Assembly: GCA_032691205.1 (NCBI GenBank)
Contig: GCA_032691205.1_4541.1
Source of the DNA: a phage
Direction: 5' to 3' (one strand)
DNA length: 64,000 nt
The translations under genes and the position numbers were made by a program. This document shows, piece after piece, positions 1 through 64,000 of the stretch. Every line of letters starts with the position of its first letter. Position 1 is the first letter of the stretch. The notes beneath the pieces were generated by a model. The model was not told the DNA's origin, did no database searches, and was given only the letters and a program-made list of their open reading frames with translations.

Positions 1-27
1 ATTAGTTAGGCTTTTTGTGATTTTCAT
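1..27 (-). CDS. hypothetical protein (5' end only; gene runs off the left edge)
   Basis: Minus-strand ATG at 25-27 just downstream of repeat unit 1 (49-104); weak RBS. Confidence 0.25.
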
Positions 28-48
28 GATTTTTCTCTCTTCTTGTGA

Positions 49-104
49 GCGGCACCATTGCCGCCCTACAAGATACATATTACCAGACTAAGCCGACTTG
101 TCAA
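49..104 (-). promoter_or_regulatory. early promoter + 5'-UTR hairpin unit 1
   Basis: Minus strand reads TTGACA-16nt-TAATAT, then hairpin GCGGCA-CCAT-TGCCGC (49-64), then RBS and ATG. Confidence 0.6.
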
Positions 105-216
105 ACTATTTTTTCTTTTTCTTTGCTTCCAACCGTCTAAGGTTACGGCTTGACTTATTGCGCAAGGCGCTTAGATCGTCGTACCCTTTCCATGCTTGCA
201 TATCTTTCGGATTCAT
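88..216 (-). CDS. hypothetical small basic protein (42 aa)
   Basis: Hand-translated minus ORF MNPKDMQAWKGYDD...; RBS AAGGGG before ATG at 216. Confidence 0.3.
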
Positions 217-225
217 GTTATCCCC

Positions 226-387
226 TTACTTGTTAGCCGGATTATATGCCAGGACCGCGCCGCTTGCTTTCACGCTTTCCGCTTCATAGTTGCGCAGATC
301 GTTTTCTGTAAGGTTGAGCGCGATCACTTCCTCGATCTCAACGTCAGCGGCAAGGGCGATCTCTTTGATAATGTCTGTTGTTTTCAT
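226..387 (-). CDS. hypothetical protein (53 aa)
   Basis: Hand-translated minus ORF MKTTDIIKEIALAADVEIEE...; below the 60-aa cutoff of the ORF track. Confidence 0.35.
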   Translation of the reverse strand: MKTTDIIKEIALAADVEIEEVIALNLTENDLRNYEAESVKASGAVLAYNPANK

Positions 388-397
388 AGTACGCACC

Positions 398-517
398 TTA
401 TAAGATGATTGATAAGATAGTGATAACGAAAGCGATTATACTGATGGCAAATGTCATCTTTTTACCTTCGGATACTGCCGGATTCTCTACCGTGTATTCT
501 ACTGTGTACTTGCTCAT
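398..517 (-). CDS. hypothetical small hydrophobic protein (39 aa)
   Basis: Minus ATG at 517 with RBS GAGAGGA, directly downstream of unit 2; hydrophobic C-terminus. Confidence 0.35.
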   Translation of the reverse strand: MSKYTVEYTVENPAVSEGKKMTFAISIIAFVITILSIIL

Positions 518-540
518 CGTGTAATCCTCTCGTTTGCTTT

Positions 541-596
541 GGGAACTATTCCCGCCGCCCTATGAATTAAATATACACTATCTCAAAATGATTGCA
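541..596 (-). promoter_or_regulatory. early promoter + 5'-UTR hairpin unit 2
   Basis: Hairpin GGGAA-CTA-TTCCC (541-553); minus-strand -10 TATATT and -35 TTGCAA. Confidence 0.5.
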
Positions 597-613
597 AGCC
601 TTTTTCTAAATTT

Positions 614-898
614 TTATGCAGTAAACAAACCATCATTTACAACGGCGGCGATGATCTCCCGCGCCATTGATTCAGGGAAAGGGGCGCTATAGTCCTGGCT
701 TGTCTCATCGGTATCAGTGATCCAATGATAAGCTAACGAGTAAAAGCCTTTACTAACTGTTTTCAGTGAGATGACGATCACTCGGTCAAGCTTATTGGTG
801 AATGTTGCCGTTAATGTGTTACCCTCCTGCGTCATGTTGGACAAGTAAGCGGGATCATTAATCAGGGAAAACATTAGCACGGTGTTAGCTTTACTCAT
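614..898 (-). CDS. hypothetical protein
   Basis: Track ORF 614..928 trimmed to the internal ATG at 898, which has RBS GAGGA and sits downstream of hairpin 3. Confidence 0.6.
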   Translation of the reverse strand: MSKANTVLMFSLINDPAYLSNMTQEGNTLTATFTNKLDRVIVISLKTVSKGFYSLAYHWITDTDETSQDYSAPFPESMAREIIAAVVNDGLFTA

Positions 899-918
899 GA
901 TTGCATCCTCAAAGGGGC

Positions 919-973
919 GCGGCACCATTGCCGCCCTACACGATAACTATAACACAATGTAAAACAGGATCAA
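919..973 (-). promoter_or_regulatory. early promoter + 5'-UTR hairpin unit 3
   Basis: Minus strand TTGATC-16nt-TATAGT, hairpin GCGGCA-CCAT-TGCCGC (919-934). Confidence 0.6.
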
Positions 974-1176
974 CCTTTATTTTTCCACGGTGTCAGCTTG
1001 TTAATCATTGGTGATAAATAGCGTTTACCAACGTAAAACAGCACGCCAACTGATGCAACGGCGGCGATCTCATGCATAGCCGACGGGAAACGGGTATCAT
1101 AATAAGATCCAATAATAGCAATAGCGGCAACGGCTGCAACGTCGATAATGATTTTTTCTTGTTTTGCGGTGATCAT
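970..1176 (-). CDS. hypothetical small membrane protein
   Basis: Track ORF trimmed to ATG at 1176 (RBS AAAAAGG) downstream of hairpin 4; hydrophobic segment IIIDVAAVAAIAIIG. Confidence 0.55.
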   Translation of the reverse strand: MITAKQEKIIIDVAAVAAIAIIGSYYDTRFPSAMHEIAAVASVGVLFYVGKRYLSPMINKLTPWKNKG

Positions 1177-1198
1177 AATATTTACCTTTTTGTATGGT

Positions 1199-1256
1199 GG
1201 GGGAACTATTCCCCGCCTGATGTAATACAGTTTAACAGGTCCGGTTATGGTGTCAA
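1199..1256 (-). promoter_or_regulatory. early promoter + 5'-UTR hairpin unit 4
   Basis: Minus strand TTGACA-16nt-TAAACT, hairpin GGGGAA-CTA-TTCCCC. Confidence 0.6.
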
Positions 1257-1262
1257 CCACTT

Positions 1263-1448
1263 TTAAAGATATTTTATACTGATAACGTTTTCCGGTTTAA
1301 CCTTGTTGTGATGTGCATCAACATAGATCAAACCATCGTCAGAAAAGCCCAGGATCACGCCCTGCGCAATAAAACCGTATTCGTCACGGTAACGCACGGC
1401 TATTTTTAACGTTGCGTTGTAGGCTGTTTTAAGCTCGCTTAAAGTCAT
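1263..1448 (-). CDS. hypothetical protein
   Basis: ORF 61 aa with RBS GAGGATAA before ATG at 1448. Confidence 0.5.
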   Translation of the reverse strand: MTLSELKTAYNATLKIAVRYRDEYGFIAQGVILGFSDDGLIYVDAHHNKVKPENVISIKYL

Positions 1449-1465
1449 CTTTGTTTATCCTCTAC

Positions 1466-1495
1466 ATGTAAAAAGAAAGGGCGCTTGGTGCGCCC
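1466..1495 (-). terminator. rho-independent terminator
   Basis: Hairpin GGGCGC-TTGGT-GCGCCC followed on the minus strand by TTTCTTTTT, directly after the stop of 1505..1651. Confidence 0.55.
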
Positions 1496-1504
1496 CTTAT
1501 TATG

Positions 1505-1651
1505 TTAATCCTCTAAATCCATCCAATTATATTTGTCACTCTTCCCGCGCTTTGTTTTATTGCGCTTGTCGCCTTTGCGGATCACTTCCTCGTTCCAGGC
1601 CTTGCGGATCTTGGAAGATTGAATTTTTTCTGCGCGATTAGATGTATTCAT
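1505..1651 (-). CDS. hypothetical small basic protein (48 aa)
   Basis: Hand-translated MNTSNRAEKIQSSKIRKAWNEEVIRKGDKRNK...; RBS GAGGAAA; between unit 5 and the terminator. Confidence 0.45.
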   Translation of the reverse strand: MNTSNRAEKIQSSKIRKAWNEEVIRKGDKRNKTKRGKSDKYNWMDLED

Positions 1652-1671
1652 TTTGTTTCCTCTTCATATGA

Positions 1672-1724
1672 GCGGCACCATTGCCGCTATATTGTTAATT
1701 TAAGCTGTTTTGTAAAATTGTCAA
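1672..1724 (-). promoter_or_regulatory. early promoter + 5'-UTR hairpin unit 5
   Basis: Minus strand TTGACA-16nt-TAAATT, hairpin GCGGCA-CCAT-TGCCGC. Confidence 0.6.
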
Positions 1725-1730
1725 GGTTTA

Positions 1731-2084
1731 TCATTCATAAGAGCAAGCAAGGATCACGCCTGCAATATAAAGCCAATAATTTTCCCTTTCTCGTTGGATT
1801 TTATCATCGCTGCTATTCTCTTTAATGTATCCCCAGGATGTTAACAAGCGATCAATTTCCCAATATTCGAAAGCGATATTGATATCTGATGGCAAACCTT
1901 GTAACCATGATGCAAGTGCTTTAACAATACTATAATTAAAACGTGATTGGTTATCAGGGTACCAGTACTCGGAATTAAAACGGCGCATCAATTCCGCGAT
2001 CTTCTCTTTTTCGGTTGTAATACCGTAATCATTAAAATCGATAGCGGCAAGTATGTACTCTTTAATTGCATTTTGTGCTTTCAT
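1731..2084 (-). CDS. hypothetical protein
   Basis: ORF 117 aa downstream of unit 6. Confidence 0.65.
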   Translation of the reverse strand: MKAQNAIKEYILAAIDFNDYGITTEKEKIAELMRRFNSEYWYPDNQSRFNYSIVKALASWLQGLPSDINIAFEYWEIDRLLTSWGYIKENSSDDKIQRERENYWLYIAGVILACSYE

Positions 2085-2103
2085 GGTCTTTCTCTCTTTT
2101 TGA

Positions 2104-2160
2104 GCGGGAACTATTCCCGCCCTACGTGTAACAGTTTACTAAAAATTAAATCGGTGTCAA
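2104..2160 (-). promoter_or_regulatory. early promoter + 5'-UTR hairpin unit 6
   Basis: Minus strand TTGACA-16nt-TAAACT, hairpin GCGGGAA-CTA-TTCCCGC. Confidence 0.6.
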
Positions 2161-2163
2161 GCT

Positions 2164-2385
2164 TTATTTTGTTACTACCATTTGGTACCCTGTTTCAATG
2201 TTAGTAAATACTGTTATTCCGTCCTGGCGTTCACTCATTAGCATACAAGGCGCTAACATCCTTTCTACTGCCTTGCACTCATTGTAAACGGCGGTTATGT
2301 CTCCTGCGGCCTTGTCTTCTGTGGTGAATGTATCGTTTACGTAAACCTGACCAGCGACAACGGCGACAATAGCGAAAGTGATCAT
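2164..2385 (-). CDS. hypothetical protein
   Basis: ORF 73 aa (MITFAIVAVVAG...). Confidence 0.6.
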   Translation of the reverse strand: MITFAIVAVVAGQVYVNDTFTTEDKAAGDITAVYNECKAVERMLAPCMLMSERQDGITVFTNIETGYQMVVTK

Positions 2386-2418
2386 GATGTTTCCTTGTTA
2401 GTAGTGGTTTCTCTTCTC

Positions 2419-2456
2419 TATAGCGCCCATTATAAGGCGCTATAACGAAAAGTCAA
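2419..2456 (-). promoter_or_regulatory. variant promoter with a palindrome over the -10
   Basis: Minus strand TTGACT-16nt-TATAAT; the -10 lies in the loop of a 9-bp palindrome TATAGCGCC/GGCGCTATA. Confidence 0.45.
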
Positions 2457-2459
2457 CGA

Positions 2460-2627
2460 TTATTTTTTAAGGCTTAAAGTACCTAACTTGTCAGCATGAC
2501 GCAGACCAGGGAAGATCCATTTTCCTGATTCATCTTTTACAGGGGCTTTAAGCGTAGCGCCCAGGTTGGCGGCGTTAACTTTACGGGCAACGTTGCGAGC
2601 GGCTTCACGGGTAGTAAAAGTGATCAT
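2460..2627 (-). CDS. hypothetical protein (55 aa)
   Basis: Hand-translated MITFTTREAARNVARKVNAANLG...; downstream of unit 7. Confidence 0.45.
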   Translation of the reverse strand: MITFTTREAARNVARKVNAANLGATLKAPVKDESGKWIFPGLRHADKLGTLSLKK

Positions 2628-2650
2628 GATGTTTTCCTCTTCTCTTTGTT

Positions 2651-2713
2651 AGGCGGTGGACCATTCCGCCGCCTTGATGTAATACAGTTTACTTTATTTT
2701 TGCAGTATTGCAA
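2651..2713 (-). promoter_or_regulatory. early promoter + 5'-UTR hairpin unit 7
   Basis: Minus strand TTGCAA-16nt-TAAACT; 10-bp hairpin AGGCGGTGGA-CCAT-TCCGCCGCCT with one G.U pair. Confidence 0.6.
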
Positions 2714-2718
2714 GCGTT

Positions 2719-2931
2719 TTATGAAATAATCGTCAAAGTAAAATTGTAATCACCTGATTGGTACAATACTTTATCACCGAACGTTCCAACACGTTTAACA
2801 TTGCAATATATACCCATAACACTTTTTACATCTTTGATATTCTTCACGCCTGTAATATCTTTATTAAAATGATCGTGATCAGAAAATAAAACTTGACTTG
2901 CATTTTTTAACAGTGTGCGGATATTAGCCAT
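2719..2931 (-). CDS. hypothetical protein
   Basis: ORF 70 aa downstream of unit 8. Confidence 0.6.
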   Translation of the reverse strand: MANIRTLLKNASQVLFSDHDHFNKDITGVKNIKDVKSVMGIYCNVKRVGTFGDKVLYQSGDYNFTLTIIS

Positions 2932-2956
2932 CGTGATAATCTCTCTTCTGTTGTGA

Positions 2957-3012
2957 GCGGCACTATTGCCGCCCTACGTAATACAGTTTACTCTTTTTCT
3001 TTCCCGTGTCAA
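2957..3012 (-). promoter_or_regulatory. early promoter + 5'-UTR hairpin unit 8
   Basis: Minus strand TTGACA-16nt-TAAACT, hairpin GCGGCA-CTAT-TGCCGC. Confidence 0.6.
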
Positions 3013-3021
3013 CAATCTTTT

Positions 3022-3249
3022 TCAGATTAATTCATCCAGGCATAACAGGCGATCAACGTTGAGATCGGTCAGGCTGATGGTTGGCACCTGGTAGGATTCG
3101 ATGTACTCGACGCTTGCATATTCCCCAAAATTAGCAATAGCCCACTTATTCAAGATCTCACATACATCATTAATCTTTTTGTTTGTTACAACTGCAATAA
3201 CCTGGGAAGTGCCAACGGTGCCGGATACGCGAACAATATTGATAGCCAT
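3022..3249 (-). CDS. hypothetical protein
   Basis: ORF 75 aa downstream of unit 9. Confidence 0.6.
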   Translation of the reverse strand: MAINIVRVSGTVGTSQVIAVVTNKKINDVCEILNKWAIANFGEYASVEYIESYQVPTISLTDLNVDRLLCLDELI

Positions 3250-3271
3250 AATCTTTAATCTCTCTGTTGTT

Positions 3272-3331
3272 GGCGGGAAACCACTTCCCGCCCTATGTGA
3301 TACATCTTACACTAATTTTAAACGTTGTCAA
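3272..3331 (-). promoter_or_regulatory. early promoter + 5'-UTR hairpin unit 9
   Basis: Minus strand TTGACA-16nt-TAAGAT, hairpin GGCGGGAA-ACCAC-TTCCCGCC. Confidence 0.6.
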
Positions 3332-3340
3332 CTGTTTTTA

Positions 3341-3580
3341 TTACATTCCAACCATCGCGGCGCGGATCGCAGTTTTACTATACTTAAAGCCGTCTGGCGT
3401 TGTAGTGATTCCATCCTGTTTCAAACGGTAGCACATTAAATCAGCCGCCTGATCTTTATTACCGCACTCATTGATCAATCCCAATGCAAACCGATACAAT
3501 CCCTCATCGTTATTAATCCACAGGCTTACATTCCAATGAGTTTTGTTTTTGTGACCGTTGTACATTTTAGATTTAGCCAT
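3341..3580 (-). CDS. hypothetical protein
   Basis: ORF 79 aa downstream of unit 10. Confidence 0.6.
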   Translation of the reverse strand: MAKSKMYNGHKNKTHWNVSLWINNDEGLYRFALGLINECGNKDQAADLMCYRLKQDGITTTPDGFKYSKTAIRAAMVGM

Positions 3581-3603
3581 GATTTTTCTCTCTTTTTCAG
3601 TGA

Positions 3604-3662
3604 GGCGGGAAGTGTTCCCGCTCTCTATGTAATACAGTTTACTCTTTTTATTCGTGCTGTCA
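3604..3662 (-). promoter_or_regulatory. early promoter + 5'-UTR hairpin unit 10
   Basis: Minus strand TTGACA-16nt-TAAACT, hairpin GCGGGAA-GTG-TTCCCGC. Confidence 0.6.
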
Positions 3663-3669
3663 ATGCTTT

Positions 3670-4023
3670 TTATAAATCTTTTTTACGTTTTACATCGCTT
3701 GCATGACTGTATACAGCGATCCCATTATCACGACAAAAACGGGTAAGGTATGATCCGCGTGAAAACTCTTTCCCTTCCAGGTCAACAACCTTGCTAAATT
3801 CTTCCAGGGCAACGGTATCAAAATGATCACCATAACCATATTGAAACGGCACGTTAACAACTTCAATCAATTTACCGCCGATCTCAACGTCCACGCTTAA
3901 AGAAAAATATGTGTTACCGTAGGACTGTTGAAACCAGCGACGGGCGCTAATGTGAACGGCTTCAATCTCACCAATTTTAAATTGAGTGTTACCCAGGATC
4001 GCAACGTTGATATTTTTAGCCAT
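3670..4023 (-). CDS. hypothetical protein
   Basis: ORF 117 aa downstream of unit 11. Confidence 0.65.
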   Translation of the reverse strand: MAKNINVAILGNTQFKIGEIEAVHISARRWFQQSYGNTYFSLSVDVEIGGKLIEVVNVPFQYGYGDHFDTVALEEFSKVVDLEGKEFSRGSYLTRFCRDNGIAVYSHASDVKRKKDL

Positions 4024-4048
4024 GATTTTTTCTCTCTTTTTGGTTAGT

Positions 4049-4100
4049 GGGAAGTGTTCCCGATAAAAGTTATTATGCTTATACTATCGTTTTTTGTCAA
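4049..4100 (-). promoter_or_regulatory. early promoter + 5'-UTR hairpin unit 11
   Basis: Minus strand TTGACA-17nt-CATAAT, hairpin GGGAA-GTG-TTCCC. Confidence 0.55.
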
Positions 4101-4119
4101 TAGTATAAGACTAAAACTT

Positions 4120-4299
4120 TTAACGATAATCGTCGTAGGCTTTATTAACCTGGCGAATATAACATTCGAAAGCGAGATCAATAGAATCATATTCCCGCAC
4201 ATAATCCCCGTAAGAAACTACATACACACCTTTTTGATCCTCAAACGTCATGATGATAGAATCCAGGCCGATGATTTCAGTTTTAGCGATGATAGTCAT
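4120..4299 (-). CDS. hypothetical protein (about 59 aa)
   Basis: Hand-translated MTIIAKTEIIGLDSIIMTFEDQKG...; downstream of unit 12. Confidence 0.45.
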   Translation of the reverse strand: MTIIAKTEIIGLDSIIMTFEDQKGVYVVSYGDYVREYDSIDLAFECYIRQVNKAYDDYR

Positions 4300-4320
4300 A
4301 ATAATAACCTTTTTATTGTT

Positions 4321-4377
4321 GGCGGCACCATTGCCGCCCTACGTGATAAACTATACCAGAATTTTAAACAGTGTCAA
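4321..4377 (-). promoter_or_regulatory. early promoter + 5'-UTR hairpin unit 12
   Basis: Minus strand TTGACA-16nt-TATAGT, hairpin GGCGGCA-CCAT-TGCCGCC. Confidence 0.6.
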
Positions 4378-4387
4378 ACGTTTTTTC

Positions 4388-4633
4388 TTAGTTTGCGAAA
4401 TATGGCGCGGCGGCTGATGCCGTTAATCTCCAAGTGATTTGGCTATCGATCAAGTATTCTTCATTCTTGATCCGCACGGTATCAATCGAGAAGTTACTGA
4501 AAGGCTTGCTCTTGATTTTACGAACAACCGTTACACGACGGTTATTTTTCATCTCTTTTAACTGAATCCAGGCGTAACCTTTTTCATTGACAAATATTTC
4601 ATTGTGATTGGTGATAGATGATAAGTGTTTCAT
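4388..4633 (-). CDS. hypothetical protein
   Basis: ORF 81 aa downstream of unit 13. Confidence 0.6.
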   Translation of the reverse strand: MKHLSSITNHNEIFVNEKGYAWIQLKEMKNNRRVTVVRKIKSKPFSNFSIDTVRIKNEEYLIDSQITWRLTASAAAPYFAN

Positions 4634-4656
4634 GATTTGTTTCTCTTCTGTTTTGA

Positions 4657-4716
4657 GCGGTGGACCATTCCGCCGCCCTATGTGTTACATCTTACTACTT
4701 TTTTAAACATTGTCAA
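4657..4716 (-). promoter_or_regulatory. early promoter + 5'-UTR hairpin unit 13
   Basis: Minus strand TTGACA-16nt-TAAGAT, hairpin GCGGTGGA-CCAT-TCCGCCGC. Confidence 0.6.
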
Positions 4717-4724
4717 GGATATTT

Positions 4725-5006
4725 TTAACTATATGATCCACATCGTTCGCAGTAGTGATCATCGTCGTCATCTGCTACCTGGCTGATAAAATGATCTACC
4801 TTTGCTTTCAAATTATTATAATTGCTTTCTACTTCCTGTAGTCGTCGTTGGTAGTATTCCAGGGCTTGCACATAGGCCATTTGTTCGGTTTTAGCTTGCA
4901 CAGCTAAATTCATGCCGCGCGTTTCATCGTATAACCAATAACCATCATTACATTCACTAATAGATAGTGTAGGGCTTAGTTTTTCGTGACGGATAACCTT
5001 GCTCAT
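4725..5006 (-). CDS. hypothetical protein
   Basis: ORF 93 aa. Confidence 0.6.
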   Translation of the reverse strand: MSKVIRHEKLSPTLSISECNDGYWLYDETRGMNLAVQAKTEQMAYVQALEYYQRRLQEVESNYNNLKAKVDHFISQVADDDDDHYCERCGSYS

Positions 5007-5016
5007 GGTGTGCCCC

Positions 5017-5124
5017 TTACTTCAAAATGATTGTTGTGATAACTGCTACGGTGATCCAAAATGGAACGGCTAGAATGATAGCGTTAATCGTTCCAACCGT
5101 CAAACTATTTCCTTTATTAATCAT
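5017..5124 (-). CDS. hypothetical small membrane peptide (about 35 aa)
   Basis: Hand-translated MINKGNSLTVGTINAIILAVPFWITVAVITTIILK; RBS AAGAGG; downstream of unit 14. Confidence 0.35.
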   Translation of the reverse strand: MINKGNSLTVGTINAIILAVPFWITVAVITTIILK

Positions 5125-5153
5125 TGTAAGCCTCTTGCATAATTTCACTATGA

Positions 5154-5210
5154 GCGGCACCATTGCCGCCCTACGTGGTAAATATTATGCCAGTGGCGGC
5201 GATATGTCAA
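5154..5210 (-). promoter_or_regulatory. early promoter + 5'-UTR hairpin unit 14
   Basis: Minus strand TTGACA-17nt-TAATAT, hairpin GCGGCA-CCAT-TGCCGC. Confidence 0.6.
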
Positions 5211-5773
5211 AGACTATTTTCAAAGTTTTCTAGTGCGATCCTTTTTTCTTCCTCTGTCGGCTGATAATCAGGAAAAGCATCAACACACAACAACGGCGGG
5301 ATCTCTTCGTACTCTTCCTCTTCCGTTGTCTCCTCGTCTTCCTCCTGGGCTATGGCTGCAATTTTGGCTAATTTTCTTTCAGCTTGAATCAATTTACCAT
5401 CAAGTACGTTTTTTGCCATGTTGTAAGCGGTCCAGGTGATGCGCTTACTTTCCAGGGCCTGATCGAGCGCCGCTATCTTGCTGGGGTATTCATCCAGGAC
5501 ACGAAAAGCCGGATCAACTTTGTACAAAGGATTATCTTTCGCGCCGTCGCTCGCATCTTCCGCACTGGATAAATCAGCGTTACCATTTGCCAGCCAGCCA
5601 GGGCGCACATAACGCGCTTTTACGTTGCCGTTACTACGTGCTAATCTGTTACCTATTTGCTCACCGCTATATCCCGTGGATTCATCGATAAGATGATCGG
5701 GAATGATGCGCGGATCATCTGCTTCATGTTTTACCCAAGACTGGATCACATATTCGCGGCCCATATTAACCAC
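5207..5773 (-). CDS. hypothetical protein with acidic C-terminal tract
   Basis: ORF 188 aa; EEDEETTEEEEYEE tract. Confidence 0.65.
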   Translation of the reverse strand: MVNMGREYVIQSWVKHEADDPRIIPDHLIDESTGYSGEQIGNRLARSNGNVKARYVRPGWLANGNADLSSAEDASDGAKDNPLYKVDPAFRVLDEYPSKIAALDQALESKRITWTAYNMAKNVLDGKLIQAERKLAKIAAIAQEEDEETTEEEEYEEIPPLLCVDAFPDYQPTEEEKRIALENFENSL

Positions 5774-6023
5774 CTTTTTTCAACAATTGGCATACTTTAA
5801 AAAGACTTGCTGAATCCTTGCAAGGGTAGAAAGATGTACGATAATCACGTACGCCAACCTTGCGGATCTCGATGTTCTCGCATGTTGTTTGATCAAAGAT
5901 ATTTATTTCATCACGCCCCCTTATATAAACATAGTGGGGATGTATTAACGCATATTTTGCTAATCTGTAAAAAGCGTTATCTTTGAACGCGATCACGTGA
6001 CCTTTTAATTTGATGTAAAACAT
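5766..6023 (-). CDS. hypothetical protein
   Basis: ORF 85 aa downstream of unit 15. Confidence 0.6.
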   Translation of the reverse strand: MFYIKLKGHVIAFKDNAFYRLAKYALIHPHYVYIRGRDEINIFDQTTCENIEIRKVGVRDYRTSFYPCKDSASLFKVCQLLKKGG

Positions 6024-6041
6024 TCTACCACCTTACAAATA

Positions 6042-6096
6042 GCGGGAACTATTCCCGCTTTATGTAACATATTAACAAATTATTCGTTAATGTCAA
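6042..6096 (-). promoter_or_regulatory. early promoter + 5'-UTR hairpin unit 15
   Basis: Minus strand TTGACA-16nt-TAATAT, hairpin GCGGGAA-CTA-TTCCCGC. Confidence 0.6.
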
Positions 6097-6099
6097 GCC

Positions 6100-6372
6100 T
6101 TAAAGCAAAAACGCTACATCTTGCGCTTTTAGTGTAGTATCAACCATTTTCGGGCTTTTATAATCAACAAAGCGCGCGGTTTTTTCAATAGCGAAACCGA
6201 GATAATCTTGCTTGTTGAAATTACATTCTTTCTTAAATGTTTCCCGTGCAATGGCAATCGCTGCGTCCAGGGATAAACGCCCGTCAATATTGATATTAGC
6301 GAAAGATCCGCCACCGCTCATAGGTTTACCAGTTGTGCCAGCTACGATCATTGTTGCGCTATATGATGCCAT
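6100..6372 (-). CDS. hypothetical protein
   Basis: ORF 90 aa downstream of unit 16. Confidence 0.6.
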   Translation of the reverse strand: MASYSATMIVAGTTGKPMSGGGSFANINIDGRLSLDAAIAIARETFKKECNFNKQDYLGFAIEKTARFVDYKSPKMVDTTLKAQDVAFLL

Positions 6373-6397
6373 GATGATAATCTCTCTTCTGTTACGA

Positions 6398-6456
6398 GCG
6401 GGAAACCACTTCCCGCCCTATGTGATACATCTTATCAGGTTGTTGTTTGTTGTCAA
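6398..6456 (-). promoter_or_regulatory. early promoter + 5'-UTR hairpin unit 16
   Basis: Minus strand TTGACA-16nt-TAAGAT, hairpin GCGGGAA-ACCAC-TTCCCGC. Confidence 0.6.
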
Positions 6457-6462
6457 TACTTT

Positions 6463-6660
6463 TTATTCTATCCCTGCAATTTGATTAACGCGCTTGCATT
6501 TTGTAGCGTGCTGGTCTTCTGTAATGACTCCCATTTCTAACAGGGAATCAATGAAAGATAAAACCGTTTCATGATCATCCTGGGGATGACTGAACTCAGT
6601 AAAACCGTTTACTATTACGTTGATTTGTCCAGCTTTCGCCACAATGTGCAATGTTGCCAT
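6463..6660 (-). CDS. hypothetical protein
   Basis: Track ORF 6463..6750 trimmed to the ATG at 6660 downstream of hairpin 17. Confidence 0.55.
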   Translation of the reverse strand: MATLHIVAKAGQINVIVNGFTEFSHPQDDHETVLSFIDSLLEMGVITEDQHATKCKRVNQIAGIE

Positions 6661-6681
6661 GATCTTAACTCCAAATAGTGA

Positions 6682-6738
6682 GCGGCACCATTGCCGCGCT
6701 ACGTGGTAAATATTATGCCGCCACCTGGCGAACGTCAA
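6682..6738 (-). promoter_or_regulatory. early promoter + 5'-UTR hairpin unit 17
   Basis: Minus strand TTGACG-17nt-TAATAT, hairpin GCGGCA-CCAT-TGCCGC. Confidence 0.6.
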
Positions 6739-6847
6739 CCACTTTTTCAATCTTTTTTATTTTCTTTTTGCTTGCTATATATAAAGGAAAGGGTTATCAT
6801 CTTTCTACCGCGCCAACCAGGGCGCACAACAAAGAAAGGGCGACACC

Positions 6848-7114
6848 ATGACAAATACTACATTACATCTTATGCACTCATTGGGCTGGCAAGGCGGCAC
6901 GGTGCACCAGGTAGCAAGCGCAACGGGCTTAAAGGTTGAAACCGTTCTCAACCTATCAGATTATAAGGTCGAGGATAGTTATCAATTACAAAGTTACACG
7001 GGCGGTTTTACCTGGGCGCGTGAAGGTGGGAAAGAAAGCAATATACCACATTGGGGAAAAGGTGATATTCATTTTTGGCTAGGTGTCCTGACCTGGCAAG
7101 AAAACAAAAAATAA
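6848..7114 (+). CDS. hypothetical protein
   Basis: ORF 88 aa on the plus strand with RBS GAAAGGG; first rightward ORF after the leftward array. Confidence 0.4.
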   Translation: MTNTTLHLMHSLGWQGGTVHQVASATGLKVETVLNLSDYKVEDSYQLQSYTGGFTWAREGGKESNIPHWGKGDIHFWLGVLTWQENKK

Positions 7115-7116
7115 TC

Positions 7117-7145
7117 TTGACAAGCCCAGGGATAGGGCTTATACT
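7117..7145 (+). promoter_or_regulatory. sigma70-like promoter firing into the ORF-free region
   Basis: TTGACA (7117-7122), 17 nt, TATACT (7140-7145). Confidence 0.5.
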
Positions 7146-7376
7146 GTTTTACATACAGAAGAGGAAGCGCCACCCCACGGCGTAAAGGCGGGGCTAACAT
7201 ACCAGGGGCACTGGTTGGAAGGTTGATCGCCGGTAGGCTGGGCGCTATATATTTGTAAAGAAATGTAAAGATAAAATAATCGCTTGCTTTCCTGGCTGGA
7301 TCTGTTATTCTTATTACATGGCGAGGGGACACGGGAGCGCGAGACAAACACCGCCCCTGCGCGTCATTCTCTAAAT

Positions 7377-7395
7377 GAGAATGATTATCATTTAC
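7377..7395. promoter_or_regulatory. Fur-box-like palindrome
   Basis: GAGAATGATTATCATTTAC matches 15 of 19 positions of the Fur consensus GATAATGATAATCATTATC; related palindromes at 7365-7383, 7435-7453, 7463-7483. Confidence 0.3.
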
Positions 7396-7502
7396 CTTAT
7401 CAAATAAGAATAAATCTCATTTATAAACTTAAATGCGAATCATTATCATTTGCATTTCCATATGAGAACTCTTCTCATTCTCACCTGCATAAAAATTTTT
7501 GT

Positions 7503-7560
7503 AAACTTTAAATTTTGCTTTTGTACTTTCATTTTTGTAAAAGCAAAAAAACTTTAAATA
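7503..7560. repeat. direct repeat copy A (~58 bp)
   Basis: AAACTTTAAATTTTGCTTTTGTACTTTCATTTTTGTAAA...AAACTTTAAATA; second copy at 7640-7697. Confidence 0.6.
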
Positions 7561-7639
7561 CTGTGGGCGCGCAAAATTTTTAAAATTTTCCTTGACTTTT
7601 GAGTTTTGTTTTGTATCTAACATTTTAAGATAATTTTCC

Positions 7640-7697
7640 TAAACTTTAAATTTTGGTTTTCAACTTTCACTTTTGTAAATTCTTAAAAAGTTTAAAT
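7640..7697. repeat. direct repeat copy B (~58 bp)
   Basis: AAACTTTAAATTTTGGTTTTCAACTTTCACTTTTGTAAA...AAAGTTTAAATA; imperfect copy of 7503-7560. Confidence 0.6.
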
Positions 7698-7840
7698 AAT
7701 TTGAGGGATTTTTGAGATAATGGATAGTGGGAATTTGATATAACCTTTAATCTTATTAGTAGACCTTCAGGAACCCACCTAGATCGAATCCTAGTGATGC
7801 AAACTGAAAAAGATAAGTGTTTGTATAGGACAAAATAACA

Positions 7841-7874
7841 GGCTCTCTACGGTGCTGTAGGAGCCTTATTTCTG
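7841..7874. terminator. bidirectional rho-independent terminator
   Basis: Hairpin GGCTC(T)CTAC-GGTGCT-GTAGGAGCC flanked by T-runs on both strands; just downstream of the NADAR gene stop. Confidence 0.5.
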
Positions 7875-7921
7875 TGCTACAAAGTGACACCTTTGTTCTA
7901 AAAATGAAAAAAGTTAAAATA

Positions 7922-8464
7922 TCACAAATATCGTCTTTGCGGTATTTTGTCTGGGAAAAGTATTTCGATCAGTTTATTATGATATTTGCCTAAAAGATTC
8001 TGCCCTTTCCAGGTGGCAGGGTTTAGCACCCCTGGTTCATACATCCCCATTCCAATTCCGTAAACCTTATCGTAGGGGCTTGCTTCAACAAACGTTTTGT
8101 ATTGGTAAAGGTGTAAGTCTGCATACAAATCTGGATTCTGTACATATTTCAAGCATAAACCTCGCATAACAATACGCTCACGGTTCTCTTCCCATACATT
8201 GTTATCAAAATCCGACACTGCCCTACCCATACGTTTGTAATAAGCTTGGATCTTCTCATCTTTCCGTATCAAACTATGAGTCAGAATAGCCTGTGCAGTG
8301 TTGTGGTCATTAAAAAGCAAAGCTTTACGCCACATCATATATTGTTCGACACAATTAAATGTCTGATTGTAACCTGGTTCGGTTTCTGTAAAGGGTGCAA
8401 TATACCAATTACTAAAAACATCTTTATGTGAAAAGAAGAATACATAATCATCAGTTATTCGCAT
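7922..8464 (-). CDS. NADAR-domain protein (YbiA/DUF1768-like)
   Basis: 180 aa; motifs FFFSHKDVFSNWY, EQYMMWRKALLF, FDNNVWEENRERIVMRGLCLKYVQNPDL, GIGMGMYEPG read as NADAR family. Confidence 0.65.
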   Translation of the reverse strand: MRITDDYVFFFSHKDVFSNWYIAPFTETEPGYNQTFNCVEQYMMWRKALLFNDHNTAQAILTHSLIRKDEKIQAYYKRMGRAVSDFDNNVWEENRERIVMRGLCLKYVQNPDLYADLHLYQYKTFVEASPYDKVYGIGMGMYEPGVLNPATWKGQNLLGKYHNKLIEILFPDKIPQRRYL

Positions 8465-8675
8465 TTTTCATGCCTTCTAAAACTTTAGCTTGCCCGTCTT
8501 GAAAAGCTTTCATCAGAACTATCTTAAGATTGATTTCCAAACGTTCTTCATCCTCTCTATAACAATCCAACACTGCTTTAAGTTCATCATAGTGGTTCAG
8601 AATAGGTTTAAAGATTTCATGGTCTGCTAAACGTGCCATAGTTTCTCCTTTGTTAATCCATCCACCAGTAGCCAT
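8451..8675 (-). CDS. hypothetical protein
   Basis: ORF 74 aa, overlaps neighbours in operon fashion. Confidence 0.5.
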   Translation of the reverse strand: MATGGWINKGETMARLADHEIFKPILNHYDELKAVLDCYREDEERLEINLKIVLMKAFQDGQAKVLEGMKNANN

Positions 8676-9018
8676 AAACTGCGTCTGCGTCGATGAGTTT
8701 GTGTTTGTTGTTCCGCATGTAGTCTAAGATAAGTAGACGTTTATTGTATCTGGAGAGATTATGACCCTCTTTTCCGCCATAGTCAAAATATTTTGCAAGA
8801 TCTTTACACTCAAACAAAATCAGTTCGGGAGTTTCTTCACACTGGTCTGTCTGGTACACTTGACGAATGATCATGTATACATCGTCGTCTTCCGCTAAAT
8901 GCTCTACTGGTCCACATCCAGCAGGAACAAATTCATAGTCCCATCTGATCAGATGTTTCTCTACTGCTTCAAAGAAGTCCATTCTTTCGTTGCGCATAAT
9001 TTGAACGTCAACTAACAT
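8653..9018 (-). CDS. hypothetical protein
   Basis: ORF 121 aa. Confidence 0.55.
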   Translation of the reverse strand: MLVDVQIMRNERMDFFEAVEKHLIRWDYEFVPAGCGPVEHLAEDDDVYMIIRQVYQTDQCEETPELILFECKDLAKYFDYGGKEGHNLSRYNKRLLILDYMRNNKHKLIDADAVYGYWWMD

Positions 9019-10472
9019 GTTTCCTCCTCTCTCATTATTCCACCTGCTTGGTTGATAGCACTTAAGACGATAGCCAAATCCTCGCGCAGGAAGGTTTCAC
9101 TATGACCATCTTTCATGTGCAAGCGTTCTACACAGCCAATAGACGGTAGAATCTGATCAGTCTTAGACTTTAGCTTACTCTCTAACGCCCTGCAAGCTTG
9201 GTAGGACGGCAGATCGAACAATGCTATACGGCGCATAGAGTAATTGTTGTTTGCATTCTGCCCTTTGATCCTGATATCACTGTCCTTTGCAATCCCCAAC
9301 TTGTAAGCTCCCGTGTCTTCTCCGTACTCATCAAGAATAATATTGATGTAAAATTCTTGCATATTTCTGTTCTTACAGCCTGGACAACCTTTCCCATTGA
9401 GATAATCGGTAGGTGTGATCGTTTGCTCTCCATGCTCCCTACATAGATATTTAAACTTGCTGTTATTGCTTACCTTATCAATGAATCCTATAAATTGATC
9501 CCCTCGTTCCTGGCAAGCTTTGGTCATACGGTAGGCCCATTGTTCAGGAGTGTAATGATAATATTTAGAACAACGGCAAGGAAGGCCACCCCTTTTCAAA
9601 TGACTCATCTTCATCTCAAATTTATTATCGCATAAGCCTTCTTTACAATAATCATCCTCTGCACATATAGGACATTCTACAGTCCAGTAAACCTGACGAC
9701 CTAATCTATCTACTCTATCGCTACGATAATATTTACGCTCTACATTATCAGGACAAGCTTTTATAAAATCTTCAACATGTTGTTTATCCTCCATTGTATT
9801 CCTTTGTTTCGTCATTTCTCTTTGACAACTGTAGCATCCAGTCCCTTGTTTAGCACTGTTTACAGTGGTAGTGCACCATTGACCATGAACCTTACACTCA
9901 CAAATCAACTTAGTGCGGGAACCGTTCCACGGTTCCACATAGCCTCTAACAATCCAGGGTTTTTCTTTATAAGCTTCTTCTACTTCTTCTTTATGTTTCT
10001 CCCATGCAATCGATGTTCTTTCTCTGTTTGCTTCTCCCATACACTTCCTGCATCCACTCCCGTTTTTCGCAGAAGATATAGAAGTAGACCTCCACTCCCC
10101 ATGTAAAGCACAACAACAAACCAGTTTAGTATTCCATCCTTTCCATTCTCCGTGCCATCCTGTAACAGTCCAAAACTTACCTGCCTGATTGTAAGTGGTT
10201 TGCACTTCTTCTTTATATTGCTCCCAGGTTTTTGATTTGTTTATAGATACTGCTTTACTTATAATCTCCCTACCGCATTCTGGACAACCCCTCCCTAGTT
10301 TAGCGGTATTTATGCTTGTTGTTTTCCATTCTCCATGCAGAGCACAGATGCATCTAAGTTTAGTTTTATTGCCGTTCCACGGCTCAATATAATCTACAAC
10401 AGTCCAAGACTTACCTTGATAAGCTTGTTTTATATCTGTTTTATATTGTTCCCAAGTGACTATTTTTGGCAC
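9012..10472 (-). CDS. Cys-rich tandem-repeat protein with T5orf172-like (GIY-YIG-related) C-terminal domain
   Basis: 486 aa; four or five ~45-aa modules each with W..GxxTKL.C.C..HGEW...S/T..AK.G.GC..C; C-terminus EFYINIILDEYGE...YKLGIAKDSDIRIKGQ...MRRIALFDLP...HSETF. Confidence 0.6.
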   Translation of the reverse strand: MPKIVTWEQYKTDIKQAYQGKSWTVVDYIEPWNGNKTKLRCICALHGEWKTTSINTAKLGRGCPECGREIISKAVSINKSKTWEQYKEEVQTTYNQAGKFWTVTGWHGEWKGWNTKLVCCCALHGEWRSTSISSAKNGSGCRKCMGEANRERTSIAWEKHKEEVEEAYKEKPWIVRGYVEPWNGSRTKLICECKVHGQWCTTTVNSAKQGTGCYSCQREMTKQRNTMEDKQHVEDFIKACPDNVERKYYRSDRVDRLGRQVYWTVECPICAEDDYCKEGLCDNKFEMKMSHLKRGGLPCRCSKYYHYTPEQWAYRMTKACQERGDQFIGFIDKVSNNSKFKYLCREHGEQTITPTDYLNGKGCPGCKNRNMQEFYINIILDEYGEDTGAYKLGIAKDSDIRIKGQNANNNYSMRRIALFDLPSYQACRALESKLKSKTDQILPSIGCVERLHMKDGHSETFLREDLAIVLSAINQAGGIMREEETC

Positions 10473-10529
10473 ACCTCCCCCTTTAGCTATTAGTGCGAGC
10501 CTACAACAAAAGAATAACTAAAATCCCTC

Positions 10530-10560
10530 CATAACAAATGCCCCTTGCGGGGCATCTTTA
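10530..10560 (-). terminator. rho-independent terminator after the ATPase gene
   Basis: Hairpin ATGCCCC-TTGC-GGGGCAT with flanking T-rich runs. Confidence 0.45.
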
Positions 10561-11700
10561 TTAGAACACGCTACCAAGTGTAGTGGAACGTTGTGTTACA
10601 GGCTCCAGCACCACTCGCAGAGTGTTTCCTGGTGTAGTGCTCATCACCAGAATCTTACCACCTTCAATCAGATCACAAGTTAGACCATCAGCAGTTGCAC
10701 ATAGATCAATATGTGGATCGCCATCTTCGTCTAGGATAACATAACTGTTGGTTTCCATTGCTTCCACTTCATCATCTTTCAAGCTTTGCAGATAGATGTT
10801 CAGGGAACAAGCACCCGACAAAAACTTAGTAGGGGTGAAGTCGTGCCAGTTATTGATCCAATTCACCTTCAAGGTTTTGCCATTAGCTACGATAGAAGCC
10901 ACATTCCATTTAGCATCGTTGCCTAAAGAAATACCCATCATTTCAAGACATTCTTTAAAAGTCATTTTTGGATAGAAATTCAATTCTTCTACAATGCCTT
11001 GAATAACATCGAAAGACAACTCTGTGCTAACATCCCATAAACGTTGGAAGTTATCTACGTGCTTTTTATTTACCAAGTTCTTATCCAAGTAATCTAACAT
11101 GGTTTCACTAGACAGTTTATCGTAATTGAAACTGTAATAGATACGACTAGGACGGTTTACAAAATATTCCGAGATATAGCCACTATTTTTAGTGAGGATG
11201 TAAAGTTTATTCCCACTTCCTGTTCCATCCAACAAGGTCAACAGTGCTTCCTGATCTTCTTTTTTAGCGTACACTTTATCAAATTCGTCAAATAAAACAA
11301 CAGCACGATCTGTAATTTTACTCATAAATTCTAAGAATCCAGCATCTGTGTAAGGTTGTGTAACCAAAATGGTTGGAATACCTAAACCTTCTGTGGACAT
11401 TAAAGACATGCTAATCAGTTTAGCTAACATCGTCTTACCACTGCCCTTTGTCCCTGTCAGTAACACCCCAGTATTTTTACCTTCTTTACTACGACGAGCA
11501 AATGTTTTAATAACATGTGCGGCGCGGTCTTTAGTTTCCCCATAAAGAGTGTTCGGAAGAGAGAAACTTTCGCCACGCACTAAAGAGTAGTTACCGTGCG
11601 GATCGCAGTTGACAACCCAAACTCCAGCAGGAAGTTTATTAGCTTCAACGCCATATTCCTTATTTACAACAGCCACATCTCCAAAAATAGTGTATTTCAT
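10561..11700 (-). CDS. P-loop NTPase (AAA-type ATPase)
   Basis: 379 aa; Walker A GTKGSGKT, Walker B VVLFDEFDKV. Confidence 0.75.
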   Translation of the reverse strand: MKYTIFGDVAVVNKEYGVEANKLPAGVWVVNCDPHGNYSLVRGESFSLPNTLYGETKDRAAHVIKTFARRSKEGKNTGVLLTGTKGSGKTMLAKLISMSLMSTEGLGIPTILVTQPYTDAGFLEFMSKITDRAVVLFDEFDKVYAKKEDQEALLTLLDGTGSGNKLYILTKNSGYISEYFVNRPSRIYYSFNYDKLSSETMLDYLDKNLVNKKHVDNFQRLWDVSTELSFDVIQGIVEELNFYPKMTFKECLEMMGISLGNDAKWNVASIVANGKTLKVNWINNWHDFTPTKFLSGACSLNIYLQSLKDDEVEAMETNSYVILDEDGDPHIDLCATADGLTCDLIEGGKILVMSTTPGNTLRVVLEPVTQRSTTLGSVF

Positions 11701-12056
11701 TAGAACGTTTCTCCTTTTAAAATAATTACTGTAAACTTTGCAGTTTTTTCACTCTTAATATTCTTGATTAATAAGTATTCTCCTCCAGGGGCATCTTTAT
11801 ATTGTTTAATAGCTACTATTTCATTTTTGCAAGTGGCTATAATCGAATAAAAAGGACGTTCCGTGTTATCTTCTTTTCCTGTATATGCCTCAACATCTTT
11901 ACACTCTTCTAGAACACCATTTCCAGGTGTATAGTAAAATTTGTTGCCTGTGATCACAACATCTTTACCAATATCCGTTTTAACTGCTACAAATTTTTGA
12001 GCGTAAGTGGTGAAGCTTACGGTAGCCAGCAATGTGGCTAAGATTAATTTTTTCAT
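11700..12056 (-). CDS. secreted hypothetical protein
   Basis: Start set at MKKLILATLLATVSFTTYA (signal peptide) with RBS GGAGGG. Confidence 0.6.
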   Translation of the reverse strand: MKKLILATLLATVSFTTYAQKFVAVKTDIGKDVVITGNKFYYTPGNGVLEECKDVEAYTGKEDNTERPFYSIIATCKNEIVAIKQYKDAPGGEYLLIKNIKSEKTAKFTVIILKGETF

Positions 12057-12067
12057 AAACTTCCCTC

Positions 12068-12232
12068 CTATTCCCACAACATACAAATCGCAGCGACAAA
12101 CATATTAGCAATAGCCGCACCAAGAACTATAAACATCGCCAGTTCTGAACAATATTCACCAACCAGAGGGGATACTATTGCACAAAGTAGTCCCAATGTC
12201 AAACACAAATTGATGATGAAGTTTAAAATCAT
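12068..12232 (-). CDS. hypothetical small membrane protein (54 aa)
   Basis: Hand-translated MILNFIINLCLTLGLLCAIVSPLVGEY...; RBS AGGAGA. Confidence 0.35.
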   Translation of the reverse strand: MILNFIINLCLTLGLLCAIVSPLVGEYCSELAMFIVLGAAIANMFVAAICMLWE

Positions 12233-12241
12233 ATTCTCTCC

Positions 12242-12433
12242 TTACAACCAACCCTTTGCCCGGTAGCCTTTAGAAAATCCATCTTCCCATTCTTCGAATT
12301 CCTTTTTGTGTGTCTTTGGACAATATGGATTTACTTTATTAAACATACCAAACTTGAACCCTGCGGTATACCCTTTCTTAAAAGCTATTGATTCTAAAGA
12401 GATCATATTCTTTCTCCTCTTAGAACTCGACAA
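12242..12433 (-). CDS. hypothetical protein
   Basis: ORF 63 aa. Confidence 0.5.
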   Translation of the reverse strand: MSSSKRRKNMISLESIAFKKGYTAGFKFGMFNKVNPYCPKTHKKEFEEWEDGFSKGYRAKGWL

Positions 12434-12671
12434 TGATTTTGTCTAAGTGTTCTGCTTCAACTTGGGATAATGTTAACACCTGCACCAAACCTCTGTCAAT
12501 GCCTAATTTGATCACTTGCAAATAATCACCGAAAAGATCAGAGATTTCAATCTGGTGTTCAGTAACCACCACGACCTCGTTACCCTTGGTATACTCTCTC
12601 CAGATTCGTCCACACTTGTAAATGAAATCTTTCTGGTCTTCACTGATCATCTTAGGCTTAACGCTTAACAT
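12420..12671 (-). CDS. hypothetical protein
   Basis: ORF 83 aa. Confidence 0.55.
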   Translation of the reverse strand: MLSVKPKMISEDQKDFIYKCGRIWREYTKGNEVVVVTEHQIEISDLFGDYLQVIKLGIDRGLVQVLTLSQVEAEHLDKIIVEF

Positions 12672-13027
12672 TACATACTCCCGTATTCTGGTTCAATATT
12701 ATGTTTACGACAAATGGTATCCCAACGTTCATTACCAAAACTTCTTCCATGTAGAGCGTTAAATGCGAAATGCTCTGCCAACCACAATACTACATCATCA
12801 GGATCTGTGTCAAGAGGAATTCTAAACTCTCGATCATAACGCATACGCAGAATAAAATCCTTATCATCTTCAAGGAGATACATGTGACTTTTAGCCCGTG
12901 ATGCCAAATCAAAGAAAGGAGGCTCATCTTTCCAAACGTGACGCTCAACTTCAACACCATGATCAACTACCAGAGTAGCAATCACCTCTCTCATTTCTTT
13001 ACTAAACATATTACCTCCATTAACCAA
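12671..13027 (-). CDS. hypothetical protein
   Basis: ORF 118 aa. Confidence 0.6.
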   Translation of the reverse strand: MVNGGNMFSKEMREVIATLVVDHGVEVERHVWKDEPPFFDLASRAKSHMYLLEDDKDFILRMRYDREFRIPLDTDPDDVVLWLAEHFAFNALHGRSFGNERWDTICRKHNIEPEYGSM

Positions 13028-13208
13028 TTAGTTCAACCGATTTGCAAATGTAAATCCAAACTGGAGTGAGCATAAGAGCTATACCGAATACACAATTCCA
13101 CTTAATTCCCATTTCCTCTATTAGAGACATGATTAAGCCAACAGCACTAATAATCAGATAGATCCCTAAGAAAGCCATTGTGAAGAATTCAGACATATTT
13201 AGCTCCAA
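13020..13208 (-). CDS. hypothetical small membrane protein
   Basis: ORF 62 aa, two hydrophobic segments. Confidence 0.5.
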   Translation of the reverse strand: MELNMSEFFTMAFLGIYLIISAVGLIMSLIEEMGIKWNCVFGIALMLTPVWIYICKSVELIG

Positions 13209-13555
13209 AGATTATCAAAATAACTAGCGAATAAAAGACGGCCCTCTAATCGTGCCTTCCTTTGATCTTCAGCATACACGATTTCTGGATTACCACTATC
13301 AATAAAAGCATTCTCCATCTTTTCTAAAATATTTAACCACTCTCTTCTACCTGTCTCCTCTTCTTCATCTGTATACGGCGCACTTCTATTTGGATACAAA
13401 ACACGCATCAGTTTAGTGGGGATCATGACAAACGTGCTATTGTTTGCCTTCTCACGGAAGGCTTTAATTCCTGCATAGATTACCTTCCCCAAAGCTGCAT
13501 CCAAATCCATCAGGTCACTTTCTTCTATTTGAATTTCATCGTGTACAATTTTCAT
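13199..13555 (-). CDS. hypothetical protein
   Basis: ORF 118 aa. Confidence 0.6.
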   Translation of the reverse strand: MKIVHDEIQIEESDLMDLDAALGKVIYAGIKAFREKANNSTFVMIPTKLMRVLYPNRSAPYTDEEEETGRREWLNILEKMENAFIDSGNPEIVYAEDQRKARLEGRLLFASYFDNLWS

Positions 13556-13839
13556 CGTGCCTTCTCCCGATCTGCATCTAATTTCAACAAGAAAGCTGTA
13601 TACTCTTCCGAACCTTGGTGTAAAAACATGCGATAAGAGCTTACCAGTTTCTTCGTTGTCGTATAACGTTCCATTTCCCCAACAACACCTCCACCTAGTG
13701 TGTAGAGCACAATACCTTCAACTCCAACATAGGTTACTACTTCAACCAAATCTGTGTTATCCCAATAGTAGTTAGGTGACACAATAAGATCGCCCACTGC
13801 CAGTTTAATGTTTGCTACTTCATCTTGTGAATAATACAT
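13552..13839 (-). CDS. hypothetical protein
   Basis: Track ORF trimmed to ATG at 13839 with strong RBS AGAGGAGAA. Confidence 0.55.
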   Translation of the reverse strand: MYYSQDEVANIKLAVGDLIVSPNYYWDNTDLVEVVTYVGVEGIVLYTLGGGVVGEMERYTTTKKLVSSYRMFLHQGSEEYTAFLLKLDADREKAR

Positions 13840-13876
13840 TTGGTTCTCCTCTCTTAATTGATGGAAATAGTATACC

Positions 13877-14368
13877 TTACCACATAATCTCGCGCAACTC
13901 TTTTTCTTCTTTAAAATTACGCAAGTTTTCCAGTGCACGGTTTAGGTCTTCTTCCGTCTCTGCTTTCTGGACTTTTTCCATCATTTTTGCAACAATATTT
14001 TTCTTAACTTGCAAATCTGGAACAGGCATACGTTTTTCCATTTCATAAACTTCTCGTTTATGGCGTTCCTCCATCTCTGCTTTTTCTTTTACCCAATCCG
14101 CCTCGTCCATTGCACCTTTGCAGACACAAGTGTAACCTTTAATAGTATAATCACCATGTTCAATACCAGGTTGAAGAGCTAAGGCTTCATTACCACAATA
14201 CGCGCACAACGGACGACCTGGCATTTTCAAAGTTTTGGTAGCCTTAGCGCCACATTGACTATCCCAGCTTGTTTTATAACTGGAACCGTTGTCTCCGTGA
14301 GAACGACCAACCAAGAAGTTACGGAAGAAACCCATAGCACGTTCGTCAATGTAATCAGGGTAAGCCAT
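13877..14368 (-). CDS. hypothetical Cys-containing protein
   Basis: ORF 163 aa; CAYCGN...CVCKG. Confidence 0.6.
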   Translation of the reverse strand: MAYPDYIDERAMGFFRNFLVGRSHGDNGSSYKTSWDSQCGAKATKTLKMPGRPLCAYCGNEALALQPGIEHGDYTIKGYTCVCKGAMDEADWVKEKAEMEERHKREVYEMEKRMPVPDLQVKKNIVAKMMEKVQKAETEEDLNRALENLRNFKEEKELREIMW

Positions 14369-14380
14369 TATATTCTCCTT

Positions 14381-14674
14381 TCACATTAAGACACGTTTTG
14401 TGTCGATGGGTGCATTATCAAACATGTTAAGAACATTGTCAAGCAGTTTTACTAATTCGTTTGTAATTTGTTCCTTTGAACGGGAGGAAGTGAGCACTTT
14501 GCTTTCACCAACAATATGCATAACTTTTATAGGAGCGTCTAAAATGATGTTGTGCTGACGATCCTCTTCAAAAGAAGCCAACCATTTCTCATTGTTACCG
14601 TGCAAGGCTACAATCACACCAAAACCGTTAATTGTTTCAGAAATATTCTTAGTTGCTAAAGTAATGTTCATCAT
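14381..14674 (-). CDS. hypothetical protein (first gene of the leftward operon)
   Basis: ORF 97 aa; divergent from the plus promoter at 14731. Confidence 0.6.
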   Translation of the reverse strand: MMNITLATKNISETINGFGVIVALHGNNEKWLASFEEDRQHNIILDAPIKVMHIVGESKVLTSSRSKEQITNELVKLLDNVLNMFDNAPIDTKRVLM

Positions 14675-14730
14675 CTACCTCTCTTGTTAATGTTCATACA
14701 TGATACCTGAAAATAATTTCAGATCAAGTA

Positions 14731-14758
14731 TTGACATACTTTTTAATCTTGTTAAGAT
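14731..14758 (+). promoter_or_regulatory. sigma70-like promoter for the rightward block
   Basis: TTGACA (14731-14736), 16 nt, TAAGAT (14753-14758). Confidence 0.6.
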
Positions 14759-14788
14759 CAACTCCTACCAAACAAAAGGAGAAAACAA

Positions 14789-15232
14789 ATGCAAAACATC
14801 CAAAACATCAAACTGACTTGGCCCGAAGCTAAAGAAGCAATGAAGGAAGGTAGACGTGTTGAGCACCGCCATTTTTGTGGTGGCGAATGGTTTGAGATGC
14901 GAGATGGTGTTATTCTCGACGAACAAGGTTATAACATGGAAACTTGGTTCAGAGGGGAAGCTTGGCAGGAAGAGGGTTGGTCTGTAATTGAAAAAGAGGA
15001 CAGTAAGGAAGAAGGCGTGTTGTCTAATGTAGAACGCGAGGTGAGGGAAACAAAGACACCTGTTTTGGATTTTGTATACCTGGAAGAACTTGTGGCAGCA
15101 TCTTTTGTAGCAGGAAACCTTTGGAATACACCTGTTAGCCGACTGGAGAACCAAAATAACCCGTCTGCTCGTAATCACAAGCTTTATAAGGGTAAAGGTC
15201 ACAACAAATTAAAGAAAGGAAAGAAGAAATGA
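14789..15232 (+). CDS. hypothetical protein
   Basis: ORF 147 aa, RBS AAAGGAGAA. Confidence 0.65.
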   Translation: MQNIQNIKLTWPEAKEAMKEGRRVEHRHFCGGEWFEMRDGVILDEQGYNMETWFRGEAWQEEGWSVIEKEDSKEEGVLSNVEREVRETKTPVLDFVYLEELVAASFVAGNLWNTPVSRLENQNNPSARNHKLYKGKGHNKLKKGKKK

Positions 15233-15375
15233 TCTACAAAAACAAGTTCACTGGTTGTCTCCGTAAATTTATCGATAAGAAAGGGTTTGTTTCTCTTGAC
15301 AACGGGGTTACATGGACAGAGAATGGCACTTCAGAACAGTTAATCAAAGCTTTGCCTTACTACGAGGAGGTTTAA
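15229..15375 (+). CDS. hypothetical protein (48 aa)
   Basis: ATGA overlap with the upstream stop; MIYKNKFTGCLRKFIDKKGF... Confidence 0.4.
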   Translation: MIYKNKFTGCLRKFIDKKGFVSLDNGVTWTENGTSEQLIKALPYYEEV

Positions 15376-15699
15376 ATGTCAAACAGTCTGTTTAGCGTGT
15401 CAATTGCACCACGTGTCAATATCCGTTGTCAGTTTGTTACTTTACCTGGTGTAACGCATATCACATTAGAATACGATCCTCGCTCACGAGACAACCCAAT
15501 CACAGGGAAAATTGATTGTGCTTATGGTGATTTTGTTATGGATCACCAAACCATCTTATGCTGTGTGCAACGCTTACAGGCAGGATCTTTATACATCTTT
15601 AAGAAAACTGTGTTCCAAGAGATTGCTCAAGCAGTTGAAAGTGGTATGGAGACTCTTAACGCTATGATTGAAGCAGCCAACAAGAAGGAGGTTTTATGA
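15376..15699 (+). CDS. hypothetical protein
   Basis: ORF 107 aa, RBS GAGGAGG. Confidence 0.65.
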   Translation: MSNSLFSVSIAPRVNIRCQFVTLPGVTHITLEYDPRSRDNPITGKIDCAYGDFVMDHQTILCCVQRLQAGSLYIFKKTVFQEIAQAVESGMETLNAMIEAANKKEVL

Positions 15700-15956
15700 C
15701 ACTTTATCACGTAACTACAGAAGGCGACTGTGAAGGCCGCACTACAAAAGATTTGGGGTATGTTGAAGCAGATTCACCTGAACATGCTATCAAATACCTG
15801 CATTCCATCGGGAAGTATGCGGGTTATGAGTATACTATCTACGAGGTTGAAATTATTAACCTTATACAAGTGGCAACTCCTATGGCAGAGTTGAAACATC
15901 TTAAGGCAAAAGTAAGACCTGGTATAGTGTCCGATTACAAAGGGGAAGTAAAGTGA
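15696..15956 (+). CDS. hypothetical protein
   Basis: ORF 86 aa, overlapping stop/start. Confidence 0.6.
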   Translation: MTLYHVTTEGDCEGRTTKDLGYVEADSPEHAIKYLHSIGKYAGYEYTIYEVEIINLIQVATPMAELKHLKAKVRPGIVSDYKGEVK

Positions 15957-16165
15957 GTGGATGGATTAAAGTATCTGGTACTGAGGATGTTCCTATCGGA
16001 GAGTGGCTTGTAATCATGGCAAACGGCAAGAAGGGATTCTGTGAAGTTAACAAAACACGCAATGGCACGATAGCTGTTATCAATGGTCATTTTTATTTTG
16101 ACTTGGCACCTGTGATCGCATACCATGAACTACCAACATATGAAGAGGAGATTAACAATGGCTAA
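15953..16165 (+). CDS. hypothetical protein
   Basis: ORF 70 aa. Confidence 0.55.
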   Translation: MSGWIKVSGTEDVPIGEWLVIMANGKKGFCEVNKTRNGTIAVINGHFYFDLAPVIAYHELPTYEEEINNG

Positions 16166-16475
16166 CAAAGAACCACATGTATATACTGCACTGGTAAAAC
16201 ATTTGAACAAAGAACGTAACAGGATCATTGCAGATTATCGTAAATTTAAACGTAGTAGTCTAAATCGTAAATACATGCCACATGCAGCTTTTGACGCTAC
16301 ACGTGCAGTGTTTCGTGCAAAGATTGCGGAAATGGATAATCTGCTTAAGCTTGCACGATTATCTATTCAGGCATCCAAAGTAACAGGGGTCACTCACTTC
16401 TTTGACTTCGATACTAAAGCACTATATGCACCAGAAGCAGGTGAACAATTGATTTATCTACTTACCAAAAAATAA
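16158..16475 (+). CDS. hypothetical protein
   Basis: Start set at MANKEPHVY with RBS GAGGAG. Confidence 0.55.
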   Translation: MANKEPHVYTALVKHLNKERNRIIADYRKFKRSSLNRKYMPHAAFDATRAVFRAKIAEMDNLLKLARLSIQASKVTGVTHFFDFDTKALYAPEAGEQLIYLLTKK

Positions 16476-16651
16476 GTGTTGACTTTTTTCAAAAAATATG
16501 CTACCCTAACCCCGAAGGGTCGAGCGATAGCGAGTATAGATTATGTAATAGATTAATCTCTATCGTTAGATGTTCGAAGAACAGAGATTTAAGTACTTGT
16601 TCTTATCGGTAGATGATCGTAAGATCAAGAACAATAATAGGAGAGTGTGTT

Positions 16652-16849
16652 ATGTTAGTCAGTGAAATACTACCTGACTCTAATGGTAATCAGATCACTA
16701 TTGATTGGTTTCCTGGTACTGGTACGCTAGATCTAACTGCTGAATGGTCTGGTGATATTTATGGAGAAGGTGTATTATCATTGTCTACAGAACAAATGAT
16801 CATCCTTCGTGACTTCTTAATTAGTTTAGATCTAGGAGAAAACAAATGA
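16652..16849 (+). CDS. hypothetical protein
   Basis: Start set at MLVSEILPD with RBS AGGAGAG. Confidence 0.5.
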   Translation: MLVSEILPDSNGNQITIDWFPGTGTLDLTAEWSGDIYGEGVLSLSTEQMIILRDFLISLDLGENK

Positions 16850-17115
16850 GTAAAACTTCTGTTGAGTTTATCGAGAAATCCCCTGTTCCAAAGTTATACC
16901 GTTTATCTGAAATTGAACCTATGTCTGTTTTCTACTATTACATTGCAGAAGTAGATGAACAAGAACGGGAATACTATTTGGCTACAGATACAGGTGCAGT
17001 GTGCTTAACAGGTTCTCGTGCAGGAGAATACATTGTGAATAGTCGTTTTAATGAAGCAGACTCCTGTTGGGCTAAGGTTGAAACTAAGATTGTCATCAAC
17101 ATCACCAATCATTAA
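16846..17115 (+). CDS. hypothetical protein
   Basis: ORF 89 aa. Confidence 0.55.
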   Translation: MSKTSVEFIEKSPVPKLYRLSEIEPMSVFYYYIAEVDEQEREYYLATDTGAVCLTGSRAGEYIVNSRFNEADSCWAKVETKIVINITNH

Positions 17116-17137
17116 GACTAATCTGACAAAGAGTTAC

Positions 17138-17167
17138 TTGACATGTGCAAAGCTCTTTGTGTAGAAT
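17138..17167 (+). promoter_or_regulatory. sigma70-like promoter
   Basis: TTGACA, 18 nt, TAGAAT upstream of 17198. Confidence 0.45.
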
Positions 17168-17197
17168 AAAGATTCACTTACTAAGGAGATTTTATAA

Positions 17198-17395
17198 ATG
17201 GCTACAAAGAAACAGAAAATGAAATGTCTTACTCTCACTGAACTGGGTCAAGCTTCCAACTGCGTTACTGTTGGTAAGATTTATTCTACAGTTCTTGATA
17301 AAGACAACAACAGTTTTACTTTCAAAGATGATAACGGAAACCCTCAAGTTGGAATCTACCCTTCCTGTGCTTTTGGTACTTGGGAAAAAGTTTAA
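17198..17395 (+). CDS. hypothetical protein
   Basis: ORF 65 aa, RBS AAGGAGA. Confidence 0.55.
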   Translation: MATKKQKMKCLTLTELGQASNCVTVGKIYSTVLDKDNNSFTFKDDNGNPQVGIYPSCAFGTWEKV

Positions 17396-17587
17396 TTAAC
17401 TGATCGGAGGGAGTATGCAAGACAAGAAAAACAATGTTCGTTATGCTTTGTACGGACGTATGGGCGTAGATTGTGAATGGAGACTTCTGTTACAGCGTAT
17501 TCCCTCTTATCAAGAAGCTATGACGAAGCGAGAACATTATAAGAAGACGTGGAGACACGTTGTTTGCAAACATTACGAGGAGGCATA

Positions 17588-17896
17588 ATGAGCACATTAT
17601 CAACAGCAGTCAAGTTCCACCAAGATTATGAAGAAGCTGTCAAAGATGCTGACAATCCTTCCTCATTAGTGTTTGAGGATCGTACAGGTTTGAAGTGGGT
17701 TAAATCTTTCGATGAGATCTATTTCTGGTATCCGCAGGGAGCCACAAGCGATAGTTCTCTGTATAGCTACGAACTGGAATACCGTGGCCCTGTAGACGAA
17801 GATGAAAACTTTATCATGTATTTCGTAAATAATGGTTGCGGTGAAACGTTTAATGTTGTATTCTCTAAAGCAGATGAGTCTGACGAGGAGGTGTAA
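17588..17896 (+). CDS. hypothetical protein (paralog A of tandem pair)
   Basis: Start at MSTLSTAVKF (RBS GAGGAGG); shares DEIY...FIMYFVNNGCGETFNVVF pattern with the next ORF. Confidence 0.6.
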   Translation: MSTLSTAVKFHQDYEEAVKDADNPSSLVFEDRTGLKWVKSFDEIYFWYPQGATSDSSLYSYELEYRGPVDEDENFIMYFVNNGCGETFNVVFSKADESDEEV

Positions 17897-18201
17897 TGTT
17901 GTATAACCCGACTTTAAGCTTGGCAGTTGCAGCCCACATGCTGTACAATGATTCTGTGAAGGATGAGTTGTCGCCTGTGAGTTTAGCTTTCTATCTGATA
18001 GACAGGGATTGGATGTTCTCTGGCGAGGATGAAATCTACTACGTAAATTCACGCGGTTTTATTGAAAGTTTTGAACTTGAACATCGCGCACCAACAGCAG
18101 AAGATGATCGTTTTATTATGTTCTGTGTAAATGATGGTTACGGAGAGGTATATGACGTAGTATTCTTCAAAAACCGACAGAAGACTGAAGAGGAATTCTA
18201 A
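17896..18201 (+). CDS. hypothetical protein (paralog B of tandem pair)
   Basis: EDEIYYVNSRGF...FIMFCVNDGYGEVYDVVFF resembles the upstream ORF. Confidence 0.6.
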   Translation: MLYNPTLSLAVAAHMLYNDSVKDELSPVSLAFYLIDRDWMFSGEDEIYYVNSRGFIESFELEHRAPTAEDDRFIMFCVNDGYGEVYDVVFFKNRQKTEEEF

Positions 18202-18564
18202 ATGAAAAGGCTACTTTGTGTCCTGATGTTGATGATTGCCACCAATGCTACAGCCGCCCGTGATGGTTTCAAGATTGGGGTGGAAGGTAGCCAATTCTTC
18301 ACTTGGTATGGTGGGGAGGCTGTCTACCAAGTGGATGATAAAAAGTATAACTGCAAGTTTGATCGTATAGATCGTGGAGTGGATAATTGGGGTGACGCTT
18401 ACAAAGCCACAGGTTTCTATTGCACAAAAGATTTATATATTACAGTCAAAGAACCACAAGACAACAGAAAGGTGTTGTTCATTGTGGTAAACCCTGCTAA
18501 ATTTGAAGAACGTAAAGCTTACTATGCAGATATGTTCATTGAATACAAAAAGGAGGAAAAATGA
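18202..18564 (+). CDS. secreted hypothetical protein
   Basis: Signal peptide MKRLLCVLMLMIATNATAA. Confidence 0.6.
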   Translation: MKRLLCVLMLMIATNATAARDGFKIGVEGSQFFTWYGGEAVYQVDDKKYNCKFDRIDRGVDNWGDAYKATGFYCTKDLYITVKEPQDNRKVLFIVVNPAKFEERKAYYADMFIEYKKEEK

Positions 18565-18923
18565 GAGAAACAATCGTAGATGTTGTTATTAATGGTCAAC
18601 GTTATGTGCCTGTTGTAGAGAAAGCTGAACCAGATGCTTTAGATGTTGTTTTTGAAGACGATGATCTTGGCACTGTTACTGTGCGTGAATATTTCAGACG
18701 ACTGCTCTCTACGCTTTGGGAAGAAGAAGATAGTTTCAGTGGAAAACGCCCTTTCGGTAACTCTTGCTGGCAGTTCGATTTGATTATTGGTTTGATCGAT
18801 GCTGGGTACCTGGAAGGTAAAGTTTATCGTGACGAAGATGGTGGTATAGAAGATACCGACTATGATCGTGAAGAAGCAGATAAACTCATCCAGGGTCTGA
18901 TCGCACGTATGTGTTTAGGTTAA
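18561..18923 (+). CDS. hypothetical acidic protein
   Basis: ORF 120 aa. Confidence 0.55.
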   Translation: MRETIVDVVINGQRYVPVVEKAEPDALDVVFEDDDLGTVTVREYFRRLLSTLWEEEDSFSGKRPFGNSCWQFDLIIGLIDAGYLEGKVYRDEDGGIEDTDYDREEADKLIQGLIARMCLG

Positions 18924-18924
18924 T

Positions 18925-19293
18925 ATGAAGGTATTAAACTTTTACCATTTAGGCAAAACAATCCCAGAAGGTGCTGTTTATATTGGTAGAGCAATGCCAC
19001 ACATGGGGCTAAAAGCCTCCAAGTTTGCAAACCCTTTTAAGTTAAAAGATGATGAACCACGAGGATCAACTATACAAAGGTATAAAGAGTGGTTGTGGGA
19101 GCAAATTCGTTGTGGTAAGATCACTCTTGAAGATTTATTAGGGTTAGAAGGGAAAGATTTAGTTTGTTTCTGCTCACCTCAACCTTGTCATGGAGATGTA
19201 TTGGTAGCAGCCGTAGCTTGGGCTAGAAAAGAGTGGGACAAAAGGCATCCTACTTATGTAGACAATTATTGGATTTGGGAGGAGAATTTTTGA
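18925..19293 (+). CDS. DUF4326-like protein
   Basis: FANPFKL ... LVCFCSPQPCHGDVL resembles the DUF4326 signature. Confidence 0.45.
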   Translation: MKVLNFYHLGKTIPEGAVYIGRAMPHMGLKASKFANPFKLKDDEPRGSTIQRYKEWLWEQIRCGKITLEDLLGLEGKDLVCFCSPQPCHGDVLVAAVAWARKEWDKRHPTYVDNYWIWEENF

Positions 19294-19643
19294 AAAATAT
19301 TATTGATGTGGATGTGTTTGGTATCACAACACTACAAGACAAACAAGCAACATTGTATTATCATAAAAAAGAGGACCAAGCTTACATCTACATCGGGGCA
19401 GAAAAGTTTGGTGTCGGAGATATGGTTTTAAATGTTGAAGGAGATCTTCCTTTAGAACAAAAGTTGAAAGTTTTTCGTTTCACAGGAGATGTTAAACTAG
19501 ATGGCGTTATCGCAATCCTACAAGAAGACCATTATTATATGGTAACTTTCGTTACTCCTGCTTTCTCTGGCCTTAATGGAGAAGAAGCTCTTAATGATGT
19601 TATTATCTTAAAGATTGGTAATGCTCTAAACGATGTAAACTAA
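19291..19643 (+). CDS. hypothetical protein (start uncertain, possibly TTG)
   Basis: RBS GGAGGAG precedes TTG at 19291; the track ORF begins earlier at 19233. Confidence 0.35.
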
Positions 19644-19656
19644 AGGGGGAGTGAGT

Positions 19657-20166
19657 ATGTTCTTTGATGCAAATTCTCTTTTTGTATCTACAGCAGGGCA
19701 GTCTGCTGTTAATGCAGAATTTGAGGAAAGAGAAGAATGGATTGATAATCACAACTACGATCCAAGTAATTTAAACTGGTGCAGTTTGGATGTTGGTAAT
19801 CTTAGTAGAGATAATGCACTTAGAGCATACTACTCTGTATATACTGTTGACAATCTTTATCAATACTACGTGTTTCGTAGTCTTATTGTTAATCTTAATT
19901 TAGCTGGACGTTTAAAGAACAATAAGGCATTCACATTGGGACATTATATTCCCTTCCGTAAAGGTGGTGTGCATTTTCCATGCAATTGGATTATTCAAAC
20001 ACGAAAAGAAAACAGTTTAGCAGGAGACACCATGCCAAGATTTAAAGATAAGTGGACATGGGAAAAACAAATGGGGTACATTAATGCACATTTGCCACCT
20101 AATCTAAAAGAACCTTACGCCAGCAGAGCTAAGGAAATGATGAGGATTGTCAAGAGTTTTTATTAA
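19657..20166 (+). CDS. hypothetical protein
   Basis: ATG at 19657 with RBS AAGGGGGAG. Confidence 0.55.
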   Translation: MFFDANSLFVSTAGQSAVNAEFEEREEWIDNHNYDPSNLNWCSLDVGNLSRDNALRAYYSVYTVDNLYQYYVFRSLIVNLNLAGRLKNNKAFTLGHYIPFRKGGVHFPCNWIIQTRKENSLAGDTMPRFKDKWTWEKQMGYINAHLPPNLKEPYASRAKEMMRIVKSFY

Positions 20167-20180
20167 GAGAGGAGAAATAC

Positions 20181-22811
20181 GTGTCTACACAATTGAGTTT
20201 TACACCTACTGATGAACAATACGCTATTGAAAGCGGGTATAAAGAAAATCGTTTCGTTACAATTCAAGCTAAATCTGGATCAGGTAAAACGTCAACACTG
20301 TATATGTTGGCTAATGGCACAAATGATAGTATTCTATATTTGGCATTTAACAAAAGTATGGCAGAGGAAGCTCGACGTAAAATGCCGCCCAATGTTATGT
20401 GCCGAACGCTACATTCAATCTGTTACCAACGTCTTCCACAAAACCTTCGACACAAATTGTCTCGTCCAGAAGGTCAATATGTTAACGTAGCTGGAACTGG
20501 TAGTGAGATTGCCAAAAAATTCAAGATTCAGAATTTGATTGATAAGAATGGTAAAGTGCTACTGACTCGTGCAATGATCGGGTTAATGGTAAAACAAACT
20601 TTAGCTAAATATGAGTTTTCTGACGATGAACATATTGGACATAAACATTTTCCTAAAGTGCATATGTCAGATCTTAAACGTAAGAACATCAACGAACAAA
20701 AACTTATTAACGAAGTTGTTAAATATGCGAAGCAACTTTGGCGTGAGCGTATTGATCCTAAATCAGAAACCATTATGACTCATGACACCTATGTGAAACT
20801 CTTTGAATTGAGTAAAGAAGATTTAGGATACGATATTATTTTTGGAGATGAATTCCAGGATGTTAACCCTGCATTCCTGTCTATCCTTCGCAATGCTAAA
20901 TCGGCTAAACGTATTGTTGTTGTGGGTGATGAGTTTCAGTGTGTGTCTGAGAACACTTTGCTTAACACTGAACAAGGGAAAGTTTTAATGAAAGATCTTC
21001 AGGTCGGGGATAAAGTAGAGTCTTACTTAAACGGTAAAGTGGTGTTTAAAACAGTCACAAACAAAACTTTATCTACTCGAACAGAAGGCAGAAACATTAT
21101 TACATCCAAAGGGAATACGTTAGACATGACTCACAATCATCGCATATGGGCTTCTTCTTACACTTTAAAAGAAGACCAAATGATTGTTTACCTTATGTGG
21201 AGAAAAGATTTAGGCTTTCGTGTAGGAATTACTAACAAATTCGATGATAAAGAAGGTTTTTCTAAACTGGGGCAACGTACACGTTCTGAAAAAGCACAGA
21301 AATTGTGGGTGTTGGATATTGTTGAAAACCGTGAAGCTGCTATGGAAAAAGAAATGGCATACAGTTTACAATATGGCATTCCTACTTGTGTATTTGAAGC
21401 AAGTTCACGCAGTATTAATCAAGAAAGGGTCAATAACATTTTTGAACAATTCGGACAAAACGGTTTTAAACTTTTAGAGGATAAAGATTATCATTTTGAC
21501 TATCCTCATTGGCACAGTATTAACTCTTCAACAGAGAATCGCAAAATGCTTACTGTCTCACTGCGTGCTCAAGGTAAGAAAGGGACTGAGGTGCACTTTG
21601 AATGGACAGAAGAAGAGATGCAGATTTTCGATACTTTGGTAGAGGCAGGTGTTAAGATAAGTAATGCTAAAAATGCAGGTCGTTTCCGTGTTCGTAAGTA
21701 TTTTGCATCTTATAGTGAAGCTTTAACTTTCGCAGAAGAAATTTTAACTATTATTCCTTTCGCCTCTTTGAAAGAGTCTATGGCATCTGTAGATGGTGTA
21801 AAGTATAACTTAATACCTGCCGCAGGATTGTTTAAAGGAATGTCTGTGCTTGTTAAAAACGGGGATACTGTTGTTGCTGAAGAGATTGTAGAGATTGAAG
21901 ATACTCAAGGTTTCTACTATGATGTAGAGATTGAAGATACTGCAAACTTCTTTGGGAATAACATTTTAAGTCATAATTGTATCTACCAGTTCCGAGGTAG
22001 TTCTAATATGATGGTTGAGACTGCCACATATGGGGTTGAGTTGCCTCTGACAGCTTGTTTTCGCTTTGGTCCTAAAGTTGCGGACATTGCTAATGCGATC
22101 CTTTCTGATCGCTCACCTCTGAAGCATCCGCTGGTAGGGAAAGGTTATGATACTGTCACTGGAAGTTTTCATTCTGATGTGGTAGATTATAGTAAACCTT
22201 ACACCATTATTTTCCGTAAGAATTTGACCCTGTTGCTCGAAGCTATGGATCGAATCGCTAACGGAGAAGAGATTATTATTAACGTAGATACCAAAGATTT
22301 CATTTCTATGGTTGATAGTGTTAATGCTTTACGTAGAGGTGATTTGGACAAAGTTAAGCATGAGACAGTTCTACCTTACACTTCTTGGGAAGAATTTGTA
22401 GAGTGTGCAGAATCAGATCCTGATGCAAAACGACTTTTAAACATCGTTGTTTCTGGTAAAGCTAATAATATTGCATACACTTTACGTATGCACCGTAACT
22501 CTCCAACGGCTAAAGTTACTTTAACTACAGCCCACAAATCAAAAGGTTTGGAATGGGATCAGGTTATTGTTGCAAATGACTTCCCTTCTAATTATGATAA
22601 GAAGGGTGAGTGGGTAGGTCTTGAAGAATCAGAACGAAATCTTCTGTATGTTGCACATACACGTTGTATTAAATGTCTGCAATGGAACCGAACTGTTCAA
22701 GAGATTTTAGACATGCATCGTTTAGGTAAGAGCACGGCTCCTGTATCTGAAGAAGATAAGCTTATAGCTGCCCTTGCTCGTAAGATTAATCAAATCAGAG
22801 AGGATCGTTAA
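20181..22811 (+). CDS. UvrD/PcrA-like superfamily 1 DNA helicase, interrupted by an intein
   Basis: GTG start with RBS; Walker A AKSGSGKTST, motif II FGDEFQDVNP, motif III rebuilt as GDEFQ|CIYQFRGS after removing 20940-21977. Confidence 0.8.
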   Translation: MSTQLSFTPTDEQYAIESGYKENRFVTIQAKSGSGKTSTLYMLANGTNDSILYLAFNKSMAEEARRKMPPNVMCRTLHSICYQRLPQNLRHKLSRPEGQYVNVAGTGSEIAKKFKIQNLIDKNGKVLLTRAMIGLMVKQTLAKYEFSDDEHIGHKHFPKVHMSDLKRKNINEQKLINEVVKYAKQLWRERIDPKSETIMTHDTYVKLFELSKEDLGYDIIFGDEFQDVNPAFLSILRNAKSAKRIVVVGDEFQCVSENTLLNTEQGKVLMKDLQVGDKVESYLNGKVVFKTVTNKTLSTRTEGRNIITSKGNTLDMTHNHRIWASSYTLKEDQMIVYLMWRKDLGFRVGITNKFDDKEGFSKLGQRTRSEKAQKLWVLDIVENREAAMEKEMAYSLQYGIPTCVFEASSRSINQERVNNIFEQFGQNGFKLLEDKDYHFDYPHWHSINSSTENRKMLTVSLRAQGKKGTEVHFEWTEEEMQIFDTLVEAGVKISNAKNAGRFRVRKYFASYSEALTFAEEILTIIPFASLKESMASVDGVKYNLIPAAGLFKGMSVLVKNGDTVVAEEIVEIEDTQGFYYDVEIEDTANFFGNNILSHNCIYQFRGSSNMMVETATYGVELPLTACFRFGPKVADIANAILSDRSPLKHPLVGKGYDTVTGSFHSDVVDYSKPYTIIFRKNLTLLLEAMDRIANGEEIIINVDTKDFISMVDSVNALRRGDLDKVKHETVLPYTSWEEFVECAESDPDAKRLLNIVVSGKANNIAYTLRMHRNSPTAKVTLTTAHKSKGLEWDQVIVANDFPSNYDKKGEWVGLEESERNLLYVAHTRCIKCLQWNRTVQEILDMHRLGKSTAPVSEEDKLIAALARKINQIREDR
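20940..21977 (+). mobile_element. intein in the helicase (346 aa)
   Basis: Begins CVSENTLLNTEQGKVLMKDLQVGDKV (block A), TxxH at LDMTHNH, ends FYYDVEIEDTANFFGNNILSHN followed by +1 Cys. Confidence 0.75.
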
Positions 22812-23063
22812 ATGGCAGGGTATCACATAACAGACATTAAGAAACAATCTTACGGAAGCATAGAAAAGATTAAAGAGGAAGTGGAAGAACTTTTCGATGC
22901 TGTTGAACAGGATTGCAAAATAATGCAACTTGTTGAACTATCTGATATTATAGGTGCTGTCGAGGGAGTGTTAGAACAACAGTTCCCAGGTACGACTTTA
23001 CAAGATTTGATCATTATGTCAAACATTACTAAACGTGCGTTTCGCACAGGAGGAAGGTCATGA
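22812..23063 (+). CDS. hypothetical protein (possibly MazG-like)
   Basis: 83 aa helical; EEVEELFDAVEQ...LSDIIGAVEGVLEQ is only loosely MazG-like. Confidence 0.3.
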   Translation: MAGYHITDIKKQSYGSIEKIKEEVEELFDAVEQDCKIMQLVELSDIIGAVEGVLEQQFPGTTLQDLIIMSNITKRAFRTGGRS

Positions 23064-23617
23064 ACACAGGTGTGATTGCCGAAGCCATCCAGAGTTATGG
23101 ACGCTTTGCTGAAATGTTAGATGTTCCTTATTTAGTGGATGCAGATATTTTGGCATTCACACTGCCACCTGGCAAAGAAGATGCTCCTTTGGGGCATCCT
23201 AATGGGAAGTTTTATGTTGCCAGTGCCGAGCAATCATTCTTGCAAATGGAAAAGGATGGCTACGAGTTTATCGCTGGTCATCCCTACATGGCCCTGACAC
23301 CATGTTACCGCACAGAGGAAGTGTTGGATGATTCTCACTTCAACATCTTCTTGAAGCTGGAGTTGATTGAGTTCTATCCCAGCTTTGGTGAAGTGAAAGA
23401 GTATGCCGAAGAAATGCGATACTTCTTCTGGACCTACTACAAAGTCCAAACAAGAATTGTAGAAACAGAAATAGGGCTTGACGTGGAAGACATGAATGGT
23501 TTAGAATTAGGGTCATTCGGAACAAGATTGTCCCCACAAGGTCATCCATATATTTATGCAACAGCCATAGCCGAACCTCGTGCATCTATGGCAATTAACA
23601 GGAGGAATCATGATTAA
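23060..23617 (+). CDS. hypothetical protein
   Basis: ORF 185 aa, RBS AGGAGGAAGG. Confidence 0.6.
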   Translation: MNTGVIAEAIQSYGRFAEMLDVPYLVDADILAFTLPPGKEDAPLGHPNGKFYVASAEQSFLQMEKDGYEFIAGHPYMALTPCYRTEEVLDDSHFNIFLKLELIEFYPSFGEVKEYAEEMRYFFWTYYKVQTRIVETEIGLDVEDMNGLELGSFGTRLSPQGHPYIYATAIAEPRASMAINRRNHD

Positions 23618-24995
23618 TAAATTTGCCCGTAAACAGGAAGTTGCTGAAGCAGCACGTCGCGCTGGTGTGTATGACAAATTGTGTGAAGGTATTGTGAAGG
23701 TGTATGGCTGGGAGGGAGAAGATGATCCAACCTGTTCAGGTGATTTTGCAATGAACGATATGACCTTCCCATATATTTCCTACAATGCCTCCACTGGTGA
23801 AATAAACGGTGTAACCAGCACCAGTGTTGATCGTTATCCAGACGCAGAACAAACCACAGGAGGTTACATGTTAGATCTGATTCTTAAGAAATCAGGGTTA
23901 TTGGGAATCGAAGACGTTTTCGTAGATGCAGATAGTTTATCATTAGGAGATGTTGTTAAACTACTGGTAGACTTTAGATTTGCAACAGGTAAAAGCTTCT
24001 GGAAGCCAGAAGATGCTGAACGTTTGAAGACAATCGATCCAAGTATGTATGAACTGCCACAATATAAAGATAAACAATTCCGCAAGGTTATCTTCTTTGA
24101 TCGTCAAGCAGGCTTAGATGCAATGCATATTGAAGTTGGGGATTTACCACGCCCACACTCTGCTGCTACTGGTGATCGCGGCCTTGTAGAAGTCACGGCT
24201 CAAGAATTTAAAAATATGTTTGCTGCGAAATACGATGAAGCTGCGCCTGTGCCAAGTATTGAAGAGCAAGAGGAAGAACAGTTTGTAGCGGAAGATACTG
24301 CATTTGAATATCTGCCGAACACAGGTGTTATGCCTTCAGAAGATTTCGTGCAGGTTCGCTTCAACAATGGTCAAACAGATGTTGCTAAGGGAACAGTATT
24401 CACTTGGAATATCGACAATCTGGAAGAGTGGGCGATTAAAGAATACTTCATTCTCCCGCGCACGGCAAAATACAACTATAATAATGGTGGACACCGCCCT
24501 TGTGGTGGTCACGTAGAAGTTCTCTTTCGTGACGGAACTACGGATAGTGGATCGGCTACGCATTTCACTTGGGGTCATGTTGGATATGATCGGGATATTG
24601 TTGGTTGGCTTCCAACTAACAACCCTAAACCACGTTACCGTAAGCCTCGTAAGAAGCCTCCGGTAGGTAAGAAGAGTGTCGTTCGTGTCCTCTACACTAC
24701 GCAACAGACCTACACATTTAAAAATGTGGTAGACGTGCAAGTAACCGAGGAGCGAGTTTATATCCAATATGATCGTGAAGTTACAGAGGGTATCAAAGAA
24801 TCGGTTACTACCGAAATTGAAAATAAGCTTGTTATGGCAATCATTGTGGAAGAAAGTAAAGTAGAGAACGGTAAAGCCTATACTGTTCGTGATAGCTTCT
24901 TGCGTAATATCGATGGAACCTGGGATTACAATGGACACGATGGGACCGCTGTGAAGAACGGTAAGATCATGGGAAGACAATTCCTCTCCAAATGA
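23610..24995 (+). CDS. hypothetical protein
   Basis: Start at MINKFARK with RBS CAGGAGGAA; 461 aa. Confidence 0.65.
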   Translation: MINKFARKQEVAEAARRAGVYDKLCEGIVKVYGWEGEDDPTCSGDFAMNDMTFPYISYNASTGEINGVTSTSVDRYPDAEQTTGGYMLDLILKKSGLLGIEDVFVDADSLSLGDVVKLLVDFRFATGKSFWKPEDAERLKTIDPSMYELPQYKDKQFRKVIFFDRQAGLDAMHIEVGDLPRPHSAATGDRGLVEVTAQEFKNMFAAKYDEAAPVPSIEEQEEEQFVAEDTAFEYLPNTGVMPSEDFVQVRFNNGQTDVAKGTVFTWNIDNLEEWAIKEYFILPRTAKYNYNNGGHRPCGGHVEVLFRDGTTDSGSATHFTWGHVGYDRDIVGWLPTNNPKPRYRKPRKKPPVGKKSVVRVLYTTQQTYTFKNVVDVQVTEERVYIQYDREVTEGIKESVTTEIENKLVMAIIVEESKVENGKAYTVRDSFLRNIDGTWDYNGHDGTAVKNGKIMGRQFLSK

Positions 24996-25004
24996 TAAAA
25001 CTTA

Positions 25005-25027
25005 AAGGCGCACTTTGCGCCTTTTTT
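25005..25027 (+). terminator. rho-independent terminator
   Basis: AAGGCGC-ACTTT-GCGCCTT then TTTT. Confidence 0.6.
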
Positions 25028-25098
25028 GATTTCCCTCAAAGCTTTTTTCGGTTGAAAGAGGTAGAATAATAGTTCTACTCACAAAATAAGGATTAATA

Positions 25099-25971
25099 AT
25101 GAAAGATTTGTACCAAGATGTTTTTTCTTTTTTAGATCGCACTTCAGAAACATACACTAGAGAGAATGCAAACAAACCTTCCCACCTTGTTAACACGCAC
25201 AGGGATCTCTTGGCGGGGATTTTAAGCAAACATATGGCAATGACACAGATACTGCCAAAAAACTTGTCAGAGTGGCATACAGAAGGTTTTGGACATATTC
25301 ACGACTTGGATTATCTGCTCTCTCCTCTTACAAACTGTTGTCTTGTTAATTATCAAGATATGTTAGAGAATGGTTTTAAGATCGGTGCTGCACAGATAGA
25401 AAAACCAAAATCTATTGGAGTAGCTACTACAGTGCTAACTCAAATCATCCAAGCTGTTGCCTCCAGTCAGTATGGAGGTCAGACGTGTGCTCACATTGAT
25501 AAAGGTCTTAGTCCTTATGTTGAAGCCAGTTTCCTTAAAAACATGGAGATAACCAAACGTCGCTACGGTTGTTATGCAAGGAAAGAAGCCCTAGAAATGA
25601 CCGAACAAGATGTATATGACGCTATGCAAACTCTCTTGTATCAGGTTAACACTTTAATGAGTGTTAATGGACAATCTCCTTTTATTACAATCAGTATGGG
25701 TCTGGATACCTCTGTTTTTGGCAGAATGATCACAGCTAACTATCTTAAAGTGCATAGTAACGGTCTAGGCAAAGATCATGTAACGCCTGTATTCCCTAAA
25801 GTTATTTTCTTTTTACAAGAAGGTGTTAACATGAAACCTAGTGATCCTAACTACGACCTTAAGCAACAAGCTTTGGCATGTTGTGCTGATCGTATTTATC
25901 CAGATTTTATTTCTGTTCCTTTGAACAAAGAAGTTACGGGATCAGCAGATGGTACCGTTACGAGTATGGGT
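25099..25971 (+). CDS. nrdD: anaerobic ribonucleoside-triphosphate reductase NrdD, exon 1
   Basis: NrdD-like N-terminus (ENANKPSHLVNTHRDLLAGILSKH, NCCLVNYQDMLENGFKIGAAQIEKPKSIGVAT); exon ends ...VTSMG at 25971. Confidence 0.75.
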
Positions 25972-26740
25972 AAACTATAACTGCTCATGTAAAATCTGCC
26001 TAAACGGGGGAACTCTCAACGAGACAATCCCGTGCTAAACGTAACAGAACTCCCAACACAGAAGAAGGGGGTACTGATATGAGAAAACAAATTCGTGATT
26101 TTGAAGGGTATGAAATTGACGAGCTTGGAAATGTTTATTGTACCAGGTATAAGGATGAAAGAATCCTTCGCTCGTGGGAAGAAATAAACACAGGATACCA
26201 ACTTGTCAGAATACGTAAAAACAAGAAAACTGTTTGCTTTCGGGTGCACAGACTTGTAGCTGAAGCGTTTTTACCCAATCCAGACAATTTACCTTATGTG
26301 AAGCATAAAGGTGACAATAGGAAAGACAACAGTGTATACAATCTTGAGTGGGGATCTTGTCCAGACAACACGCAAGAGGGTTACGATAATAACTGTTATG
26401 CTTTCTATACAAGGTGTCACAGTGTAAAAGCTACTCATAAGGCTACTGGTGAAGTTTTTTACTTTAAAAGTCTGAGATGTTGTGCTGACGCTTTAGGGTT
26501 GGACAGAAAAAGAATATCTGCAATCTTAAAGCGAGGAGCACCAAATAATTATGATTATGAGTTCTGTTACGAAATGCCTAACGACTAGCTGTGATGAATG
26601 TAGCAGCGTAGGGTGTAAGCCTATGACACCCCAAATGGTAGACATGCTTTAAGCATGAAGATATAGTCTGATCTGCATGGTGACATGCAGCAGCACGTAA
26701 TGGTGCGGGAGCGGCCTTGCGAGCCACTTTGAACATAATG
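25972..26740 (+). mobile_element. group I intron in nrdD carrying an HNH gene
   Basis: Exon 1 ends in U, intron ends in G (..CATAATG|TGT); joined exons read ..VTSMG|CRSFLSYY.. as one 604-aa NrdD. Confidence 0.65.
26079..26588 (+). CDS. HNH homing endonuclease (intron-encoded)
   Basis: 169 aa; VHRLVAEAFLPNPDNLPYVKHKGDNRKDNSVYNLEW; own RBS GAAGGGGG. Confidence 0.65.
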   Translation: MRKQIRDFEGYEIDELGNVYCTRYKDERILRSWEEINTGYQLVRIRKNKKTVCFRVHRLVAEAFLPNPDNLPYVKHKGDNRKDNSVYNLEWGSCPDNTQEGYDNNCYAFYTRCHSVKATHKATGEVFYFKSLRCCADALGLDRKRISAILKRGAPNNYDYEFCYEMPND

Positions 26741-27682
26741 TGTAGAAGTTTCTTGTCGTACTATGCCACCGAACAAGGAGAAAAATATGATGGACGATTC
26801 AACCTTGGAGTAGTTTCTATCAACTTGCCTCTGATTGCTGCGGAAGCGAGAAGTAAAGGAGAATCTTTCACCGATCTTCTTAATAAACATATGGAGATAG
26901 CCTACGATGCTCACATGTTACGTGTAAACCGTATCAGACATACCAAAGCATCGGAAAACCCTATTCTTTTCATGGAAGGGGCTTTAGCGCGTTTAAATGC
27001 CAACGATGAAATTGGTGCTTTGTTTGAAGGTGGTTATGCTTCTATTAGTATTGGTTATGTAGGTCTTGCCGAAGCTTTGGAAATCCTTTATCCAGAGGAA
27101 AAAGATAAAAAGGAACTAGGTAAAAACATTCTGCAACATATGAAAGATGTGTGTGCTGTGTTTAAAGAACGATCTAAGTTGGCATTTAGTCTTTATGGAA
27201 CTCCAGCAGAATCCTTGTGCTATAAATTTGCAACAGCTTTAAATGAAAAATATCCAGGTCTGGTAGAAAGAGACTATCTTACTAATTCTTTTCATCAACC
27301 TGTAGGGTTGGTAACAAATCCTTTTGAAAAATGGGATTATGAAGCAGGTTTTGCACAGATTAGCAATGGTGGTAACATAAGTTATGTCGAAACACCAAAC
27401 TTAAAGAATAACTTAGAAGCTTTGGAGACTTTAGTAGACTACGCTTATGAACATATTCACTATTTTGGTATTAATCAGCCCGTGGATCAATGCTTTAAGT
27501 GTGGTTTTCATGGAGAATTTAAGGCAACGGCTAAAGGGTTTGAGTGTCCTGATTGTGGCAACCATGAAGAAGAAACTATTTCTGTAGTTAGACGTGTATC
27601 AGGGTATCTTTCTGCCCCTAATTCACGGCCTTATAACAAAGGTAAAATGCAGGAAGTTTTGCAAAGGGAGAAACATCTTTGA
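26741..27682 (+). CDS. nrdD: anaerobic ribonucleoside-triphosphate reductase NrdD, exon 2
   Basis: C-terminal Zn ribbon CFKCGFHGEF...CPDCG and glycyl-radical motif RRVSGYLS. Confidence 0.75.
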   Translation, partial: CRSFLSYYATEQGEKYDGRFNLGVVSINLPLIAAEARSKGESFTDLLNKHMEIAYDAHMLRVNRIRHTKASENPILFMEGALARLNANDEIGALFEGGYASISIGYVGLAEALEILYPEEKDKKELGKNILQHMKDVCAVFKERSKLAFSLYGTPAESLCYKFATALNEKYPGLVERDYLTNSFHQPVGLVTNPFEKWDYEAGFAQISNGGNISYVETPNLKNNLEALETLVDYAYEHIHYFGINQPVDQCFKCGFHGEFKATAKGFECPDCGNHEEETISVVRRVSGYLSAPNSRPYNKGKMQEVLQREKHL

Positions 27683-28149
27683 ATTTTGCAGGATATGAAC
27701 CTGTAGATCTTATTAATGGTGAGGGAGTTAGGTGCTCCCTCTGGGTTAGTGGTTGTAGCCACGGTTGTCGTGGCTGTTTTAACCAGAAAGCCTGGTCTTA
27801 TTCTTATGGGAAACCGTTCACTAACGAAAATGTAGAGCAAGTTTTAAAAGATTTGTCAAGACCATTTGTAAAAGGTTTAACAATTTTAGGAGGAGAACCA
27901 TTAGATCCGCAGAATATTTACAATGTTAAAAACCTTATAGAAAAGGTTAGAGACGTTTATGGGTCAAGCAAAGATATAATGGTGTATACAGGATATACTT
28001 TTGAGGAAGTGCCTTTGTATATTAAAAATCTTGTTGACATTATTGTAGACGGAAAGTATGAAATAAACAATCCAACCACAAAACCTTTCAGAGGGTCAGA
28101 TAATCAAAGATTATGGACCAAAACGGCAAGTGGTTGGCAATCAGATTAA
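27679..28149 (+). CDS. nrdG: anaerobic ribonucleotide reductase activating protein NrdG
   Basis: GVRCSLWVSGCSHGCRGCFNQ radical-SAM motif; TTG start overlapping the nrdD stop. Confidence 0.8.
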   Translation: MNFAGYEPVDLINGEGVRCSLWVSGCSHGCRGCFNQKAWSYSYGKPFTNENVEQVLKDLSRPFVKGLTILGGEPLDPQNIYNVKNLIEKVRDVYGSSKDIMVYTGYTFEEVPLYIKNLVDIIVDGKYEINNPTTKPFRGSDNQRLWTKTASGWQSD

Positions 28150-28162
28150 CTTAGGAGGTTTC

Positions 28163-28354
28163 ATGGTTACATATTTTGCTGTAGGAGATAGAGTAGGGAC
28201 GGCAGGAGAACTTTTGAAGAACAGTGATCGGGACGTTAAGGACATTCTTGCAACCCTTGCGGATATTTTACAAAGAAAAGAGTTGCTTTCTGATCGAGAT
28301 GTTGCTAAATTACTTGATATCGGAGGAGATGAACTTCAAAGACTTCCATTTTAA
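28163..28354 (+). CDS. hypothetical protein
   Basis: Start at MVTYFAVGD with RBS AGGAGG. Confidence 0.5.
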   Translation: MVTYFAVGDRVGTAGELLKNSDRDVKDILATLADILQRKELLSDRDVAKLLDIGGDELQRLPF

Positions 28355-28369
28355 GTGAGGAGATAAGTA

Positions 28370-28975
28370 ATGCAACATAGTGTAGTAGTCAATATGCCGA
28401 ATAGTGGGGATAAATCTTTTGGTGTCCCTGCTAAAAAAGTGTGGAAAGCCCATTTTCATCTTACTTTATCTAACGTTAGTTCTGAAGAGTTGATGAAAGC
28501 AGCTAAGATTATTGGTGCCAAATGCACAACAATTGATTTACATCGGGATACAAAGTCTCAACGTGATCGTATGTTAACAAAGTATCAAAGCGATCTCGAC
28601 ACTACTTTAATGTTGCAGTGTGTAGAAAAACTTGAGAATGCAGGTTTCAATGTTGTTCGTTACAAACTGGAACGAATGTTTAAACATGTTGCCTGTGTTC
28701 TTTTCATGGATCTAAGTAAAGAAAATTATGGAGAAGTTCACATTAAGACTTCAGCAAGTGATCCCGAAGTAGAAACAAACTTCTTCCGTATTTCTTCTAA
28801 TGCTGAAGAAATTGATTACCGATTTTATAATGCTCGCTTATATTCCGCAGAAGATAAGTTGCGTTTCAATGAAGCGTATGATATGCTCTTGAACAGTGGG
28901 ATACAGATAAAAGGCTACCACATAGAACAAGTTGTGGTAGACAGTAACTTAAATCTTGATGCGTGGTGGGCCTAG
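28370..28975 (+). CDS. hypothetical protein
   Basis: ORF 201 aa, RBS GAGGAGATAAG; first gene of the Ter-like block. Confidence 0.65.
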   Translation: MQHSVVVNMPNSGDKSFGVPAKKVWKAHFHLTLSNVSSEELMKAAKIIGAKCTTIDLHRDTKSQRDRMLTKYQSDLDTTLMLQCVEKLENAGFNVVRYKLERMFKHVACVLFMDLSKENYGEVHIKTSASDPEVETNFFRISSNAEEIDYRFYNARLYSAEDKLRFNEAYDMLLNSGIQIKGYHIEQVVVDSNLNLDAWWA

Positions 28976-28976
28976 T

Positions 28977-29633
28977 ATGACAATAAAACATATTTCTTTT
29001 GATGTATGGAATACTCTTATTTCTGCCAATCAAAACTATGCAGATGCACGTACGCACACTATTGCTACATATGGTAGAATGTCTGAACGTGCGGCAAAAG
29101 AAGCATATAAAGATGCCAAAGAAATTATGGATAATGCTGCACTAAATGGGTGTGCAGAAGGTGTAGCATATGCATGGAATATGTTGGGAAGAAAGATAGG
29201 TTTAACCCCTGTAGAATCTGCACAAATGCGTTTTGAGTGTGAGCAATGGTTTCTTAAATTTCCTCCACATATCGCTTTAGATTTGCCAGTTTGTTTGCTA
29301 TACTTGTCTGGTAAATATGATCTTAGTATTAAAAGCAATACTAATTTTATATCTGGGGATATTTTGCGTCGTGCTTGTATGTTCGACAGTTGGAATTGTT
29401 TTGAATTTATGCATTTTTCAGACGAACATCTGTTATGTAAACCAGATCCTAGATTCTTTGTTAGGACCGCCACATATTCAAGCATTCCTTTGAAGGCTGA
29501 AGAGATTTTACATGTTGGGGACAGCGAAGAATTTGATGGTAAATGTGTTGACATAGGGATTAACTTCTGTCATATTAAGAACCCTAACGATTTACTAGAG
29601 AAACTTAAAAGAGGAGAAATTGTAAATGCGTAA
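28977..29633 (+). CDS. HAD-superfamily-like hydrolase (divergent)
   Basis: ISFDVWNTL (motif I with the second Asp replaced) and LHVGDSEEFDGK (motif IV-like). Confidence 0.4.
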   Translation: MTIKHISFDVWNTLISANQNYADARTHTIATYGRMSERAAKEAYKDAKEIMDNAALNGCAEGVAYAWNMLGRKIGLTPVESAQMRFECEQWFLKFPPHIALDLPVCLLYLSGKYDLSIKSNTNFISGDILRRACMFDSWNCFEFMHFSDEHLLCKPDPRFFVRTATYSSIPLKAEEILHVGDSEEFDGKCVDIGINFCHIKNPNDLLEKLKRGEIVNA

Positions 29634-30453
29634 TCAAACTCAAATTTTTGCAAATAAATTTGATGACCTGGAAACTGCTACTTTTGATATCAAAGACTAT
29701 TCAAAATTGAAATTTGGTTGTAACCAAGCTGCGCGTCGTATGGGTAAAGAATTGGCACTTCAGTTTTTTGCTCAAGTGGCAATGAAACATATTGGGGAAC
29801 AATTTGTTATCATCCCTTCTCCTTATAACCATGTGCACAATGCTGCAACAATGATGACAGATCATTTTATTAATTACTTTAATATGTTGCAAGCACAATA
29901 TGATCAAGGTCGTTCAGCAGAACTGGATATTATTCATCGTAAAGTTAGCTATATCAACGATTATGGTTTCTTGGATAAAGCTAGTCGTAAGAAACTTATT
30001 GATGGGGATACATTCTACTGCAACAAAGAATTCTGGGGTGATAAGAAGCTTGTGTTCATTGATGATGTAAATATCACCGGAACTCATGAAGACAAACTGA
30101 TTGAGATTCTTGATGAAAATCAAGTTAAAAATGATGTTTACTTCTTGTATTTTGCAAAATATGAAGGTAATCAAGCAGATACTGAAGCTAAACTGAATTT
30201 TAACTACATCAATACACCAGAAGCGTTTGTTAAAATGATTAATGAAGAACGTGATGCACAGTGTCTTGTTCGTCCTATTAAGTATCTTATGGGCCAAAAT
30301 CACGAAGACTTCAAAATCATTCTTAGCCAATTGCCACACTACTATGTAGAGCAACTTTTCTTCGGATGTTTGGGAGAAGGTTACAACCGAATTTCAAAGT
30401 ATGCTGAAAACTTTGAATTCTTGGATCGTTACACAAAACAACACATTCTGTAA
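29626..30453 (+). CDS. phosphoribosyltransferase-like protein
   Basis: PRPP-binding signature KKLVFIDDVNITGTHEDKL. Confidence 0.55.
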   Translation: MRNQTQIFANKFDDLETATFDIKDYSKLKFGCNQAARRMGKELALQFFAQVAMKHIGEQFVIIPSPYNHVHNAATMMTDHFINYFNMLQAQYDQGRSAELDIIHRKVSYINDYGFLDKASRKKLIDGDTFYCNKEFWGDKKLVFIDDVNITGTHEDKLIEILDENQVKNDVYFLYFAKYEGNQADTEAKLNFNYINTPEAFVKMINEERDAQCLVRPIKYLMGQNHEDFKIILSQLPHYYVEQLFFGCLGEGYNRISKYAENFEFLDRYTKQHIL

Positions 30454-30466
30454 TAAGGAGCTAAAA

Positions 30467-30940
30467 ATGCTTAAAATGAAAACAGGTAATCTTATTGATG
30501 CCGCTAAAGCAGGTGAAGTAACTGTTATTGCTCATTGTTGCAATTGTATGTGTAATATGGGAGCAGGAATTGCTCCGCAAATTAAACGAGCATTCCCTTA
30601 TGCATATGCGGCAGATTTAGACACAATGGCTGGTGATCAAAGTAAGTTAGGTTCTTTTAGTTTAGGGGTGCCAGACGAACAATCAGACCCTTTGGTATAT
30701 AATCTATACGGGCAATACCGTTACGGATACAATGCTAAAGGTCGTCAGTTGGACTATGATGCACTTTACGATGCACTAATAGCTATGGCTAATGATTTGC
30801 TTCTCCGTGACCAAAAATGTAAGATAGGTTTACCTATGATTGGAGCGGGACATGCCGGAGGTAATTGGGCTATCATCCAAGTGATGATTGAAGAAACTTT
30901 AGTAAAAACAGGTCACGATGTGACTATTTATAAACTTTAA
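30467..30940 (+). CDS. macro-domain protein (ADP-ribose binding/hydrolase)
   Basis: Start MLKMKTGN with RBS TAAGGAG; EVTVIAHCCNCMCNMGAGIAPQIKRAFP and IGLPMIGAGHAGG. Confidence 0.65.
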   Translation: MLKMKTGNLIDAAKAGEVTVIAHCCNCMCNMGAGIAPQIKRAFPYAYAADLDTMAGDQSKLGSFSLGVPDEQSDPLVYNLYGQYRYGYNAKGRQLDYDALYDALIAMANDLLLRDQKCKIGLPMIGAGHAGGNWAIIQVMIEETLVKTGHDVTIYKL

Positions 30941-30952
30941 GAGGAGATTAGT

Positions 30953-31174
30953 ATGGGTGTTTTTGCAGGTATTGTTGCAGTGGTAAGCTTTTTTGTTATT
31001 GCTTTTATGCTTAGTTTGATTCCAGCTTGGTTACTGTTGCTGGCTTACAACTATGTTGCTGAAGTTATGGGTCATGCAGATATCACTGTCCCAGTAACCT
31101 TCTGGACCGTGGTTTGTGTTTCGTTTATTTTGGCGGTATTACGAGGAATCTTTTCCTCTCATTCAACAAAATAA
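30953..31174 (+). CDS. hypothetical small membrane protein
   Basis: 73 aa, two predicted TM helices. Confidence 0.55.
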   Translation: MGVFAGIVAVVSFFVIAFMLSLIPAWLLLLAYNYVAEVMGHADITVPVTFWTVVCVSFILAVLRGIFSSHSTK

Positions 31175-31177
31175 GTG

Positions 31178-31236
31178 TTGACATAGTTCTTAAAAAGAGT
31201 AAGATATATCACATGAAGCGGGGAATAGTTCCCCGC
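31178..31236 (+). promoter_or_regulatory. early-type promoter + 5'-UTR hairpin unit (only plus-strand copy), upstream of terC
   Basis: TTGACA-16nt-TAAGAT then hairpin GCGGGGAA-TAG-TTCCCCGC (31218-31236), RBS AGAGGAGAA. Confidence 0.6.
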
Positions 31237-31253
31237 AAAGAGAGGAGAAAAGA

Positions 31254-32228
31254 ATGCAACTCGGTTTCCCAATTATTGATGTAGTTGTTTTAGTTGGTAT
31301 TTTAGCATTGTCTATTGGTATCGATTTCTTTGGTCATAAAGAGAATAAAGAAATTGGAATTAAATCTGCTTTGCTTTGGTCTGTTTTTTGGATTGCTTTA
31401 GCTTTAGGGTATTACGCATTCATTTGGGTAGAACATGGTAAAGAGTTTGCCGCGCTTTTCCTAAGTGGCTATGTGTTGGAAAAGAGTCTTTCTGTAGATA
31501 ACCTAATGGTGTTCATGGCAATTTTTGCAAGCTTTGGAATTAAGAGCACACATCTCCAACATAAGATTCTACTTTGGGGGATTGCAGGAGCCATTGTCTT
31601 CCGAGGTATTTTTGTTGCAGCAGGGACCGCTTTGTTTAACCTTCATTGGTCGGTCCAAGTGTTGTTCGGTTTGATTGTAGCTTGGTCTGCCGTGGCTATC
31701 ATCAAAGGTGGTGACGAAGAAGAGGATATTGATTACTCTAAACATTGGGCTGTTCGTTTAGTAGGTAAAGTTCTGCCTGTGCACAATGCACTGGATGGTG
31801 AAAAGTTCATCACCATTAAGAATGGTATTAAATATGCAACTCCTGCTCTTCTTTGTGTGTTTGTTATTGAGCTTACAGATATTGTCTTCTCTTTTGATTC
31901 AGTTCCGGCTGTGATCGGTGTGACACAAGAACCTCTGCTAGTTTATTCTGCAATGCTGATGGCTGTTCTTGGTTTACGTGCACTTTTCTTTGTGTTAAGT
32001 GTAGCTGTGAAATATCTGGTTCACTTAGAGAAAGCTGTTGCTGTGGTTCTGGTGTTTGTTGGTGCTAAACTTATGTATCACCCGTTCGGTGAAACACTTC
32101 ATGCCAAGTGGTCATTCCTCCCGCATGATATTTCCCCTAACGTAAGTCTGATGATTGTTCTAGGCACATTATCTCTTGGTGTTATTGCAAGCTTTATCTT
32201 CCCTGAAAAAGAAGAAGCTACTGTTTAA
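31254..32228 (+). CDS. terC: TerC-family integral membrane protein
   Basis: 324 aa multi-pass; conserved LEKSLSVDNLMVF and ELTDIVFSFDSVPAVIGV. Confidence 0.65.
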   Translation: MQLGFPIIDVVVLVGILALSIGIDFFGHKENKEIGIKSALLWSVFWIALALGYYAFIWVEHGKEFAALFLSGYVLEKSLSVDNLMVFMAIFASFGIKSTHLQHKILLWGIAGAIVFRGIFVAAGTALFNLHWSVQVLFGLIVAWSAVAIIKGGDEEEDIDYSKHWAVRLVGKVLPVHNALDGEKFITIKNGIKYATPALLCVFVIELTDIVFSFDSVPAVIGVTQEPLLVYSAMLMAVLGLRALFFVLSVAVKYLVHLEKAVAVVLVFVGAKLMYHPFGETLHAKWSFLPHDISPNVSLMIVLGTLSLGVIASFIFPEKEEATV

Positions 32229-32234
32229 TAAATG

Positions 32235-32258
32235 AGCCTCCTTCGGGAGGCTATTTTA
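32235..32258 (+). terminator. rho-independent terminator
   Basis: AGCCTCC-TTCG-GGAGGCT then ATTTTAT. Confidence 0.6.
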
Positions 32259-32270
32259 TAGGAGAGACTT

Positions 32271-32621
32271 ATGAGTAATTTTGATGAAATTCAAGAACTT
32301 GTTTGGGATTTATCTGGTGATGTGGATTACGTTTTAGATTATCTTTCAAAAGTTTACCCTGGGGTAAGCGTTATGATCGTGACCAAAGATCCAATTAATT
32401 TGCCTCCTAATGTGGTAGCTTGTTGTGGGAGTGGTTCAGGGGAAGTGGAGCCTGTATCCCGTTGGGAATTAACTAAAGCTGTTTCAAAACGAAACGGTGA
32501 AGTTTTGAATATTGATATCGAGCAAATATGGACTTCTCCAGCAGCTAAATGGAATGATCCGAATGGTTGGGACTTGTTCTTCTGGGATAATGAAACTGAT
32601 GATGAGGTATTTTTAAAATGA
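32271..32621 (+). CDS. hypothetical protein
   Basis: ORF 116 aa. Confidence 0.55.
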   Translation: MSNFDEIQELVWDLSGDVDYVLDYLSKVYPGVSVMIVTKDPINLPPNVVACCGSGSGEVEPVSRWELTKAVSKRNGEVLNIDIEQIWTSPAAKWNDPNGWDLFFWDNETDDEVFLK

Positions 32622-32804
32622 AATACTTGTTGGTTGTGTTTGAAAATATTTGTTTTGCAATAGGGTTGTTTGTTGTAATTTTTGTATTGACAAGCGTAAT
32701 CAACGGCAGTAAAGTGAGTTTATACCGAGATGGAGAGCAACTTTATTGCTTCTCTGGAGATTTCAAACACAGATGTATTAATAGCCAAAACGAGGAAAGC
32801 AAAT

Positions 32805-33242
32805 ATGAAAAAACTAGCCCTGATTTTAATTGGTTGTATCTTTTTAACAGCTTGCGAGGATGAAACAAATCCTGCACAATACCAACAACCTCCTCAACAA
32901 TACGCTCAACAAGGATCTGACGGAGATACAACTATTATCAACAATGGTGGCGGTTCTAGTAGTAGCGGTGTTGGTGAGTTTGCTACAGGTATGTTGTTAG
33001 GGCATATGATGAGTGGCGGTAGTAATCGTAGCAGTGGGGATTATAACGATAACAGAACGATTATTAATAAGCATTATAATACACCTAAACCGAAAACTAA
33101 TTTTTATAGTAAGCCTAAACAAGAGATAAAAACTTATGAAAAGCCGAGACAAACTTTTAAAACAAATAGTAGCTATACAACTCGTAAATCTTACAATAGC
33201 CCTTTAAGTAAAAAGAGTTCATCTCGTAGCAAGCGACGTTAA
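32805..33242 (+). CDS. lipoprotein with Gly-rich segment
   Basis: MKKLALILIGCIFLTAC lipobox; GGGSSSSGVGEFATGMLLGHMMSGG; RBS GAGGAAAG. Confidence 0.55.
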   Translation: MKKLALILIGCIFLTACEDETNPAQYQQPPQQYAQQGSDGDTTIINNGGGSSSSGVGEFATGMLLGHMMSGGSNRSSGDYNDNRTIINKHYNTPKPKTNFYSKPKQEIKTYEKPRQTFKTNSSYTTRKSYNSPLSKKSSSRSKRR

Positions 33243-33256
33243 TAAGGAGAAAAACA

Positions 33257-33850
33257 ATGACAATTTCTATTCGTACTTCCATCGTAGGTGTTAAAAGGTT
33301 GCCTAATGCTTTGCAAATCACACGCGCTTTGAGGGATACATTCTCTGCTGTGGACGAGCATAAGATGCTTGATAATCTTTCAAATTGGCCCTATTTCCAT
33401 TATTTTAAAAATGAAGATGACGAGTTTATAGACGCTGTTTCTTATGGTTATGATTTCGGTAAGGAGGTTTCTGCTGAAGAATTTGTAGCTATGGTGTTCC
33501 CAAACGGTTTGCCTACTCGCAGTAAACGTAAAAAAGGACCAAAAAACAAGAAACGTGCTACTAATAAAGCTACCATTTTCTTTACTGATGGCACACAATA
33601 TACGATTAAAGATTTTGAAGAGGTATCTTATACAGCAGGTGGGAATCTTTCTTTCTACACCATCAAAAAACAAAACTCTACGTTCAGCCATGTTTCTAAC
33701 ATGATTGAAATGTTAGTAGAAGATATTGAAAGCGTAGCTGTGTTAGGTATGCATAAAAGCTTTTTAATTACAAATATTTCAGATTTCAGTGCACGTTTAT
33801 CTGGTCCTGATTTTGAAACCACGACCACGCATTTCACTTTTAAGGTGTAA
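33257..33850 (+). CDS. hypothetical protein
   Basis: ORF 197 aa, RBS AAGGAGAA. Confidence 0.6.
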   Translation: MTISIRTSIVGVKRLPNALQITRALRDTFSAVDEHKMLDNLSNWPYFHYFKNEDDEFIDAVSYGYDFGKEVSAEEFVAMVFPNGLPTRSKRKKGPKNKKRATNKATIFFTDGTQYTIKDFEEVSYTAGGNLSFYTIKKQNSTFSHVSNMIEMLVEDIESVAVLGMHKSFLITNISDFSARLSGPDFETTTTHFTFKV

Positions 33851-33853
33851 GTT

Positions 33854-34444
33854 ATGTATACCGAGAGAGACTTGCAACTCTTGTGGTGGGAAGTGATGCA
33901 GGAAATAAAAGAAGATTTTCCTGTTTACTACAACATGTTACGTGAAGCAGGATATAAAGCTTGTGTTAGAAACAAAGTGAATAACTCTTTCGGTTGGTGC
34001 AACTACCGAGATAAAATTGTTGTTGTAAATTGGCACTTGCATAAGAACTCTACAAGAGATATGATCGTGGATACAATGAAGCACGAAATTGCTCATGCTA
34101 TTGATGGTTGTATGGGTAAGTTTAGTAGACACGGTGCTCATTGGCAAAAACTGGCAGCAGAGTTAGGGGCTAATCCTAAAGCCACTTCCAAAGAGCCGTT
34201 GAACCACGAATATAAATATGTTCTTGTTCTGGTAGATAGGTTTGCGACAAGATGTGTTAGAGGTTATAATCGTAAACCTAATCGCATGTACCCAGGTAAG
34301 CAACCTAATATGTGGTTGAAATCAGATAAAGAAGGGACCGAAGGAAAATTATGGTTGTATAAATGGGACGATTGGGTTAAAGTAGCTAAAGAGTACGGTG
34401 TTTCACCATATATAAGAGATGCAGAAGAGGAGAATGAAGAATGA
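33854..34444 (+). CDS. SprT-like zinc metallopeptidase
   Basis: HExxH motif MKHEIAHAIDGCMGKFSRHGAHWQ. Confidence 0.5.
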   Translation: MYTERDLQLLWWEVMQEIKEDFPVYYNMLREAGYKACVRNKVNNSFGWCNYRDKIVVVNWHLHKNSTRDMIVDTMKHEIAHAIDGCMGKFSRHGAHWQKLAAELGANPKATSKEPLNHEYKYVLVLVDRFATRCVRGYNRKPNRMYPGKQPNMWLKSDKEGTEGKLWLYKWDDWVKVAKEYGVSPYIRDAEEENEE

Positions 34445-35553
34445 CAAGTCCATTTTTAAAAGCAGCTACTGGCGGTCAGAAGAAGCCTGAAATGAGCGTA
34501 TTTGCTGCAACAACAGATGCAAGTAAATCTGTATTCGCTCCAAGCGTGTTAGATGCCAGTCCTGTTTATGCACCAGCGGCACCGCAAGAAGTTCCAGTTT
34601 TGCCTTCTATGACCCGACAAGAGATCGAAGAGATTGGGGCAGAGGCAGGAACAACCTTGCGTTCCTTGAATGCCGAGGTATTAAAACATCAACGTAGTAA
34701 TCAAGGCGATCAGATGAGTGAACGACTCACAGCTTTGATTAAACAGGCAAAACAACTTGATCCAAACTCTATTAAACAAAGCAAGGGTATTACTAAACTC
34801 ATTAAAAAAGTTATGGGTATGAAAGAAGATCTGTTTGGGGAGTTTGATAATGTTAATAACCGTATTGAAGAGTTGGTAAAAAACCTTCAAATGGATATTC
34901 GCAAAGAAGAAGATTCCTTGGTATATCTTGAAAAGCTACATCAAGCTATTGGACAATATGCTGCAAGTTTGAACCGAGATATGCAGCTTCTAACAGCAAC
35001 CTATGAAAAAGAAGAACAAGCTTTGGCTGCTCTTCCAGAAGATGCAGTAGAACAGCGACAAGTGATCCGAGATACTTTGGATCTTCTGGAGATTCGTATT
35101 GCAGATTTAAAAGCATTGCGCCTACTGTGTGTCCAAATGGGACCGCGTGTACAAGGTATGCAAAAAGTTTCTGCAAGCTTAATGCGATCTGCGCGTAACA
35201 TAGTAAATAATGTTATTCCTGCTTACTCTGCTAACTTCTCAATGTATATCGAGAGCTTACGTCAAATGAAAGCAGCAGAGACGCAGAATAACGTTCTTGA
35301 TGAATTTAACCTGGCAATTAAACTGGGTAGCGATCTTGCCACACAGAATCAGATCGAAGCAGCAGCCCTGGCTAACCGCCAAGTGCTCGATATTGAAACT
35401 CTGCGTCACGATCAGGAAAACTTGGTTAAAATGTTGGAAGAAACTAACCGCATCAATACGGAAGCCCGTGCTGCTCGTGTTGATTATATTAATGAAGTTC
35501 AATCTCTGGAAGACGGGATGGTAGCTGCTGTGAAACGAGGGCTTGGTAAATGA
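34441..35553 (+). CDS. TelA-like (toxic anion resistance family) protein
   Basis: 370 aa, almost entirely helical/coiled-coil; size and composition fit the TelA/KlaA family. Confidence 0.4.
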   Translation: MTSPFLKAATGGQKKPEMSVFAATTDASKSVFAPSVLDASPVYAPAAPQEVPVLPSMTRQEIEEIGAEAGTTLRSLNAEVLKHQRSNQGDQMSERLTALIKQAKQLDPNSIKQSKGITKLIKKVMGMKEDLFGEFDNVNNRIEELVKNLQMDIRKEEDSLVYLEKLHQAIGQYAASLNRDMQLLTATYEKEEQALAALPEDAVEQRQVIRDTLDLLEIRIADLKALRLLCVQMGPRVQGMQKVSASLMRSARNIVNNVIPAYSANFSMYIESLRQMKAAETQNNVLDEFNLAIKLGSDLATQNQIEAAALANRQVLDIETLRHDQENLVKMLEETNRINTEARAARVDYINEVQSLEDGMVAAVKRGLGK

Positions 35554-35747
35554 GAATCCGTATCTATATAATTGATGAAGACATTGGTGTCCGTTATGAT
35601 GACGAAAAACGATTCGCGCCGATGGGAGGCATATATCCCCCAAGTGTTCTAGCAGTTTGTCGTGATTGTTATATTTATGAAGGTTGTCGTAACTTCCGTA
35701 AATTCGAACTCCTTGCAGATATTGACTTCAATGAGGAGGAGGAGTAA
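35550..35747 (+). CDS. hypothetical protein
   Basis: ORF 65 aa, acidic C-terminus. Confidence 0.45.
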   Translation: MRIRIYIIDEDIGVRYDDEKRFAPMGGIYPPSVLAVCRDCYIYEGCRNFRKFELLADIDFNEEEE

Positions 35748-35920
35748 TGAAAATATTACGAGTGAATATTGAAACTGCTTGGTGTGGATGCAATGAGGTT
35801 GTGGATATCGAAATTGAAGATGATATGTCTCAAGAGGATATAGAAGATCTTGCGCACGAAACCTTTCAGGACTATTGTAATTACGGGTTTCATATTTTAG
35901 AGGAGGAAGAAGATGTTTAA
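35747..35920 (+). CDS. hypothetical protein (57 aa)
   Basis: ATG at 35747 with RBS GAGGAGGAGGAG. Confidence 0.4.
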   Translation: MKILRVNIETAWCGCNEVVDIEIEDDMSQEDIEDLAHETFQDYCNYGFHILEEEEDV

Positions 35921-36116
35921 CTACGATAACGACCCTAATATTATCCAGTTAACCCGACAAGAACTGATCACAATCATTGAAGATGCTTTTATTGATGGTT
36001 GGAATACACAAGATAATGACTGGGGTGGACCCGAAGCTTTTCTGGAACATCATAAAGCTTATGGAGAATTTTGTGAAACCACTGTAGCTCTTGATAATCT
36101 GAAGGAGGGTTTGTAA
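35913..36116 (+). CDS. hypothetical protein
   Basis: ORF 67 aa, RBS GAGGAGGAAGAAG. Confidence 0.5.
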   Translation: MFNYDNDPNIIQLTRQELITIIEDAFIDGWNTQDNDWGGPEAFLEHHKAYGEFCETTVALDNLKEGL

Positions 36117-36679
36117 TGGGTTGTTTTAGTTTTTTGTGCAAAGAATCGGGCAAAGCTGCCCTTTCTACTTCTTTCGACGGATCACCTTGCTACCTCTTTC
36201 TTTTGAAAGACGGTGTTGTTATTGAAGAGATGTATGGCAACTATGATAGTTATGGTTGTGTTTTCTCTGGAAAAGAGGATGAAAATGGCGTTCGTGAACG
36301 GTTCGAATGGGCTATGGATTGGAGTAAGGTTTGTGATTTGATGCATTCCTCAAATCCAAGGGACGGTATCGCTATGGTGCTGGAAGAGTACTTTACAGGT
36401 GAAATCCCTACAGAACAATCTGACGGAGATCCTAACCAAGGTTGGGGTGATGGTGAAGAAGATCCAGATTGTTTTTTCAGCACAGAAAAGAATAAGTTTA
36501 AACGTGTTGACAACCCTTATCACAAAGTGCATAATACTCTCATTGAAACAGAAGATGACAAGATGGAAATTGAAGAAGATGATCCTCTTGTAACACTTCC
36601 TATAAGTGAGTTACAAAAGATCACTAAGGAAGCTTACGATTTGGGCTTCAAAATTGGTAGAGGAGGTATGCGTGTTTAG
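36116..36679 (+). CDS. hypothetical acidic protein
   Basis: ORF 187 aa, RBS GAAGGAGG. Confidence 0.6.
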   Translation: MGCFSFLCKESGKAALSTSFDGSPCYLFLLKDGVVIEEMYGNYDSYGCVFSGKEDENGVRERFEWAMDWSKVCDLMHSSNPRDGIAMVLEEYFTGEIPTEQSDGDPNQGWGDGEEDPDCFFSTEKNKFKRVDNPYHKVHNTLIETEDDKMEIEEDDPLVTLPISELQKITKEAYDLGFKIGRGGMRV

Positions 36680-36950
36680 ATTCAATATTCAAGAAGAAAA
36701 AAGTCAGGATTTACCTATTGCTTTCGAAGATCTTGACGTAGGGGCCACATTCATGTATTATGATGCCTATGAAGACGCAGGGTTGGATACCTACCGCAAC
36801 TTGGTGTTCATTAAAAATTCCACAAACAGTGCGATCTGTATTAATGGATCACTAGCACAACGAGGCTATACTCATTGCATCCCACCAGATACAAATATGG
36901 TGGAAGTAGATTTAGAAGTTACCAATATTACACTTAAGAAGGAGAAATAA
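36673..36950 (+). CDS. hypothetical protein (cassette copy A, small partner)
   Basis: GTG start with RBS GGAGG; ...FEDLDVGATFMYYDAYEDAGLD...LEVTNITLKKEK is paralogous to 37972..38241. Confidence 0.55.
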
Positions 36951-36951
36951 T

Positions 36952-37746
36952 ATGTCCGAGAAAATCAGCCTGAAAAAACGTCAAGAAAACCTTGCTTTCT
37001 CTCTGAAAAAGAATAAGAACCTGAATGAAGGTAAGATTGTTCTTCGTGTAGCATGTGCTCTAGATATTTCTGGTAGTATGCATGGTCTATATTCTAGTGG
37101 AGTAGTGAGTGATTTTGTAGGTAAACTGCTTCCTTTTGGTATGCTGTTCGACGATAATCAACAAATTGATATGTGGGCCTTCAATACGAGTTCCCAAGAG
37201 CTTACTCCAGCAACAGCAGACGTTTACGATGACTATGTTGGTAAATGTATGCGTAATGTTCGTATTGGAGGTGGAACAAATTACGCCCCTGTAATGGCAG
37301 ATATCTACGATGAGTATTTTGGCACTGTTACCAAATATATTACCACTAAACAAGTGGTACAAGAGGAGGCTCCAAAGAAAGGCTTCTTTAATCGTCTGCT
37401 TGGTAAAACTGAAACAGTATCTGTAGAGCGTGAAAAGGTTGTAGCTGTGTCTGAACCAGGTGCTGACGTTACCCCTGGTGTTGTATTCTTCCAGACGGAT
37501 GGTGAGAATGGTGATCCTAGTGCTGTTCGTCGTCTTATTGAAGAGAATAAGAATAAACCTATTTATTGGTTCATGGTTGGCGTTGGTAATGAGAAGTTTG
37601 GCTTCCTGAAAGAACTGGCAAATGCTTATGATAATGTTGGTTTTATTGGCATTAAAGATTTAGACTTGACAGATTCAGAGCTTTATGACAAACTCTTATC
37701 TGAAGAGTTCGGAGAGTGGGTTGTTAAAGTAGGTGCTAAAAAATGA
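36952..37746 (+). CDS. vWA-domain protein (TerY-like)
   Basis: N-terminus MSEKISLKK; MIDAS motif ALDISGSM. Confidence 0.6.
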   Translation: MSEKISLKKRQENLAFSLKKNKNLNEGKIVLRVACALDISGSMHGLYSSGVVSDFVGKLLPFGMLFDDNQQIDMWAFNTSSQELTPATADVYDDYVGKCMRNVRIGGGTNYAPVMADIYDEYFGTVTKYITTKQVVQEEAPKKGFFNRLLGKTETVSVEREKVVAVSEPGADVTPGVVFFQTDGENGDPSAVRRLIEENKNKPIYWFMVGVGNEKFGFLKELANAYDNVGFIGIKDLDLTDSELYDKLLSEEFGEWVVKVGAKK

Positions 37747-37991
37747 TCGACGAGCTTGCCTCTCAAGTCATAGAAAATTATTGGCGTGAGAGAGAAGCTT
37801 TCATTATGCGCAGTCTCAAAGAGTATTTCATTGGGACTGTGCGAATGGAAGATATTGTAAGTAGAGTAGAGATTCATGTATGGCCTGATTATGAAGAATG
37901 GGTTGACAAAGAAAATGAAAATGCTATAATTCTTCGTATATACAAACCGGAGATAACATTAGGAGGAAGAAGTGTTAAACTTCGAAATTGA
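37743..37991 (+). CDS. hypothetical protein
   Basis: ORF 82 aa. Confidence 0.5.
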   Translation: MIDELASQVIENYWREREAFIMRSLKEYFIGTVRMEDIVSRVEIHVWPDYEEWVDKENENAIILRIYKPEITLGGRSVKLRN

Positions 37992-38241
37992 TGAGCAAAA
38001 AGTAAATAAACGATGCCTTACCATTAAAGATTTGGATGTAGGAGATACTTTCGTCTATGAAAATGCATTTGACGAAAATGGTTTAGACCTTAGTGAAATC
38101 ATTGTTTATTTAAAAGTAGATGATGGGGAAAATGATTATTCTGCTGTAGAACTAAACCATCATGCACAATTAGTATCAATCCAAAACACATCTAAGCTTT
38201 TGGAAGTAGAATTGACTGTAACTGGTATTACACTTAAATAA
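37972..38241 (+). CDS. hypothetical protein (cassette copy B, small partner)
   Basis: GTG start with RBS AGGAGGAAGAA; ...IKDLDVGDTFVYENAFDENGLD...LTVTGITLK is paralogous to 36673..36950. Confidence 0.55.
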   Translation: MLNFEIDEQKVNKRCLTIKDLDVGDTFVYENAFDENGLDLSEIIVYLKVDDGENDYSAVELNHHAQLVSIQNTSKLLEVELTVTGITLK

Positions 38242-38256
38242 TAGAGGAGACAAAAG

Positions 38257-38859
38257 ATGACTGATAAAATTTCCCTGAAAAAAGGCTCTAGCGAAAAAAT
38301 TTCCCTGAAGAAAGTTGCTCCGGCTCTGAAAGAACTGCGCCTGGAATTCTCTTGGAAATCTGATTCTAAACTGGATCTGGATGTAAGTGCACTGGTTTGT
38401 CGTCATAATGCCGCTGGCAATCCTGAAATGCTGTCCGCACGTCATCTGGTTTGCTATGCTAACAAGTTTGATCCTGAACGTTCTACCTTCGCTGGTGACG
38501 ATGTTCGTGATGGGACTGGCAGCATGGAGCAGATTGATATTACTCTGGCTAAAATCTCTCCTGATGCACAAGAGATTGCCTTTGTTCTGACCATTGATGA
38601 TGATACAGGTCTGAAACGTTTTGGTCATGCTTCTGAAGGTATGCTTAAAATCTTCGACTCCGAGCGTAATGTGGAAATTCTGGATTTTGACTTCCTGGCT
38701 CCTGAAGTAGCTGGCAACACAATCTGCCACGTGGCTTCCCTGGTTCGTGAAGATGGAGAATGGAAGCTGAAAGCATATGGTGTAGGTAAAGCTGGTCTGG
38801 ATATTTGCGATGTGGTGATGGCCTTCGGTGGTAAAAAAGAATGGTATGAATGTCCATAA
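38257..38859 (+). CDS. terD: TerD-family protein
   Basis: MTDKISLKKGSSEKISLKK N-terminus, DLDVSALV, GDDVRDGTG, IAFVLTIDDD, REDGEWKLKAYGVG fit TerD along its length. Confidence 0.75.
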   Translation: MTDKISLKKGSSEKISLKKVAPALKELRLEFSWKSDSKLDLDVSALVCRHNAAGNPEMLSARHLVCYANKFDPERSTFAGDDVRDGTGSMEQIDITLAKISPDAQEIAFVLTIDDDTGLKRFGHASEGMLKIFDSERNVEILDFDFLAPEVAGNTICHVASLVREDGEWKLKAYGVGKAGLDICDVVMAFGGKKEWYECP

Positions 38860-38877
38860 TAATTAACAAATGATTTT

Positions 38878-38900
38878 GAGGGGGAGAAATCCCCCTCTTG
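38878..38900 (+). terminator. terminator-like hairpin after terD
   Basis: GAGGGGGA-GAAA-TCCCCCTC; short T-run. Confidence 0.4.
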
Positions 38901-38926
38901 CAATAAAGCCTCTATCGTGTTATACT
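38898..38926 (+). promoter_or_regulatory. sigma70-like promoter
   Basis: TTGCAA, 17 nt, TATACT. Confidence 0.5.
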
Positions 38927-38958
38927 AGAAGTTCGTTAACTTAAAAAGGAGGCAAAAT

Positions 38959-39480
38959 TTGCTGATAAAAAACTTTGTAACAGTTGCGTTACTATCCTTA
39001 ACTGCTTTTACATTTACACCTGTTGTGGCGAAAGCCGAAGCTGCAAACGTAAAAACCGCTAAAGTAGTTCACAAATGTACAAAGCAATATAATGATAAAA
39101 TTCTATTAGCTTGTGCAATTTACGCAGAAGGTCGCGGTCTGGGTAAAAAAGGAATGAATGCCGTTGGGAATGTGGTAATCAACAGAAGAAATGATGCCTA
39201 CTTCCCTAACACAGTCAAGGGAGTCTTGTTCCAGAAAGGGCAATTCTCATATGCGAAAACTTTTAACGTGACAGAGAAAGATAAGTGGCAGGAAGCAAAA
39301 GCAATAGCGGAGCGTTTACTTTATTTAGAGAAACATTTTCCTGAATTGCGGTCTGTTTTAGATGTTACTAAAGGTGCTCTATACTTCAAGAAACGGAATA
39401 TAAGGACACACTGGGAGCGTGATATGCGTCTTGTTTATCGAGATAAAGTGCATGGTTTCTATCTACCAAAGGGGAGTTAA
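38959..39480 (+). CDS. secreted cell-wall hydrolase (SleB/CwlJ-like)
   Basis: TTG start with RBS AAGGAGG; signal peptide; LACAIYAEGRGLGKKGMNAVGNVVINRR...VLFQKGQFSY. Confidence 0.55.
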   Translation: MLIKNFVTVALLSLTAFTFTPVVAKAEAANVKTAKVVHKCTKQYNDKILLACAIYAEGRGLGKKGMNAVGNVVINRRNDAYFPNTVKGVLFQKGQFSYAKTFNVTEKDKWQEAKAIAERLLYLEKHFPELRSVLDVTKGALYFKKRNIRTHWERDMRLVYRDKVHGFYLPKGS

Positions 39481-39481
39481 A

Positions 39482-39766
39482 ATGCAAGAAGATAATACTG
39501 TTGTTGTAGCAAGTTACCTGGTTGTCGGTCTTACCGAAGAGGACGTATACTACACCCGTAAACATTTGGAAGCATACGCTACTTTGTTTATGGAAGATGA
39601 AAAAGATGTAGATAAATATAGCATTGATATGATCAACGACAGTATTTATCCTTGTATGGTTCTTAAAGTAGATGCTGTGCTGTGGGAGCGTTTTGCAAGG
39701 ACTCATGATGCTGTAGAATGCTCCGCAGTAATGTCTCAAAACAACATTTTAGGGGAGATTCACTGA
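39482..39766 (+). CDS. hypothetical protein
   Basis: ATG 39482 with RBS AAGGGGAG. Confidence 0.55.
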   Translation: MQEDNTVVVASYLVVGLTEEDVYYTRKHLEAYATLFMEDEKDVDKYSIDMINDSIYPCMVLKVDAVLWERFARTHDAVECSAVMSQNNILGEIH

Positions 39767-39996
39767 TGGGAGAAGTCATTGAAGTAAATTTTCGCACTAA
39801 ACAAAAAGTGCAAAAATATGTTGTTATTAAAAACATTTGCGTTGTCTGCTTCAATACTGTAATATATGATTCACGACGCGGAGAAAACGAAAATGAACCT
39901 TACATTGAAATTTCTAAGAACAAAGGTCAATGTATTTGTAAGAACTGTGCAGTAGCTATTAAGGAGGTTGTAAATGAAAACGCTTGGGACCAATGA
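39766..39996 (+). CDS. hypothetical Cys-containing small protein
   Basis: ATGA-coupled start; CVVCFNTV...CICKNC. Confidence 0.5.
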   Translation: MGEVIEVNFRTKQKVQKYVVIKNICVVCFNTVIYDSRRGENENEPYIEISKNKGQCICKNCAVAIKEVVNENAWDQ

Positions 39997-40165
39997 AACT
40001 GGCGAGATCTCTCTTCAAGAAGTGACAAACGACAAGCTGATTAAACTACGGGATGTAGCTCGTGACCATCTCCAAGAATCTTTTAAAGAATATATGGAAG
40101 CACGAGATCGTGTCATCCAAATCCAACAAGAAATGATTAAACGTGGGATTGTAGCTGACAGTTAA
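39974..40165 (+). CDS. hypothetical protein
   Basis: ORF 63 aa. Confidence 0.5.
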   Translation: MKTLGTNETGEISLQEVTNDKLIKLRDVARDHLQESFKEYMEARDRVIQIQQEMIKRGIVADS

Positions 40166-40181
40166 TATAACGGAGGGGAGA

Positions 40182-40745
40182 ATGATTTATTATATTACTC
40201 CCTATCTGACAGGAAATATCGGCAAGGCTATCAATGAAGCTATTGCCGTTCTTCCAGATGATAGTTGGGTGTGCTTAAGAGATACCGATACAATGTTCCT
40301 CCTGCCTGATCAACCATCTATGCTTGAAGAGCTTGTTATGTCAAACCCGCCTTTTGATGTAATAGGTGCAACTTGTAACAGGTTAGGTAGTGGTTATCAG
40401 CTTTTCTCTAACCAAATTAACGATGATCCAAATATTCTAAACCATATAGAATATGCTAAGATTGCAAGAGAATATCATAAAGTGAGTGTTGAAGAAGTTC
40501 CTTTCGGAACACCTCTGGCAGGTTTCTTTTTGCTTTTTAGAAAATCATTGTGGAATGAAGTTCCTTTCGAAGAAAAATCTATCCAATTCGACCTAATTTT
40601 CTCTCGCACTTTACATGAAAAAGGAAAGAGGTTAGGATTGATGCGGGGAATGTATCTGTTTCACATTTACAGATTAGGTCAAACAAATCCTCAACGGTCT
40701 ATACATCATTTATTACACTGTCACGATCACAGTAAAACTATCTAG
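40182..40745 (+). CDS. putative glycosyltransferase (GT-A-like)
   Basis: 187 aa; CLRDTDTMF as a possible DxD motif. Confidence 0.35.
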   Translation: MIYYITPYLTGNIGKAINEAIAVLPDDSWVCLRDTDTMFLLPDQPSMLEELVMSNPPFDVIGATCNRLGSGYQLFSNQINDDPNILNHIEYAKIAREYHKVSVEEVPFGTPLAGFFLLFRKSLWNEVPFEEKSIQFDLIFSRTLHEKGKRLGLMRGMYLFHIYRLGQTNPQRSIHHLLHCHDHSKTI

Positions 40746-40753
40746 GAGAGAAA

Positions 40754-41437
40754 ATGGAAAATATTAAAATCGGAGTGGGTGTTATCACTGTAGGTGTCCG
40801 TCCACTTAAAGACTATCTTGTAACAGATCCACATGCAGATTTTCGAGTATTCAACGATCCAGATCGTAAAGGTGTAGCTTACGCCAGGAATGAACTTATG
40901 CACCAGTTTTATGAAGAAGGTTATGATTATTGGTTTATTTTTGACGACGATTGCTACCCAATCATGGAGGGATGGGAAACATATTTTGTAGATCAAGCTG
41001 TCTCTGGAGGATGGGATTTCTTTGGTATGCCGGAGTATTTCAAAGATAAAGTTGTTGGGAGTAAAGGAGAAGTTATTCTCTGGGAACTTGCAATGTGTCA
41101 ATTTGCAATGTATTCTCGTGCCGTTGTTGAGAAGATGGGTTATTTCCGCCCTTACACTCACGGCTATGGTTTTGAAGATGCTGAATGGGTACACCGTTTG
41201 AAAGCTGCTGGTTTGAATCAGGGTATTCAGGCAATACCTTGTCCACTTCGTATCATGGCTTATATCCACCCAGACGATGTTTTTGGAAACAATCCTATGC
41301 CTTTTGCTAATCTGACAAAAGAAGAGAAAGAAGCTGCTATTGGCATTAACTGGGAAGAATATAAAGCGTCTTTAGAAGATATTAAAAATGGGAAAATCCG
41401 AATTTCTTATGAGGAGGCACTGGCACATGTCAAATAA
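40754..41437 (+). CDS. glycosyltransferase (GT-A fold, DxD type)
   Basis: GVAYARNELMHQFYEEGYDYWFIFDDDCYP. Confidence 0.5.
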   Translation: MENIKIGVGVITVGVRPLKDYLVTDPHADFRVFNDPDRKGVAYARNELMHQFYEEGYDYWFIFDDDCYPIMEGWETYFVDQAVSGGWDFFGMPEYFKDKVVGSKGEVILWELAMCQFAMYSRAVVEKMGYFRPYTHGYGFEDAEWVHRLKAAGLNQGIQAIPCPLRIMAYIHPDDVFGNNPMPFANLTKEEKEAAIGINWEEYKASLEDIKNGKIRISYEEALAHVK

Positions 41438-42374
41438 AAAATGGACTAAACTGAAAATTGATGCAAAACCTCACAGTGGTTGTGATTATCATCGTATTGT
41501 TATGCCATTTAACAACAATAATCTTCAACCTAAGAAAGATGTTGTTGTGTTTAACCGTATTCACTCTAAAGGTGCAGAATATGTTTTGTCCCTGAAACGT
41601 CAAGGTGTTAAGATTGTTGTAGATTTAGATGATTTCTACCAACTTAATCCAGAACATTATTTAGCAAGTCTATACGAGTCAAACACCCATTCTATTGTAG
41701 CTATGGTTAAGCTTGCTGATGTGGTCATTGTGACTACGGAATACTTGGCATATAAGATCCGTCACTTAAATAGGAATGTTGTTGTGATCCGAAATGCACT
41801 TCCTTTTGATAGCGGACAATTCACTTTGTCAAATGATCGTTCATCCGGTACCCCTGTCGTATGGGCTGGCGGTGCTAGTCACGAACCCGACTTACGACTA
41901 GTCTCTAATACTTTCGACGATGAACTTCTTACTATTGCGGGATATGAGGCATCACAGAGCATCACGGGACAAGAGTGGATTAAGATTCGCAGAAATTTAC
42001 CAAATGCCAAATATAAAGCCGCTGTAAAAGATTTAGATAATTACATGAGTGTTTACGAGGGTCATGCTATTGCTATAGCTCCTCTGGTAGATAACGATTT
42101 TAATAATTGTAAAAGTAATCTCAAAATCTTGGAAGCTGGGGCAAAAGGTATTCCAATTGTTTGTTCTAAGGTATTACCTTATTTTAACCCTGTAGATGCT
42201 CGCGCTGTTGCTTACGCAGAGAATAAAGCAGAATGGCATTACGAAATTGTTAAGCTTCTTCGCAATCCGAACTATCGGGAAGATCGTGGCTTGTTCTTAG
42301 CGGAACATGTTCGAACACATTATAATCTGGCAGATGCAAACGAATTGCGACGCCAGGTTATTGAAAGTTTGTAG
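41427..42374 (+). CDS. glycosyltransferase (GT-B-like), paralog 1
   Basis: Start MSNKKW; C-terminal KSNLKILEAGAKGIPIVCS; N-terminus CDYHRIVMPF. Confidence 0.5.
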   Translation: MSNKKWTKLKIDAKPHSGCDYHRIVMPFNNNNLQPKKDVVVFNRIHSKGAEYVLSLKRQGVKIVVDLDDFYQLNPEHYLASLYESNTHSIVAMVKLADVVIVTTEYLAYKIRHLNRNVVVIRNALPFDSGQFTLSNDRSSGTPVVWAGGASHEPDLRLVSNTFDDELLTIAGYEASQSITGQEWIKIRRNLPNAKYKAAVKDLDNYMSVYEGHAIAIAPLVDNDFNNCKSNLKILEAGAKGIPIVCSKVLPYFNPVDARAVAYAENKAEWHYEIVKLLRNPNYREDRGLFLAEHVRTHYNLADANELRRQVIESL

Positions 42375-42381
42375 GTGAAGT

Positions 42382-43326
42382 ATGGGACAAATAATTCTTG
42401 ACAATCGTAACGGAATCAATTATAGTGTCTGCGATTTCCATAGGGTAGTGCTGCCTTACTCAAGGCAGTTCTCTTCACAACCTAAACACAACGTTTTCGT
42501 TTTTAACGGAGTGCCAACAAAAGGTAAAGAGGGCTTTTTAGCCCTTAAAAACCTGGGCTTTAAAATGGTTATGGATTTGGATGACTCTTTAGTTATTCCA
42601 AAAGGACACATGTTAGAAGGTATTTTTGAATCAGGTATTCGTGAACATTTAAAATGGTTTTTAGAGCACAGTGATCTTGTTACAACTACGACACCTGCCT
42701 TGCAAGTTGAACTTTCACAATACAATGATAATGTGCACATAATCCCTAATGGACTTCCTTACGATGAAGGTCAATTTGTGTTGACCCGTGATCGCTACTC
42801 CAAAACTCCATTAGTCTGGGCTGGAAGTGAAACACATAAACAAGATTTGGCTATCTTGCCCGATTTTGGTAAAGATCTTACAATATGTGGTTTTCGTAGG
42901 GATTCTGAAGTTTTAAGTAGTCGTGAATGGTCTTTAATCAGGGAAAATGTAGCACCAACTTGTGTTTATGAAGGTGTAAGACCATATGCCAACTACATGG
43001 AATCTTACGATGGTCATCAAATCAGTCTTGCACCATTGATCGATAACGTGTTTAATAATGCAAAAAGCAATCTTAAAATTCTTGAGGCAGGTGCTAAGGG
43101 TTTACCTTTAATCTGCTCTCCTCGTGAGAATTATCATACACAAGAGTTTAAAGATTTGTTATTCTTTGCTGAAACACCTTCCGAGTGGAAAGATATTACG
43201 GAATACTTATTAAGTGCTCCCGATGTTTGCATGGAGAAAGGATTAGCATTAGCTAAGTATGTCAGGACTCATTATCACATTGATGTGTTGAATGAGCGTC
43301 GTAGACTTTTATTTGAGGAGCTATAA
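42382..43326 (+). CDS. glycosyltransferase (GT-B-like), paralog 2
   Basis: CDFHRVVLPY and KSNLKILEAGAKGLPLICS, collinear with 41427..42374. Confidence 0.5.
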   Translation: MGQIILDNRNGINYSVCDFHRVVLPYSRQFSSQPKHNVFVFNGVPTKGKEGFLALKNLGFKMVMDLDDSLVIPKGHMLEGIFESGIREHLKWFLEHSDLVTTTTPALQVELSQYNDNVHIIPNGLPYDEGQFVLTRDRYSKTPLVWAGSETHKQDLAILPDFGKDLTICGFRRDSEVLSSREWSLIRENVAPTCVYEGVRPYANYMESYDGHQISLAPLIDNVFNNAKSNLKILEAGAKGLPLICSPRENYHTQEFKDLLFFAETPSEWKDITEYLLSAPDVCMEKGLALAKYVRTHYHIDVLNERRRLLFEEL

Positions 43327-43604
43327 TGATTAACACTTTCGATTTTGAATACACCACTCGTAACGGGAAAGCCTTGGTCGTGGAGGTGGATTACTATTAT
43401 GAAGAACCTAATCCACTTTCTCGTGAAAGCGATTGGGATTACCACGGAGGGCTTTTAATTGACGGTATTCGTTTTTATGAAGGATCTACAGAAGTTTTTG
43501 AAAAAGATTTAAATGTAACTGTAGCAGAAATTGCTTTCCAATTTAGAAAGCACATGGAAGAACTTGAAGCAGAATATATGATGGAGACTAACGAACCATT
43601 TTAA
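43326..43604 (+). CDS. hypothetical protein
   Basis: ORF 92 aa. Confidence 0.55.
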   Translation: MINTFDFEYTTRNGKALVVEVDYYYEEPNPLSRESDWDYHGGLLIDGIRFYEGSTEVFEKDLNVTVAEIAFQFRKHMEELEAEYMMETNEPF

Positions 43605-43616
43605 CAGGAGAACAAA

Positions 43617-45395
43617 GTGTCGCACATTATAACTAAATATGGATTTGATGTTGATCTTAGCAAGGAAGGGCATACAGGTTGTCCGCGCTGCATGAAAAAT
43701 GGCAAGGATCGCTCTCGTAATAACCTGATGGTTTATGGATTAGATTCTAATGGAGAGCATAAAGGTGCTAAGTGCTTTGCGTGTGAATACACTATTCCTA
43801 GCGTAGAATGGTTACGAGAAAATGGTGAAGTTTTAGAAGAAGAGGAGGAGATTGTGGGTTCGGAATTTAATAAACAGATTCATCGTAAAATTGTTCAAGA
43901 AACATCAACCAACCCACGTGGTTATCGAGGCATTAAAGAAAAAGTTTCATCTTTCTATGGTGTTCGTTATGAATACCGTCAGGAAGGGGATCAGATGGTA
44001 GTAGAAAGTTGTTTATATCCAACTACTATCGGTAAAGAATTGGTTGGTTTTAAGCGTCGTATTCATCCTAAAGATTTCAGTAAACCTATTGGTCAAGTAG
44101 GTAAAGATGTAGATCTTTTTGGACAAATTCGTTTTGCAGACCGTTCTCATACTGTGGTAATTACAGGTGGTGAACACGATGCTCTGGCAGCTTATCAAAT
44201 GCTGTCTGAAAACTTGGACAACAAATATGAACTTCCAGCAGTAGTTAGTGGCACAACTGGTGAAACCAGTATGTATAAACAAGTTCAGGCACAATACCCT
44301 TTCTTTGAAAAATTTAAGAAGATTATTGTTTGCATGGATAATGACAAAGCAGGTAATGAGGCATTTGAAAATATTGTTAAGGTGCTGCCTCGTAACAAAG
44401 TCTACCGTATGCAGATGGATCTTAAGGATGCCAATCAGTATCTGGAAGAAGGTCGTGCAAAAGATTTCGTAAAAGCTTTTTGGAGTGCTCGTCTATACAC
44501 CCCAGCAGGTGTTTATGCTTCTAATGTCTTGTATGAAGCTGCATTAGAATGCTTGGAATCCAAGATGATTACCTTGCCTCCTTTTATGCGTGTTGCTGCA
44601 AATATGCTGGGTGGTGGTTTAGTAGAGGAAGAGATTACAGTCATCCTGGCAAAGACCAGTATCGGTAAAACTTTGATGGTGAACGAGATCACCAAACATA
44701 TTATTGTTGCGCACCCAGAACATACCCTAGGTATTCTGTCCTTGGAAGCAACTTATAAGAAATATTCTCGTAACCTGTTGTCCTCGTTCCTACATATTCC
44801 TCTACACAGGAAAACACCGGAAGAGAAATTTCAAATCTTGGAAGAGAATAAAGAAAAAATCCTAGATTTTTACGAAAGAGAAGATGGATCACCACGTTTT
44901 TATGTGTGTGATGATCGTGGAGCAGATGTGGAGTCTATCAAAGAAAAAGTTTTGGAGATGATCATCTATTTTGGAGTAACAATTCTTGTTATCGACCCTT
45001 ATTCTGATTTGCTTTCTGGTATGGATGTTCAAGCCCAGGAAGAGTTAGCAACATGGTTGAAGCGCATCATGAAAGAGTATGCTATAACTATTATCGTCAT
45101 CTCACACGTTAAGAAATCGGCTAATGGTGGCAATGAACACTTAACAGAGGACGATGCAATGGGTAGTAGTTTCTTGGCTAAAGGTGCTGGTATTACCTTG
45201 GCTTTGGAACGAGATAAAGCCGCTGAAGACCCTGTAGAACGCAATACGACTCATTGCTTTATCCTAAAAAACCGTGAGTTCTCGGAAACTGGTCCGGCAG
45301 GGCAGTTTTACTATGACATTAGAACTGCAACTCTGCATGACAAAGAGCAGTATTTCAACAATCCTGCTAATTTGCCTACGGATAGCAATTATTAA
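43617..45395 (+). CDS. DNA primase-helicase (T7 gp4-like)
   Basis: N-terminal Zn ribbon HTGCPRCMKNG...KCFACEY; C-terminal Walker A ILAKTSIGKTLM and Walker B ILVIDPYSD. Confidence 0.7.
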   Translation: MSHIITKYGFDVDLSKEGHTGCPRCMKNGKDRSRNNLMVYGLDSNGEHKGAKCFACEYTIPSVEWLRENGEVLEEEEEIVGSEFNKQIHRKIVQETSTNPRGYRGIKEKVSSFYGVRYEYRQEGDQMVVESCLYPTTIGKELVGFKRRIHPKDFSKPIGQVGKDVDLFGQIRFADRSHTVVITGGEHDALAAYQMLSENLDNKYELPAVVSGTTGETSMYKQVQAQYPFFEKFKKIIVCMDNDKAGNEAFENIVKVLPRNKVYRMQMDLKDANQYLEEGRAKDFVKAFWSARLYTPAGVYASNVLYEAALECLESKMITLPPFMRVAANMLGGGLVEEEITVILAKTSIGKTLMVNEITKHIIVAHPEHTLGILSLEATYKKYSRNLLSSFLHIPLHRKTPEEKFQILEENKEKILDFYEREDGSPRFYVCDDRGADVESIKEKVLEMIIYFGVTILVIDPYSDLLSGMDVQAQEELATWLKRIMKEYAITIIVISHVKKSANGGNEHLTEDDAMGSSFLAKGAGITLALERDKAAEDPVERNTTHCFILKNREFSETGPAGQFYYDIRTATLHDKEQYFNNPANLPTDSNY

Positions 45396-45414
45396 GGGCT
45401 TCGGCCCTTTTATT
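45394..45414 (+). terminator. rho-independent terminator
   Basis: AAGGGC-TTCG-GCCCTT then TTATT. Confidence 0.6.
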
Positions 45415-45425
45415 AAAAATACCTG

Positions 45426-45454
45426 TTGACAACTTTACGGAAGGGACTTATACT
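45426..45454 (+). promoter_or_regulatory. sigma70-like promoter
   Basis: TTGACA, 17 nt, TATACT upstream of 45488. Confidence 0.55.
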
Positions 45455-45487
45455 TGTCTCATCAACCAAACAAGAGGAGAAGTAAAA

Positions 45488-45919
45488 ATGCGTATGACAA
45501 TCGATCTGAATGCAAAAGTTAAAGCTGCTGGTGCTCTGGGTGCTGGTGTTATTAAACACAAACAAGCGTTGGCATTTGCCATCCCACATATGATTGTTGA
45601 GGATCATCCTGAAGAGTTTGCTGTAAAAGTTGTTGAGAACAATGTCTCTGTTATTGAACATCTTCCAACTGGACGTTCTTACCGTGTTGTTTCTTCTAAA
45701 GGTTTCCGTTTCGATGTAAGCCCTTCTTTCACAAAAGGTGCTGGTCGTAGTAAAGTGGGTATTCTTTCTTACAAATATTATATCGATAAAGTTGCAGATG
45801 GTGTTGCATTCTGTCGTGTAAGTGAAGGTAAAGTAGATATCATCTTTAAAAATACCAAAAACATGGTTATTTCTGACGATGGTAAAGTTGACCTCACTAT
45901 TGAGTTCGCTAACAACTAA
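45488..45919 (+). CDS. hypothetical protein
   Basis: 143 aa with own promoter and RBS AAGAGGAGAAG. Confidence 0.65.
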   Translation: MRMTIDLNAKVKAAGALGAGVIKHKQALAFAIPHMIVEDHPEEFAVKVVENNVSVIEHLPTGRSYRVVSSKGFRFDVSPSFTKGAGRSKVGILSYKYYIDKVADGVAFCRVSEGKVDIIFKNTKNMVISDDGKVDLTIEFANN

Positions 45920-45928
45920 GGAGGACTA

Positions 45929-46723
45929 TTGAGCAAGTTGAACACACTTGATCAATATTACACTAACCCCGCTTATGCGGGGTTCTTATGTGATAAGATC
46001 AAAGAAATTTTTGGAGAGGAAGCTAACTACGTAGAACCATCTGCGGGAGAAGGAGCTTTCTCTTCTTGTTTTAAAAACATAACTTCTTTTGATATTGACC
46101 CTAAGTTTGAAGATTGTATTGAGGCAGATTTTTTAGCTCAATCTGTTGAGTCTGTTGGTAGTGTAACTGCTTTTGTCGGTAATCCTCCGTTTGGAAAAAA
46201 TGCTAGTCTTGCCATTAAGTTCTTTAACCATTGTGCTGAAATGTTGGATAACGAAGGTGGTATTTGTTTTATCTTGCCTCGCACATTTCAAAAAATCTTT
46301 TTTGCACACAAACTAAATCCCCACATGCATCTTCTTTACGAAGAAGAATGTCCAAAAGGATCTTTTATTCTTCATGGAGAACCTTGGGATGTTCCTTGTG
46401 TATTCCAGATATGGATTAAACGCAACGAGAAGCGTTCTCCCGTTGTTTTAGGAGAGAATCGACTATTCGTATTAGGTAACAGTAAAGACTACGATATAGC
46501 CGTTAGGAGAGCGGGAGCAAGTGCAGGTAAAGTGTTATCAGAAGAAGATTCTTTATCTGAAGCATCTACCTATTTTTTAAAAGCCTTGACTTCTAATCTT
46601 AAAACGCGTATCATTGAGGCTTACCCGTTACTTAAAGCTGAAGCTAGTAAAACTGCGGGAGTAAGAAGTTTAAGTTTAAAAGAACTTCAGTGGGTTCTGG
46701 AGAACATTAGAAAGGAGGAATAG
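45929..46723 (+). CDS. DNA N6-adenine methyltransferase
   Basis: TTG start with RBS AAGGAGG; motif I VEPSAGEGAF, motif IV FVGNPPFG. Confidence 0.65.
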   Translation: MSKLNTLDQYYTNPAYAGFLCDKIKEIFGEEANYVEPSAGEGAFSSCFKNITSFDIDPKFEDCIEADFLAQSVESVGSVTAFVGNPPFGKNASLAIKFFNHCAEMLDNEGGICFILPRTFQKIFFAHKLNPHMHLLYEEECPKGSFILHGEPWDVPCVFQIWIKRNEKRSPVVLGENRLFVLGNSKDYDIAVRRAGASAGKVLSEEDSLSEASTYFLKALTSNLKTRIIEAYPLLKAEASKTAGVRSLSLKELQWVLENIRKEE

Positions 46724-49700
46724 TGAGTAAGTTTACATGGGATATTGAAGCAAACGGATTGTTGAATAATGACACTATTGATTATTTAGCTAGTCCTTAT
46801 CGTCTCAAAGACACATTTCAAATGCACTGTATTGTCTTAGAGAACCATGAAACAGGAGAAATAGTAGCTTTCCACGATGGCCCTAAATACATCTTTGATG
46901 GGCGTCCTTATGAAGAGTCAGATGGTAAATACACATATGTTCTTAAAGAGTATGTGGCGCAAGATTACACGCATTTTCAACTAAAAGATTTCCCAGACTT
47001 TATTAATCATGAAGGTTATTTTAAAGACAAGCCTGAATATCTGGTTGAAATGGCTGTGGCTCACAACGGTATCAACTACGACTGGTTGGCTACAAAACTG
47101 TTTTATGGATTAGATTACAGTGTTAAATATAATACGTGGGGCAAAAATAAGGTAAAACTTATTGACTCCTTGATTTTGAGTAAAGTGTTAAACCCAGATC
47201 GAAAGATTGAGGGCAAATCAGGACATAGCTTGGCAGCACTTTCTCGAAAGGCAGGGGGTGATGTAAAAATAGATTTCCGTAAAGAGATTCCAGAAGAAGA
47301 TCGATTTAAGACTTTTGCTGCTGATATGCTTTATTACTGTATCTATGACAACAAAGCCAATACGAGCGTATATAATTACCTTATGGAAGAGTGGGGTGAT
47401 TATGATAAATGGGAAGGTCCATTTGAACTTGAACAACGTGTAGCAGACATTATTACACGCCAGGAACACCGTGGGTTTGCTTTTAACATGAAGCAAGCAG
47501 AAGAGAACCTTGCTTTTTTGGATGCAGAAATGGAGCGTCTTCGTTTACTCGTTGAGCCTATTTTGCCACCTAAACCAGCAACAAAAGGTTATCTTAAGGC
47601 TTTTATTCCACCTAAGTTGCAAATTAAAAAGAACTTAGAGCCAACTAACCATATGATCAATTTTGCTAAGAAACATGATGGTCATTTGGAAGAGAGGGAT
47701 GGAGATTGGTGGTTAGTGATGTTGGGGAAAGAGTGGAAACTGCCAGTTGCAGCAGATGAGCCTTTGTGTGATCCTAATATCCCTGCAACATTGAACGATA
47801 CTACCCATATTAAAAACTGGCTTGTAGGATTAGGTTGGGTACCGTCTGAATATAAAGATAAAGACTTGACTCTTAAATCTGGCACCAAGATTAAAAAGAG
47901 CGAGGAAGAACTTCAGAAAGGTATTCGAGCTTACGTTGAGCAAACTCTATCTTCTAATTTTTGTCAGGATCGTTGTGATCATCTGGAGTGCACACCGGAA
48001 ACCTTGGAAAGGAAGATTCAAGAGCGTATAGCAAAAGGTAAAGGTCGCGGTCTTAAAGTATTGACTAACCCATGTTTTACCAAAGGTCAGGAAAAAGAAA
48101 TTTGTCCTAACCTGCAAGCTTTGGGTGAGAAATTTCCTTATGCTACACAGATTGTAGAATACTTAACGTATAAGCATCGTAGGAACTCTATTTTAGGCGG
48201 TGGTGCTGATTGGGAAGAAGACGAAGAAGATCAAGAATACAACAAAGGTTTCTTGGCAGCAGTTCGTGCAGATGGACGTATACCTACGCCAGCGGCTACA
48301 TGCGATGCAGCAACCTCTCGTATGAAGCATAGGTCTGTAGCTAATATTCCTCGTGTCACATCTTTGTTTGGATGGCAGATGCGTAACCTGTTTGGTGTAG
48401 AGGTTCCTAAATACTTCCAGATTGGTTATGACTTTGATTCATTAGAGGCGAAGATTGAGTCGCATTATACGTGGAGATATGATAATCCTGATCATGCTTA
48501 CTGTAATGCACTTCTGTTAGAAAAACCAAACGATGTGCATACTATGATGGCAAAACATATTACTGATATTATTGGACGTAAGTTTGAACGTGGTCCTGCT
48601 AAGAGCGTTAAATACGGTTGTGTACCTGTAGATAATACGGAAGTGTTAACAAGAACGGGTTGGAAGAAACGTAAAGATCTTTTTGTAGGGGATGAAGTTT
48701 TATCTTATAATACTCACACCGCTCTTTACGAATATACCCCTATTCTTAAGCTGTGGGACTATAACGATGCAGAAGTTGTCTCTCTCGGTAACAAGTGGTT
48801 CAAAGTAGAAGTTACTAACGATCATATGTGGATTAACGCACAGAGAAAAACTATGCGATCAGATGGTAACAATGTTAAGTATATGCAAGTGGAGCGTAGA
48901 TCTACAGAGGATTTAAACTCGGAGTCAAACATAATTGCAGCAGGGCGATCTGGTGTGGTGTCTACTCTAACAGTGGAAGAAGGTCGTTTCTTAGGCTGGC
49001 TTCTTTCGGATGGCTACTATAAGTGGTCTGGCAAAGCCAGAAATAAAGTAATGGGTATTACAGTCACGGTAGATCAAGATGAGAAAAAATTCTTAGAAGA
49101 AGCACGTGAGGCTGTGGGAGATATCTTCACATTTGACGAGTATGTATCTGGAACGATGCATTCATTACGTCCTAATAAGAGTCAGTTTAGGGAATTTTTG
49201 ACTAAATGTGGCGTTGAAGTGGGTCAAAATAAGCACGAAGTGGACTGGTCTACATTAATTGCTAATCAAGGTCAAGCTGTGTTGGAAGCATTCTTAGAGG
49301 CATTCTGGATGGCAGATGGTCATAAGCGTCCAAACGGCAGTTTTGTTATCCGTCAAAAGAAAGGTAAGATTAGCGACGCTGTTTCTTTGGCTATCAATAT
49401 GACAGGTAATATTGCGTATGGTTCTGTTCAAAAAGATGGCATGTTAACGTTGGCAATCAATAACGGACAAACTATTTCAGGACAGAGGTTGACAAAAGCT
49501 TTTTCACGAGTAACAGATGTATTCTGTATCTCAACCAAGAATGAATCTTTTGTTATGCGTCAGAATGGTTTTATCACGTTGACAGGTAACTGCACGTACG
49601 GCGCTCAAGCAGACAAGGTTGCTAAAACAATTGGTAGCGATAAATACACAGGTCAATTAGTGTTCGATGCTTTCTGGGAAGCTGCATTCCCACTGGCGCG

Positions 49701-50292
49701 TCTTAAAGAACGTTTAAACGATTTCTGGGTTAAGACTGGTAAACAGTATGTTTTGGGTATTGACGGTCGTAAGGTTCCTACTCGTTCTGCTCACGCGATT
49801 CTTAACTCTCTGTTCCAAAGTGGTGGGGTTATCTGTGCTAAACGTGCAATGGTTATTTATGACGATATGATCGAAGAAGAAGGACTAAGTGTTGACTTCT
49901 TTAAAGATGACTGGAAGAATAAAGACTTCGTGCAACAAATGATTGCATATCACGATGAAGCCCAGCTTGAAGTTTCTCGTAACCTTGTAGAATTTAAATG
50001 GTTTTCACCTGAATCATTAGGTTGGAAGAAAGTAGACGATCCTGAAGAACAAAAGAAAATTGATAAAGAATGCCTTGCTAAAGTCGAAGAATGGAAGCAT
50101 AATAAGGAAAAAGAGACAGGGCAAATTTGGGCTAACATTCATGAATCTCCCAAAGGTGGATGGTTTACAGCCTATAGTCGGGCAGGTGAACTTGCTGCCT
50201 TAGCTGTTACTAAGGCTGGAGAATTTTACAATCTTAATGTTCAGCTTACTGCCGGATATGATGTGGGTAATTCCTGGGCATCCTGTCATTGA
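46723..50292 (+). CDS. family A DNA polymerase with 3'-5' exonuclease, interrupted by an intein
   Basis: GTG start; N-terminus FTWDIEANGLL...HCIV resembles T7 gp5; motif B rebuilt as PAKSVKYG|CTYGAQADKVAKTIG after removing 48619-49590. Confidence 0.85.
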   Translation: MSKFTWDIEANGLLNNDTIDYLASPYRLKDTFQMHCIVLENHETGEIVAFHDGPKYIFDGRPYEESDGKYTYVLKEYVAQDYTHFQLKDFPDFINHEGYFKDKPEYLVEMAVAHNGINYDWLATKLFYGLDYSVKYNTWGKNKVKLIDSLILSKVLNPDRKIEGKSGHSLAALSRKAGGDVKIDFRKEIPEEDRFKTFAADMLYYCIYDNKANTSVYNYLMEEWGDYDKWEGPFELEQRVADIITRQEHRGFAFNMKQAEENLAFLDAEMERLRLLVEPILPPKPATKGYLKAFIPPKLQIKKNLEPTNHMINFAKKHDGHLEERDGDWWLVMLGKEWKLPVAADEPLCDPNIPATLNDTTHIKNWLVGLGWVPSEYKDKDLTLKSGTKIKKSEEELQKGIRAYVEQTLSSNFCQDRCDHLECTPETLERKIQERIAKGKGRGLKVLTNPCFTKGQEKEICPNLQALGEKFPYATQIVEYLTYKHRRNSILGGGADWEEDEEDQEYNKGFLAAVRADGRIPTPAATCDAATSRMKHRSVANIPRVTSLFGWQMRNLFGVEVPKYFQIGYDFDSLEAKIESHYTWRYDNPDHAYCNALLLEKPNDVHTMMAKHITDIIGRKFERGPAKSVKYGCVPVDNTEVLTRTGWKKRKDLFVGDEVLSYNTHTALYEYTPILKLWDYNDAEVVSLGNKWFKVEVTNDHMWINAQRKTMRSDGNNVKYMQVERRSTEDLNSESNIIAAGRSGVVSTLTVEEGRFLGWLLSDGYYKWSGKARNKVMGITVTVDQDEKKFLEEAREAVGDIFTFDEYVSGTMHSLRPNKSQFREFLTKCGVEVGQNKHEVDWSTLIANQGQAVLEAFLEAFWMADGHKRPNGSFVIRQKKGKISDAVSLAINMTGNIAYGSVQKDGMLTLAINNGQTISGQRLTKAFSRVTDVFCISTKNESFVMRQNGFITLTGNCTYGAQADKVAKTIGSDKYTGQLVFDAFWEAAFPLARLKERLNDFWVKTGKQYVLGIDGRKVPTRSAHAILNSLFQSGGVICAKRAMVIYDDMIEEEGLSVDFFKDDWKNKDFVQQMIAYHDEAQLEVSRNLVEFKWFSPESLGWKKVDDPEEQKKIDKECLAKVEEWKHNKEKETGQIWANIHESPKGGWFTAYSRAGELAALAVTKAGEFYNLNVQLTAGYDVGNSWASCH
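48619..49590 (+). mobile_element. intein with LAGLIDADG homing endonuclease, in the polymerase
   Basis: Starts CVPVDNTEVLTRTGWKK; LAGLIDADG motifs FLGWLLSDGYY and LEAFWMADGH; ends VMRQNGFITLTGN followed by +1 Cys. Confidence 0.75.
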
Positions 50293-50310
50293 TCTAACGT
50301 ATTGTTTTAT

Positions 50311-50332
50311 AAGGGGCTTCTGCCCCTTTATA
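50311..50332 (+). terminator. terminator-like hairpin
   Basis: AAGGGGC-TTCT-GCCCCTT then TATA. Confidence 0.4.
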
Positions 50333-50341
50333 GGAGAAGAT

Positions 50342-50533
50342 ATGAGTTACGATTTAGATTATTTTGGTATGCCTTACCTACCAGATGAATTTGAAGGTGA
50401 AGAAGAACGTGAATGGGACGATGGGGATATCCGTTGTTGGTCTTGTGGTAAAGATATGTCCTATGAACAACATATGCACAATGATGGTTTCTGCATACAT
50501 TGTTATAATGAAATTGATCTGGAGGAAGATTAA
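50342..50533 (+). CDS. hypothetical Cys-rich small protein
   Basis: Start MSYDLDY with RBS AGGAGAAG; CWSCG...CIHC. Confidence 0.5.
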   Translation: MSYDLDYFGMPYLPDEFEGEEEREWDDGDIRCWSCGKDMSYEQHMHNDGFCIHCYNEIDLEED

Positions 50534-50700
50534 TGGGAAATGGTATCATGATTTGCTATAAAATTGTGCGTATTGTCGGAGACGAAGTTATCACTCGGTA
50601 TTTTATGATAGAGTCTCAAGCCGATGAGGTTTACAATGACTGGCTTGAAAAAGGTGGATACGATTTTGTATCTAAAGAAACTTTCCGTTTAGAAGTATAA
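50533..50700 (+). CDS. hypothetical protein (55 aa)
   Basis: ATG 50533 with RBS GGAGGAAG. Confidence 0.4.
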   Translation: MGNGIMICYKIVRIVGDEVITRYFMIESQADEVYNDWLEKGGYDFVSKETFRLEV

Positions 50701-50710
50701 GGAGAAAACA

Positions 50711-50929
50711 ATGCGTAAATTAGTGAGCTTTAATGTTTCAATTCTTGTTGATGAACAAAATGAAGATGTTATTAAAGGTCTTGCAAATAAGATTGCAGGT
50801 GGAATGACGGAAGCTGAAGTGTGGGAAGAATGTGCTCGACTTTATGAGGAAGGTGTTATTGAGGTCTTGGGGGATGAGATTAATATGGACGATGTTGTAA
50901 AAGTAACTGTGGAGCGTATCCATGACTAA
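50711..50929 (+). CDS. hypothetical protein
   Basis: ORF 72 aa, RBS AAGGAGAAAA. Confidence 0.55.
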   Translation: MRKLVSFNVSILVDEQNEDVIKGLANKIAGGMTEAEVWEECARLYEEGVIEVLGDEINMDDVVKVTVERIHD

Positions 50930-51515
50930 ATCAAAACAAATCAATATTGCCAAAGAAATTCTTACCGTATTAAAGATTGCTGATCCTAATTCTGTCTTGG
51001 CTGGCGGCGCTGTTCGTGATTGGTGTATTCTTGATATTGCTGGACGTGATCTGGATTTTTACACGTCTCTTCCTGCACATCGATCAGAAGAGCAAATACA
51101 AGAATTGATTGCATCTGCTTTGATGGGAACTAATGTTCGTAAATTAGGAAACAAAGAAGCTTCGGATAACTACGAGGGTGTTACTGGTCTTAAACACGTT
51201 TTTGAGTTTGAACGTGATGGTCAGCTTTGCAACCTTATGATTATGGAACCAAGCGTAATGACAACCTTTCTAAATGAGTTTGATCTGTCCATCTGCCAGG
51301 CTGCATTTGATGGGAAGGATTGTTATTACTCTAAAGATTTTGAAACAACTTTGGAAACAGGGATCTGCTTCTTGCACAAAGATGTTAGAGAAGATGCCAA
51401 ACACGTTATTAAAATTGCTACACGTTTCCCATATCTTCGTTTTGTGAAAGAGGTTAAGGTTCCACGTCCACCTCAAGTAGATACCAGATTGGAAGAAGAT
51501 GATATTCCTTGGTAA
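50922..51515 (+). CDS. minimal nucleotidyltransferase (CCA-adding/poly(A) polymerase head-domain type)
   Basis: 197 aa; LAGGAVRDWCILDIAGRDLDFYT matches the GGxxRD...DxD signature. Confidence 0.5.
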   Translation: MTKSKQINIAKEILTVLKIADPNSVLAGGAVRDWCILDIAGRDLDFYTSLPAHRSEEQIQELIASALMGTNVRKLGNKEASDNYEGVTGLKHVFEFERDGQLCNLMIMEPSVMTTFLNEFDLSICQAAFDGKDCYYSKDFETTLETGICFLHKDVREDAKHVIKIATRFPYLRFVKEVKVPRPPQVDTRLEEDDIPW

Positions 51516-51522
51516 TTAAAGC

Positions 51523-51552
51523 TTGACAATATTAAACATTTTATGATAGGAT
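51523..51552 (+). promoter_or_regulatory. sigma70-like promoter
   Basis: TTGACA, 18 nt, TAGGAT upstream of 51561. Confidence 0.4.
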
Positions 51553-51560
51553 AGCATTCA

Positions 51561-51953
51561 ATGACTGAACGTTCTAAGATAGCTGTTGAAACTGTTTATG
51601 GAAATTATACCAGTTTAACACTAGTTGAGAAAAATGTTGTAGGTCTTGACAACTCTTTTTATTTTCAAATTTTGGTTATTCAAGGTGGAAACAAGAAGCT
51701 AACTGCTCGTGTTGAAACATCTGAAATAATTGAAACCACTGTTACAAACAAAGAATTCATTTCACTGCAAGATACAATCCGAAACGTTATAGACGAAGAA
51801 GGCAAAGCTGCCACAATTAAACTCGGAGGTTTCCCAGTGCAAATAGTTCATTTCCCTAATGGTGAAATTGGAGTTGGAATAGGTAAAGGTAAATACCTGT
51901 TAGAGCAAGATGATATGGAAAGACTCCGCTCTTTCTGTGCAAAATTAATGTAA
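51561..51953 (+). CDS. hypothetical protein
   Basis: ORF 130 aa. Confidence 0.6.
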   Translation: MTERSKIAVETVYGNYTSLTLVEKNVVGLDNSFYFQILVIQGGNKKLTARVETSEIIETTVTNKEFISLQDTIRNVIDEEGKAATIKLGGFPVQIVHFPNGEIGVGIGKGKYLLEQDDMERLRSFCAKLM

Positions 51954-51969
51954 TGTAGAGGAGATAATA

Positions 51970-52857
51970 ATGTCCGTAATTAATACTGAAACTGATCGTA
52001 AAGGCAAAACCGTAACTTATGCAACTGGTATCGTAGACTACGTTAAACTGGATAAATTCGCTGAACCTAAAACTTTTCATTGGGAAGGAAAAACGATTGT
52101 TTCAACTCACCGGGCTTCTCTTGTTCTGAAAGAGAAAGGTGCTAAACCAGATGAGAAAGGTGTTTGGATTTCTCTTGGTGATATTGAACTGAAAGAAGGT
52201 TATGAAAACCTGCAAGTTAAAGAAGGTGATAACTGGATCACTATTGAAAAAGGTGTAGAAGTAAGTATTGATATTGATCGCGTTGACAATAAAGGCGGTA
52301 AAACTTACTACAATACTAAAAAATCTCGTATTACAGTATTGTCTACCGATGGTGTTCAGAAGTCTAACAAATCTTCTGGCAATAAAGGTTCCAACGATGC
52401 TGCTCCTAAGCAACCCTATAAAAAACGTGATACTGTAGGTCTGGAAACTGGTCACGCAGTAAATGGTGCACTGGAACTGATTCGTAATGGTGTTAAAGGT
52501 GATGCTTTCGATATCGCTGGGGTTGTTCAATCTGCAACTGTCACGCTGAAATCGGAAATTGCTGAATCTCGTGGCGTTGATATTAATGACTATGATCTTG
52601 GGGCATCTGTTGGTCACGCTATCCTAAATGCTTGTAAAGACCATACCATTAAGACTGTATCTGTAGAAGATCTGATTGATTCTGCTCGTAAAGTTCTGGC
52701 TCTGTCTGATAAAGTTGCTGCTGCCATTCGTGGTTCCGCAGAACAACCTAAGAAAGAAGAGAAGAAAGAAGTTAAGAAGCCTGAACCACAACCAGAACCA
52801 ACTCCAAGTAATCAAGAAGAACCTCCAATGGACTTCGACGAAGATATTCCTTTTTGA
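51970..52857 (+). CDS. ssb: single-stranded DNA-binding protein
   Basis: 295 aa; Gly/Ser-rich linker and acidic tail PMDFDEDIPF, near-identical to the E. coli SSB tip MDFDDDIPF. Confidence 0.6.
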   Translation: MSVINTETDRKGKTVTYATGIVDYVKLDKFAEPKTFHWEGKTIVSTHRASLVLKEKGAKPDEKGVWISLGDIELKEGYENLQVKEGDNWITIEKGVEVSIDIDRVDNKGGKTYYNTKKSRITVLSTDGVQKSNKSSGNKGSNDAAPKQPYKKRDTVGLETGHAVNGALELIRNGVKGDAFDIAGVVQSATVTLKSEIAESRGVDINDYDLGASVGHAILNACKDHTIKTVSVEDLIDSARKVLALSDKVAAAIRGSAEQPKKEEKKEVKKPEPQPEPTPSNQEEPPMDFDEDIPF

Positions 52858-53285
52858 TCAGTAAGTTATGCTCGTGTTGTGGGGCTGAAAAGCCCCTCAA
52901 CATGTTCCAAGTAAGGAAGGCTTCTAAAGATGGCTATACGGCATCCTGTAAAGCTTGCTTAAAAGAACGTGACCGTATACGAGATCAAGACCCTAATCGT
53001 AAAGCAGCAAAAGAAAAGTATGTAAAGGGAAAAGGAAAGGATAAAGCAGACGCGGCTAAAAAACGTTGGCAAGAAAAGAATCCCAAGAAGCGTAGTGTTC
53101 ACGTTTTAGTTGGTAACGCACTCCGAGATGGAAAGTTAGTGAAACAACCTTGCCAAGTGTGTGGGTCTGTTGATGTTCATGCTCATCATTGTGATTATGA
53201 TAAACCACTAGATGTTCTATGGCTGTGTCCTCTGCACCATGAGGCTTGGCATCAAGAACATGGTGAAGGGTTGAACGCTGAATAA
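52854..53285 (+). CDS. HNH endonuclease
   Basis: CSCCG...CKAC Zn ribbon; CQVCGSVDVHAHHCDYDKPLDVLWLCPLHHEAWH. Confidence 0.6.
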   Translation: MISKLCSCCGAEKPLNMFQVRKASKDGYTASCKACLKERDRIRDQDPNRKAAKEKYVKGKGKDKADAAKKRWQEKNPKKRSVHVLVGNALRDGKLVKQPCQVCGSVDVHAHHCDYDKPLDVLWLCPLHHEAWHQEHGEGLNAE

Positions 53286-53290
53286 AAGAA

Positions 53291-53318
53291 AGGAGCCAAA
53301 TGGCTCCTTTTCTTATTT
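53291..53318. terminator. bidirectional terminator between convergent blocks
   Basis: AGGAGCC-AAAT-GGCTCCT with T-runs on both sides. Confidence 0.6.
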
Positions 53319-55985
53319 ATAACCCGAAGGGATGCTGTTGTAATCAGAAAGTTTTGTGCAATACCTGAAGAGGTAACTATTAGCTACTCCACCTAATGTG
53401 TTTGTTAATGTTGTTCCTGTTCCTGTAAGATTTGTGCATCCACTAAAGAAAGAAGATAATGCTCCACGTTTACCACAAACAGTTAACCCTGGGTTGTCAT
53501 TAAAGATCTTATTAAAATCTGTAAGTCCTAAACAACCTTGGAATGTAGCTGTTAAAGAGGTCACTTTCGTTGGAATATTATCAAACATTCCTGCTGGAAC
53601 TTCTGCAAGAGAGGTGCAATCTTTAAAGGTGTAAGAATATCTTGTAACTTTTGACAGATTCTTAAATAAATCTGAAGGAATAGATGTTAAAGATGTACAA
53701 CCTTCAAACGTGCTTGACATTGTTGTCATTGAAGGAAATAAAGCATCACTGAATAATCCTTCAGGGATAGCTGTCAAACTTGTGCAGCCAGAGAAGATAC
53801 CGCTTATAGATGTTCCGGTGTAAGATGTGTTACTAAAACAATCAGAAGTTATTCGTCTTAAGTTAGCACAACCTTTTAAGAATTGTGAGGCTGGGCTTGT
53901 AGAATAACTGATTCTATTACCGCCCCAAAGTTCTAAAAGACTTGGGTTTGCTTCCATAGACACTTCCACACTATTAACTACTGAAGCACTTGCAAATTCA
54001 ATAGCCAGTCTATATTCTCCTGCTGGATAACTATCCACTGTAGAGAAAGCTTTGTTTCTAAATATTACTTTACTTGAAGGAACTACAACGTCATCCACCT
54101 TAACTACAAAGTTAGCTGGTGTAACAGTACCCGATAAAGTTGGGAACGTAATTGCCCCATCTGCCGAGTGGTTGAAATATCCGTTTAGAACCGTTAAATT
54201 ACTACTCGGAGATGGAGCTAACTCCTTTCCCGCAACAGCATTCACTGTGAGATAAGAACTATCTTCGGCAGTTACCACACCTTGATAAGTTGCTCTACAA
54301 CCGATACGACAACCTCCATCAGCAACCGCTGTAATAACGCCTGTAACAGGGTCAACTGTTGCTACCGTAGGGTCATTAGAGAAATACTCAACAACCATAC
54401 CAGGTAAGCTTGCTGCTCCTGTTGGCGTTATTTCTGCTACCATTGTTTGTGTTGTTCCTACATCCATCGCAGATAAGCTAGGGGTGTAAACACTCAATGT
54501 TGAAGCATATCCTCCAGAGGTATCTGATAAAGTTGTTCCTTCAGCGTTTAAGGCTGTCATACCTGCATCAAAACCACCTTCTGCATGGAAAGTCATTAAA
54601 CCAGTAGATGATATTGTCATGTTTGCAGGGGCAGAAGAAGTGTATTTAATATTGAAAAGTTTACCTCCTCCTGGGCTAACAGAATGTGTCAACTGTTTAG
54701 TTCCACCTACAATACAAATTCCTAAAGAATCTGTAGTTAAGCCAGTTGCCAGAATATCACCCGTAATCACGGAGCTTGCTATTGGTGTGAATTTATTATA
54801 GTTTAGACCGCTATTGAACAGATACGAGGCTTTCCCATCTTTCCAAATACCGGAATAATACATATCTCCATTATAAACGAAAAAGGTTCCTTGATAACCT
54901 AATTGGTTAGTAACATCCATATTCAGCGTATGAACGCTTGTGAGCTTGTTTATATCCCAAGAACCCACTCCTTCAGGTTTAACTGGTTTTCCCACTTGGA
55001 GTGGATCTCCGCTCGCAGAATCATACCCCAAACCTAAGTTTGCAGTGTAGTTCTTACCAATAGCCCACAAGGAATTATTGATCCCAACGAAAAAAGAGTG
55101 GCGGCTTGGTGGAAACTTCCATGTTGAGAAACCTGCTGCAAAGGTATCCAGTTTAGTGTAGGTTGTTTCTGTATTAGACCTAACATATAAGTAGTTTACT
55201 GTACCCGTGCCACCGGAGGTATCTCCTACAACTATTGTCTGGGAAACTGTATTGATGTAATCTTTGACATACACTGTTTCAGTAGCGGATATCTTAGCAT
55301 TGACAAAAGCTGTTGTTGTGTTATTATTACCTGCTAAACCTTTACTAGCTCCACAAACACGCAAGGTTCCCACATTGTTGACATAAGAGCATTGGTTGTA
55401 ACCTGCATCAAAAGCAACTGCTGCACTTGTTATCTGACGAGGAGTAGAAACTTCGTTAGTAGTACTTGCACCTAAACTGCCTACTGTGTTTTGACCTGAT
55501 CCATAAAGAACACCACTATTCATTAACCAGAGAGTGTTGTTATATCCTCCCTTAACCTCTTTAAGATTAGCTAAAGAGATAGTCCCTGTTATTACAGATG
55601 GAAAGCTGGTCCAAGTAGTTACACATGCGTCCGTACCACCTGCTGCTATAGATCCTACCAACCCTGCTGTCAATCCTGAATATTGCCATCCCCCACTGTT
55701 AGTTTTAATAACAAAACAACGATCTGCGGTAAACACATCCGCTACTACAGTAGAAGCTAAATGGAAATTATTGAATCGTGCACTACGAGTTCCATCTGCA
55801 ATCTCACCAAAAAGGTTTGCGCCTTGAGTAAACAATCTACCATCATTAAGCAAAATTGCTAAACTACTGTTAGAATTACCAGCGTTATCTGGGTAATCTA
55901 AAGTAATTACTTTTTTAACAATACCTGCTGGCAGAGGAACGACACCAGTGCTGGTCATAATAGTAAATATTGGAATTGGAAACAT
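53313..55985 (-). CDS. tail fibre protein with RCC1-like repeats, Big_2 domain and BspA-type leucine-rich repeats
   Basis: 890 aa; GxNxxGxLG-like repeats (YGSGQNTVGSLG, LWAIGKNYTANLGLG), Ig-like segment VATVDPVTGVITAVADGG, C-terminal FxGCxxLxxIP repeats. Confidence 0.6.
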   Translation of the reverse strand: MFPIPIFTIMTSTGVVPLPAGIVKKVITLDYPDNAGNSNSSLAILLNDGRLFTQGANLFGEIADGTRSARFNNFHLASTVVADVFTADRCFVIKTNSGGWQYSGLTAGLVGSIAAGGTDACVTTWTSFPSVITGTISLANLKEVKGGYNNTLWLMNSGVLYGSGQNTVGSLGASTTNEVSTPRQITSAAVAFDAGYNQCSYVNNVGTLRVCGASKGLAGNNNTTTAFVNAKISATETVYVKDYINTVSQTIVVGDTSGGTGTVNYLYVRSNTETTYTKLDTFAAGFSTWKFPPSRHSFFVGINNSLWAIGKNYTANLGLGYDSASGDPLQVGKPVKPEGVGSWDINKLTSVHTLNMDVTNQLGYQGTFFVYNGDMYYSGIWKDGKASYLFNSGLNYNKFTPIASSVITGDILATGLTTDSLGICIVGGTKQLTHSVSPGGGKLFNIKYTSSAPANMTISSTGLMTFHAEGGFDAGMTALNAEGTTLSDTSGGYASTLSVYTPSLSAMDVGTTQTMVAEITPTGAASLPGMVVEYFSNDPTVATVDPVTGVITAVADGGCRIGCRATYQGVVTAEDSSYLTVNAVAGKELAPSPSSNLTVLNGYFNHSADGAITFPTLSGTVTPANFVVKVDDVVVPSSKVIFRNKAFSTVDSYPAGEYRLAIEFASASVVNSVEVSMEANPSLLELWGGNRISYSTSPASQFLKGCANLRRITSDCFSNTSYTGTSISGIFSGCTSLTAIPEGLFSDALFPSMTTMSSTFEGCTSLTSIPSDLFKNLSKVTRYSYTFKDCTSLAEVPAGMFDNIPTKVTSLTATFQGCLGLTDFNKIFNDNPGLTVCGKRGALSSFFSGCTNLTGTGTTLTNTLGGVANSYLFRYCTKLSDYNSIPSGYK

Positions 55986-55995
55986 TTAAACCCTC

Positions 55996-56023
55996 CATAA
56001 AAAGAAAGCCCCTTTCGGGGCTT
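55996..56023 (-). terminator. rho-independent terminator
   Basis: AAGCCCC-TTTC-GGGGCTT followed on the minus strand by TTTCTTTT. Confidence 0.55.
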
Positions 56024-56026
56024 CTG

Positions 56027-58051
56027 TTATCGTGTTACAACAACCATGTCCACGATATCACCCACACCAGGATACGTTAATTGCAAAATTGTTACTGCGT
56101 TAGCAGTAGTTGCTATTTCTGTATCATTTAGTGCTCCATAAGACGCATCTAGTGTAACCGTGTGCCCCGTTGTATCTTGAATCAAATAAATCATTGCTGA
56201 AAACGCTTTAGGTTTTGTAGAGCCAGTGACACCAGGCCATGCTCCAACTGTCAGAGCGTCAGTTACTGTAACAACATACATATTGGAAGTTCCAGAAGGA
56301 GTCCAAGATGCTCCAGAGTTGGCAGTAGTTGTTTCAAGTTCCATGAAACCTGCTGTAACTCTAGTTGGTGTTATAGCTTCCGTAGGATCTGATCCTGATA
56401 GTTCGATCCAGTTTCCATCAGAACGACCATACGTCAAGCCGTCTTGAGGGGCTTCTGGTATACTAGGAAGAGTTCCTATAAGTGTCCATGTAGAAGAATC
56501 TGTTTTCTTAAACACTGCTCCAGTGTTAGTATTGAAGGCGTAATCATTGATAACACCGTCTCCTGCGACTGGATTAGTTGTTGCTACAAACCACTGTGCG
56601 CCGTCCTTACCGTTGGTCCCATCAGTACCGTTGGTTCCGTTTGTTCCAGGATCACCCTTATCACCTTTGTCACCCTTCTCACCTTTGTCACCTTTAATAC
56701 TTCCCATGTCAACAAAAGATGCGGAATTGGTGTCTTGATCGTAAGTATAGATGTAAAGATTACTAGTGTCTTCAGTTAAGTAAGCATCACCATAGTTATT
56801 GTAAACAGGGAGAGCTTCACTGTTCGGAACATGACCTTTAGCTGTAATTGATGTTCCTCCAAGACTGCCAACATTCATCCATTCCGTAGCATCTTGAACC
56901 CAAACATACAAATCATTATTAATTTTATATGCATCGCCTACTTCTCCAGTAGGAGGAAGTTCAGCTTCACTGTTCAGAACCCCGATAATCTCTAAGCCTG
57001 ATCCTGTTGCACCCACTGGTCCTTGTGGACCTAGTTCACCTTGTGGACCTCGCTCTCCTTGATCACCCTTGTCCCCTTTTGGACCTTTAAGTGAGGCAAT
57101 AAAATCTACTTCTGTCCCTTCATTACCAGCATCCAGCCAACTTTGATATGCAGATTTCCCTTCATCTCCATCTGTTCCATCAAGACCGTCTTTACCTGCC
57201 TCACCTTGTGGACCTTGAGGACCAACAATATTACCCATGTTGACCCAAGCTGTCCCGTTAGAGACATAAAGATTACCATTGATAGAATAAGCTTGGCTTA
57301 CGTTTTCAGAGTTAGGTTGTGGTAAGTTACTTGTAGAAGGCAAATCCCCACGATAATCAAAACCGTTGGCGTTAACACCAGGTGCTCCCTGTGGCCCTGT
57401 AGGACCAACATCACCTTTATCACCTTTTATAGAGGTAAGAAAATCATAAACAGATCCTGTATTACCATCTGCCAACCATACCTCATAAGCTGATTTCCCT
57501 TCTGGTCCAAGAGAAGAAATAAGTTTCCAAACAGAACCATCCCAAGCGTAGATTACATCACCTACGATATAACCATCCCCTGCAACGTTACCTGTGGATG
57601 GTAGTTCACTAGTGCTTGCTAATGATCCTTTAATATTAAGTTGAGCACCAGTATCCCCTTTCAAAGAAGCAAGCCATTGTGCTTCTGTTCCAACAAAACC
57701 ATTATCAAGTGCGATCTGATAAGCCGATTTACCAGCTTCAGGTATTGTTTCCGACAGATCATCAATCTGTTGCTGCATTGCCGTAAACTTGGCATTGATA
57801 ATTGCTATATCATCAGCGGTCCCAACACTTTGCCATGCAAGGGAAGAAATACCACCTGTGGTGGCTGGCGTAGAGTTTGCTGGAACTACTTTAGGAAAAG
57901 TTCCTTTCCATTGGTAATAATTCCCTTCTGCTGCTAACAGCAAAACTTCACGGGAATTACGTAATGTAAAACCTGCCTCAAAGCTGCGACGTTTTCGATA
58001 AGTAGCTTCTACCAGATCGGCTATCGCACTATTAGGTCTTGTTAAATTCAT
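56027..58051 (-). CDS. collagen-like repeat tail fibre protein
   Basis: 674 aa; Gly-X-Y tracts (GPQGPQGEAGKDGLDGTDGDEG, GPKGDKGDQGERGPQGELGPQGPVG, GDKGEKGDKGDKGDPGTNGTNG) between KSAYQ..WL modules. Confidence 0.65.
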   Translation of the reverse strand: MNLTRPNSAIADLVEATYRKRRSFEAGFTLRNSREVLLLAAEGNYYQWKGTFPKVVPANSTPATTGGISSLAWQSVGTADDIAIINAKFTAMQQQIDDLSETIPEAGKSAYQIALDNGFVGTEAQWLASLKGDTGAQLNIKGSLASTSELPSTGNVAGDGYIVGDVIYAWDGSVWKLISSLGPEGKSAYEVWLADGNTGSVYDFLTSIKGDKGDVGPTGPQGAPGVNANGFDYRGDLPSTSNLPQPNSENVSQAYSINGNLYVSNGTAWVNMGNIVGPQGPQGEAGKDGLDGTDGDEGKSAYQSWLDAGNEGTEVDFIASLKGPKGDKGDQGERGPQGELGPQGPVGATGSGLEIIGVLNSEAELPPTGEVGDAYKINNDLYVWVQDATEWMNVGSLGGTSITAKGHVPNSEALPVYNNYGDAYLTEDTSNLYIYTYDQDTNSASFVDMGSIKGDKGEKGDKGDKGDPGTNGTNGTDGTNGKDGAQWFVATTNPVAGDGVINDYAFNTNTGAVFKKTDSSTWTLIGTLPSIPEAPQDGLTYGRSDGNWIELSGSDPTEAITPTRVTAGFMELETTTANSGASWTPSGTSNMYVVTVTDALTVGAWPGVTGSTKPKAFSAMIYLIQDTTGHTVTLDASYGALNDTEIATTANAVTILQLTYPGVGDIVDMVVVTR

Positions 58052-58077
58052 TTATCTCTCCTATCATTAGACCATTC

Positions 58078-58107
58078 TATTGGAAGAAGAGGGGGATTCC
58101 CCCCTCT
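58078..58107 (-). terminator. terminator-like hairpin
   Basis: GAGGGGGGA-TTC-CCCCCTC palindrome after the stop of 58114..61167. Confidence 0.35.
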
Positions 58108-58113
58108 ATTCCA

Positions 58114-61100
58114 TTAGGTTGTTGGCACATCTACTACTGGCGTTGGGCGAATAACCGCAGTATTACCTACAGAAACATTACTGGAATCATTAGGTATGGT
58201 TTTAATTCTAACTCCAGCACTTGTAGGCGTTACAATTGGATCTGCAATGTCTATTTTAACTGGGTTAGTCCACGTATCATTATCTTGATAAGGTGCACGA
58301 GTAATAACTGTGTCCAAATCTGCTCCACCTACGCCAGCACCAGGAATACGGATACGTGTCCCTGCTGACAGAGGATAATGATACAACCAAGAAGCATTTG
58401 TTGCTGTCCCGTTAGGAGTCAAGTTCTGTGTCAGGAAGGTATCTCCTGCCTGTGTAGCTCGAATACCGAAAGCTGGGATATCTGGAATATATGCCCCACT
58501 TGTTGTTACAAGGAAGAACGTATTATCCGCCTTGACTATCATATCACCTTTGTCAAACTCTTTCCCTGTTGGGAAATGCATTCCATCAATGTTTCGACTA
58601 GGATTAGGCTCTAAGTAATAAACTTTGCCCGTTGTCCCTACAATAGCTCCAATACCACCTGCGATATTGGTATACATATTAGCTTCAACATTACAGTTGA
58701 CACGATGAATATCCGAGTAACGGCAACGGCTCCACTGTGGACGACCAGTAACCATCGTCTTGCCATCTGGGTAACAGTTTACGTTAACCATTTCAAGAAC
58801 AGATTTTTCTCTACGGAAGAATCCATCATAAAATGTTCCTGGACCAGATTCAGGTTGACCAACACAATCGAAGATATTACAGGTGATGTTAGACATTGAA
58901 AGCCAAGAAGCTATACCGAACAACTGCAATGCAGCGCAACGAATATTTTCAAAGCTAACTCTGTTTTCATAACCTGGCCCAGCGGAAACTCCCGCAAAAA
59001 CACGCCCAGTTTTGGTGTGAATGTTACGAACAGAATAGTTAAAGCATGGGTTTGAAGGTCTACCCTGTGCCGGAACTACCGGATTACCCTCTTCGTCCAG
59101 AACTGCGTTAGTTCCCCACTCCAAATAAATCATACGGATATTACTTGCAAGTGTGCTACCGTCTGTTTTAGGCTCTCCATAAACACCGTCAATCGTAAAA
59201 TCTTTACTTCCATACATTACAACTGCGCCAGTTGCCAAACCTGTCCCAACAGATACGGTTTGATCTGGATCGCCATGAATGTTTTCGATAGAAATATTAC
59301 GACCAACTTCTACGTGGACAATCTGACGGCAACGTTTTGCAAAAACGTTACGAATTGTAATATTCTTGCAATATTGATCATCAGGGATTCCGTAACCATA
59401 TGGTCCTTTACCAGCTACACCGATACCGATACCCCAGTTGGACAGAGGAATAGGAGCGTTAGTCCCATCGATATTAGACAGGTAAATATTCTCAATCACA
59501 CAACCATCATCATAATGTTTATTGATGACGTTCAGTTCTATCGCATCACCTTGCATGTCCATGAAGGTAAGGTTACGGAAGACACCGCGTGTTACTGGTT
59601 CTCCTGTCCCTTGTTGAAGGATGCCATATAACCCGTTTTTAAAAGTACAATTATCAATTTCAAAAGTACCTGATATTGGGTTGCCTTGGAATACCAAGCT
59701 ACCAACTTGACCTGCGCGAGGAGCACCGTCCCACAAACAATCGAACATGCGCACAGCACCACCCCAATACATAACACGAGAGTTACGGAAAGTTGTGCCT
59801 TCTACTGTAGCATTCTGCACACGATAGTCGCGTTGACCACGGAACACACCACCACGCAAAGTGATACCTTGAATATCAAAAGAGCTTGTCGTGAAAGTCA
59901 TATCGCAACCGTAAGCATCGAGAATCTTACTTTTCGAAGCTTTTGCTGCTAACAGTGCCGCCTGGAAAGCTGCTTCTGGTGTGGTATAGGTAGTTGTATT
60001 GTTAGCAAATTCTGACAAGTAGACAACATCGAATAAATCGTTGTATGTTCCACCACGAGGGGTTAACAGTCCTTCCGTATTAGTTAGAACCCATGCGTTT
60101 GGACCTAATCCACCGCTTGTCTCTAATGTGTCAGAGGCCAAAATACTTTTTGGTAAACTTCCAGCCCAACGATAACGACCAGCACCACGTCCAATCGTCT
60201 GATTTTTAGCTGTCAGAGTTACATTATTACCAAAGCTTGTAGGCAAATGAACAAACTGTCCACGTTCAACAGCTAATGCAGAAAGATCTACAGATCCGCC
60301 AGAATAAGTCATTACTCCAGAAACAGACAAAGATGTTAAAGTCCCTGTGATGTTAGGAGGCAATGTGTAGGAAGATTGTGCTACTGGATCATACAGAGCT
60401 TTAATCCCTGTTAATGATTGACCCGCTGTTGCGTAAGCTACTTCATCATCCAACAAACCGTATTTACGAGCAATAGTTTGTAAAGGTACTTTATCCATGC
60501 TTTCTGTCAGTTCTTCAGTTTTTGTTTCTAAACTGACAAGACGGTTTTCTAAGTTAGGATCTGTATCTGCGGAAGCTACGATTTTACCAATATAGGCAAA
60601 AAGCTTGTTTGGCAGTCCTGTTGCAGGATCATGTCCCAAAGGTTCAGATAAAATGATTTTACTATCTTCTATGCGGAAAGCTTCTCCCAGAACCTGAATA
60701 ACACCATTGATTGTAACAATAGCACTATCAAAGATGTAGGGAGGACTGATTACTGTTTCATAACCAGTTGCACCAGAATATACCCAAGGGGTGACTTCTG
60801 TTGCTAGTTGTTCTGTCTTCAGTCCCCACAATACCCAGTTGTTATCTCCTACTGGAGTCCCTTGCATAGGAATTGGGTTTACCAGTGTAGCATTAGGCGC
60901 ATAGTAATAACCACTCAACACTCCATTCTGGAAATAACGAAGTTGGTTAAAAACTGTTTCGTTTGTGCCTTGCGCCCAATCCAATGGGCTTTTAAAGAAA
61001 AAGTTGTCAACAAGGGCTTTTCTCAGGGTTGGTATCAACCCTGATTCTGTTTCAATACTCTCTGTAGCACTTCCATTAATAACATCATGGAGTTGGTTAG

Positions 61101-61167
61101 ATGAGAAAATAACCAGGTCTACGCCCTGTTCGAGAGACGTTGCTGGATATGTTGGGAATGTTGCCAT
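58114..61167 (-). CDS. tailspike/tail fibre with predicted right-handed beta-helix (possible depolymerase)
   Basis: 1017 aa; periodic N/G/V/I rungs (NCTFKNGLYGILQ, NITIRNVFAKRC, NISIENIHGD). Confidence 0.55.
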   Translation of the reverse strand: MATFPTYPATSLEQGVDLVIFSSNQLHDVINGSATESIETESGLIPTLRKALVDNFFFKSPLDWAQGTNETVFNQLRYFQNGVLSGYYYAPNATLVNPIPMQGTPVGDNNWVLWGLKTEQLATEVTPWVYSGATGYETVISPPYIFDSAIVTINGVIQVLGEAFRIEDSKIILSEPLGHDPATGLPNKLFAYIGKIVASADTDPNLENRLVSLETKTEELTESMDKVPLQTIARKYGLLDDEVAYATAGQSLTGIKALYDPVAQSSYTLPPNITGTLTSLSVSGVMTYSGGSVDLSALAVERGQFVHLPTSFGNNVTLTAKNQTIGRGAGRYRWAGSLPKSILASDTLETSGGLGPNAWVLTNTEGLLTPRGGTYNDLFDVVYLSEFANNTTTYTTPEAAFQAALLAAKASKSKILDAYGCDMTFTTSSFDIQGITLRGGVFRGQRDYRVQNATVEGTTFRNSRVMYWGGAVRMFDCLWDGAPRAGQVGSLVFQGNPISGTFEIDNCTFKNGLYGILQQGTGEPVTRGVFRNLTFMDMQGDAIELNVINKHYDDGCVIENIYLSNIDGTNAPIPLSNWGIGIGVAGKGPYGYGIPDDQYCKNITIRNVFAKRCRQIVHVEVGRNISIENIHGDPDQTVSVGTGLATGAVVMYGSKDFTIDGVYGEPKTDGSTLASNIRMIYLEWGTNAVLDEEGNPVVPAQGRPSNPCFNYSVRNIHTKTGRVFAGVSAGPGYENRVSFENIRCAALQLFGIASWLSMSNITCNIFDCVGQPESGPGTFYDGFFRREKSVLEMVNVNCYPDGKTMVTGRPQWSRCRYSDIHRVNCNVEANMYTNIAGGIGAIVGTTGKVYYLEPNPSRNIDGMHFPTGKEFDKGDMIVKADNTFFLVTTSGAYIPDIPAFGIRATQAGDTFLTQNLTPNGTATNASWLYHYPLSAGTRIRIPGAGVGGADLDTVITRAPYQDNDTWTNPVKIDIADPIVTPTSAGVRIKTIPNDSSNVSVGNTAVIRPTPVVDVPTT

Positions 61168-61170
61168 TAA

Positions 61171-61506
61171 TTACCCCTTATTCTGTGTACGTTTAACTAT
61201 GTCATCTAGCATCATTTGGATAGTCGCATTCTTGAGGTCCATAATCTTTTCAATTTTTTGCTCAAGGGTGTTATTATTTGCCATTAATGTAGAGTTAATT
61301 TGATTTAGCATCTGGGTAAGTTCGGCTTTAGTTGCATAAGTTGATTCAACAAAGACCAACTTCTTCTCTAGCTCTCGACTTTTCTCCTCCATTTCCTCAA
61401 GATCAGAGCCGAATTTATCCATTTTTTGTTTGAAAAAGAACCAGATGACTCCGATTAAAGGGATTATTGCATCCTTTGCAAGTCCCCATGCTTCTTGAAA
61501 TTCCAT
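61171..61506 (-). CDS. hypothetical coiled-coil protein
   Basis: ORF 111 aa. Confidence 0.55.
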   Translation of the reverse strand: MEFQEAWGLAKDAIIPLIGVIWFFFKQKMDKFGSDLEEMEEKSRELEKKLVFVESTYATKAELTQMLNQINSTLMANNNTLEQKIEKIMDLKNATIQMMLDDIVKRTQNKG

Positions 61507-61515
61507 AGTGATCCC

Positions 61516-62061
61516 TTATTCTGTCGGTAATGTAGGCCAATCTATAGCGTAAGGATAGTCTTTTTGAAGCGGAACACGATTTAGTTTAACTACATAAACT
61601 TGAAGATTTTTAAGATAAGCTAATTCGTCTTCAGTAGCCATTTCTAAATCTTTAGCATACTGTAGAGGTGTTATAAGTGCTACCGCTGTTTCTTGTAAAG
61701 AGCGAATTTTTGCACTAGCTTGTGTCATCAACTCTTCACGGGAATACTCTTTATTCTTAAGAGTTAAGGTTTCTAAATCCAGAACCTTGTTCCTAATATC
61801 CTCAAAAGTATCTATGTTAAAGTCTACTTGTGCTATAGAAAGATCTTCAGGGCAAAGTAGTGTAGGATCAGTATTCCAAAACACAATACGTTTTTGATCA
61901 TCAAAAACGACTTTCATTTTATCGTTATTGAATTCTGTGCTACGTAAATCATACCAATCGTAACCTTGATCGCAACGAAGAAAAAGAATGTTCTCTGCTT
62001 CTACCAATTCTTTTAGTTCAGGGTCTTCAGGAATATATTTTTTAAAGTTTGTAAATATCAT
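61516..62061 (-). CDS. hypothetical protein
   Basis: ORF 181 aa. Confidence 0.6.
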   Translation of the reverse strand: MIFTNFKKYIPEDPELKELVEAENILFLRCDQGYDWYDLRSTEFNNDKMKVVFDDQKRIVFWNTDPTLLCPEDLSIAQVDFNIDTFEDIRNKVLDLETLTLKNKEYSREELMTQASAKIRSLQETAVALITPLQYAKDLEMATEDELAYLKNLQVYVVKLNRVPLQKDYPYAIDWPTLPTE

Positions 62062-63123
62062 TTAGCCTCCAATATCGTACCAGTTTCCGTTAACGTTGCG
62101 CTGGAGGCGTTTGAAGTAAACCCCACCGATGTTATCCGCAGAGCTACGTCCTGTTTCCTGTACGATAATACCAGAAAGAACATAACCAGAAGAACAGATA
62201 TAAGTCCAAGAAACCTCGTTCCCTGGTGGATAATACACACCTTGGCTAGTATAACGAATATCTCTTACAAAGGTTCCGTTAGCATAGTTGTAGTTATTTG
62301 TAATCTGACTTTGATGATTACTTTCTACATTGTTTATACGAGAAGAGAGGTTGTTGTTAACATTATTCAAGTTGTTTTGAACAGTGTTAATATTCGTCTG
62401 CAATGTGTTCTGAAGGGAAGTCAAACGAGAGTTCAGATAATCTAAACGAACTAAAGCATTCCCGTTAGAAGTGTCTTGTCCACTGTTTGATCTTGGATTA
62501 TCTATTAGAACATAACCTGCATCATATAAACGAACACCTGCCGATACACTACCTGTGCTAGGATTTCTACGATAGATGTAAAGCTGACCTCCGCTTTGAT
62601 ACTCGGCAGAAATCTCGCCATTCGTTTGTCCTGCAAAGTTTTTGAAGAACAGTGTTGCAGGATCTGTTGTGGAAGTACCGTTAACATAAACATCACCACC
62701 ATAAATAGCACCACCCGCATCACGTTTTACCAACACGTTTGGTGTTACTGTTGAACTAGTGGCATCCGTAATGTTTGCCGACAAGTGATTATGACTGTTA
62801 TCTTGAACCTGGATAGATAAAGTAACTTCTTTGTTACCGTTCCAAGTAGCTTCACCAGTAGCATCACCTGCCATTGTAATCTTAGTTCCCACTAAAGGCA
62901 AGTAGGTATTAGGTAAAGTTGGAAGAAAGTCATCCACCAAATAGCGAATCCATAAACCGATATTATTAAGAATCCAGTTCATTTCTTCGCAAGTCATGAT
63001 TTGACCATAATCCATACCAACTGTGCGGATGGTTTCTTTAGGTCTAATTTTGTTTGTGTTTAAAGTTCCTGGGAGCGTTACAGTTTGTGTAGCCCAGTCA
63101 GGATAATATATTGGCTTCGCCAT
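62062..63123 (-). CDS. tail fibre/baseplate-associated protein
   Basis: 353 aa; Asn/Thr-rich coiled segment NTLQTNINTVQNNLNNVNNNLSSRINNVESN. Confidence 0.5.
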   Translation of the reverse strand: MAKPIYYPDWATQTVTLPGTLNTNKIRPKETIRTVGMDYGQIMTCEEMNWILNNIGLWIRYLVDDFLPTLPNTYLPLVGTKITMAGDATGEATWNGNKEVTLSIQVQDNSHNHLSANITDATSSTVTPNVLVKRDAGGAIYGGDVYVNGTSTTDPATLFFKNFAGQTNGEISAEYQSGGQLYIYRRNPSTGSVSAGVRLYDAGYVLIDNPRSNSGQDTSNGNALVRLDYLNSRLTSLQNTLQTNINTVQNNLNNVNNNLSSRINNVESNHQSQITNNYNYANGTFVRDIRYTSQGVYYPPGNEVSWTYICSSGYVLSGIIVQETGRSSADNIGGVYFKRLQRNVNGNWYDIGG

Positions 63124-63132
63124 TTAAACTCC

Positions 63133-63762
63133 TTAATCTATTTGCTTGAGAAGCGTACACATGCGTCCTGTTTCATCCCCAGTAGATTCCATGTACAGGG
63201 AACCTAAACCACCAATACCATGAGGCGGTTTGGTAGCATAATAAGAACTAAAACCAAAAGCTGATCCTGCTTTTGCTCCAAGACGGTAGCTACTAATAAT
63301 AGGGAAAACACTTAGCAACTGCTCTAAAGCTTGATCAGATTGAAGACACAGGTTGTAGAAAAACACATCAAAGGTTTTATTCAAACCTACGTAAGTATTA
63401 AGCGTTTCACGCTCTGTTCCTGTGAAACGGGCGAAGATATCAATTATGTCACCACGAGTCCCCGATGAGGCTACGCGGTAAGCCCTGATTTTTAATATTG
63501 TTCTATACTCTTCATCATCAGAGCCATTACGTTCGATCCCCATTTCTTCCCCTAGAATATCTAGGTATTTGCCTGTGGCTGTAGAGATCAAGCGGTGTTT
63601 AGCAAGATAGATCATTGCCTGATCTATCTTTTGCTTTTCACTGGATACGATGTAGAGGAGCTTGACAATGTTAGGAGAAGATTTAAAATCTTCAATCAGA
63701 AGGTTTTTAACATCTTCATTGATACTGGCCCAAGTTGTTACATGGTCAACACTCACTGCCAT
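63133..63762 (-). CDS. hypothetical structural protein
   Basis: ORF 209 aa in the structural block. Confidence 0.55.
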   Translation of the reverse strand: MAVSVDHVTTWASINEDVKNLLIEDFKSSPNIVKLLYIVSSEKQKIDQAMIYLAKHRLISTATGKYLDILGEEMGIERNGSDDEEYRTILKIRAYRVASSGTRGDIIDIFARFTGTERETLNTYVGLNKTFDVFFYNLCLQSDQALEQLLSVFPIISSYRLGAKAGSAFGFSSYYATKPPHGIGGLGSLYMESTGDETGRMCTLLKQID

Positions 63763-63764
63763 TT

Positions 63765-64000
63765 TTACACTCCATACTCGTAAGAAATGTTATCAAGGTC
63801 AAAAGAAGGGACAACATTATAAGCAGGAACTATATTATTCTCTGTATATTTACTGTCATCCTCAGTATTAAGTTTAACATAAACACGAAGAGAAGTCAAG
63901 CGTCCAAAAGCAAGTGCTGCATAAATAACACCTTTGATTTGATCGTTCGTTACTGAAGAACCTAACTCAAAGTAAGCTTGCAGGTTTTGTAAAGCTTCTA
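63765..64000 (-). CDS. hypothetical protein (3' end only; gene continues beyond the window)
   Basis: Minus-strand frame open from stop at 63765-63767 to the window edge, checked codon by codon. Confidence 0.45.
   Translation of the reverse strand, partial: EALQNLQAYFELGSSVTNDQIKGVIYAALAFGRLTSLRVYVKLNTEDDSKYTENNIVPAYNVVPSFDLDNISYEYGV

Follow-up and report, generated by a model that had tools for sequence, protein, structure and literature searches.

The question raised by this locus is what is encoded by the reading frame lying between an AAA-ATPase gene and a gene for a 121-aa protein, and why closely related phages carry different sequences at exactly this place. The window (the whole stretch of DNA analysed, 64 kb in length) belongs to a phAPEC8-like myovirus of the genus Phapecoctavirus, subfamily Stephanstirmvirinae. 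Over the 4 kb surrounding the gene, identity is 98.9% with Klebsiella phage ZCKP1 and ~97.7% with many Escherichia phages. In those related genomes the gene is annotated as "endonuclease" in RefSeq copies and as "hypothetical protein" in GenBank copies. It is read here, with moderate confidence, as an active free-standing homing endonuclease gene (HEG) of the CapR-array/T5orf172 class. An earlier note on this DNA had placed a protein-coding ORF at 9012-10472, which is borne out exactly: these positions hold, on the minus strand, one intact ORF of 486 codons (486 aa) with a GTG start and a TAG stop. The features of the locus are as follows:

8653..9018, minus strand: 121-aa gene without a family match, downstream flank; its start overlaps the end of the ORF by 7 nt (9012-9018)
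9012..9030, minus strand: last codons of the ORF (..EEETC*), containing the Shine-Dalgarno sequence GAGGAGGA and the ATG (9018-9016) of the downstream 121-aa gene
9012..10472, minus strand: complete ORF, CapR array plus GIY-YIG/T5orf172-like predicted endonuclease, 486 aa (PHROG 681, PF21817)
9029..10555, unstranded: exchangeable cassette, i.e., the ORF without its last five codons and its stop, together with the 5' spacer
10470..10482, minus strand: Shine-Dalgarno-like AAGGGGGAGG and the GTG start codon of the ORF (sequence inspection)
10530..10555, minus strand: terminator-like hairpin (ATGCCCC-GCAA-GGGGCAT followed by TTTGTTAT) immediately downstream of the ATPase stop codon, at the right cassette edge
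10561..11700, minus strand: AAA-type ATPase gene, upstream conserved flank

Homologues begin with MPKIVTWE at the position equivalent to the GTG start. At the other end, the final codons of the ORF contain both the Shine-Dalgarno sequence and the ATG of the downstream gene, which explains the conserved C-terminal tail as well as the left border of the cassette. Translational coupling to the downstream gene could also retain the ORF for non-selfish reasons, a possibility that speaks against homing. As for the 5' spacer, a scan found no sigma-70 promoter, and the only element there is the terminator-like hairpin, which carries a rho-independent terminator annotation in phage ASO2A. The ORF has no paralogues within the 64-kb window, and tRNA and Rfam scans of the window gave no matches.

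Regarding its distribution, the cassette is found with at least 98% identity in 23 phage records (99.9% in 19 of them) and is closer between these phages than their flanks are. About 45 collinear Phapecoctavirus relatives have flanks that are 97-98% identical and slot DNA that is unalignable with the cassette. Their slots hold diverged family members of 326, 332, or 394 aa with 1 or 2 N-terminal modules where the present allele has 3, namely, the alleles of SKA64 (annotated as "putative homing endonuclease"), tuntematon, and phAPEC8 (phAPEC8_00253), respectively. When 4 carriers are compared with 3 non-carriers, positions without any shared base are confined to 9029-10555, which gives the cassette exact borders. 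The same comparison, small as the sample of 4 and 3 genomes is, reveals no carrier-specific polymorphism outside 9029-10555 of the kind that would mark a protected target site, and hence no target site can be proposed. A tblastn search with the nuclease domain returns 136 phage records, mostly Stephanstirmvirinae, with about one copy per genome and a bimodal identity (at least 99% in 24 records and below 60% in 109).

Three carriers were compared in detail. Positions 8657-10619 contain a single difference from ESCO37, versus 75 of 1512 positions in the left flank and 28 of 1528 in the right one, and comparisons with ESCO37 and nieznany give 1-2 differences across 8657-10619 versus a flank divergence of 2-5%. 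A patchy, allelic distribution with sharp borders is what is expected of a free-standing HEG, and a cassette that is closer between genomes than the surrounding DNA is the signature of recent transfer or co-conversion; in these alignments the locus displays both, the latter in the three carriers mentioned.

According to the mechanism proposed here, five N-terminal Zn-stabilised CapR-type modules, arranged as beads on a string, would jointly read a long DNA target residing in a co-infecting related phage without this allele, and the C-terminal GIY-YIG-type domain (Tyr375, Arg401, and Glu431) would cut near that target. Repair by recombination off the HEG-bearing genome would copy the cassette 9029-10555, along with some flanking DNA, into the recipient. 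Gain, loss, and shuffling of the N-terminal modules via recombination between degenerate 222-228-nt repeats may, in turn, retarget the enzyme. By homology to CapR (PMC8096241) and Odn (PMC8263062), the protein would bind zinc and DNA and cleave at a specific target site; homing itself we infer.

It is also conceivable, though rather unlikely, that an HEG-derived nuclease was domesticated and now benefits the phage by cutting host DNA or that of a competitor (a co-infecting phage in marker exclusion, a satellite, or a plasmid), similarly to Odn, with the diversity of alleles reflecting an arms race over specificity. All Phapecoctavirus genomes examined have an allele of some kind in the slot and no natural clean empty site was found, the exception among the collinear relatives being EP57, a single HEG-less genome in which an imprecise deletion of 9031-10570 fuses the ATPase to the 121-aa ORF. 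If the EP57 assembly is correct, the gene would be dispensable. None of the carriers examined has a disrupted ORF, and comparison with the ASO2A allele yields 13 synonymous and 12 non-synonymous codon changes (~285 and 1173 sites, respectively), i.e., a dN/dS of ~0.22, which indicates purifying selection on the gene. Such selection, like the intact ORF, counts for a functional homing endonuclease and also for domestication. The latter is further favoured by the slot being occupied throughout, with no clean empty sites, by roughly one copy in each genome of the subfamily as a whole, by N-terminal recognition modules that shuffle and diverge faster than the nuclease domain, and by the precedent of Odn (PMC8263062). 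However, a cassette closer than its flanks and bounded by exact borders is predicted by homing and co-conversion and is not required by domestication. Moreover, the protein has no DNA-binding domain of satellite or other foreign origin, and each of its five modules is of the usual HEG-type CapR kind. The two readings are not mutually exclusive, with marker exclusion being the mode of spread of Seg-type HEGs.

Returning to the homing endonuclease, its catalytic part would be the C-terminal domain:

9015..9368, minus strand: GIY-YIG-fold, T5orf172/MUG113-like predicted nuclease domain, aa 369-486 (profile, model, and invariant residues)

A T5orf172-like C-terminus had been suspected earlier, and it proves real though weak by sequence, with model fold, residues, and family links in agreement. 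The full-length protein has no T5orf172 or MUG113 match in Pfam at E<=1, and the isolated domain scores 13.6 bits with PF10544 (T5orf172), which is below the gathering cutoff of 20 (E=0.099). Among the 25 closest homologues, T5orf172 matches 12 and MUG113 matches 6 at E<=1. When 1.84 billion proteins are searched with a profile of the domain, 783 cluster representatives match, and the position of the domain is C-terminal in every case. In a sample of 77 of these representatives, CapR is detected in 73, T5orf172 in 8, and MUG113 in 8 (the last two at E<=0.01). The protein P0029 reaches 22.6 bits, above the curated cutoff of PF10544, exactly on the region matched by the C-terminal domain. Taken at the level of profiles, these matches support placing the domain in a family whose members reach T5orf172 (PF10544) and MUG113 (PF13455).

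The AlphaFold2 model, built from a 25-sequence alignment, has a mean pLDDT of 84.8, with values of ~90 for modules 2-5 and the C-terminal domain. As modelled, this domain has the GIY-YIG alpha/beta fold with a beta-beta-alpha-beta-alpha topology (DSSP strands 373-380 and 386-395, helix 398-408, strand 412-420, and helix 424-435). Its invariant residues are Y375-I-N, K391-x-G393-I, R401, Q405-N406, E431, and D455-G-x2-E459-T, of which Y375, R401, and E431 are invariant in the 25 homologues as well as in the 77 wider relatives. In the model Y375 is located in strand 1, K391 and G393 in strand 2, R401 at the start of helix 1, and E431 in helix 2, which would be the positions expected for the GIY tyrosine, the T5orf172 "KIG", the catalytic Arg, and the catalytic Glu, respectively. 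By secondary-structure position, Y375/R401/E431 would be equivalent to Y6/R27/E75 of I-TevI. Position 390, which corresponds to the Tyr of the second motif "YIG", is variable in the family (Y/F/M/A/L/C), and helix 1 has the invariant Q405-N406 in place of His/Tyr. Odn, an active T5orf172 nuclease, likewise has no helix-1 His/Tyr; its T5orf172 domain is able to cleave DNA, an activity lost in the E180A mutant (PMC8263062). Further points against homing are the T5orf172 score below the cutoff, the variable second tyrosine along with Q405-N406 in helix 1, the lack of a natural empty site, and the flanks without carrier-specific polymorphism.

The same variable tyrosine, together with a domain that falls under the Pfam thresholds, could also point to a catalytically inactive DNA-binding regulator similar to CapR of PLE. 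In that case promoters of phage or host would be the targets of the array, and nothing but a degenerate remnant would be left in the GIY-YIG-like domain; the precedent is CapR, a repressor that consists of this module (PMC8096241). We consider this reading very unlikely because the nuclease domain is the best-conserved part of the protein among the closest alleles (80-92%). Its 21 invariant positions include the Tyr/Arg/Glu triad, and a remnant would neither stay C-terminal in 783 cluster representatives nor keep such conservation.

As for DNA recognition by the putative homing endonuclease, it would be the task of five modules, the borders of which (aa 5-75, 81-153, 155-225, 229-306, and 307-368) were set with custom HMMs:

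10248..10460, minus strand: N-module 1, aa 5-75; putative Zn ligands C41/C43/H46 and C63/C66; pLDDT 56-73 (lower)
10014..10232, minus strand: N-module 2, aa 81-153; putative Zn ligands C119-121/H124 and C141/C144; pLDDT ~90
9798..10010, minus strand: N-module 3, aa 155-225; putative Zn ligands C191/C193/H196 and C213/C216
9555..9788, minus strand: module 4, aa 229-306; C267-x2-C270 ... C299-x-C301; E=4.4e-10; constant in all family members
9369..9554, minus strand: module 5, aa 307-368; C344/H347 and C363/C366; E=3.5e-9; constant in the family

The CapR homology domain of Pfam (PF21817) matches five stretches of the ORF with E=3.3e-28 and 98.1 bits, above the gathering score of 24.2 bits. Each module cut out singly still matches PF21817 (E=1e-4 to 4e-10): modules 1, 4, and 5 exceed the cutoff on their own (26.4, 40.0, and 37.2 bits, respectively), and modules 2 and 3 are slightly under it (22.2 and 22.8 bits). 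By these scores the tandem Cys-rich repeats lie well above chance. The earlier note was thus right about tandem Cys-rich modules but not about their length of ~45 aa, as the unit comprises ~74-78 aa and the Cys-rich core alone occupies ~36-45 aa of each ~75-aa unit. The underlying DNA repeats are degenerate and recur with periods of 222, 228, and 450 nt. Similarly, the motif it ascribed to four or five repeats holds for modules 1-3, where the spacing is HGEW-x7-AK-x-G-x-GC-x2-C, but is permuted in module 4, which has the CapR form C-x2-C...C-x-C, and reduced in module 5 (C-x2-HGE...G-x-GC-x2-C). Modules 1-3 represent one type ("N") with a pairwise identity of 46-49%.

Regarding the ligands, every module (5/5) contains 3-4 Cys/His candidates with the spacing found in CapR (Cys pairs ~20-30 residues apart), and the candidates invariant in homologues are C193, C213, C216, C267, C270, C299, C301, C344, H347, C363, and C366. 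In place of the "C.C" element proposed earlier, in which the first Cys turns out to be variable across the family, one Cys and the C-x2-C pair are invariant, and the fourth ligand is likely a His or a neighbouring Cys. Zn-dependent sequence-specific binding of dsDNA was shown for CapR of PLE, and its Cys4 motif is needed for DNA binding (PMC8096241). PHROG 681 ("endonuclease") spans the full length of the protein with E=9e-84. The match to PHROG 559 ("HNH endonuclease") is confined to the module region, suggesting that the same modules are also combined with other nuclease heads. NCBIfam yields only a sub-threshold match to the YnfU Zn-protein. CapR modules, PHROG 681, and the GIY-YIG-type domain together support the initial idea of a nuclease-type protein with modular nucleic-acid recognition.

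In the AlphaFold2 model, a module starts with a helix, continues with a three-stranded sheet and a short helix, and ends in a helix with C-x2-C at its N-terminus, and module 2 modelled alone has the same arrangement with a pLDDT of 89.4. The first ligand group is situated at the end of strand 2 and in the turn between strands 2 and 3, and the C-x2-C pair at the N-terminus of the last helix (C63/C66 with helix 64-77, C141/C144 with helix 142-152). The zinc ribbons suggested at first are not recovered: the modelled geometry combines a hairpin with a helix N-terminus instead of placing both pairs on beta-hairpin knuckles and would be better described as treble-clef-like. This agrees with the description given by Pfam for the related DUF4379, which also matches family members. 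To our knowledge, no solved structure exists for CapR/DUF723. A Foldseek search of the six-domain model versus PDB returns no match at E<=1e-3, and sequence searches of PDB chains with the full protein and the C-domain profile give nothing meaningful (FtsY with E=0.49 and anillin with E=1.5). An RNA-binding or other non-DNA role of the modules, for which the lead is the alpha-beta-beta-beta-alpha topology and a weak similarity to tandem dsRBD proteins (the top Foldseek matches, with best E=4.5e-3, probability 0.38, and TM<0.2, plus a Pfam DSRM_2 match with E=0.068), has hardly any probability, given that the dsRBD matches are not significant and that the homologous CapR module binds dsDNA experimentally (PMC8096241).

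Homologues of the presumed homing endonuclease have a constant core (module 4, module 5, and the nuclease) behind a variable number of N-modules (1-4). In the sample, one N-module precedes the core in 29 proteins, two in 9, three only in the protein described here, and four in P0101 (527 aa); other module orders, and up to 6-7 modules, are also seen. Among 176 sampled relatives, the module count varies from 0 to 6 with a mode of 3. The array had been called unusual in length and regularity, but five modules belong to the upper tail of this distribution without being unique, and arrays were described as the rule for the class (PMC10448857).

Each N-module is nearer to modules of other alleles (up to 67% identity) than to its own neighbours (46-49%). 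These values, and those of the DNA repeats, which show only 72-81% identity over short tracts, led to the rejection of recent in-gene duplication as the origin of the three N-modules. Per-domain identity is mosaic: P0013 has 80% in the nuclease domain and 23-45% in the modules, and P0010 has 76% in module 5 and 50% in the nuclease domain. In these identities, the module dynamics are the repeat-mediated recombination and domain shuffling known from ICP1-like T5orf172 HEGs (PMC10448857).

A bolder proposal, which we regard as distinctly unlikely, is that every ~75-aa CapR-type module recognises a base-pair block of fixed size, so that added modules lengthen or shift the target predictably and the slot is a battleground of alleles cutting each other's junctions. 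If true, this would provide a natural, compact, Zn-stabilised modular DNA-recognition code with a zinc-finger/TALE-like logic and a monomeric GIY-YIG cleavage head. The locus does not reveal a new kind of system: the protein is a divergent coliphage member of the published CapR-array/T5orf172 architecture, the "beads on a string" logic of which is published as well (PMC8096241, PMC10448857). Its most useful aspect is a one-slot natural series with 1, 2, 3, and 4 N-modules for dissecting how arrays read DNA. Provided that the homing interpretation is right, this amounts to a natural experiment in which the alleles of a single slot share the same nuclease head and are set apart chiefly by how many Zn-finger modules they have and which ones. 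With E. coli hosts and many isolates, it is a convenient system for learning how CapR-type arrays read DNA, and the same locus bears on how module gain and loss retarget a homing endonuclease and on how HEGs shape recombination boundaries in therapeutic-candidate phages.

The CapR-array/T5orf172 class of HEGs has already been described for Vibrio phage ICP1 (Netter 2021; Barth 2023), where gp174, gp165, gp121, gp53, and gp130 are T5orf172 HEGs with CapR-type DNA-binding domains (Barth, Dunham & Seed 2023, PMC10448857). CapR/DUF723 Zn-finger arrays preceding T5orf172 domains, as well as repeat-mediated changes in their copy number, were described for these HEGs (PMC10448857), and the main text of that paper contains no mention of phAPEC8-like phages. 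Both groups have one to several N-terminal CapR/DUF723/DUF4379 Zn-finger modules and a C-terminal T5orf172-type GIY-YIG domain, both have DNA-degenerate repeats that change in number by recombination (a 228-bp in-frame deletion in gp174 and a 222-228-nt period here), and the genes of both are found at the borders of segments exchanged between related phages. In contrast to the ICP1 genes, the present one belongs to E. coli/Klebsiella phages of Stephanstirmvirinae, its nuclease domain is divergent enough to miss the T5orf172 cutoff of Pfam, a fixed core of modules 4 and 5 stands behind 1-4 copies of a third module type, and all alleles share one slot.

The capsid repressor CapR of the V. cholerae satellite PLE (PMC8096241) consists of the same Cys-rich module, with its C-x2-C...C-x-C recurring in module 4, but is a transcriptional repressor without a nuclease domain, whereas five modules and a conserved nuclease domain are combined here. 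Odn (origin-directed, ICP1 gp88; PMC8263062) shares the C-terminal T5orf172-type domain with catalytic Arg and Glu and without the helix-1 His/Tyr. Its activity as a sequence-directed DNA endonuclease was established by experiment and is ascribed to the present protein by homology; unlike this protein, Odn binds DNA with a satellite-captured RepA_N in place of a Zn-finger array and is domesticated for anti-satellite defence. I-TevI and SegA-G of T4 resemble the protein in GIY-YIG catalysis and in a beads-on-a-string DNA-binding region that includes a small Zn finger, but their order is reversed (the nuclease is N-terminal) and their modules are NUMOD/HTH rather than CapR arrays. Seg genes are free-standing and intergenic and spread via co-conversion of flanks. 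The structure-specific GIY-YIG (URI) nucleases SLX1 and HIGLE differ in their role in eukaryotic repair, in their partner domains, and in an identity of 12-13%, which leaves a relation at the level of the fold only.

The terminator-like hairpin that follows the ATPase gene lies within the exchangeable endonuclease cassette:

10530-10555, minus strand, terminator-like hairpin 3' of the ATPase gene

The version of this spacer differs according to the endonuclease allele. Each allele brings its own, and the cassette may therefore carry its own expression control, a possible likeness to the seg and mob genes of T4, which do so.

In EP57 (OR544956.1), a related genome of 130.7 kb versus ~150 kb in its relatives, the whole endonuclease cassette is absent. 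The gap corresponds to window positions 9031-10570, and in this record (at 1780-3285 of the EP57 locus L001) the ATPase ORF is joined in frame with the 121-aa ORF, giving 502 codons. A second stretch, window 8157-8527, is also absent from EP57. Both gaps could represent either true deletions or assembly problems.

As for the endonuclease itself, the window's allele has Thr264 (YWTVECP; codon 264, window 9682), while Ile264 is found in all 3 other carriers of the cassette that were examined and in the database cluster representative P0001. Thr264 is a private substitution, located three residues ahead of the C267-x2-C270 pair of module 4.

Homologues with other architectures are also observed. 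The 669-aa homologue P0002 appears to have, in a single ORF, an N-type module, modules 4 and 5, and the nuclease, followed by modules 4 and 5 and the nuclease once more. It looks like two complete family members fused head to tail, a layout that suggests either tandem homing endonuclease genes at one locus or a fusion caused by read-through or gene calling. In the 665-aa homologues P0027 and P0028, an array of seven Cys modules of the DUF723/DUF4379 type precedes a C-terminal domain (..ADFFLP..YIEYDGEQHF..) that differs from the T5orf172-type head and presumably resembles Vsr/DUF559-type PD-(D/E)xK nucleases. If so, the same recognition array would be carried on another nuclease head. Among the sampled relatives matching the C-domain profile, one has HNH_3 and NUMOD4 joined with the family.

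Two genes downstream of the endonuclease lies a further gene:

7922-8464, minus strand, NADAR-domain protein of 180 aa (PF08719, E=7.8e-36)

Related records annotate this protein as 'GTP cyclohydrolase II/COG3236'. Enzymes of the NADAR type are able to undo the ADP-ribosylation of DNA by DarT-type enzymes, so this one may, by analogy, serve in counter-defence.

Within window 7115-7920 (~800 bp), no convincing ORF, tRNA, or Rfam family is found. In the counterpart of this stretch in the related phage ASO2A, a terminator is annotated at 3818-3854 of its locus, which corresponds to about 7829-7865 in the window. On a larger scale, the sign of the GC skew flips twice, at ~14 kb and at ~54 kb. The gene cluster holding the endonuclease (~8-14 kb) is encoded by the minus strand, and the skew changes may therefore represent switches of transcription direction between gene modules.

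Follow-up and report, generated by a model that had tools for sequence, protein, structure and literature searches.

In GenBank, a segment homologous to the one described here is annotated as 'intein' in the Escherichia phages PaulScherrer (MZ501100, bas60_0082) and JohannJBalmer (MZ501084), and therefore the intein type itself was already known. These two inteins, together with an unannotated copy in gp198 of phage phi92 (Justusliebigvirus), share with ours the host gene, the insertion point (GDEFQ/C...SHN/CIYQFRGS, the slash marking a junction), the length of 346 aa and the order of domains. According to a paper from 2024, inteins had not been reported from coliphages (PMC11162368), and the phrase 'UvrD intein' was not found in the literature that we searched. 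Bacterial UvrD inteins, too, are inserted at a motif that is conserved in P-loop ATPase domains; UvrD is among the hosts in the survey of Novikova et al. (2016, PMC4760082), whose passages on it that were found do not mention the type of endonuclease. GIY-YIG enzymes are not known in-frame within inteins (Dunin-Horkawicz et al. 2006, PMC1564403; Dassa et al. 2009, PMC2677866), and in some actinophage inteins the endonuclease is hidden in a different reading frame or encoded antisense (bioRxiv 10.1101/2025.01.02.630785). Relative to the PaulScherrer, JohannJBalmer and phi92 inteins, the one that we describe is located in a Phapecoctavirus, is only 82% identical in amino acids and ~77–79% in nucleotides, and is a mosaic; by these comparisons it is a new, divergent copy of an intein already annotated in related coliphages.

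The window, the whole stretch of phage DNA that was analyzed, comprises 64,000 nucleotides. Its helicase precursor gene (20181–22811, plus strand) has a GTG start and an uninterrupted reading frame of 876 aa, encoding a UvrD/Rep-type SF1 helicase with an intein. The first-pass annotation had named a UvrD-type motif III as the host site, and matches of the host protein to the UvrD/Rep SF1 helicase families PF00580 (E = 5e-13), PF13361 (E = 2e-10) and phrog_1967 (E = 1e-154) agreed with it; the host is the Phapecoctavirus UvrD/Rep-type helicase, split at ATPase motif III. In UvrD/PcrA-type helicases this motif is part of the ATP/DNA coupling site. The N-extein (20181–20939, plus strand) supplies 253 aa, whose C-terminal end, ...VVVGDEFQ, is the first half of motif III; the C-extein (21978–22811, plus strand; 277 aa and the stop codon) begins with the second half, Cys+1-IYQFRGS, the Cys+1 codon occupying 21978–21980 on the same strand. 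Translation of 20940–21977 gave 346 in-frame residues, CVSENT...NNILSHN, so that the coordinates and length first proposed for the insert were exact to the base. As the insert is preceded by ...VVVGDEFQ and followed by CIYQFRGSS..., its deletion gives GDEFQ/CIYQFRGS; this restored motif, also predicted beforehand, holds for this copy, whereas the natural empty alleles read GDEFQ/SIYQFRGSQ, their +1 residue being Ser and not Cys. The identical protein in NCBI (ELO6086397.1) is now labelled only 'AAA family ATPase [Escherichia coli]', and the present assignment is a gain in annotation.

The insert (20940–21977, plus strand) carries all of the splicing residues of a class 1 intein that had been noticed at first reading, namely the initial Cys1, a TxxH block (T64-H-N-H67), and a terminal His345-Asn346 followed by Cys+1. 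The Hint N-lobe (20940–21164, plus strand; intein aa 1–75) contains Cys1 at 20940–20942 and block B, T64xxH67, at 21129–21140; it gave partial matches to Hint, Hint_2 and Intein_splicing, and its β-strands were predicted by AF2 with pLDDT >90. The Hint C-lobe (21795–21977, plus strand; aa 286–346) contains blocks F/G, with His345-Asn346 at 21972–21977. Cys1 is kept in phi92, DIJ07P2, KP13-16 and most metagenomic relatives; block B in relatives begins with T or S and retains its His; and the C-terminal junction H345-N346/C+1 recurs in 115 motif-III copies, which end ...HN followed by S (91), C (23) or T (1) and then IYxFRG. Thus, all class 1 nucleophile and assisting positions are intact in the insert and conserved in relatives. 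When the insert alone was compared with profile models, as had been suggested for it, Pfam Intein_splicing (PF14890) scored above its gathering threshold by a margin of 0.6 bits (E = 5.7e-9; 36.4 versus 35.8 bits). With the whole helicase protein the same model scored 33.8 bits, below threshold, and TIGR01443 (intein_Cterm) 16.7 bits versus a cutoff of 15.6; the score of TIGR01445, the intein N-terminal model, was far under its cutoff. The AF2 model of the intein (pLDDT 87.4, pTM 0.82) aligned by Foldseek with gp41-1 (TMt 0.82), the Mtu RecA mini-intein (0.82), the hedgehog Hint domain (0.80–0.81) and NpuDnaB (0.78), the alignments to these mini-inteins and Hint domains spanning the central insert; the terminal lobes are predicted to have the Hint fold.

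The site without the intein is found in nature. About 64 closely related Phapecoctavirus records have an allele of 1593 nt (2631 minus 1038), with 95.5–99% nucleotide identity, that reads GDEFQ/SIYQFRGS, and Justusliebigvirus EmilieFrey is also without the intein. In the intein-less helicase alleles of phAPEC8 and AV125 the empty site is GGTGATGAATTTCAG/AGTATTTATCAGTTCCGTGGA, and the intein boundaries coincide exactly with the empty-site position in orthologues. The objection foreseen in the first-pass annotation, that the segment might be an ordinary part of homologous helicases, did not hold: their alleles have it or lack it as one exact unit of 1038 nt. Its distribution is sporadic within both Phapecoctavirus and Justusliebigvirus, and nearly all sequenced Phapecoctavirus members are without it. 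These boundaries, the splicing residues and the Hint fold of the model together bear out the original reading of the insert as an intein.

Sequences next to the insertion site carry what look like traces of homing. The N-extein is ~99% identical in nucleotides to intein-less Phapecoctavirus alleles as far as position −7. Directly 3' of the intein, the 48 nt at 21978–22025 (plus strand) differ from those alleles at 17 positions, compared to 15 of 1545 elsewhere (~1% background; binomial P ~2e-17); many of the differences are synonymous, and those that change amino acids are S+1C, Q>S and KQ>VE. This foreign flank looks like a co-conversion tract, and the asymmetry of the exchange suggests that the cut of the putative nuclease may be shifted toward the C-extein. 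In DIJ07P2, a second Phapecoctavirus, the intein is 99.6% identical to that of phi92 and is followed by ~275 nt of phi92-identical C-extein, the rest of the gene being of Phapecoctavirus type. DIJ07P2 gained a phi92-type intein independently of the window copy, making two site-precise acquisitions in Phapecoctavirus, and both foreign tracts, of 48 nt and ~275 nt, begin exactly at the insertion site. We considered whether a free-standing nuclease next to the helicase gene could be the true driver; the flanking ORFs (18925–20166 and 22812–23617) gave no Pfam nuclease domain, and intein-less phages have the same neighbors.

Comparison with other copies indicated that recombination also occurred within the intein. 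Codons 88–180 (21201–21479, plus strand) are 90–100% identical in nucleotides to the phi92-type intein, versus 63–78% outside this block. Against the KP13-16 intein the same codons are 50–73% identical with no conserved block, which argues for recombination rather than nucleotide constraint, and the high identity was accordingly not ascribed to an overlapping gene or RNA. The window intein is, on this evidence, a mosaic, with codons 88–180 phi92-like and the remainder from a separate lineage. All parts of the intein are under purifying selection: relative to phi92, dN/dS was 0.036 for Hint-N, 0.036 for the core (a value resting on few substitutions, because recombination has lowered its dS), 0.15 for subdomain 2 and 0.048 for Hint-C.

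Between the Hint lobes lies a central domain of two parts. The putative nuclease core (21165–21524, plus strand; aa 76–195) is predicted to form a β-β-α-β-α unit (β 81–88, β 92–98, α 109–116, β 121–128, α 131–145) followed by three helices; its conserved residues are Y84, R88, G92, R94, G96, T98, N99, R113, E117, W123, E138, S142, P148, R157, Q161 and H190. The second α/β subdomain (21525–21794, plus strand; aa 196–285) is the most divergent part of the intein, with conserved K214, G215, E221, K244, R250, R252 and K253, and is presumably the DNA-recognition module. No match above noise to the central domain was found in Pfam (E ≤ 10), PDB (phmmer and two profiles), PHROGs or NCBIfam, the last two run on 59 relatives. 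The first-pass annotation had seen no obvious LAGLIDADG motif there; consistent with this, no LAGLIDADG Pfam match or motif was found in the insert and the predicted topology is different. An HNH endonuclease was rejected as well, with no HNH match in Pfam, NCBIfam or PHROG and the sole 'HNH' string belonging to Hint block B, as was an endonuclease in another frame or antisense, all five other frames being stop-rich, with a longest open stretch of 83–86 codons that is not conserved in KP13-16.

Relatives of the central domain are numerous, comprising at least 1451 representatives of protein clusters at E ≤ 1e-3, of which 118 reach E ≤ 1e-30. All six hosts that were sampled were UvrD helicases with Intein_splicing, and the metagenomic relatives are mostly UvrD-family proteins of 800–2500 aa with the junction ...HN/SIYxFRGA; most of the 1451 clusters are UvrD motif-III inteins. 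The +1 residue differs, being mostly Ser in the bacterial copies and Cys in the phage copies. The relatives P0001–P0009 are free-standing proteins that kept the Hint lobes and the nuclease module and lost Cys1 and the terminal His-Asn; their genes, in phages or metagenomes, lie directly downstream of an uninterrupted helicase gene. Helicase sites with Ala at +1 occur at three of the loci analyzed.

We propose that the core (aa 76–195) is probably GIY-YIG-like. Its predicted three-stranded sheet has the β-β-α-β-α order of the GIY-YIG superfamily. The 'GIY' Tyr of strand 1 corresponds to Y84, which does not vary in either alignment of relatives (11 of 11 and 59 of 59 sequences), and R113 and E138, both at least 90% conserved and placed in the expected helices of the model, are candidates for the Arg of helix 1 and the catalytic Glu of helix 2. 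The 'YIG' Tyr-x-Gly was not found in strand 2, which reads R94-V-G96-x-T98, the Gly being invariant and the Tyr replaced by an invariant Arg. Among the top 50 Foldseek matches in BFVD, at least 10 were GIY-YIG or group-I-intron endonucleases, a striking enrichment although each score is weak (E 0.01–0.2), and GIY-YIG was the only nuclease family to recur in both independent structure libraries. Of the Pfam models that relatives matched below threshold, PF01541 came up most often (3 of 59, best E 0.0012); since a clearly unrelated family also matched 3 of 59 members in an NCBIfam control scan (E 0.008), this frequency is near noise, and PF01541 did not match the central domain of the window itself. 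An hhalign comparison with a shallow I-TevI-family alignment, seeded from an I-TevI sequence that was confirmed by 85–100% identical PF01541 matches, gave a probability of 0.2%; profile searches of PDB sequences with the central domain gave no matches, and no GIY-YIG gene turned up when the window and the retrieved loci were scanned with a regular expression. A broader proposal, which we put forward tentatively, is that the central domain represents an extensive and so far undescribed family of homing endonucleases encoded in-frame within inteins, with a divergent GIY-YIG core (Y...RVGxT...R...E), specialization for UvrD motif III, modular evolution in which the catalytic block is exchanged between lineages while the recognition block diverges, and repeated escape to free-standing HO-like genes beside helicase genes with Ala at +1.

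Splicing would follow standard class 1 chemistry. The precursor of 876 aa would be translated first, Cys1 would undergo an N–S acyl shift, and the thioester would be attacked by Cys+1 to give a branched intermediate. Cyclization of Asn346, assisted by His345, and an S–N shift would then yield the ligated helicase of 530 aa, its motif III (GDEFQCIYQFRGS) restored, together with the free 346-aa intein. In a mixed infection the free intein or the precursor would cleave an intein-less helicase allele near the site GAATTTCAG/AGTATTTATCAGTTC, and repair off the intein-bearing genome would copy in the intein with a short stretch of flanking extein. We infer that the intein is active in splicing and cleavage, and it presumably entered the helicase gene by homing.

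We consider it very likely that 20940–21977 is a bona fide class 1 intein with an in-frame homing endonuclease, inserted after Gln253 and directly before position +1 of motif III (GDxxQ/[S or C]IYxFRG) and, by inference, able to splice and cleave. Some Hint domains, those of BILs and hedgehog proteins, do not splice, and the segment could by analogy stay in the mature helicase as a permanent insertion domain or as a bacterial-intein-like domain with a non-splicing role; this is highly improbable, however, as the four class 1 nucleophile and assisting positions are intact here and conserved in relatives, the insert would separate Q and S of motif III, and orthologues function without it. A different possibility is that the intein splices while its central domain has lost nuclease activity and survives as a fossil because folding or splicing depends on it; the element would then be passed on solely through vertical descent or ordinary recombination. 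Known nuclease models all failed to match this domain, and general recombination between co-infecting phages could transfer an intein plus its flanks. The first-pass annotation had likewise allowed that the endonuclease was either of another type or degenerate; the former is supported, the domain being neither LAGLIDADG nor HNH, and the latter is not. The domain is well folded in the model, it is strongly conserved across at least 1451 clusters, with invariant polar residues, its dN/dS is 0.04–0.15, and it is associated with recent invasions, Phapecoctavirus having gained it twice, site-precisely and each time with a foreign tract starting at the insertion site. Its presence is sporadic in both genera, and the survival of free-standing relatives beside helicase genes makes no sense unless the protein can act independently. 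Loss of nuclease activity is therefore, in our judgement, decidedly unlikely.

Somewhat unlikely, though less so, is an active homing nuclease outside the GIY-YIG superfamily, with a novel or other fold such as an RNase H-like one, whose resemblance to GIY-YIG arose by convergence of a small β-β-α-β-α unit. In its favor, every sequence-profile test against GIY-YIG was non-significant and the 'YIG' Tyr is missing. The model, however, has only three strands, with a helix between β2 and β3, unlike RNase H-like folds; Tyr in β1, Gly-x-Thr in β2, Arg in α1 and Glu in α2 are all conserved; and GIY-YIG alone among nuclease families both recurs in the two structure libraries and heads the sub-threshold Pfam matches. 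We therefore continue to favor a GIY-YIG-like core.

The intein as such is a textbook example, and its counterparts in sister phages are already annotated. Its surroundings form a natural record of homing in sequenced coliphages, consisting of an empty site, two independent invasions with putative co-conversion tracts of unequal length, and an intein–intein recombinant; because E. coli K-12 supports the growth of these coliphages, direct measurements of splicing, homing and co-conversion would be feasible. The putative nuclease module, so far uncharacterized, is common in the UvrD-family helicases of both bacteria and phages. Should it prove to be a GIY-YIG derivative, the nuclease classes known in-frame within inteins would grow by one. 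It could also serve as a compact, modular scaffold for engineering.

PI-SceI/VMA1 and other LAGLIDADG inteins are built like the window intein, with a homing-endonuclease module set in-frame into a Hint splicing domain, and structural matches to the Hint parts were found; they differ from it in the module itself, which here has neither LAGLIDADG motifs nor the Pfam match and is predicted to have another topology. GIY-YIG enzymes (I-TevI, Seg proteins, UvrC and Slx1) have a similar small β-β-α-β-α core, after which comes a distinct module that may bind DNA; their Tyr and Gly-x-Thr are conserved here in the expected elements, where candidates for their Arg and Glu are also found, and structural matches are weak but recurrent. 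In contrast to them, the window core reads R-V-G for 'YIG', has a longer loop before helix 1, gives no significant profile match and is embedded in-frame in an intein. Yeast HO endonuclease is a free-standing, intein-derived LAGLIDADG nuclease; it resembles the free-standing relatives P0001–P0009 rather than the window element, and their type of nuclease differs from the LAGLIDADG of HO.

In agreement with the first-pass annotation, which had proposed an intein within motif III of a UvrD-type helicase, window positions 20940-21977 translate to 346 residues, running from CVSENTLL to GNNILSHN and separating RIVVVGDEFQ from CIYQFRGSSN, so that the UvrD-type motif III is split as claimed. The insert starts with Cys1, carries T64-H-N-H67 as block B, and ends with H345-N346, which are followed by Cys at +1, the first residue of the C-extein. 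When the insert alone was compared with Pfam, Intein_splicing scored 36.4 bits (E=5.7e-9), above its gathering threshold of 35.8, and Hint and Hint_2 gave partial matches at the N-terminus; in the whole protein TIGR01443, the intein C-terminal region, was above cutoff. An AlphaFold2 model of the insert, made from an 11-sequence alignment, was confident (pLDDT 87.4, pTM 0.82), and the PDB entries matched by Foldseek were inteins or Hint domains, with a TMt of 0.82 for gp41-1 and for the Mtu RecA mini-intein, 0.80-0.81 for hedgehog, and 0.78 for NpuDnaB. These alignments span across the central insert, as expected if an endonuclease module interrupts the Hint domain. The observation was thus confirmed, and its interpretation as an intein is supported.

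The interrupted gene (20181..22811, + strand, GTG start) encodes an 876-aa precursor whose exteins form a UvrD/Rep-type SF1 helicase, as judged by Pfam matches to PF00580 (E=5e-13, residues 23-255) and, at the C-terminus, to PF13361 and PF13538, and by a PHROG match to phrog_1967, 'DNA helicase' (E=1e-154). The window comes from a coliphage of the Stephanstirmvirinae, of the Phapecoctavirus type. In NCBI the exact protein has the accession ELO6086397.1 and the name 'AAA family ATPase [Escherichia coli]'; the 153-kb contig that encodes it is a phage genome within an E. coli assembly, and the intein is not annotated there. Most phage records, too, give the intein-bearing gene no other name than 'DNA helicase' or 'hypothetical protein'. 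The next ORF upstream of the helicase (19651-20166, 171 aa) has no Pfam match. It has the same length as phi92 gp200, which is annotated 'predicted HNH endonuclease-like fold' and is found two genes upstream of the helicase in that phage. As the intein-less phages AV125 and phAPEC8 have a gene of about the same size (169 aa) directly upstream of their helicase, the presence of an ORF in this place is not linked to the intein. A 122-aa ORF at 18925-19293 matches DUF4326 (PF14216, E=4e-21) and bears no relation to the intein.

Megablast with the helicase gene against 50,697 phage records matched 123 of them. Coverage of at least 80% of the query, which shows that the intein is present, was found in 38, mostly Justusliebigvirus with ~77% nucleotide identity; about 64 Phapecoctavirus records matched in two pieces, at 95.5-99% identity and with a total of exactly 1593 nt (2631 minus 1038). 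In protein alignments AV125 and phAPEC8 read GDEFQ|SIYQFRGSQNMMKQ without interruption, and within Justusliebigvirus EmilieFrey lacks the intein, its intein-bearing relatives being 1038 nt longer. The segment behaves as a discrete, exactly bounded unit. Given these exact empty alleles in ~64 Phapecoctavirus records and in EmilieFrey, the alternative that homologous helicases carry the segment as ordinary sequence fails. Five phage records (MG065639, MG065645, MG065656, MG065689, and MG065650) are labelled 'Campylobacter phage', with C. jejuni as host; their helicase genes resemble that of the window no less closely than do those of the E. coli phages in Justusliebigvirus and Phapecoctavirus, with 77% identity where the intein is present and 98.9% for the intein-less B15. 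The host labels look doubtful.

Comparison of the flanks with intein-less alleles gave evidence of homing. The window N-extein is nearly identical to these alleles as far as position −7; the C-extein begins with a 48-nt tract that contains 17 differences, many of them synonymous, after which identity returns to ~99%. Elsewhere there are 15 differences in 1545 nt (binomial P ~2e-17). Conversion of the flank during homing would also bring Cys to +1, where the empty alleles have Ser. Because the 48-nt tract also differs from the phi92 flank, and the window intein is only ~79% identical in nucleotides to the phi92 type, an unsampled donor is implied. The only other Phapecoctavirus with an intein, DIJ07P2, carries a copy 99.6% identical to that of phi92, followed by ~275 nt of phi92-identical C-extein, and so represents a second, independent invasion. 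Both foreign tracts lie almost wholly within the C-extein, which would fit cleavage 3' of the insertion point.

The central part (residues ~76-285), noted earlier as having no obvious LAGLIDADG motif, matched no Pfam model even at E≤10 and nothing among PDB sequences by either single-sequence or profile search. Using tblastn, we found the same module at 27-34% amino acid identity in the inteins of DNA methylases from Streptococcus suis phages (KC581799 and MK448983), in UvrD-like helicases of Bacillus SPO1-like phages, including that of Goe2 (KY368639), which is annotated as intein-containing, and in a 485-kb uncultured jumbo phage (LR745208); the module therefore occurs beyond enterobacterial phages and beyond helicases. 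An HMM profile of 10 module sequences, searched exhaustively, matched 1451 cluster representatives at E≤1e-3, of which 639 reached E≤1e-10 and 118 reached E≤1e-30. Most hits lie inside proteins of 800-2500 aa, and all six hosts sampled were UvrD helicases with Intein_splicing matches. Among the best 150 relatives, 115 copies end in HN|[S/C/T]IYxFRG (Ser in 91, Cys in 23, Thr in 1), the motif III site, and at least 12 lie at other helicase sites (HN|CQDLN, HN|CQHL, HN|SKQIP). Eight metagenomic UvrD-family helicases (P0011-P0016, P0084, and P0085) contain two or three inteins each, with the same module at different sites including motif III, from which it follows that the family has switched insertion sites within SF1 helicases. 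The window intein is thus typical of an intein family that is very large and almost wholly unannotated.

In the models the putative nuclease core is arranged as β(81-88)-β(92-98)-α(109-116)-β(121-128)-α(131-145) followed by three helices, and the second subdomain (~205-281) as β-β-α-β-α-β. Residues that never or hardly ever vary are Y84, M86, R88, G92, R94, G96, T98, N99, R113, E117, W123, E138, S142, P148, T149, R157, Q161, and H190 in the core and K214, G215, E221, K244, R250, R252, and K253 in the second subdomain. GIY-YIG nucleases have, in order, Tyr in strand 1, Gly-x-Thr in strand 2, Arg in helix 1, and Glu in helix 2 (PMC1564403). The predicted core follows this order, with Tyr in strand 1, x-V-Gly-x-Thr in strand 2, and conserved Arg and Glu in what would be helix 1 and helix 2; unlike GIY-YIG nucleases, it has Arg in place of the 'YIG' Tyr. 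Foldseek against BFVD gave family members first and then, among the top 50, at least 10 GIY-YIG, group I intron endonuclease, SegE-like, or MUG113 entries, although the matches were weak (E 0.01-0.2). That a single nuclease family should recur in two independent structure libraries is not easily put down to chance. When 59 relatives were compared with Pfam, the sub-threshold match met most often was likewise GIY-YIG (3/59, best E 0.0012); this counts for little, since in a control NCBIfam scan an unrelated family likewise matched three members (E 0.008). An hhalign comparison with a shallow I-TevI-family alignment was negative (probability 0.2%). The uncharacterised endonuclease family of the central domain is probably GIY-YIG-like.

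For the window intein against that of phi92, dN/dS was 0.036 for Hint-N (aa 1-75), 0.036 for aa 76-195, 0.15 for aa 196-285, and 0.048 for Hint-C, and no long ORF was present in the other five frames. Codons 88-180, the putative catalytic core (window 21201-21479, + strand), are 90-100% identical in nucleotides to the phi92-type intein; the rest is 63-78% identical. Constraint at the nucleotide level could produce such a block, but none appeared in comparison with the intein of the more distant phage KP13-16 (347 aa, 60% amino acid identity, at the same site, VGDKHQ|C...SHN|CIYGWRGS), which excludes that cause. Recombination between intein lineages therefore accounts for the patch, which indicates modular exchange of the putative catalytic block.

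Splicing would follow standard class-1 intein chemistry: an N-S acyl shift at Cys1, transfer of the thioester to Cys+1, cyclisation of Asn346 assisted by His345, and an S-N shift yielding the free intein and a helicase of 530 aa whose motif III reads GDEFQCIYQFRGS. Motif III is the element through which ATP hydrolysis is coupled to DNA binding in UvrD/PcrA-type helicases, and since it is split before splicing the precursor is presumably inactive. In mixed infections the nuclease would cut intein-less alleles, and recombinational repair would then copy in the intein together with adjacent extein.

In PaulScherrer and JohannJBalmer the homologous segment carries the annotation 'intein', as a mat_peptide of an 'intein-containing UvrD / Rep family helicase precursor'; the BASEL paper delimited inteins by comparative genomics (PMC8594841), and UvrD is among the bacterial intein hosts listed in PMC4760082. 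The window intein is therefore a divergent new example of a known element. The intein itself is ordinary, its kind having been annotated already; what makes it moderately interesting is its nuclease family, probably GIY-YIG-like, together with a clean natural record of homing. The phrase 'UvrD intein' was not found in the searchable literature, nor was a description of the endonuclease type of UvrD inteins. A 2024 paper states that no inteins were reported in coliphages (PMC11162368). According to PMC1564403 and PMC2677866, no GIY-YIG enzyme is known inside an intein; a 2025 survey describes in-frame LAGLIDADG and HNH endonucleases in inteins, plus antisense or out-of-frame variants, and names GIY-YIG among intein-associated endonucleases in passing only.

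About 13 relatives, including P0001, P0002, P0004-P0009, P0018, and P0045, are free-standing proteins of 265-358 aa, homologous over the whole intein but without Cys1 and without His-Asn at the end. Four contexts were examined, and in each the free-standing gene, encoding about 300-360 aa, directly follows a UvrD-like helicase gene: 4001-5002 after a helicase at 2455-3954 (locus L007), 1943-2929 after 425-1894 (L010), 3001-3918 after 1535-3004 (L012), and 194-1270 in L011. The helicases, complete in three of the four, are uninterrupted, 489-499 aa long, and read GDxNQ|AI[YF]xFxGAD at motif III, with Ala at +1. Each such gene looks like an intein that escaped from its host gene and persists as a homing-endonuclease-like gene. 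In this respect the escaped relatives, as distinct from the window intein, appear HO-like or Seg-like.

Follow-up and report, generated by a model that had tools for sequence, protein, structure and literature searches.

The coding sequence of nrdD is interrupted by 769 nucleotides in a 64,000-nt stretch of phage DNA (NCBI GenBank assembly GCA_032691205.1, contig GCA_032691205.1_4541.1; hereafter the window), which raises the question of whether the insert is removed by RNA splicing, separates two NrdD polypeptides, or has inactivated the gene. A first-pass annotation, made from the letters alone, had proposed a group I intron carrying an HNH gene, and this proposal is supported by Rfam, covariation, empty sites in relatives, and an ORF resembling I-HmuI. 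We read positions 25972–26740 as a mobile group I intron, structurally of the IA2 type, that interrupts nrdD in a Phapecoctavirus (a myovirus of E. coli), with a probability of approximately 0.92, and we infer its splicing activity from sequence features.

The insert lies directly before the catalytic cysteine codon

25099–25971, + strand: nrdD exon 1, 291 codons ending in ...VTSMG, last base U25971; Pfam NRDD positions 1–263
26741–27682, + strand: nrdD exon 2, 313 codons plus stop, Cys292 first; Pfam NRDD positions 264–562 and Gly_radical
27679–28149, + strand: nrdG (activating enzyme), Pfam Fer4_12 and Radical_SAM; context, outside the intron

In nrdD, the insert separates codon 291 (Gly) from codon 292 (Cys). 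As originally read, exon 1 ends on T25971, and the frame resumes at CRSFLSYY... with T26741, directly 3′ of G26740. The length of 769 nt, likewise proposed at that stage, proved exact by comparison with close relatives (ESCO13, phAPEC8, and others), whose uninterrupted nrdD is shorter by precisely this number: the gene spans 2584 nt here versus 1815 nt in the intron-less relatives (2584 − 769 = 1815). Moreover, the Pfam NRDD profile runs unbroken over the joint, with exon 1 reaching position 263 (Gly) and exon 2 starting from position 264 (Cys), so that the 3′ boundary at G26740 is fixed independently by the intron-less alleles and by the profile. The joined product has the 604 amino acids expected, with NRDD matches in both parts and the glycyl-radical domain encoded in exon 2, and, over its entire length, it aligns with T4 NrdD (PDB 1H78, E = 6e-168) without a gap at the junction. 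Cys292, the first codon of exon 2, corresponds to Cys290, the catalytic residue of T4 NrdD, and the break falls directly 5′ of this codon, within a conserved loop. Downstream, the TTG start of nrdG overlaps the nrdD stop codon. The exon 1 frame runs into the insert and meets a UAA stop at 25978–25980 after two intron codons, which led us to reject an intein.

A covarying group I core surrounds the HNH gene

25972–26740, + strand: group I intron (IA2-type), 769 nt with terminal G26740; empty-site alleles, RF00028, covariation
25966–25988, + strand: P1, exon AUGGGU (25966–25971) with guide GCUCAU (25983–25988)
25995–26035, + strand: 5′ half of the core, comprising the P3 5′ strand (25995–26000), P4 (26004–26009/26028–26033), the P5 hairpin (26014–26024), and the P6 5′ strand GC (26034–26035)
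26040–26047, + strand: P6a 5′ strand, CGUAACAG, forming a perfect 8-bp helix with 26564–26571
26564–26587, + strand: P6a 3′ strand (26564–26571), J6/7, P6 3′ strand GC (26576–26577), and P7 5′ strand GACUA (26583–26587)
26588–26631, + strand: P7.1 (26588–26607) and P7.2 (26611–26631), extra hairpins typical of IA2
26637–26690, + strand: P3 3′ strand (26637–26642), P8 (26644–26656), J8/7 and P7 3′ strand GAAGAUAUAGUC (26657–26668), and P9 (26673–26690), from the Rfam alignment to the RF00028 consensus
26693–26740, + strand: P9.1 (26693–26706), P9.2 (26711–26727), and the 3′ tail to G26740

A search of the whole window against Rfam at the gathering threshold returned no match. In a permissive search, the group I model that the first-pass annotation had suggested consulting (RF00028, gathering score 50) matched the 3′ core of the intron with 39.3 bits (E = 2e-8); the score stays below the gathering value because the 510-nt ORF in the P6a loop splits the core. 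The ORF-less copy in phage phi92, which is 99.6% identical, scored 70.6 bits on the same model, a 78%-identical copy in phage 19-1-2 scored 79.8 bits, and the homologous T4 nrdD intron scored 105 bits. Folding, also suggested at the outset, allowed all core helices to be placed. The pseudoknot aside, the minimum-energy fold of the ORF-deleted RNA (z = −2.7) recovered all helices, including P3–P6a, P7.1, P7.2, P8, P9, and P9.1.

Covariation was quantified over 51 pairs in eight sequences. The proposed partners paired in 96.6% of cells, versus 31–45% when they were slid against each other, and 21 of the 51 pairs changed on both sides (0–7 in the slid controls); none of 500 shuffles attained this level of support. 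Because MAFFT misaligned P5, P6a, and P8, these helices were excluded from the formal count and inspected visually; all three differ compensatorily among the intron copies, with P6a appearing as CGGU/ACCG in 19-1-2, CAGC/GCUG in T4, and AAAGUAU/AUACUUU in Vibrio phage F94. The MAFFT alignment of P9.1 in F94 was also out of register. Compensatory changes among homologues were likewise present in P3 and P4, both of which were recovered by the energy fold. In P7.1 and P7.2, four of four and five of six pairs, respectively, changed on both sides (nine of ten overall), and these hairpins are homologous to those of the T4 nrdD intron. The note in the T4 record reads 'group 1A intron', and the T4 introns belong to subgroup IA2.

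The elements surrounding the reaction sites are also in place. U25971 at the 5′ splice site forms a wobble pair with G25983 in P1, a helix that pairs in six of six homologues and reads AUGAGU/GCUCAU in the T4 nrdD intron. The segment GAAGAUAUAGUC aligns with high posterior probability to the Rfam consensus AAGAUAUAGUC of the guanosine-binding site, P7 consists of GACUA/UAGUC, with one U-A pair replaced by C-G through a double change in 19-1-2, and the terminal nucleotide of the intron, G26740, provides the omega-G. A candidate P10 would pair CUAUA (25975–25979) with UGUAG of exon 2 (26741–26745), although it comprises only 5 bp and is separated from P1 by a 3-nt gap; F94 has a stronger P10, GAUUGGCA/UGCCGAUC. 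A second UGUAG string is present in the P7.1 loop.

This core bears on whether the insert might remain in the mRNA, with NrdD assembling from polypeptides of 293 aa (25099–25980) and 321 aa (from TTG 26717). GenBank entries for nieznany, VEcB, and others do indeed annotate two NrdD CDSs, the second of which is begun by annotators at the in-frame TTG 26717. Preceded by GGGAG, this codon could in principle serve as the start of a separate C-terminal fragment. A precedent exists in Aeromonas phage Aeh1, where another ribonucleotide reductase gene, nrdA, is broken by an HNH endonuclease gene, mobE, and is likewise annotated as two CDSs; there, no ribozyme is present and the two polypeptides assemble (PMC3653736). 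Unlike in Aeh1, the ORF here is flanked by a group I core that is complete, backed by covariation, and situated between the two nrdD halves. In addition, TTG 26717 falls in the P9.2 loop with its GGGAG within or adjoining the P9.2 hairpin, and the break directly before the catalytic codon, inside a conserved loop, also argues against separate translation. The first-pass annotation had considered two separately translated halves less likely on the grounds that no in-frame ATG with a ribosome-binding site precedes exon 2. This argument was wrong in detail, given that ATG 26738–26740 (without a Shine–Dalgarno sequence) and TTG 26717 (with GGGAG) are both available; since in-frame starts precede exon 2, their supposed absence is no ground for rejecting two polypeptides. 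The conclusion nevertheless holds on the evidence of the group I core, and we regard translation in two pieces as extremely improbable.

An HNH gene in the P6a loop and the footprint of its transfer

26079–26588, + strand: 169-aa ORF for a putative HNH homing endonuclease of the I-HmuI type, within the P6a loop; PDB 1U3E, PHROG 59
26049–26072, + strand: hairpin ACUCCC...GGGGGU over the HNH Shine–Dalgarno sequence; predicted fold −11.9 kcal/mol

The product of the ORF matched PHROG 59 HNH endonucleases (E = 2e-34) and I-HmuI (PDB 1U3E, E = 8e-9), with residues 3–166 of 169 aligned against 4–172. The Pfam matches fell slightly short of their cut-offs, with 22.0 bits for HNH_3 (cut-off 24.8) and 25.4 bits for the I-HmuI NUMOD-like family PF22083 (cut-off 27). 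The catalytic motif H76...N84...N88 lies in VKHKGDNRKDNSVYNLEW, aligned to VDHKDGNKDNNLSTNLRW of I-HmuI; the residue preceding the catalytic His is Lys here and Asp in I-HmuI. The two proteins resemble each other in architecture and length, with an N-terminal HNH part and, in the present protein, a putative C-terminal NUMOD/helix-turn-helix-like DNA-binding part, and I-HmuI is likewise intron-encoded in a phage gene of nucleotide/DNA metabolism; they differ in host gene, target sequence, and phage group, and their sequence identity is low. A mir-553 match within the ORF (E = 2.3) was weak and was dismissed as chance.

The ORF had initially been described as free-standing with its own ribosome-binding site. 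The second part of this description stands, an AGGGGG Shine–Dalgarno sequence being located approximately 7 nt upstream, whereas the first does not, because the P6a loop contains the ORF, whose 3′ end extends into the ribozyme core: the last eight codons double as P6a, J6/7, and P7, and the UAG stop (26586–26588) overlaps P7 and P7.1. The same 24 nt (26564–26587) are retained in the ORF-less phi92 intron, and the C-terminal EMPND is invariant across all HNH copies. The hairpin at 26049–26072 is predicted to sequester the Shine–Dalgarno sequence. Its pairing is maintained by the compensatory ACUCCU/AGGAGU in the rV5-like A142 copy, and F94 carries a longer hairpin over its own Shine–Dalgarno sequence; the same device has been described for the T4 intron endonucleases (PMC2988022).

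Subsequently, the distribution of the intron among phages was compared with that of the surrounding exons. Only four phapecoctaviruses, a small minority, carry it (nieznany, nepoznato, DIJ07P2, and 536P1; six records), and most relatives with 98–99.5% identical exons have an uninterrupted 1815-nt nrdD. Eleven records, spread over two genera, carry the intron with 99.2–99.5% identity; for that of Justusliebigvirus VEcB, the value is 99.5%, compared with only about 83% for the exons. Phage phi92, also a Justusliebigvirus with exons only about 83% identical, has the same insertion site, ATGGGT^TGTAGA (^ marks the insertion point), and a ribozyme 99.6% identical over the 279 shared nucleotides. 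Its intron is without the HNH ORF, 490 nt having been deleted from the P6a loop with the last eight codons left, and its GenBank record (FR775895) annotates a 'spliced variant', gp192A, across it.

These comparisons also address whether the element is a former group I intron that has lost splicing, leaving nrdD a pseudogene in this phage. Such decay could explain a single C-A mismatch in P9.2, where U in place of C26712 restores the pair in phi92, as well as the subthreshold Rfam score of the window copy, and aerobic growth in the laboratory does not require nrdD. The Rfam score, however, is accounted for by the ORF in the P6a loop, ORF-less copies reaching 70–80 bits, and the P1 and P3–P9 core pairs are all intact. 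Near-identity of the intron across two genera likewise argues against decay, as do the exons, which differ from the uninterrupted nrdD of ESCO13 at only 14 of 1815 positions and keep their reading frames intact. We therefore consider a decayed intron very unlikely.

The positions of the exon differences revealed a recombination footprint. Relative to ESCO13, exon 1 has four scattered differences, and six of the ten in exon 2 cluster between +4 and +12 and are of the phi92/VEcB type. Only this patch (26744–26752) is donor-type; the sequence from +18 onward and from −7 upstream is recipient-type. Where every intron-plus allele from E. coli phages has AGA, CGN is present in the intron-less alleles of four genera, and the ESCO13-type intron-less site reads ...ATGGGT^TGTCGTTCCTTT.... 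In all intron-plus alleles of E. coli phages, exon 2 opens with an invariant UGUAGAAGUUUC, which may have been selected for P10 pairing or endonuclease resistance, and not merely carried along. If the exon 2 patch TGTAGAAGTTTC confers immunity, it is predicted to reduce cutting by the endonuclease. The nick made by I-HmuI lies on the template strand, 3 nt inside exon 2 (PMC3428280), which fits a donor patch confined to exon 2 in our case. Endonuclease activity of the HNH protein is proposed, as is its cleavage position, the latter by analogy with I-HmuI. Collectively, a near-identical intron and ORF in 83%-identical exons, accompanied by a short donor-type exon patch, has the appearance of a homing footprint.

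Alternatively, the intron may splice while the HNH protein does not, or does not only, act in homing, being an inactive remnant or a weapon against co-infecting related phages. An intron endonuclease of phage PhiPA3 is reported to damage co-infecting relatives (PMC11620839), and the Lys for Asp beside the catalytic His, the subthreshold HNH_3 score, and the persistence of ORF-less intron copies in phi92-like phages would all suit this idea. However, the ORF is under strong purifying selection (dN/dS = 0.037 versus the rV5-like copy), and the transfer pattern, including the exon patch, is that which homing leaves. On balance, we consider a role other than homing unlikely, and homing the preferred function.

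Relation to the T4 nrdD intron and a model for splicing and homing

The T4 nrdD (sunY) intron interrupts the same host gene with a homologous ribozyme, approximately 70% identical over ORF-less intron positions 12–230. Its guide, GCUCAU, is identical to that in the window, and its 5′ exon target, AUGAGU, is similar to AUGGGU here. We rejected a common insertion site, given that the T4 intron follows approximately codon 180, whereas the present one follows codon 291, and T4 nrdD is uninterrupted at PMG^CRSF, its unoccupied site being CCGATGGGT^TGCCGTAGTTTC. The endonucleases are unrelated: I-TevII of T4 is a GIY-YIG enzyme encoded 3′ of P9, and the HNH enzyme here is encoded in the P6a loop. 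A tentative scenario, which we hold to be possible but doubtful, is that the two are sister ribozymes at two AUGRGU sites of one gene, the site having moved by guide complementarity via reverse splicing or a similar RNA-guided step, after which a different endonuclease gene would have been gained and now drives homing there. In our literature search, no account of this intron was found for Phapecoctavirus or rV5-like phages, and the terminase introns are the only introns mentioned in the rV5 paper.

In the model that we propose, transcription of nrdD would run through the intron, and ribosomes would halt at the UAA two codons into it. The RNA would fold as P1–P9 plus P7.1, P7.2, P9.1, and P9.2, and a guanosine bound in P7 would attack after U25971, held in P1 by the guide GCUCAU. 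Freed exon 1 would then attack after the terminal G26740, joining ...VTSMG to CRSF... in a 604-aa NrdD. The predicted ligated junction is ...AUGGGU^UGUAGA..., and the longer sequence expected from splicing is ...GAGUAUGGGU^UGUAGAAGUU. During mixed infections, the HNH enzyme would most likely nick or cut intron-less nrdD near the insertion site, presumably a few nucleotides into exon 2 on the template strand by analogy with I-HmuI, and recombinational repair would give the recipient the intron together with roughly a dozen nucleotides of exon 2.

The ribozyme and endonuclease types of this phage nrdD intron are already known, and it constitutes one more example of them. Its recognition has value for annotation, given that what the records of nieznany, nepoznato, VEcB, and rV5-like phages split into two 'NrdD' fragments and a hypothetical protein is one intact gene for a 604-aa enzyme plus a mobile intron. 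Several textbook features are clean at this locus, namely, the insertion before the catalytic Cys codon, an ORF whose 3′ end doubles as ribozyme core, and a covarying hairpin at the ribosome-binding site. Furthermore, the co-conversion tract of ≤17 nt marks the transfer between phage genera as recent. The link to the T4 intron gives a modest lead on site switching by phage introns and, if the sister-ribozyme scenario were true, would provide a clear phage example of a ribozyme relocating to a site chosen by its guide.

Exon structure and boundaries of the nrdD insert

The nrdD region (25099-27682) matched Escherichia phage nieznany (MN850598, Phapecoctavirus) at 99.1% identity over its full length, and nepoznato, DIJ07P2 and 536P1 at 98-99%; the nieznany GenBank record shows a hypothetical protein here, flanked by two 'NrdD' CDSs. 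The first-pass annotation placed the end of exon 1 at ...VTSMG on a U and the return of the frame at CRSFLSYY after a G, and both ends were confirmed: exon 1 spans 25099-25971 (last base T25971), and exon 2 starts at 26741, preceded by G26740. The joined product has the expected 604 aa and aligns over its full length with T4 NrdD (605 aa; PDB 1H78, E=6e-168), gapless at ...SMG/CRSF..., and the Pfam NRDD profile runs through position 263 (Gly) in exon 1 and from position 264 (Cys) in exon 2. In the alignment, this first exon 2 codon is the equivalent of T4 Cys290, the thiyl-radical cysteine of the finger loop in class III reductases. Unspliced, the exon 1 frame terminates at UAA 25978-25980, two codons inside the insert.

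Many phapecoctaviruses are intron-less; these, including ESCO13, ESCO5, phAPEC8_ev052 and Schickermooser, matched the region in two pieces (98-99.5%) with a genome span of 1815 nt, which is shorter than the 2584 nt of the window by exactly the 769 nt of the insert. The same stretch is annotated in ESCO13 as a single 1815-nt nrdD CDS, and alignment gives the empty site as ...ATGGGT/TGT.... Judged from these alignments, the insert boundaries are exact and independently fixed.

Three further features of the locus were observed. At window 27305 (exon 2 nt 565), GTAGGG (Val-Gly) replaces the GTATGG or GTGTGG (Val-Trp) of ESCO13, phi92 and VEcB, a non-synonymous change in the motif HQPVW(L/M) whose Trp is conserved among these phages and not in T4. 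A terminator-like hairpin, AAAGGCGCACTTTGCGCCTTTTTT, lies at 25003-25026 between an upstream 471-aa ORF and nrdD. Downstream, nrdG starts at a TTG that shares bases with the nrdD TGA stop (TTGA, 27679-27682), which suggests translational coupling.

The ribozyme core

Rfam gave no match in the window at gathering scores; a permissive search found RF00028 at 26583-26690 (39.3 bits, E=2e-8), with no second RF00028 match in the whole 64 kb. The sub-threshold score is explained by the 510-nt ORF, which interrupts the core. An ORF-less copy of the intron in phage phi92 (99.6% identity over 279 nt) reached 70.6 bits, above the gathering score of 50. Scores were 79.8 bits for the ORF-less copy of phage 19-1-2 (78% identical) and 105 bits for the T4 nrdD intron. 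In the window, the conserved J8/7-P7 sequence GAAGAUAUAGUC and P9 align with the RF00028 consensus. A two-piece 'spliced variant' CDS, gp192A, is annotated across the intron in the phi92 GenBank record; related genomes in public databases already contain the intron, with partial annotation.

Secondary-structure elements of the insert (window coordinates, strand as given)
P1: 25966-25971 with 25983-25988; exon AUGGGU and guide GCUCAU, U25971-G25983 wobble at the 5′ splice site
P3: 25995-26000 with 26637-26642
P4: 26004-26009 with 26028-26033
P5: 26014-26024; hairpin
P6: 26034-26035 with 26576-26577; GC/GC
P6a: 26040-26047 with 26564-26571; CGUAACAG/CUGUUACG
HNH ORF: 26079-26588
P7: 26583-26587 with 26664-26668; GACUA/UAGUC, pseudoknot with P3
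P7.1: 26588-26607
P7.2: 26611-26631
P8: 26644-26656
P9: 26673-26690
P9.1: 26693-26706
P9.2: 26711-26727; one C-A mismatch in the window copy
Terminal G: 26740
Possible P10, 5 bp: CUAUA 25975-25979 with exon 2 UGUAG 26741-26745

The presence of both P7.1 and P7.2 is the hallmark of subgroup IA2, to which the T4 introns belong. Folding had also been proposed as a check, and an energy fold of the ORF-deleted RNA (z=-2.7) recovered P3-P6a, P7.1, P7.2, P8, P9 and P9.1. Covariation was assessed in eight homologues (window, phi92, 19-1-2, rV5-like A142, Vibrio phage F94, T4 and two Aeromonas phage PhAER-4 cores) over the 51 pairs kept in register by MAFFT, with 3′ partners slid by 1-3 columns as the control. 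Pairing was 96.6%, against 31-45% in the slid controls; 21 pairs changed on both sides, against 0-7, and none of 500 shuffles matched the observed covariation values. P7 changes from U-A to C-G in 19-1-2, P3 from UCUGCC/GGUAGA to CAUCCU/GGGAUG in F94, and P7.1 occurs as GCUG/CAGC, AUCC/GGAU, ACCG/CGGU, UCCC/GGGA and CCUG/CAGG. Compensatory differences between copies also occur in P5, P8 and P6a, the last as CGGU/ACCG (19-1-2), CAGC/GCUG (T4) and AAAGUAU/AUACUUU (F94).

Two separately translated NrdD halves had been called less likely earlier, for want of an in-frame ATG with an RBS before exon 2. That ground does not suffice, since an in-frame ATG (26738) and a TTG (26717, with GGGAG upstream) are present, and annotators do start the exon 2 CDS at this TTG: the nieznany, nepoznato and VEcB records give the equivalent of window 26717-27682 as a separate CDS. 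However, the TTG lies in the loop of hairpin P9.2, and GGGAG beside this hairpin, in a complete, covarying ribozyme, making unspliced halves very unlikely. An intron that has decayed and lost splicing is unlikely, as every core pair is intact and the reading frames are kept in both exons.

The HNH gene and intron mobility

The 169-aa ORF matched I-HmuI over its full length (PDB 1U3E, E=8e-9, residues 3-166 versus 4-172) and PHROG 59 'HNH endonuclease' (E=2e-34); Pfam HNH_3 and the I-HmuI NUMOD-like domain both matched just below curated cut-offs. I-HmuI is an HNH nicking enzyme that belongs to the intron in the SPO1 DNA polymerase gene. In the motif VKH76KGDNRKDN84SVYN88LEW, the residue preceding the catalytic-motif His is Lys, whereas I-HmuI has Asp. 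Against the 85%-identical rV5-like copy (dN=0.046, dS=1.26, dN/dS=0.037), the gene is under strong purifying selection. The nieznany, nepoznato and VEcB records label it 'hypothetical protein' and leave the intron unannotated.

The gene had been described as free-standing with its own RBS; the RBS (AGGGGG) stands, but the ORF is located in the P6a loop. Its last eight codons (FCYEMPND) and UAG double as the P6a 3′ strand, J6/7, the P6 3′ strand and the P7 5′ strand; EMPND is invariant across all HNH copies, and the ORF-less phi92 intron retains exactly those 24 nt. The Shine-Dalgarno sequence (26066-26071) is paired within a hairpin, ACUCCC...GGGGGU (26049-26072, predicted -11.9 kcal/mol in context), of which it makes up the 3′ arm; the rV5-like copy has compensatory changes (ACUCCU/AGGAGU), and F94 has a longer hairpin in its place. 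Ribosome-binding-site sequestration is a known control of T4 intron endonucleases (PMC2988022).

Intron and ORF are 99.2-99.5% identical in 11 records, six from phapecoctaviruses (nieznany ×2, nepoznato ×2, DIJ07P2, 536P1) and five others (VEcB ×2, confirmed Justusliebigvirus; arall, phiWec187 and SD2, VEcB-like by exon identity), while VEcB-like exons are only ~83% identical to those of the window. The intron of rV5-like vequintaviruses is ~85% identical, and only a small minority of phapecoctaviruses have the site occupied. This E. coli-phage intron also occurs, within rV5-like or phi92-like nrdD, in about 20 records (MG065639-MG065690) that name Campylobacter jejuni phages; one of them, 'UNVERIFIED: Campylobacter phage A142', is classified Vequintavirus, and the Campylobacter host labels look unreliable.

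Of the 1815 exon positions, 14 distinguish the window from intron-less ESCO13: four are spread over exon 1, six lie at exon 2 +4 to +12 and four are scattered farther on. The cluster (TGT AGA AGT TTC versus TGT CGT TCC TTT in ESCO13) is entirely synonymous and agrees with phi92 and VEcB; since the bases at +18 and -7 are ESCO13-like, the donor-type tract extends no more than 17 nt into exon 2 and less than 7 nt into exon 1. In the intron-less alleles of ESCO13, EC.P2, rV5 and SSE121/EspYZU12, which represent four genera, the arginine codon here is always CGN, whereas intron-plus E. coli-phage alleles all carry identical TGTAGAAGTTTC. A patch of this kind is expected when homing co-converts only a very short stretch, limited to exon 2. 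The template-strand nick made by I-HmuI falls 3 nt into exon 2 (PMC3428280), and an exon-2-only patch fits an I-HmuI-like enzyme. Selection for splicing could contribute, because A at +4 adds one P10 pair. The HNH protein may be inactive or have a role beyond homing. RF00028 matches, covariation and empty sites bear out the reading of a group I intron with an HNH gene splitting nrdD; on this comparative evidence, the insert is a genuine IA2 intron, well formed and recently mobile, that carries an I-HmuI-like HNH gene; splicing and cleavage are predicted.

Relation to other phage nrdD introns

Other phages have more complex nrdD loci. PhAER-4 (PQ495741) has tandem group I cores (1326-1533 and 1585-1864; Rfam 45.8 and 90.5 bits) flanked by two ORFs annotated just 'hypothetical proteins', with an upstream exon end, ...AAGATGGGT, resembling the window's nrdD site; the tandem pair may represent a twintron or double intron that shares the nrdD position of the window intron. 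In 19-1-2 (OK181860) and F94 (OZ196422), nrdD is annotated in at least three pieces, which suggests further introns or frameshifts. The 19-1-2 record has a second nrdD gap of ~360 nt (1941-2301), and Rfam found no second match in it at E<0.001; F94 (1-686 and 2605-2606) has another HNH gene upstream of a short NrdD-like exon.

The T4 nrdD (sunY) intron encodes the GIY-YIG enzyme I-TevII 3′ of P9 and is inserted after ~codon 180, whereas the window intron has its HNH ORF in the P6a loop and is inserted after codon 291; T4 is uninterrupted at this position, where it reads PMG/CRSF. Nevertheless, the ribozymes are homologous (~70% identity over ORF-less intron positions 12-230), with an identical guide-through-P3 sequence, GCUCAUGUAAAAUCUGCC, and similar 5′ exon targets (T4 AUGAGU, window AUGGGU). 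By this homology, the window and T4 introns are sisters that occupy different sites in nrdD and carry different endonucleases, and the change of site may have occurred through RNA-guided reverse splicing. T4 nrdD has an empty copy of the window's insertion site, CCGATGGGT/TGCCGTAGTTTC; the T4 empty site, CCGATGGGT/TGCCGTAGTTTCTTG, is nearly identical to the intron-less Justusliebigvirus allele. T4-like phages thus look like potential recipients of the intron.
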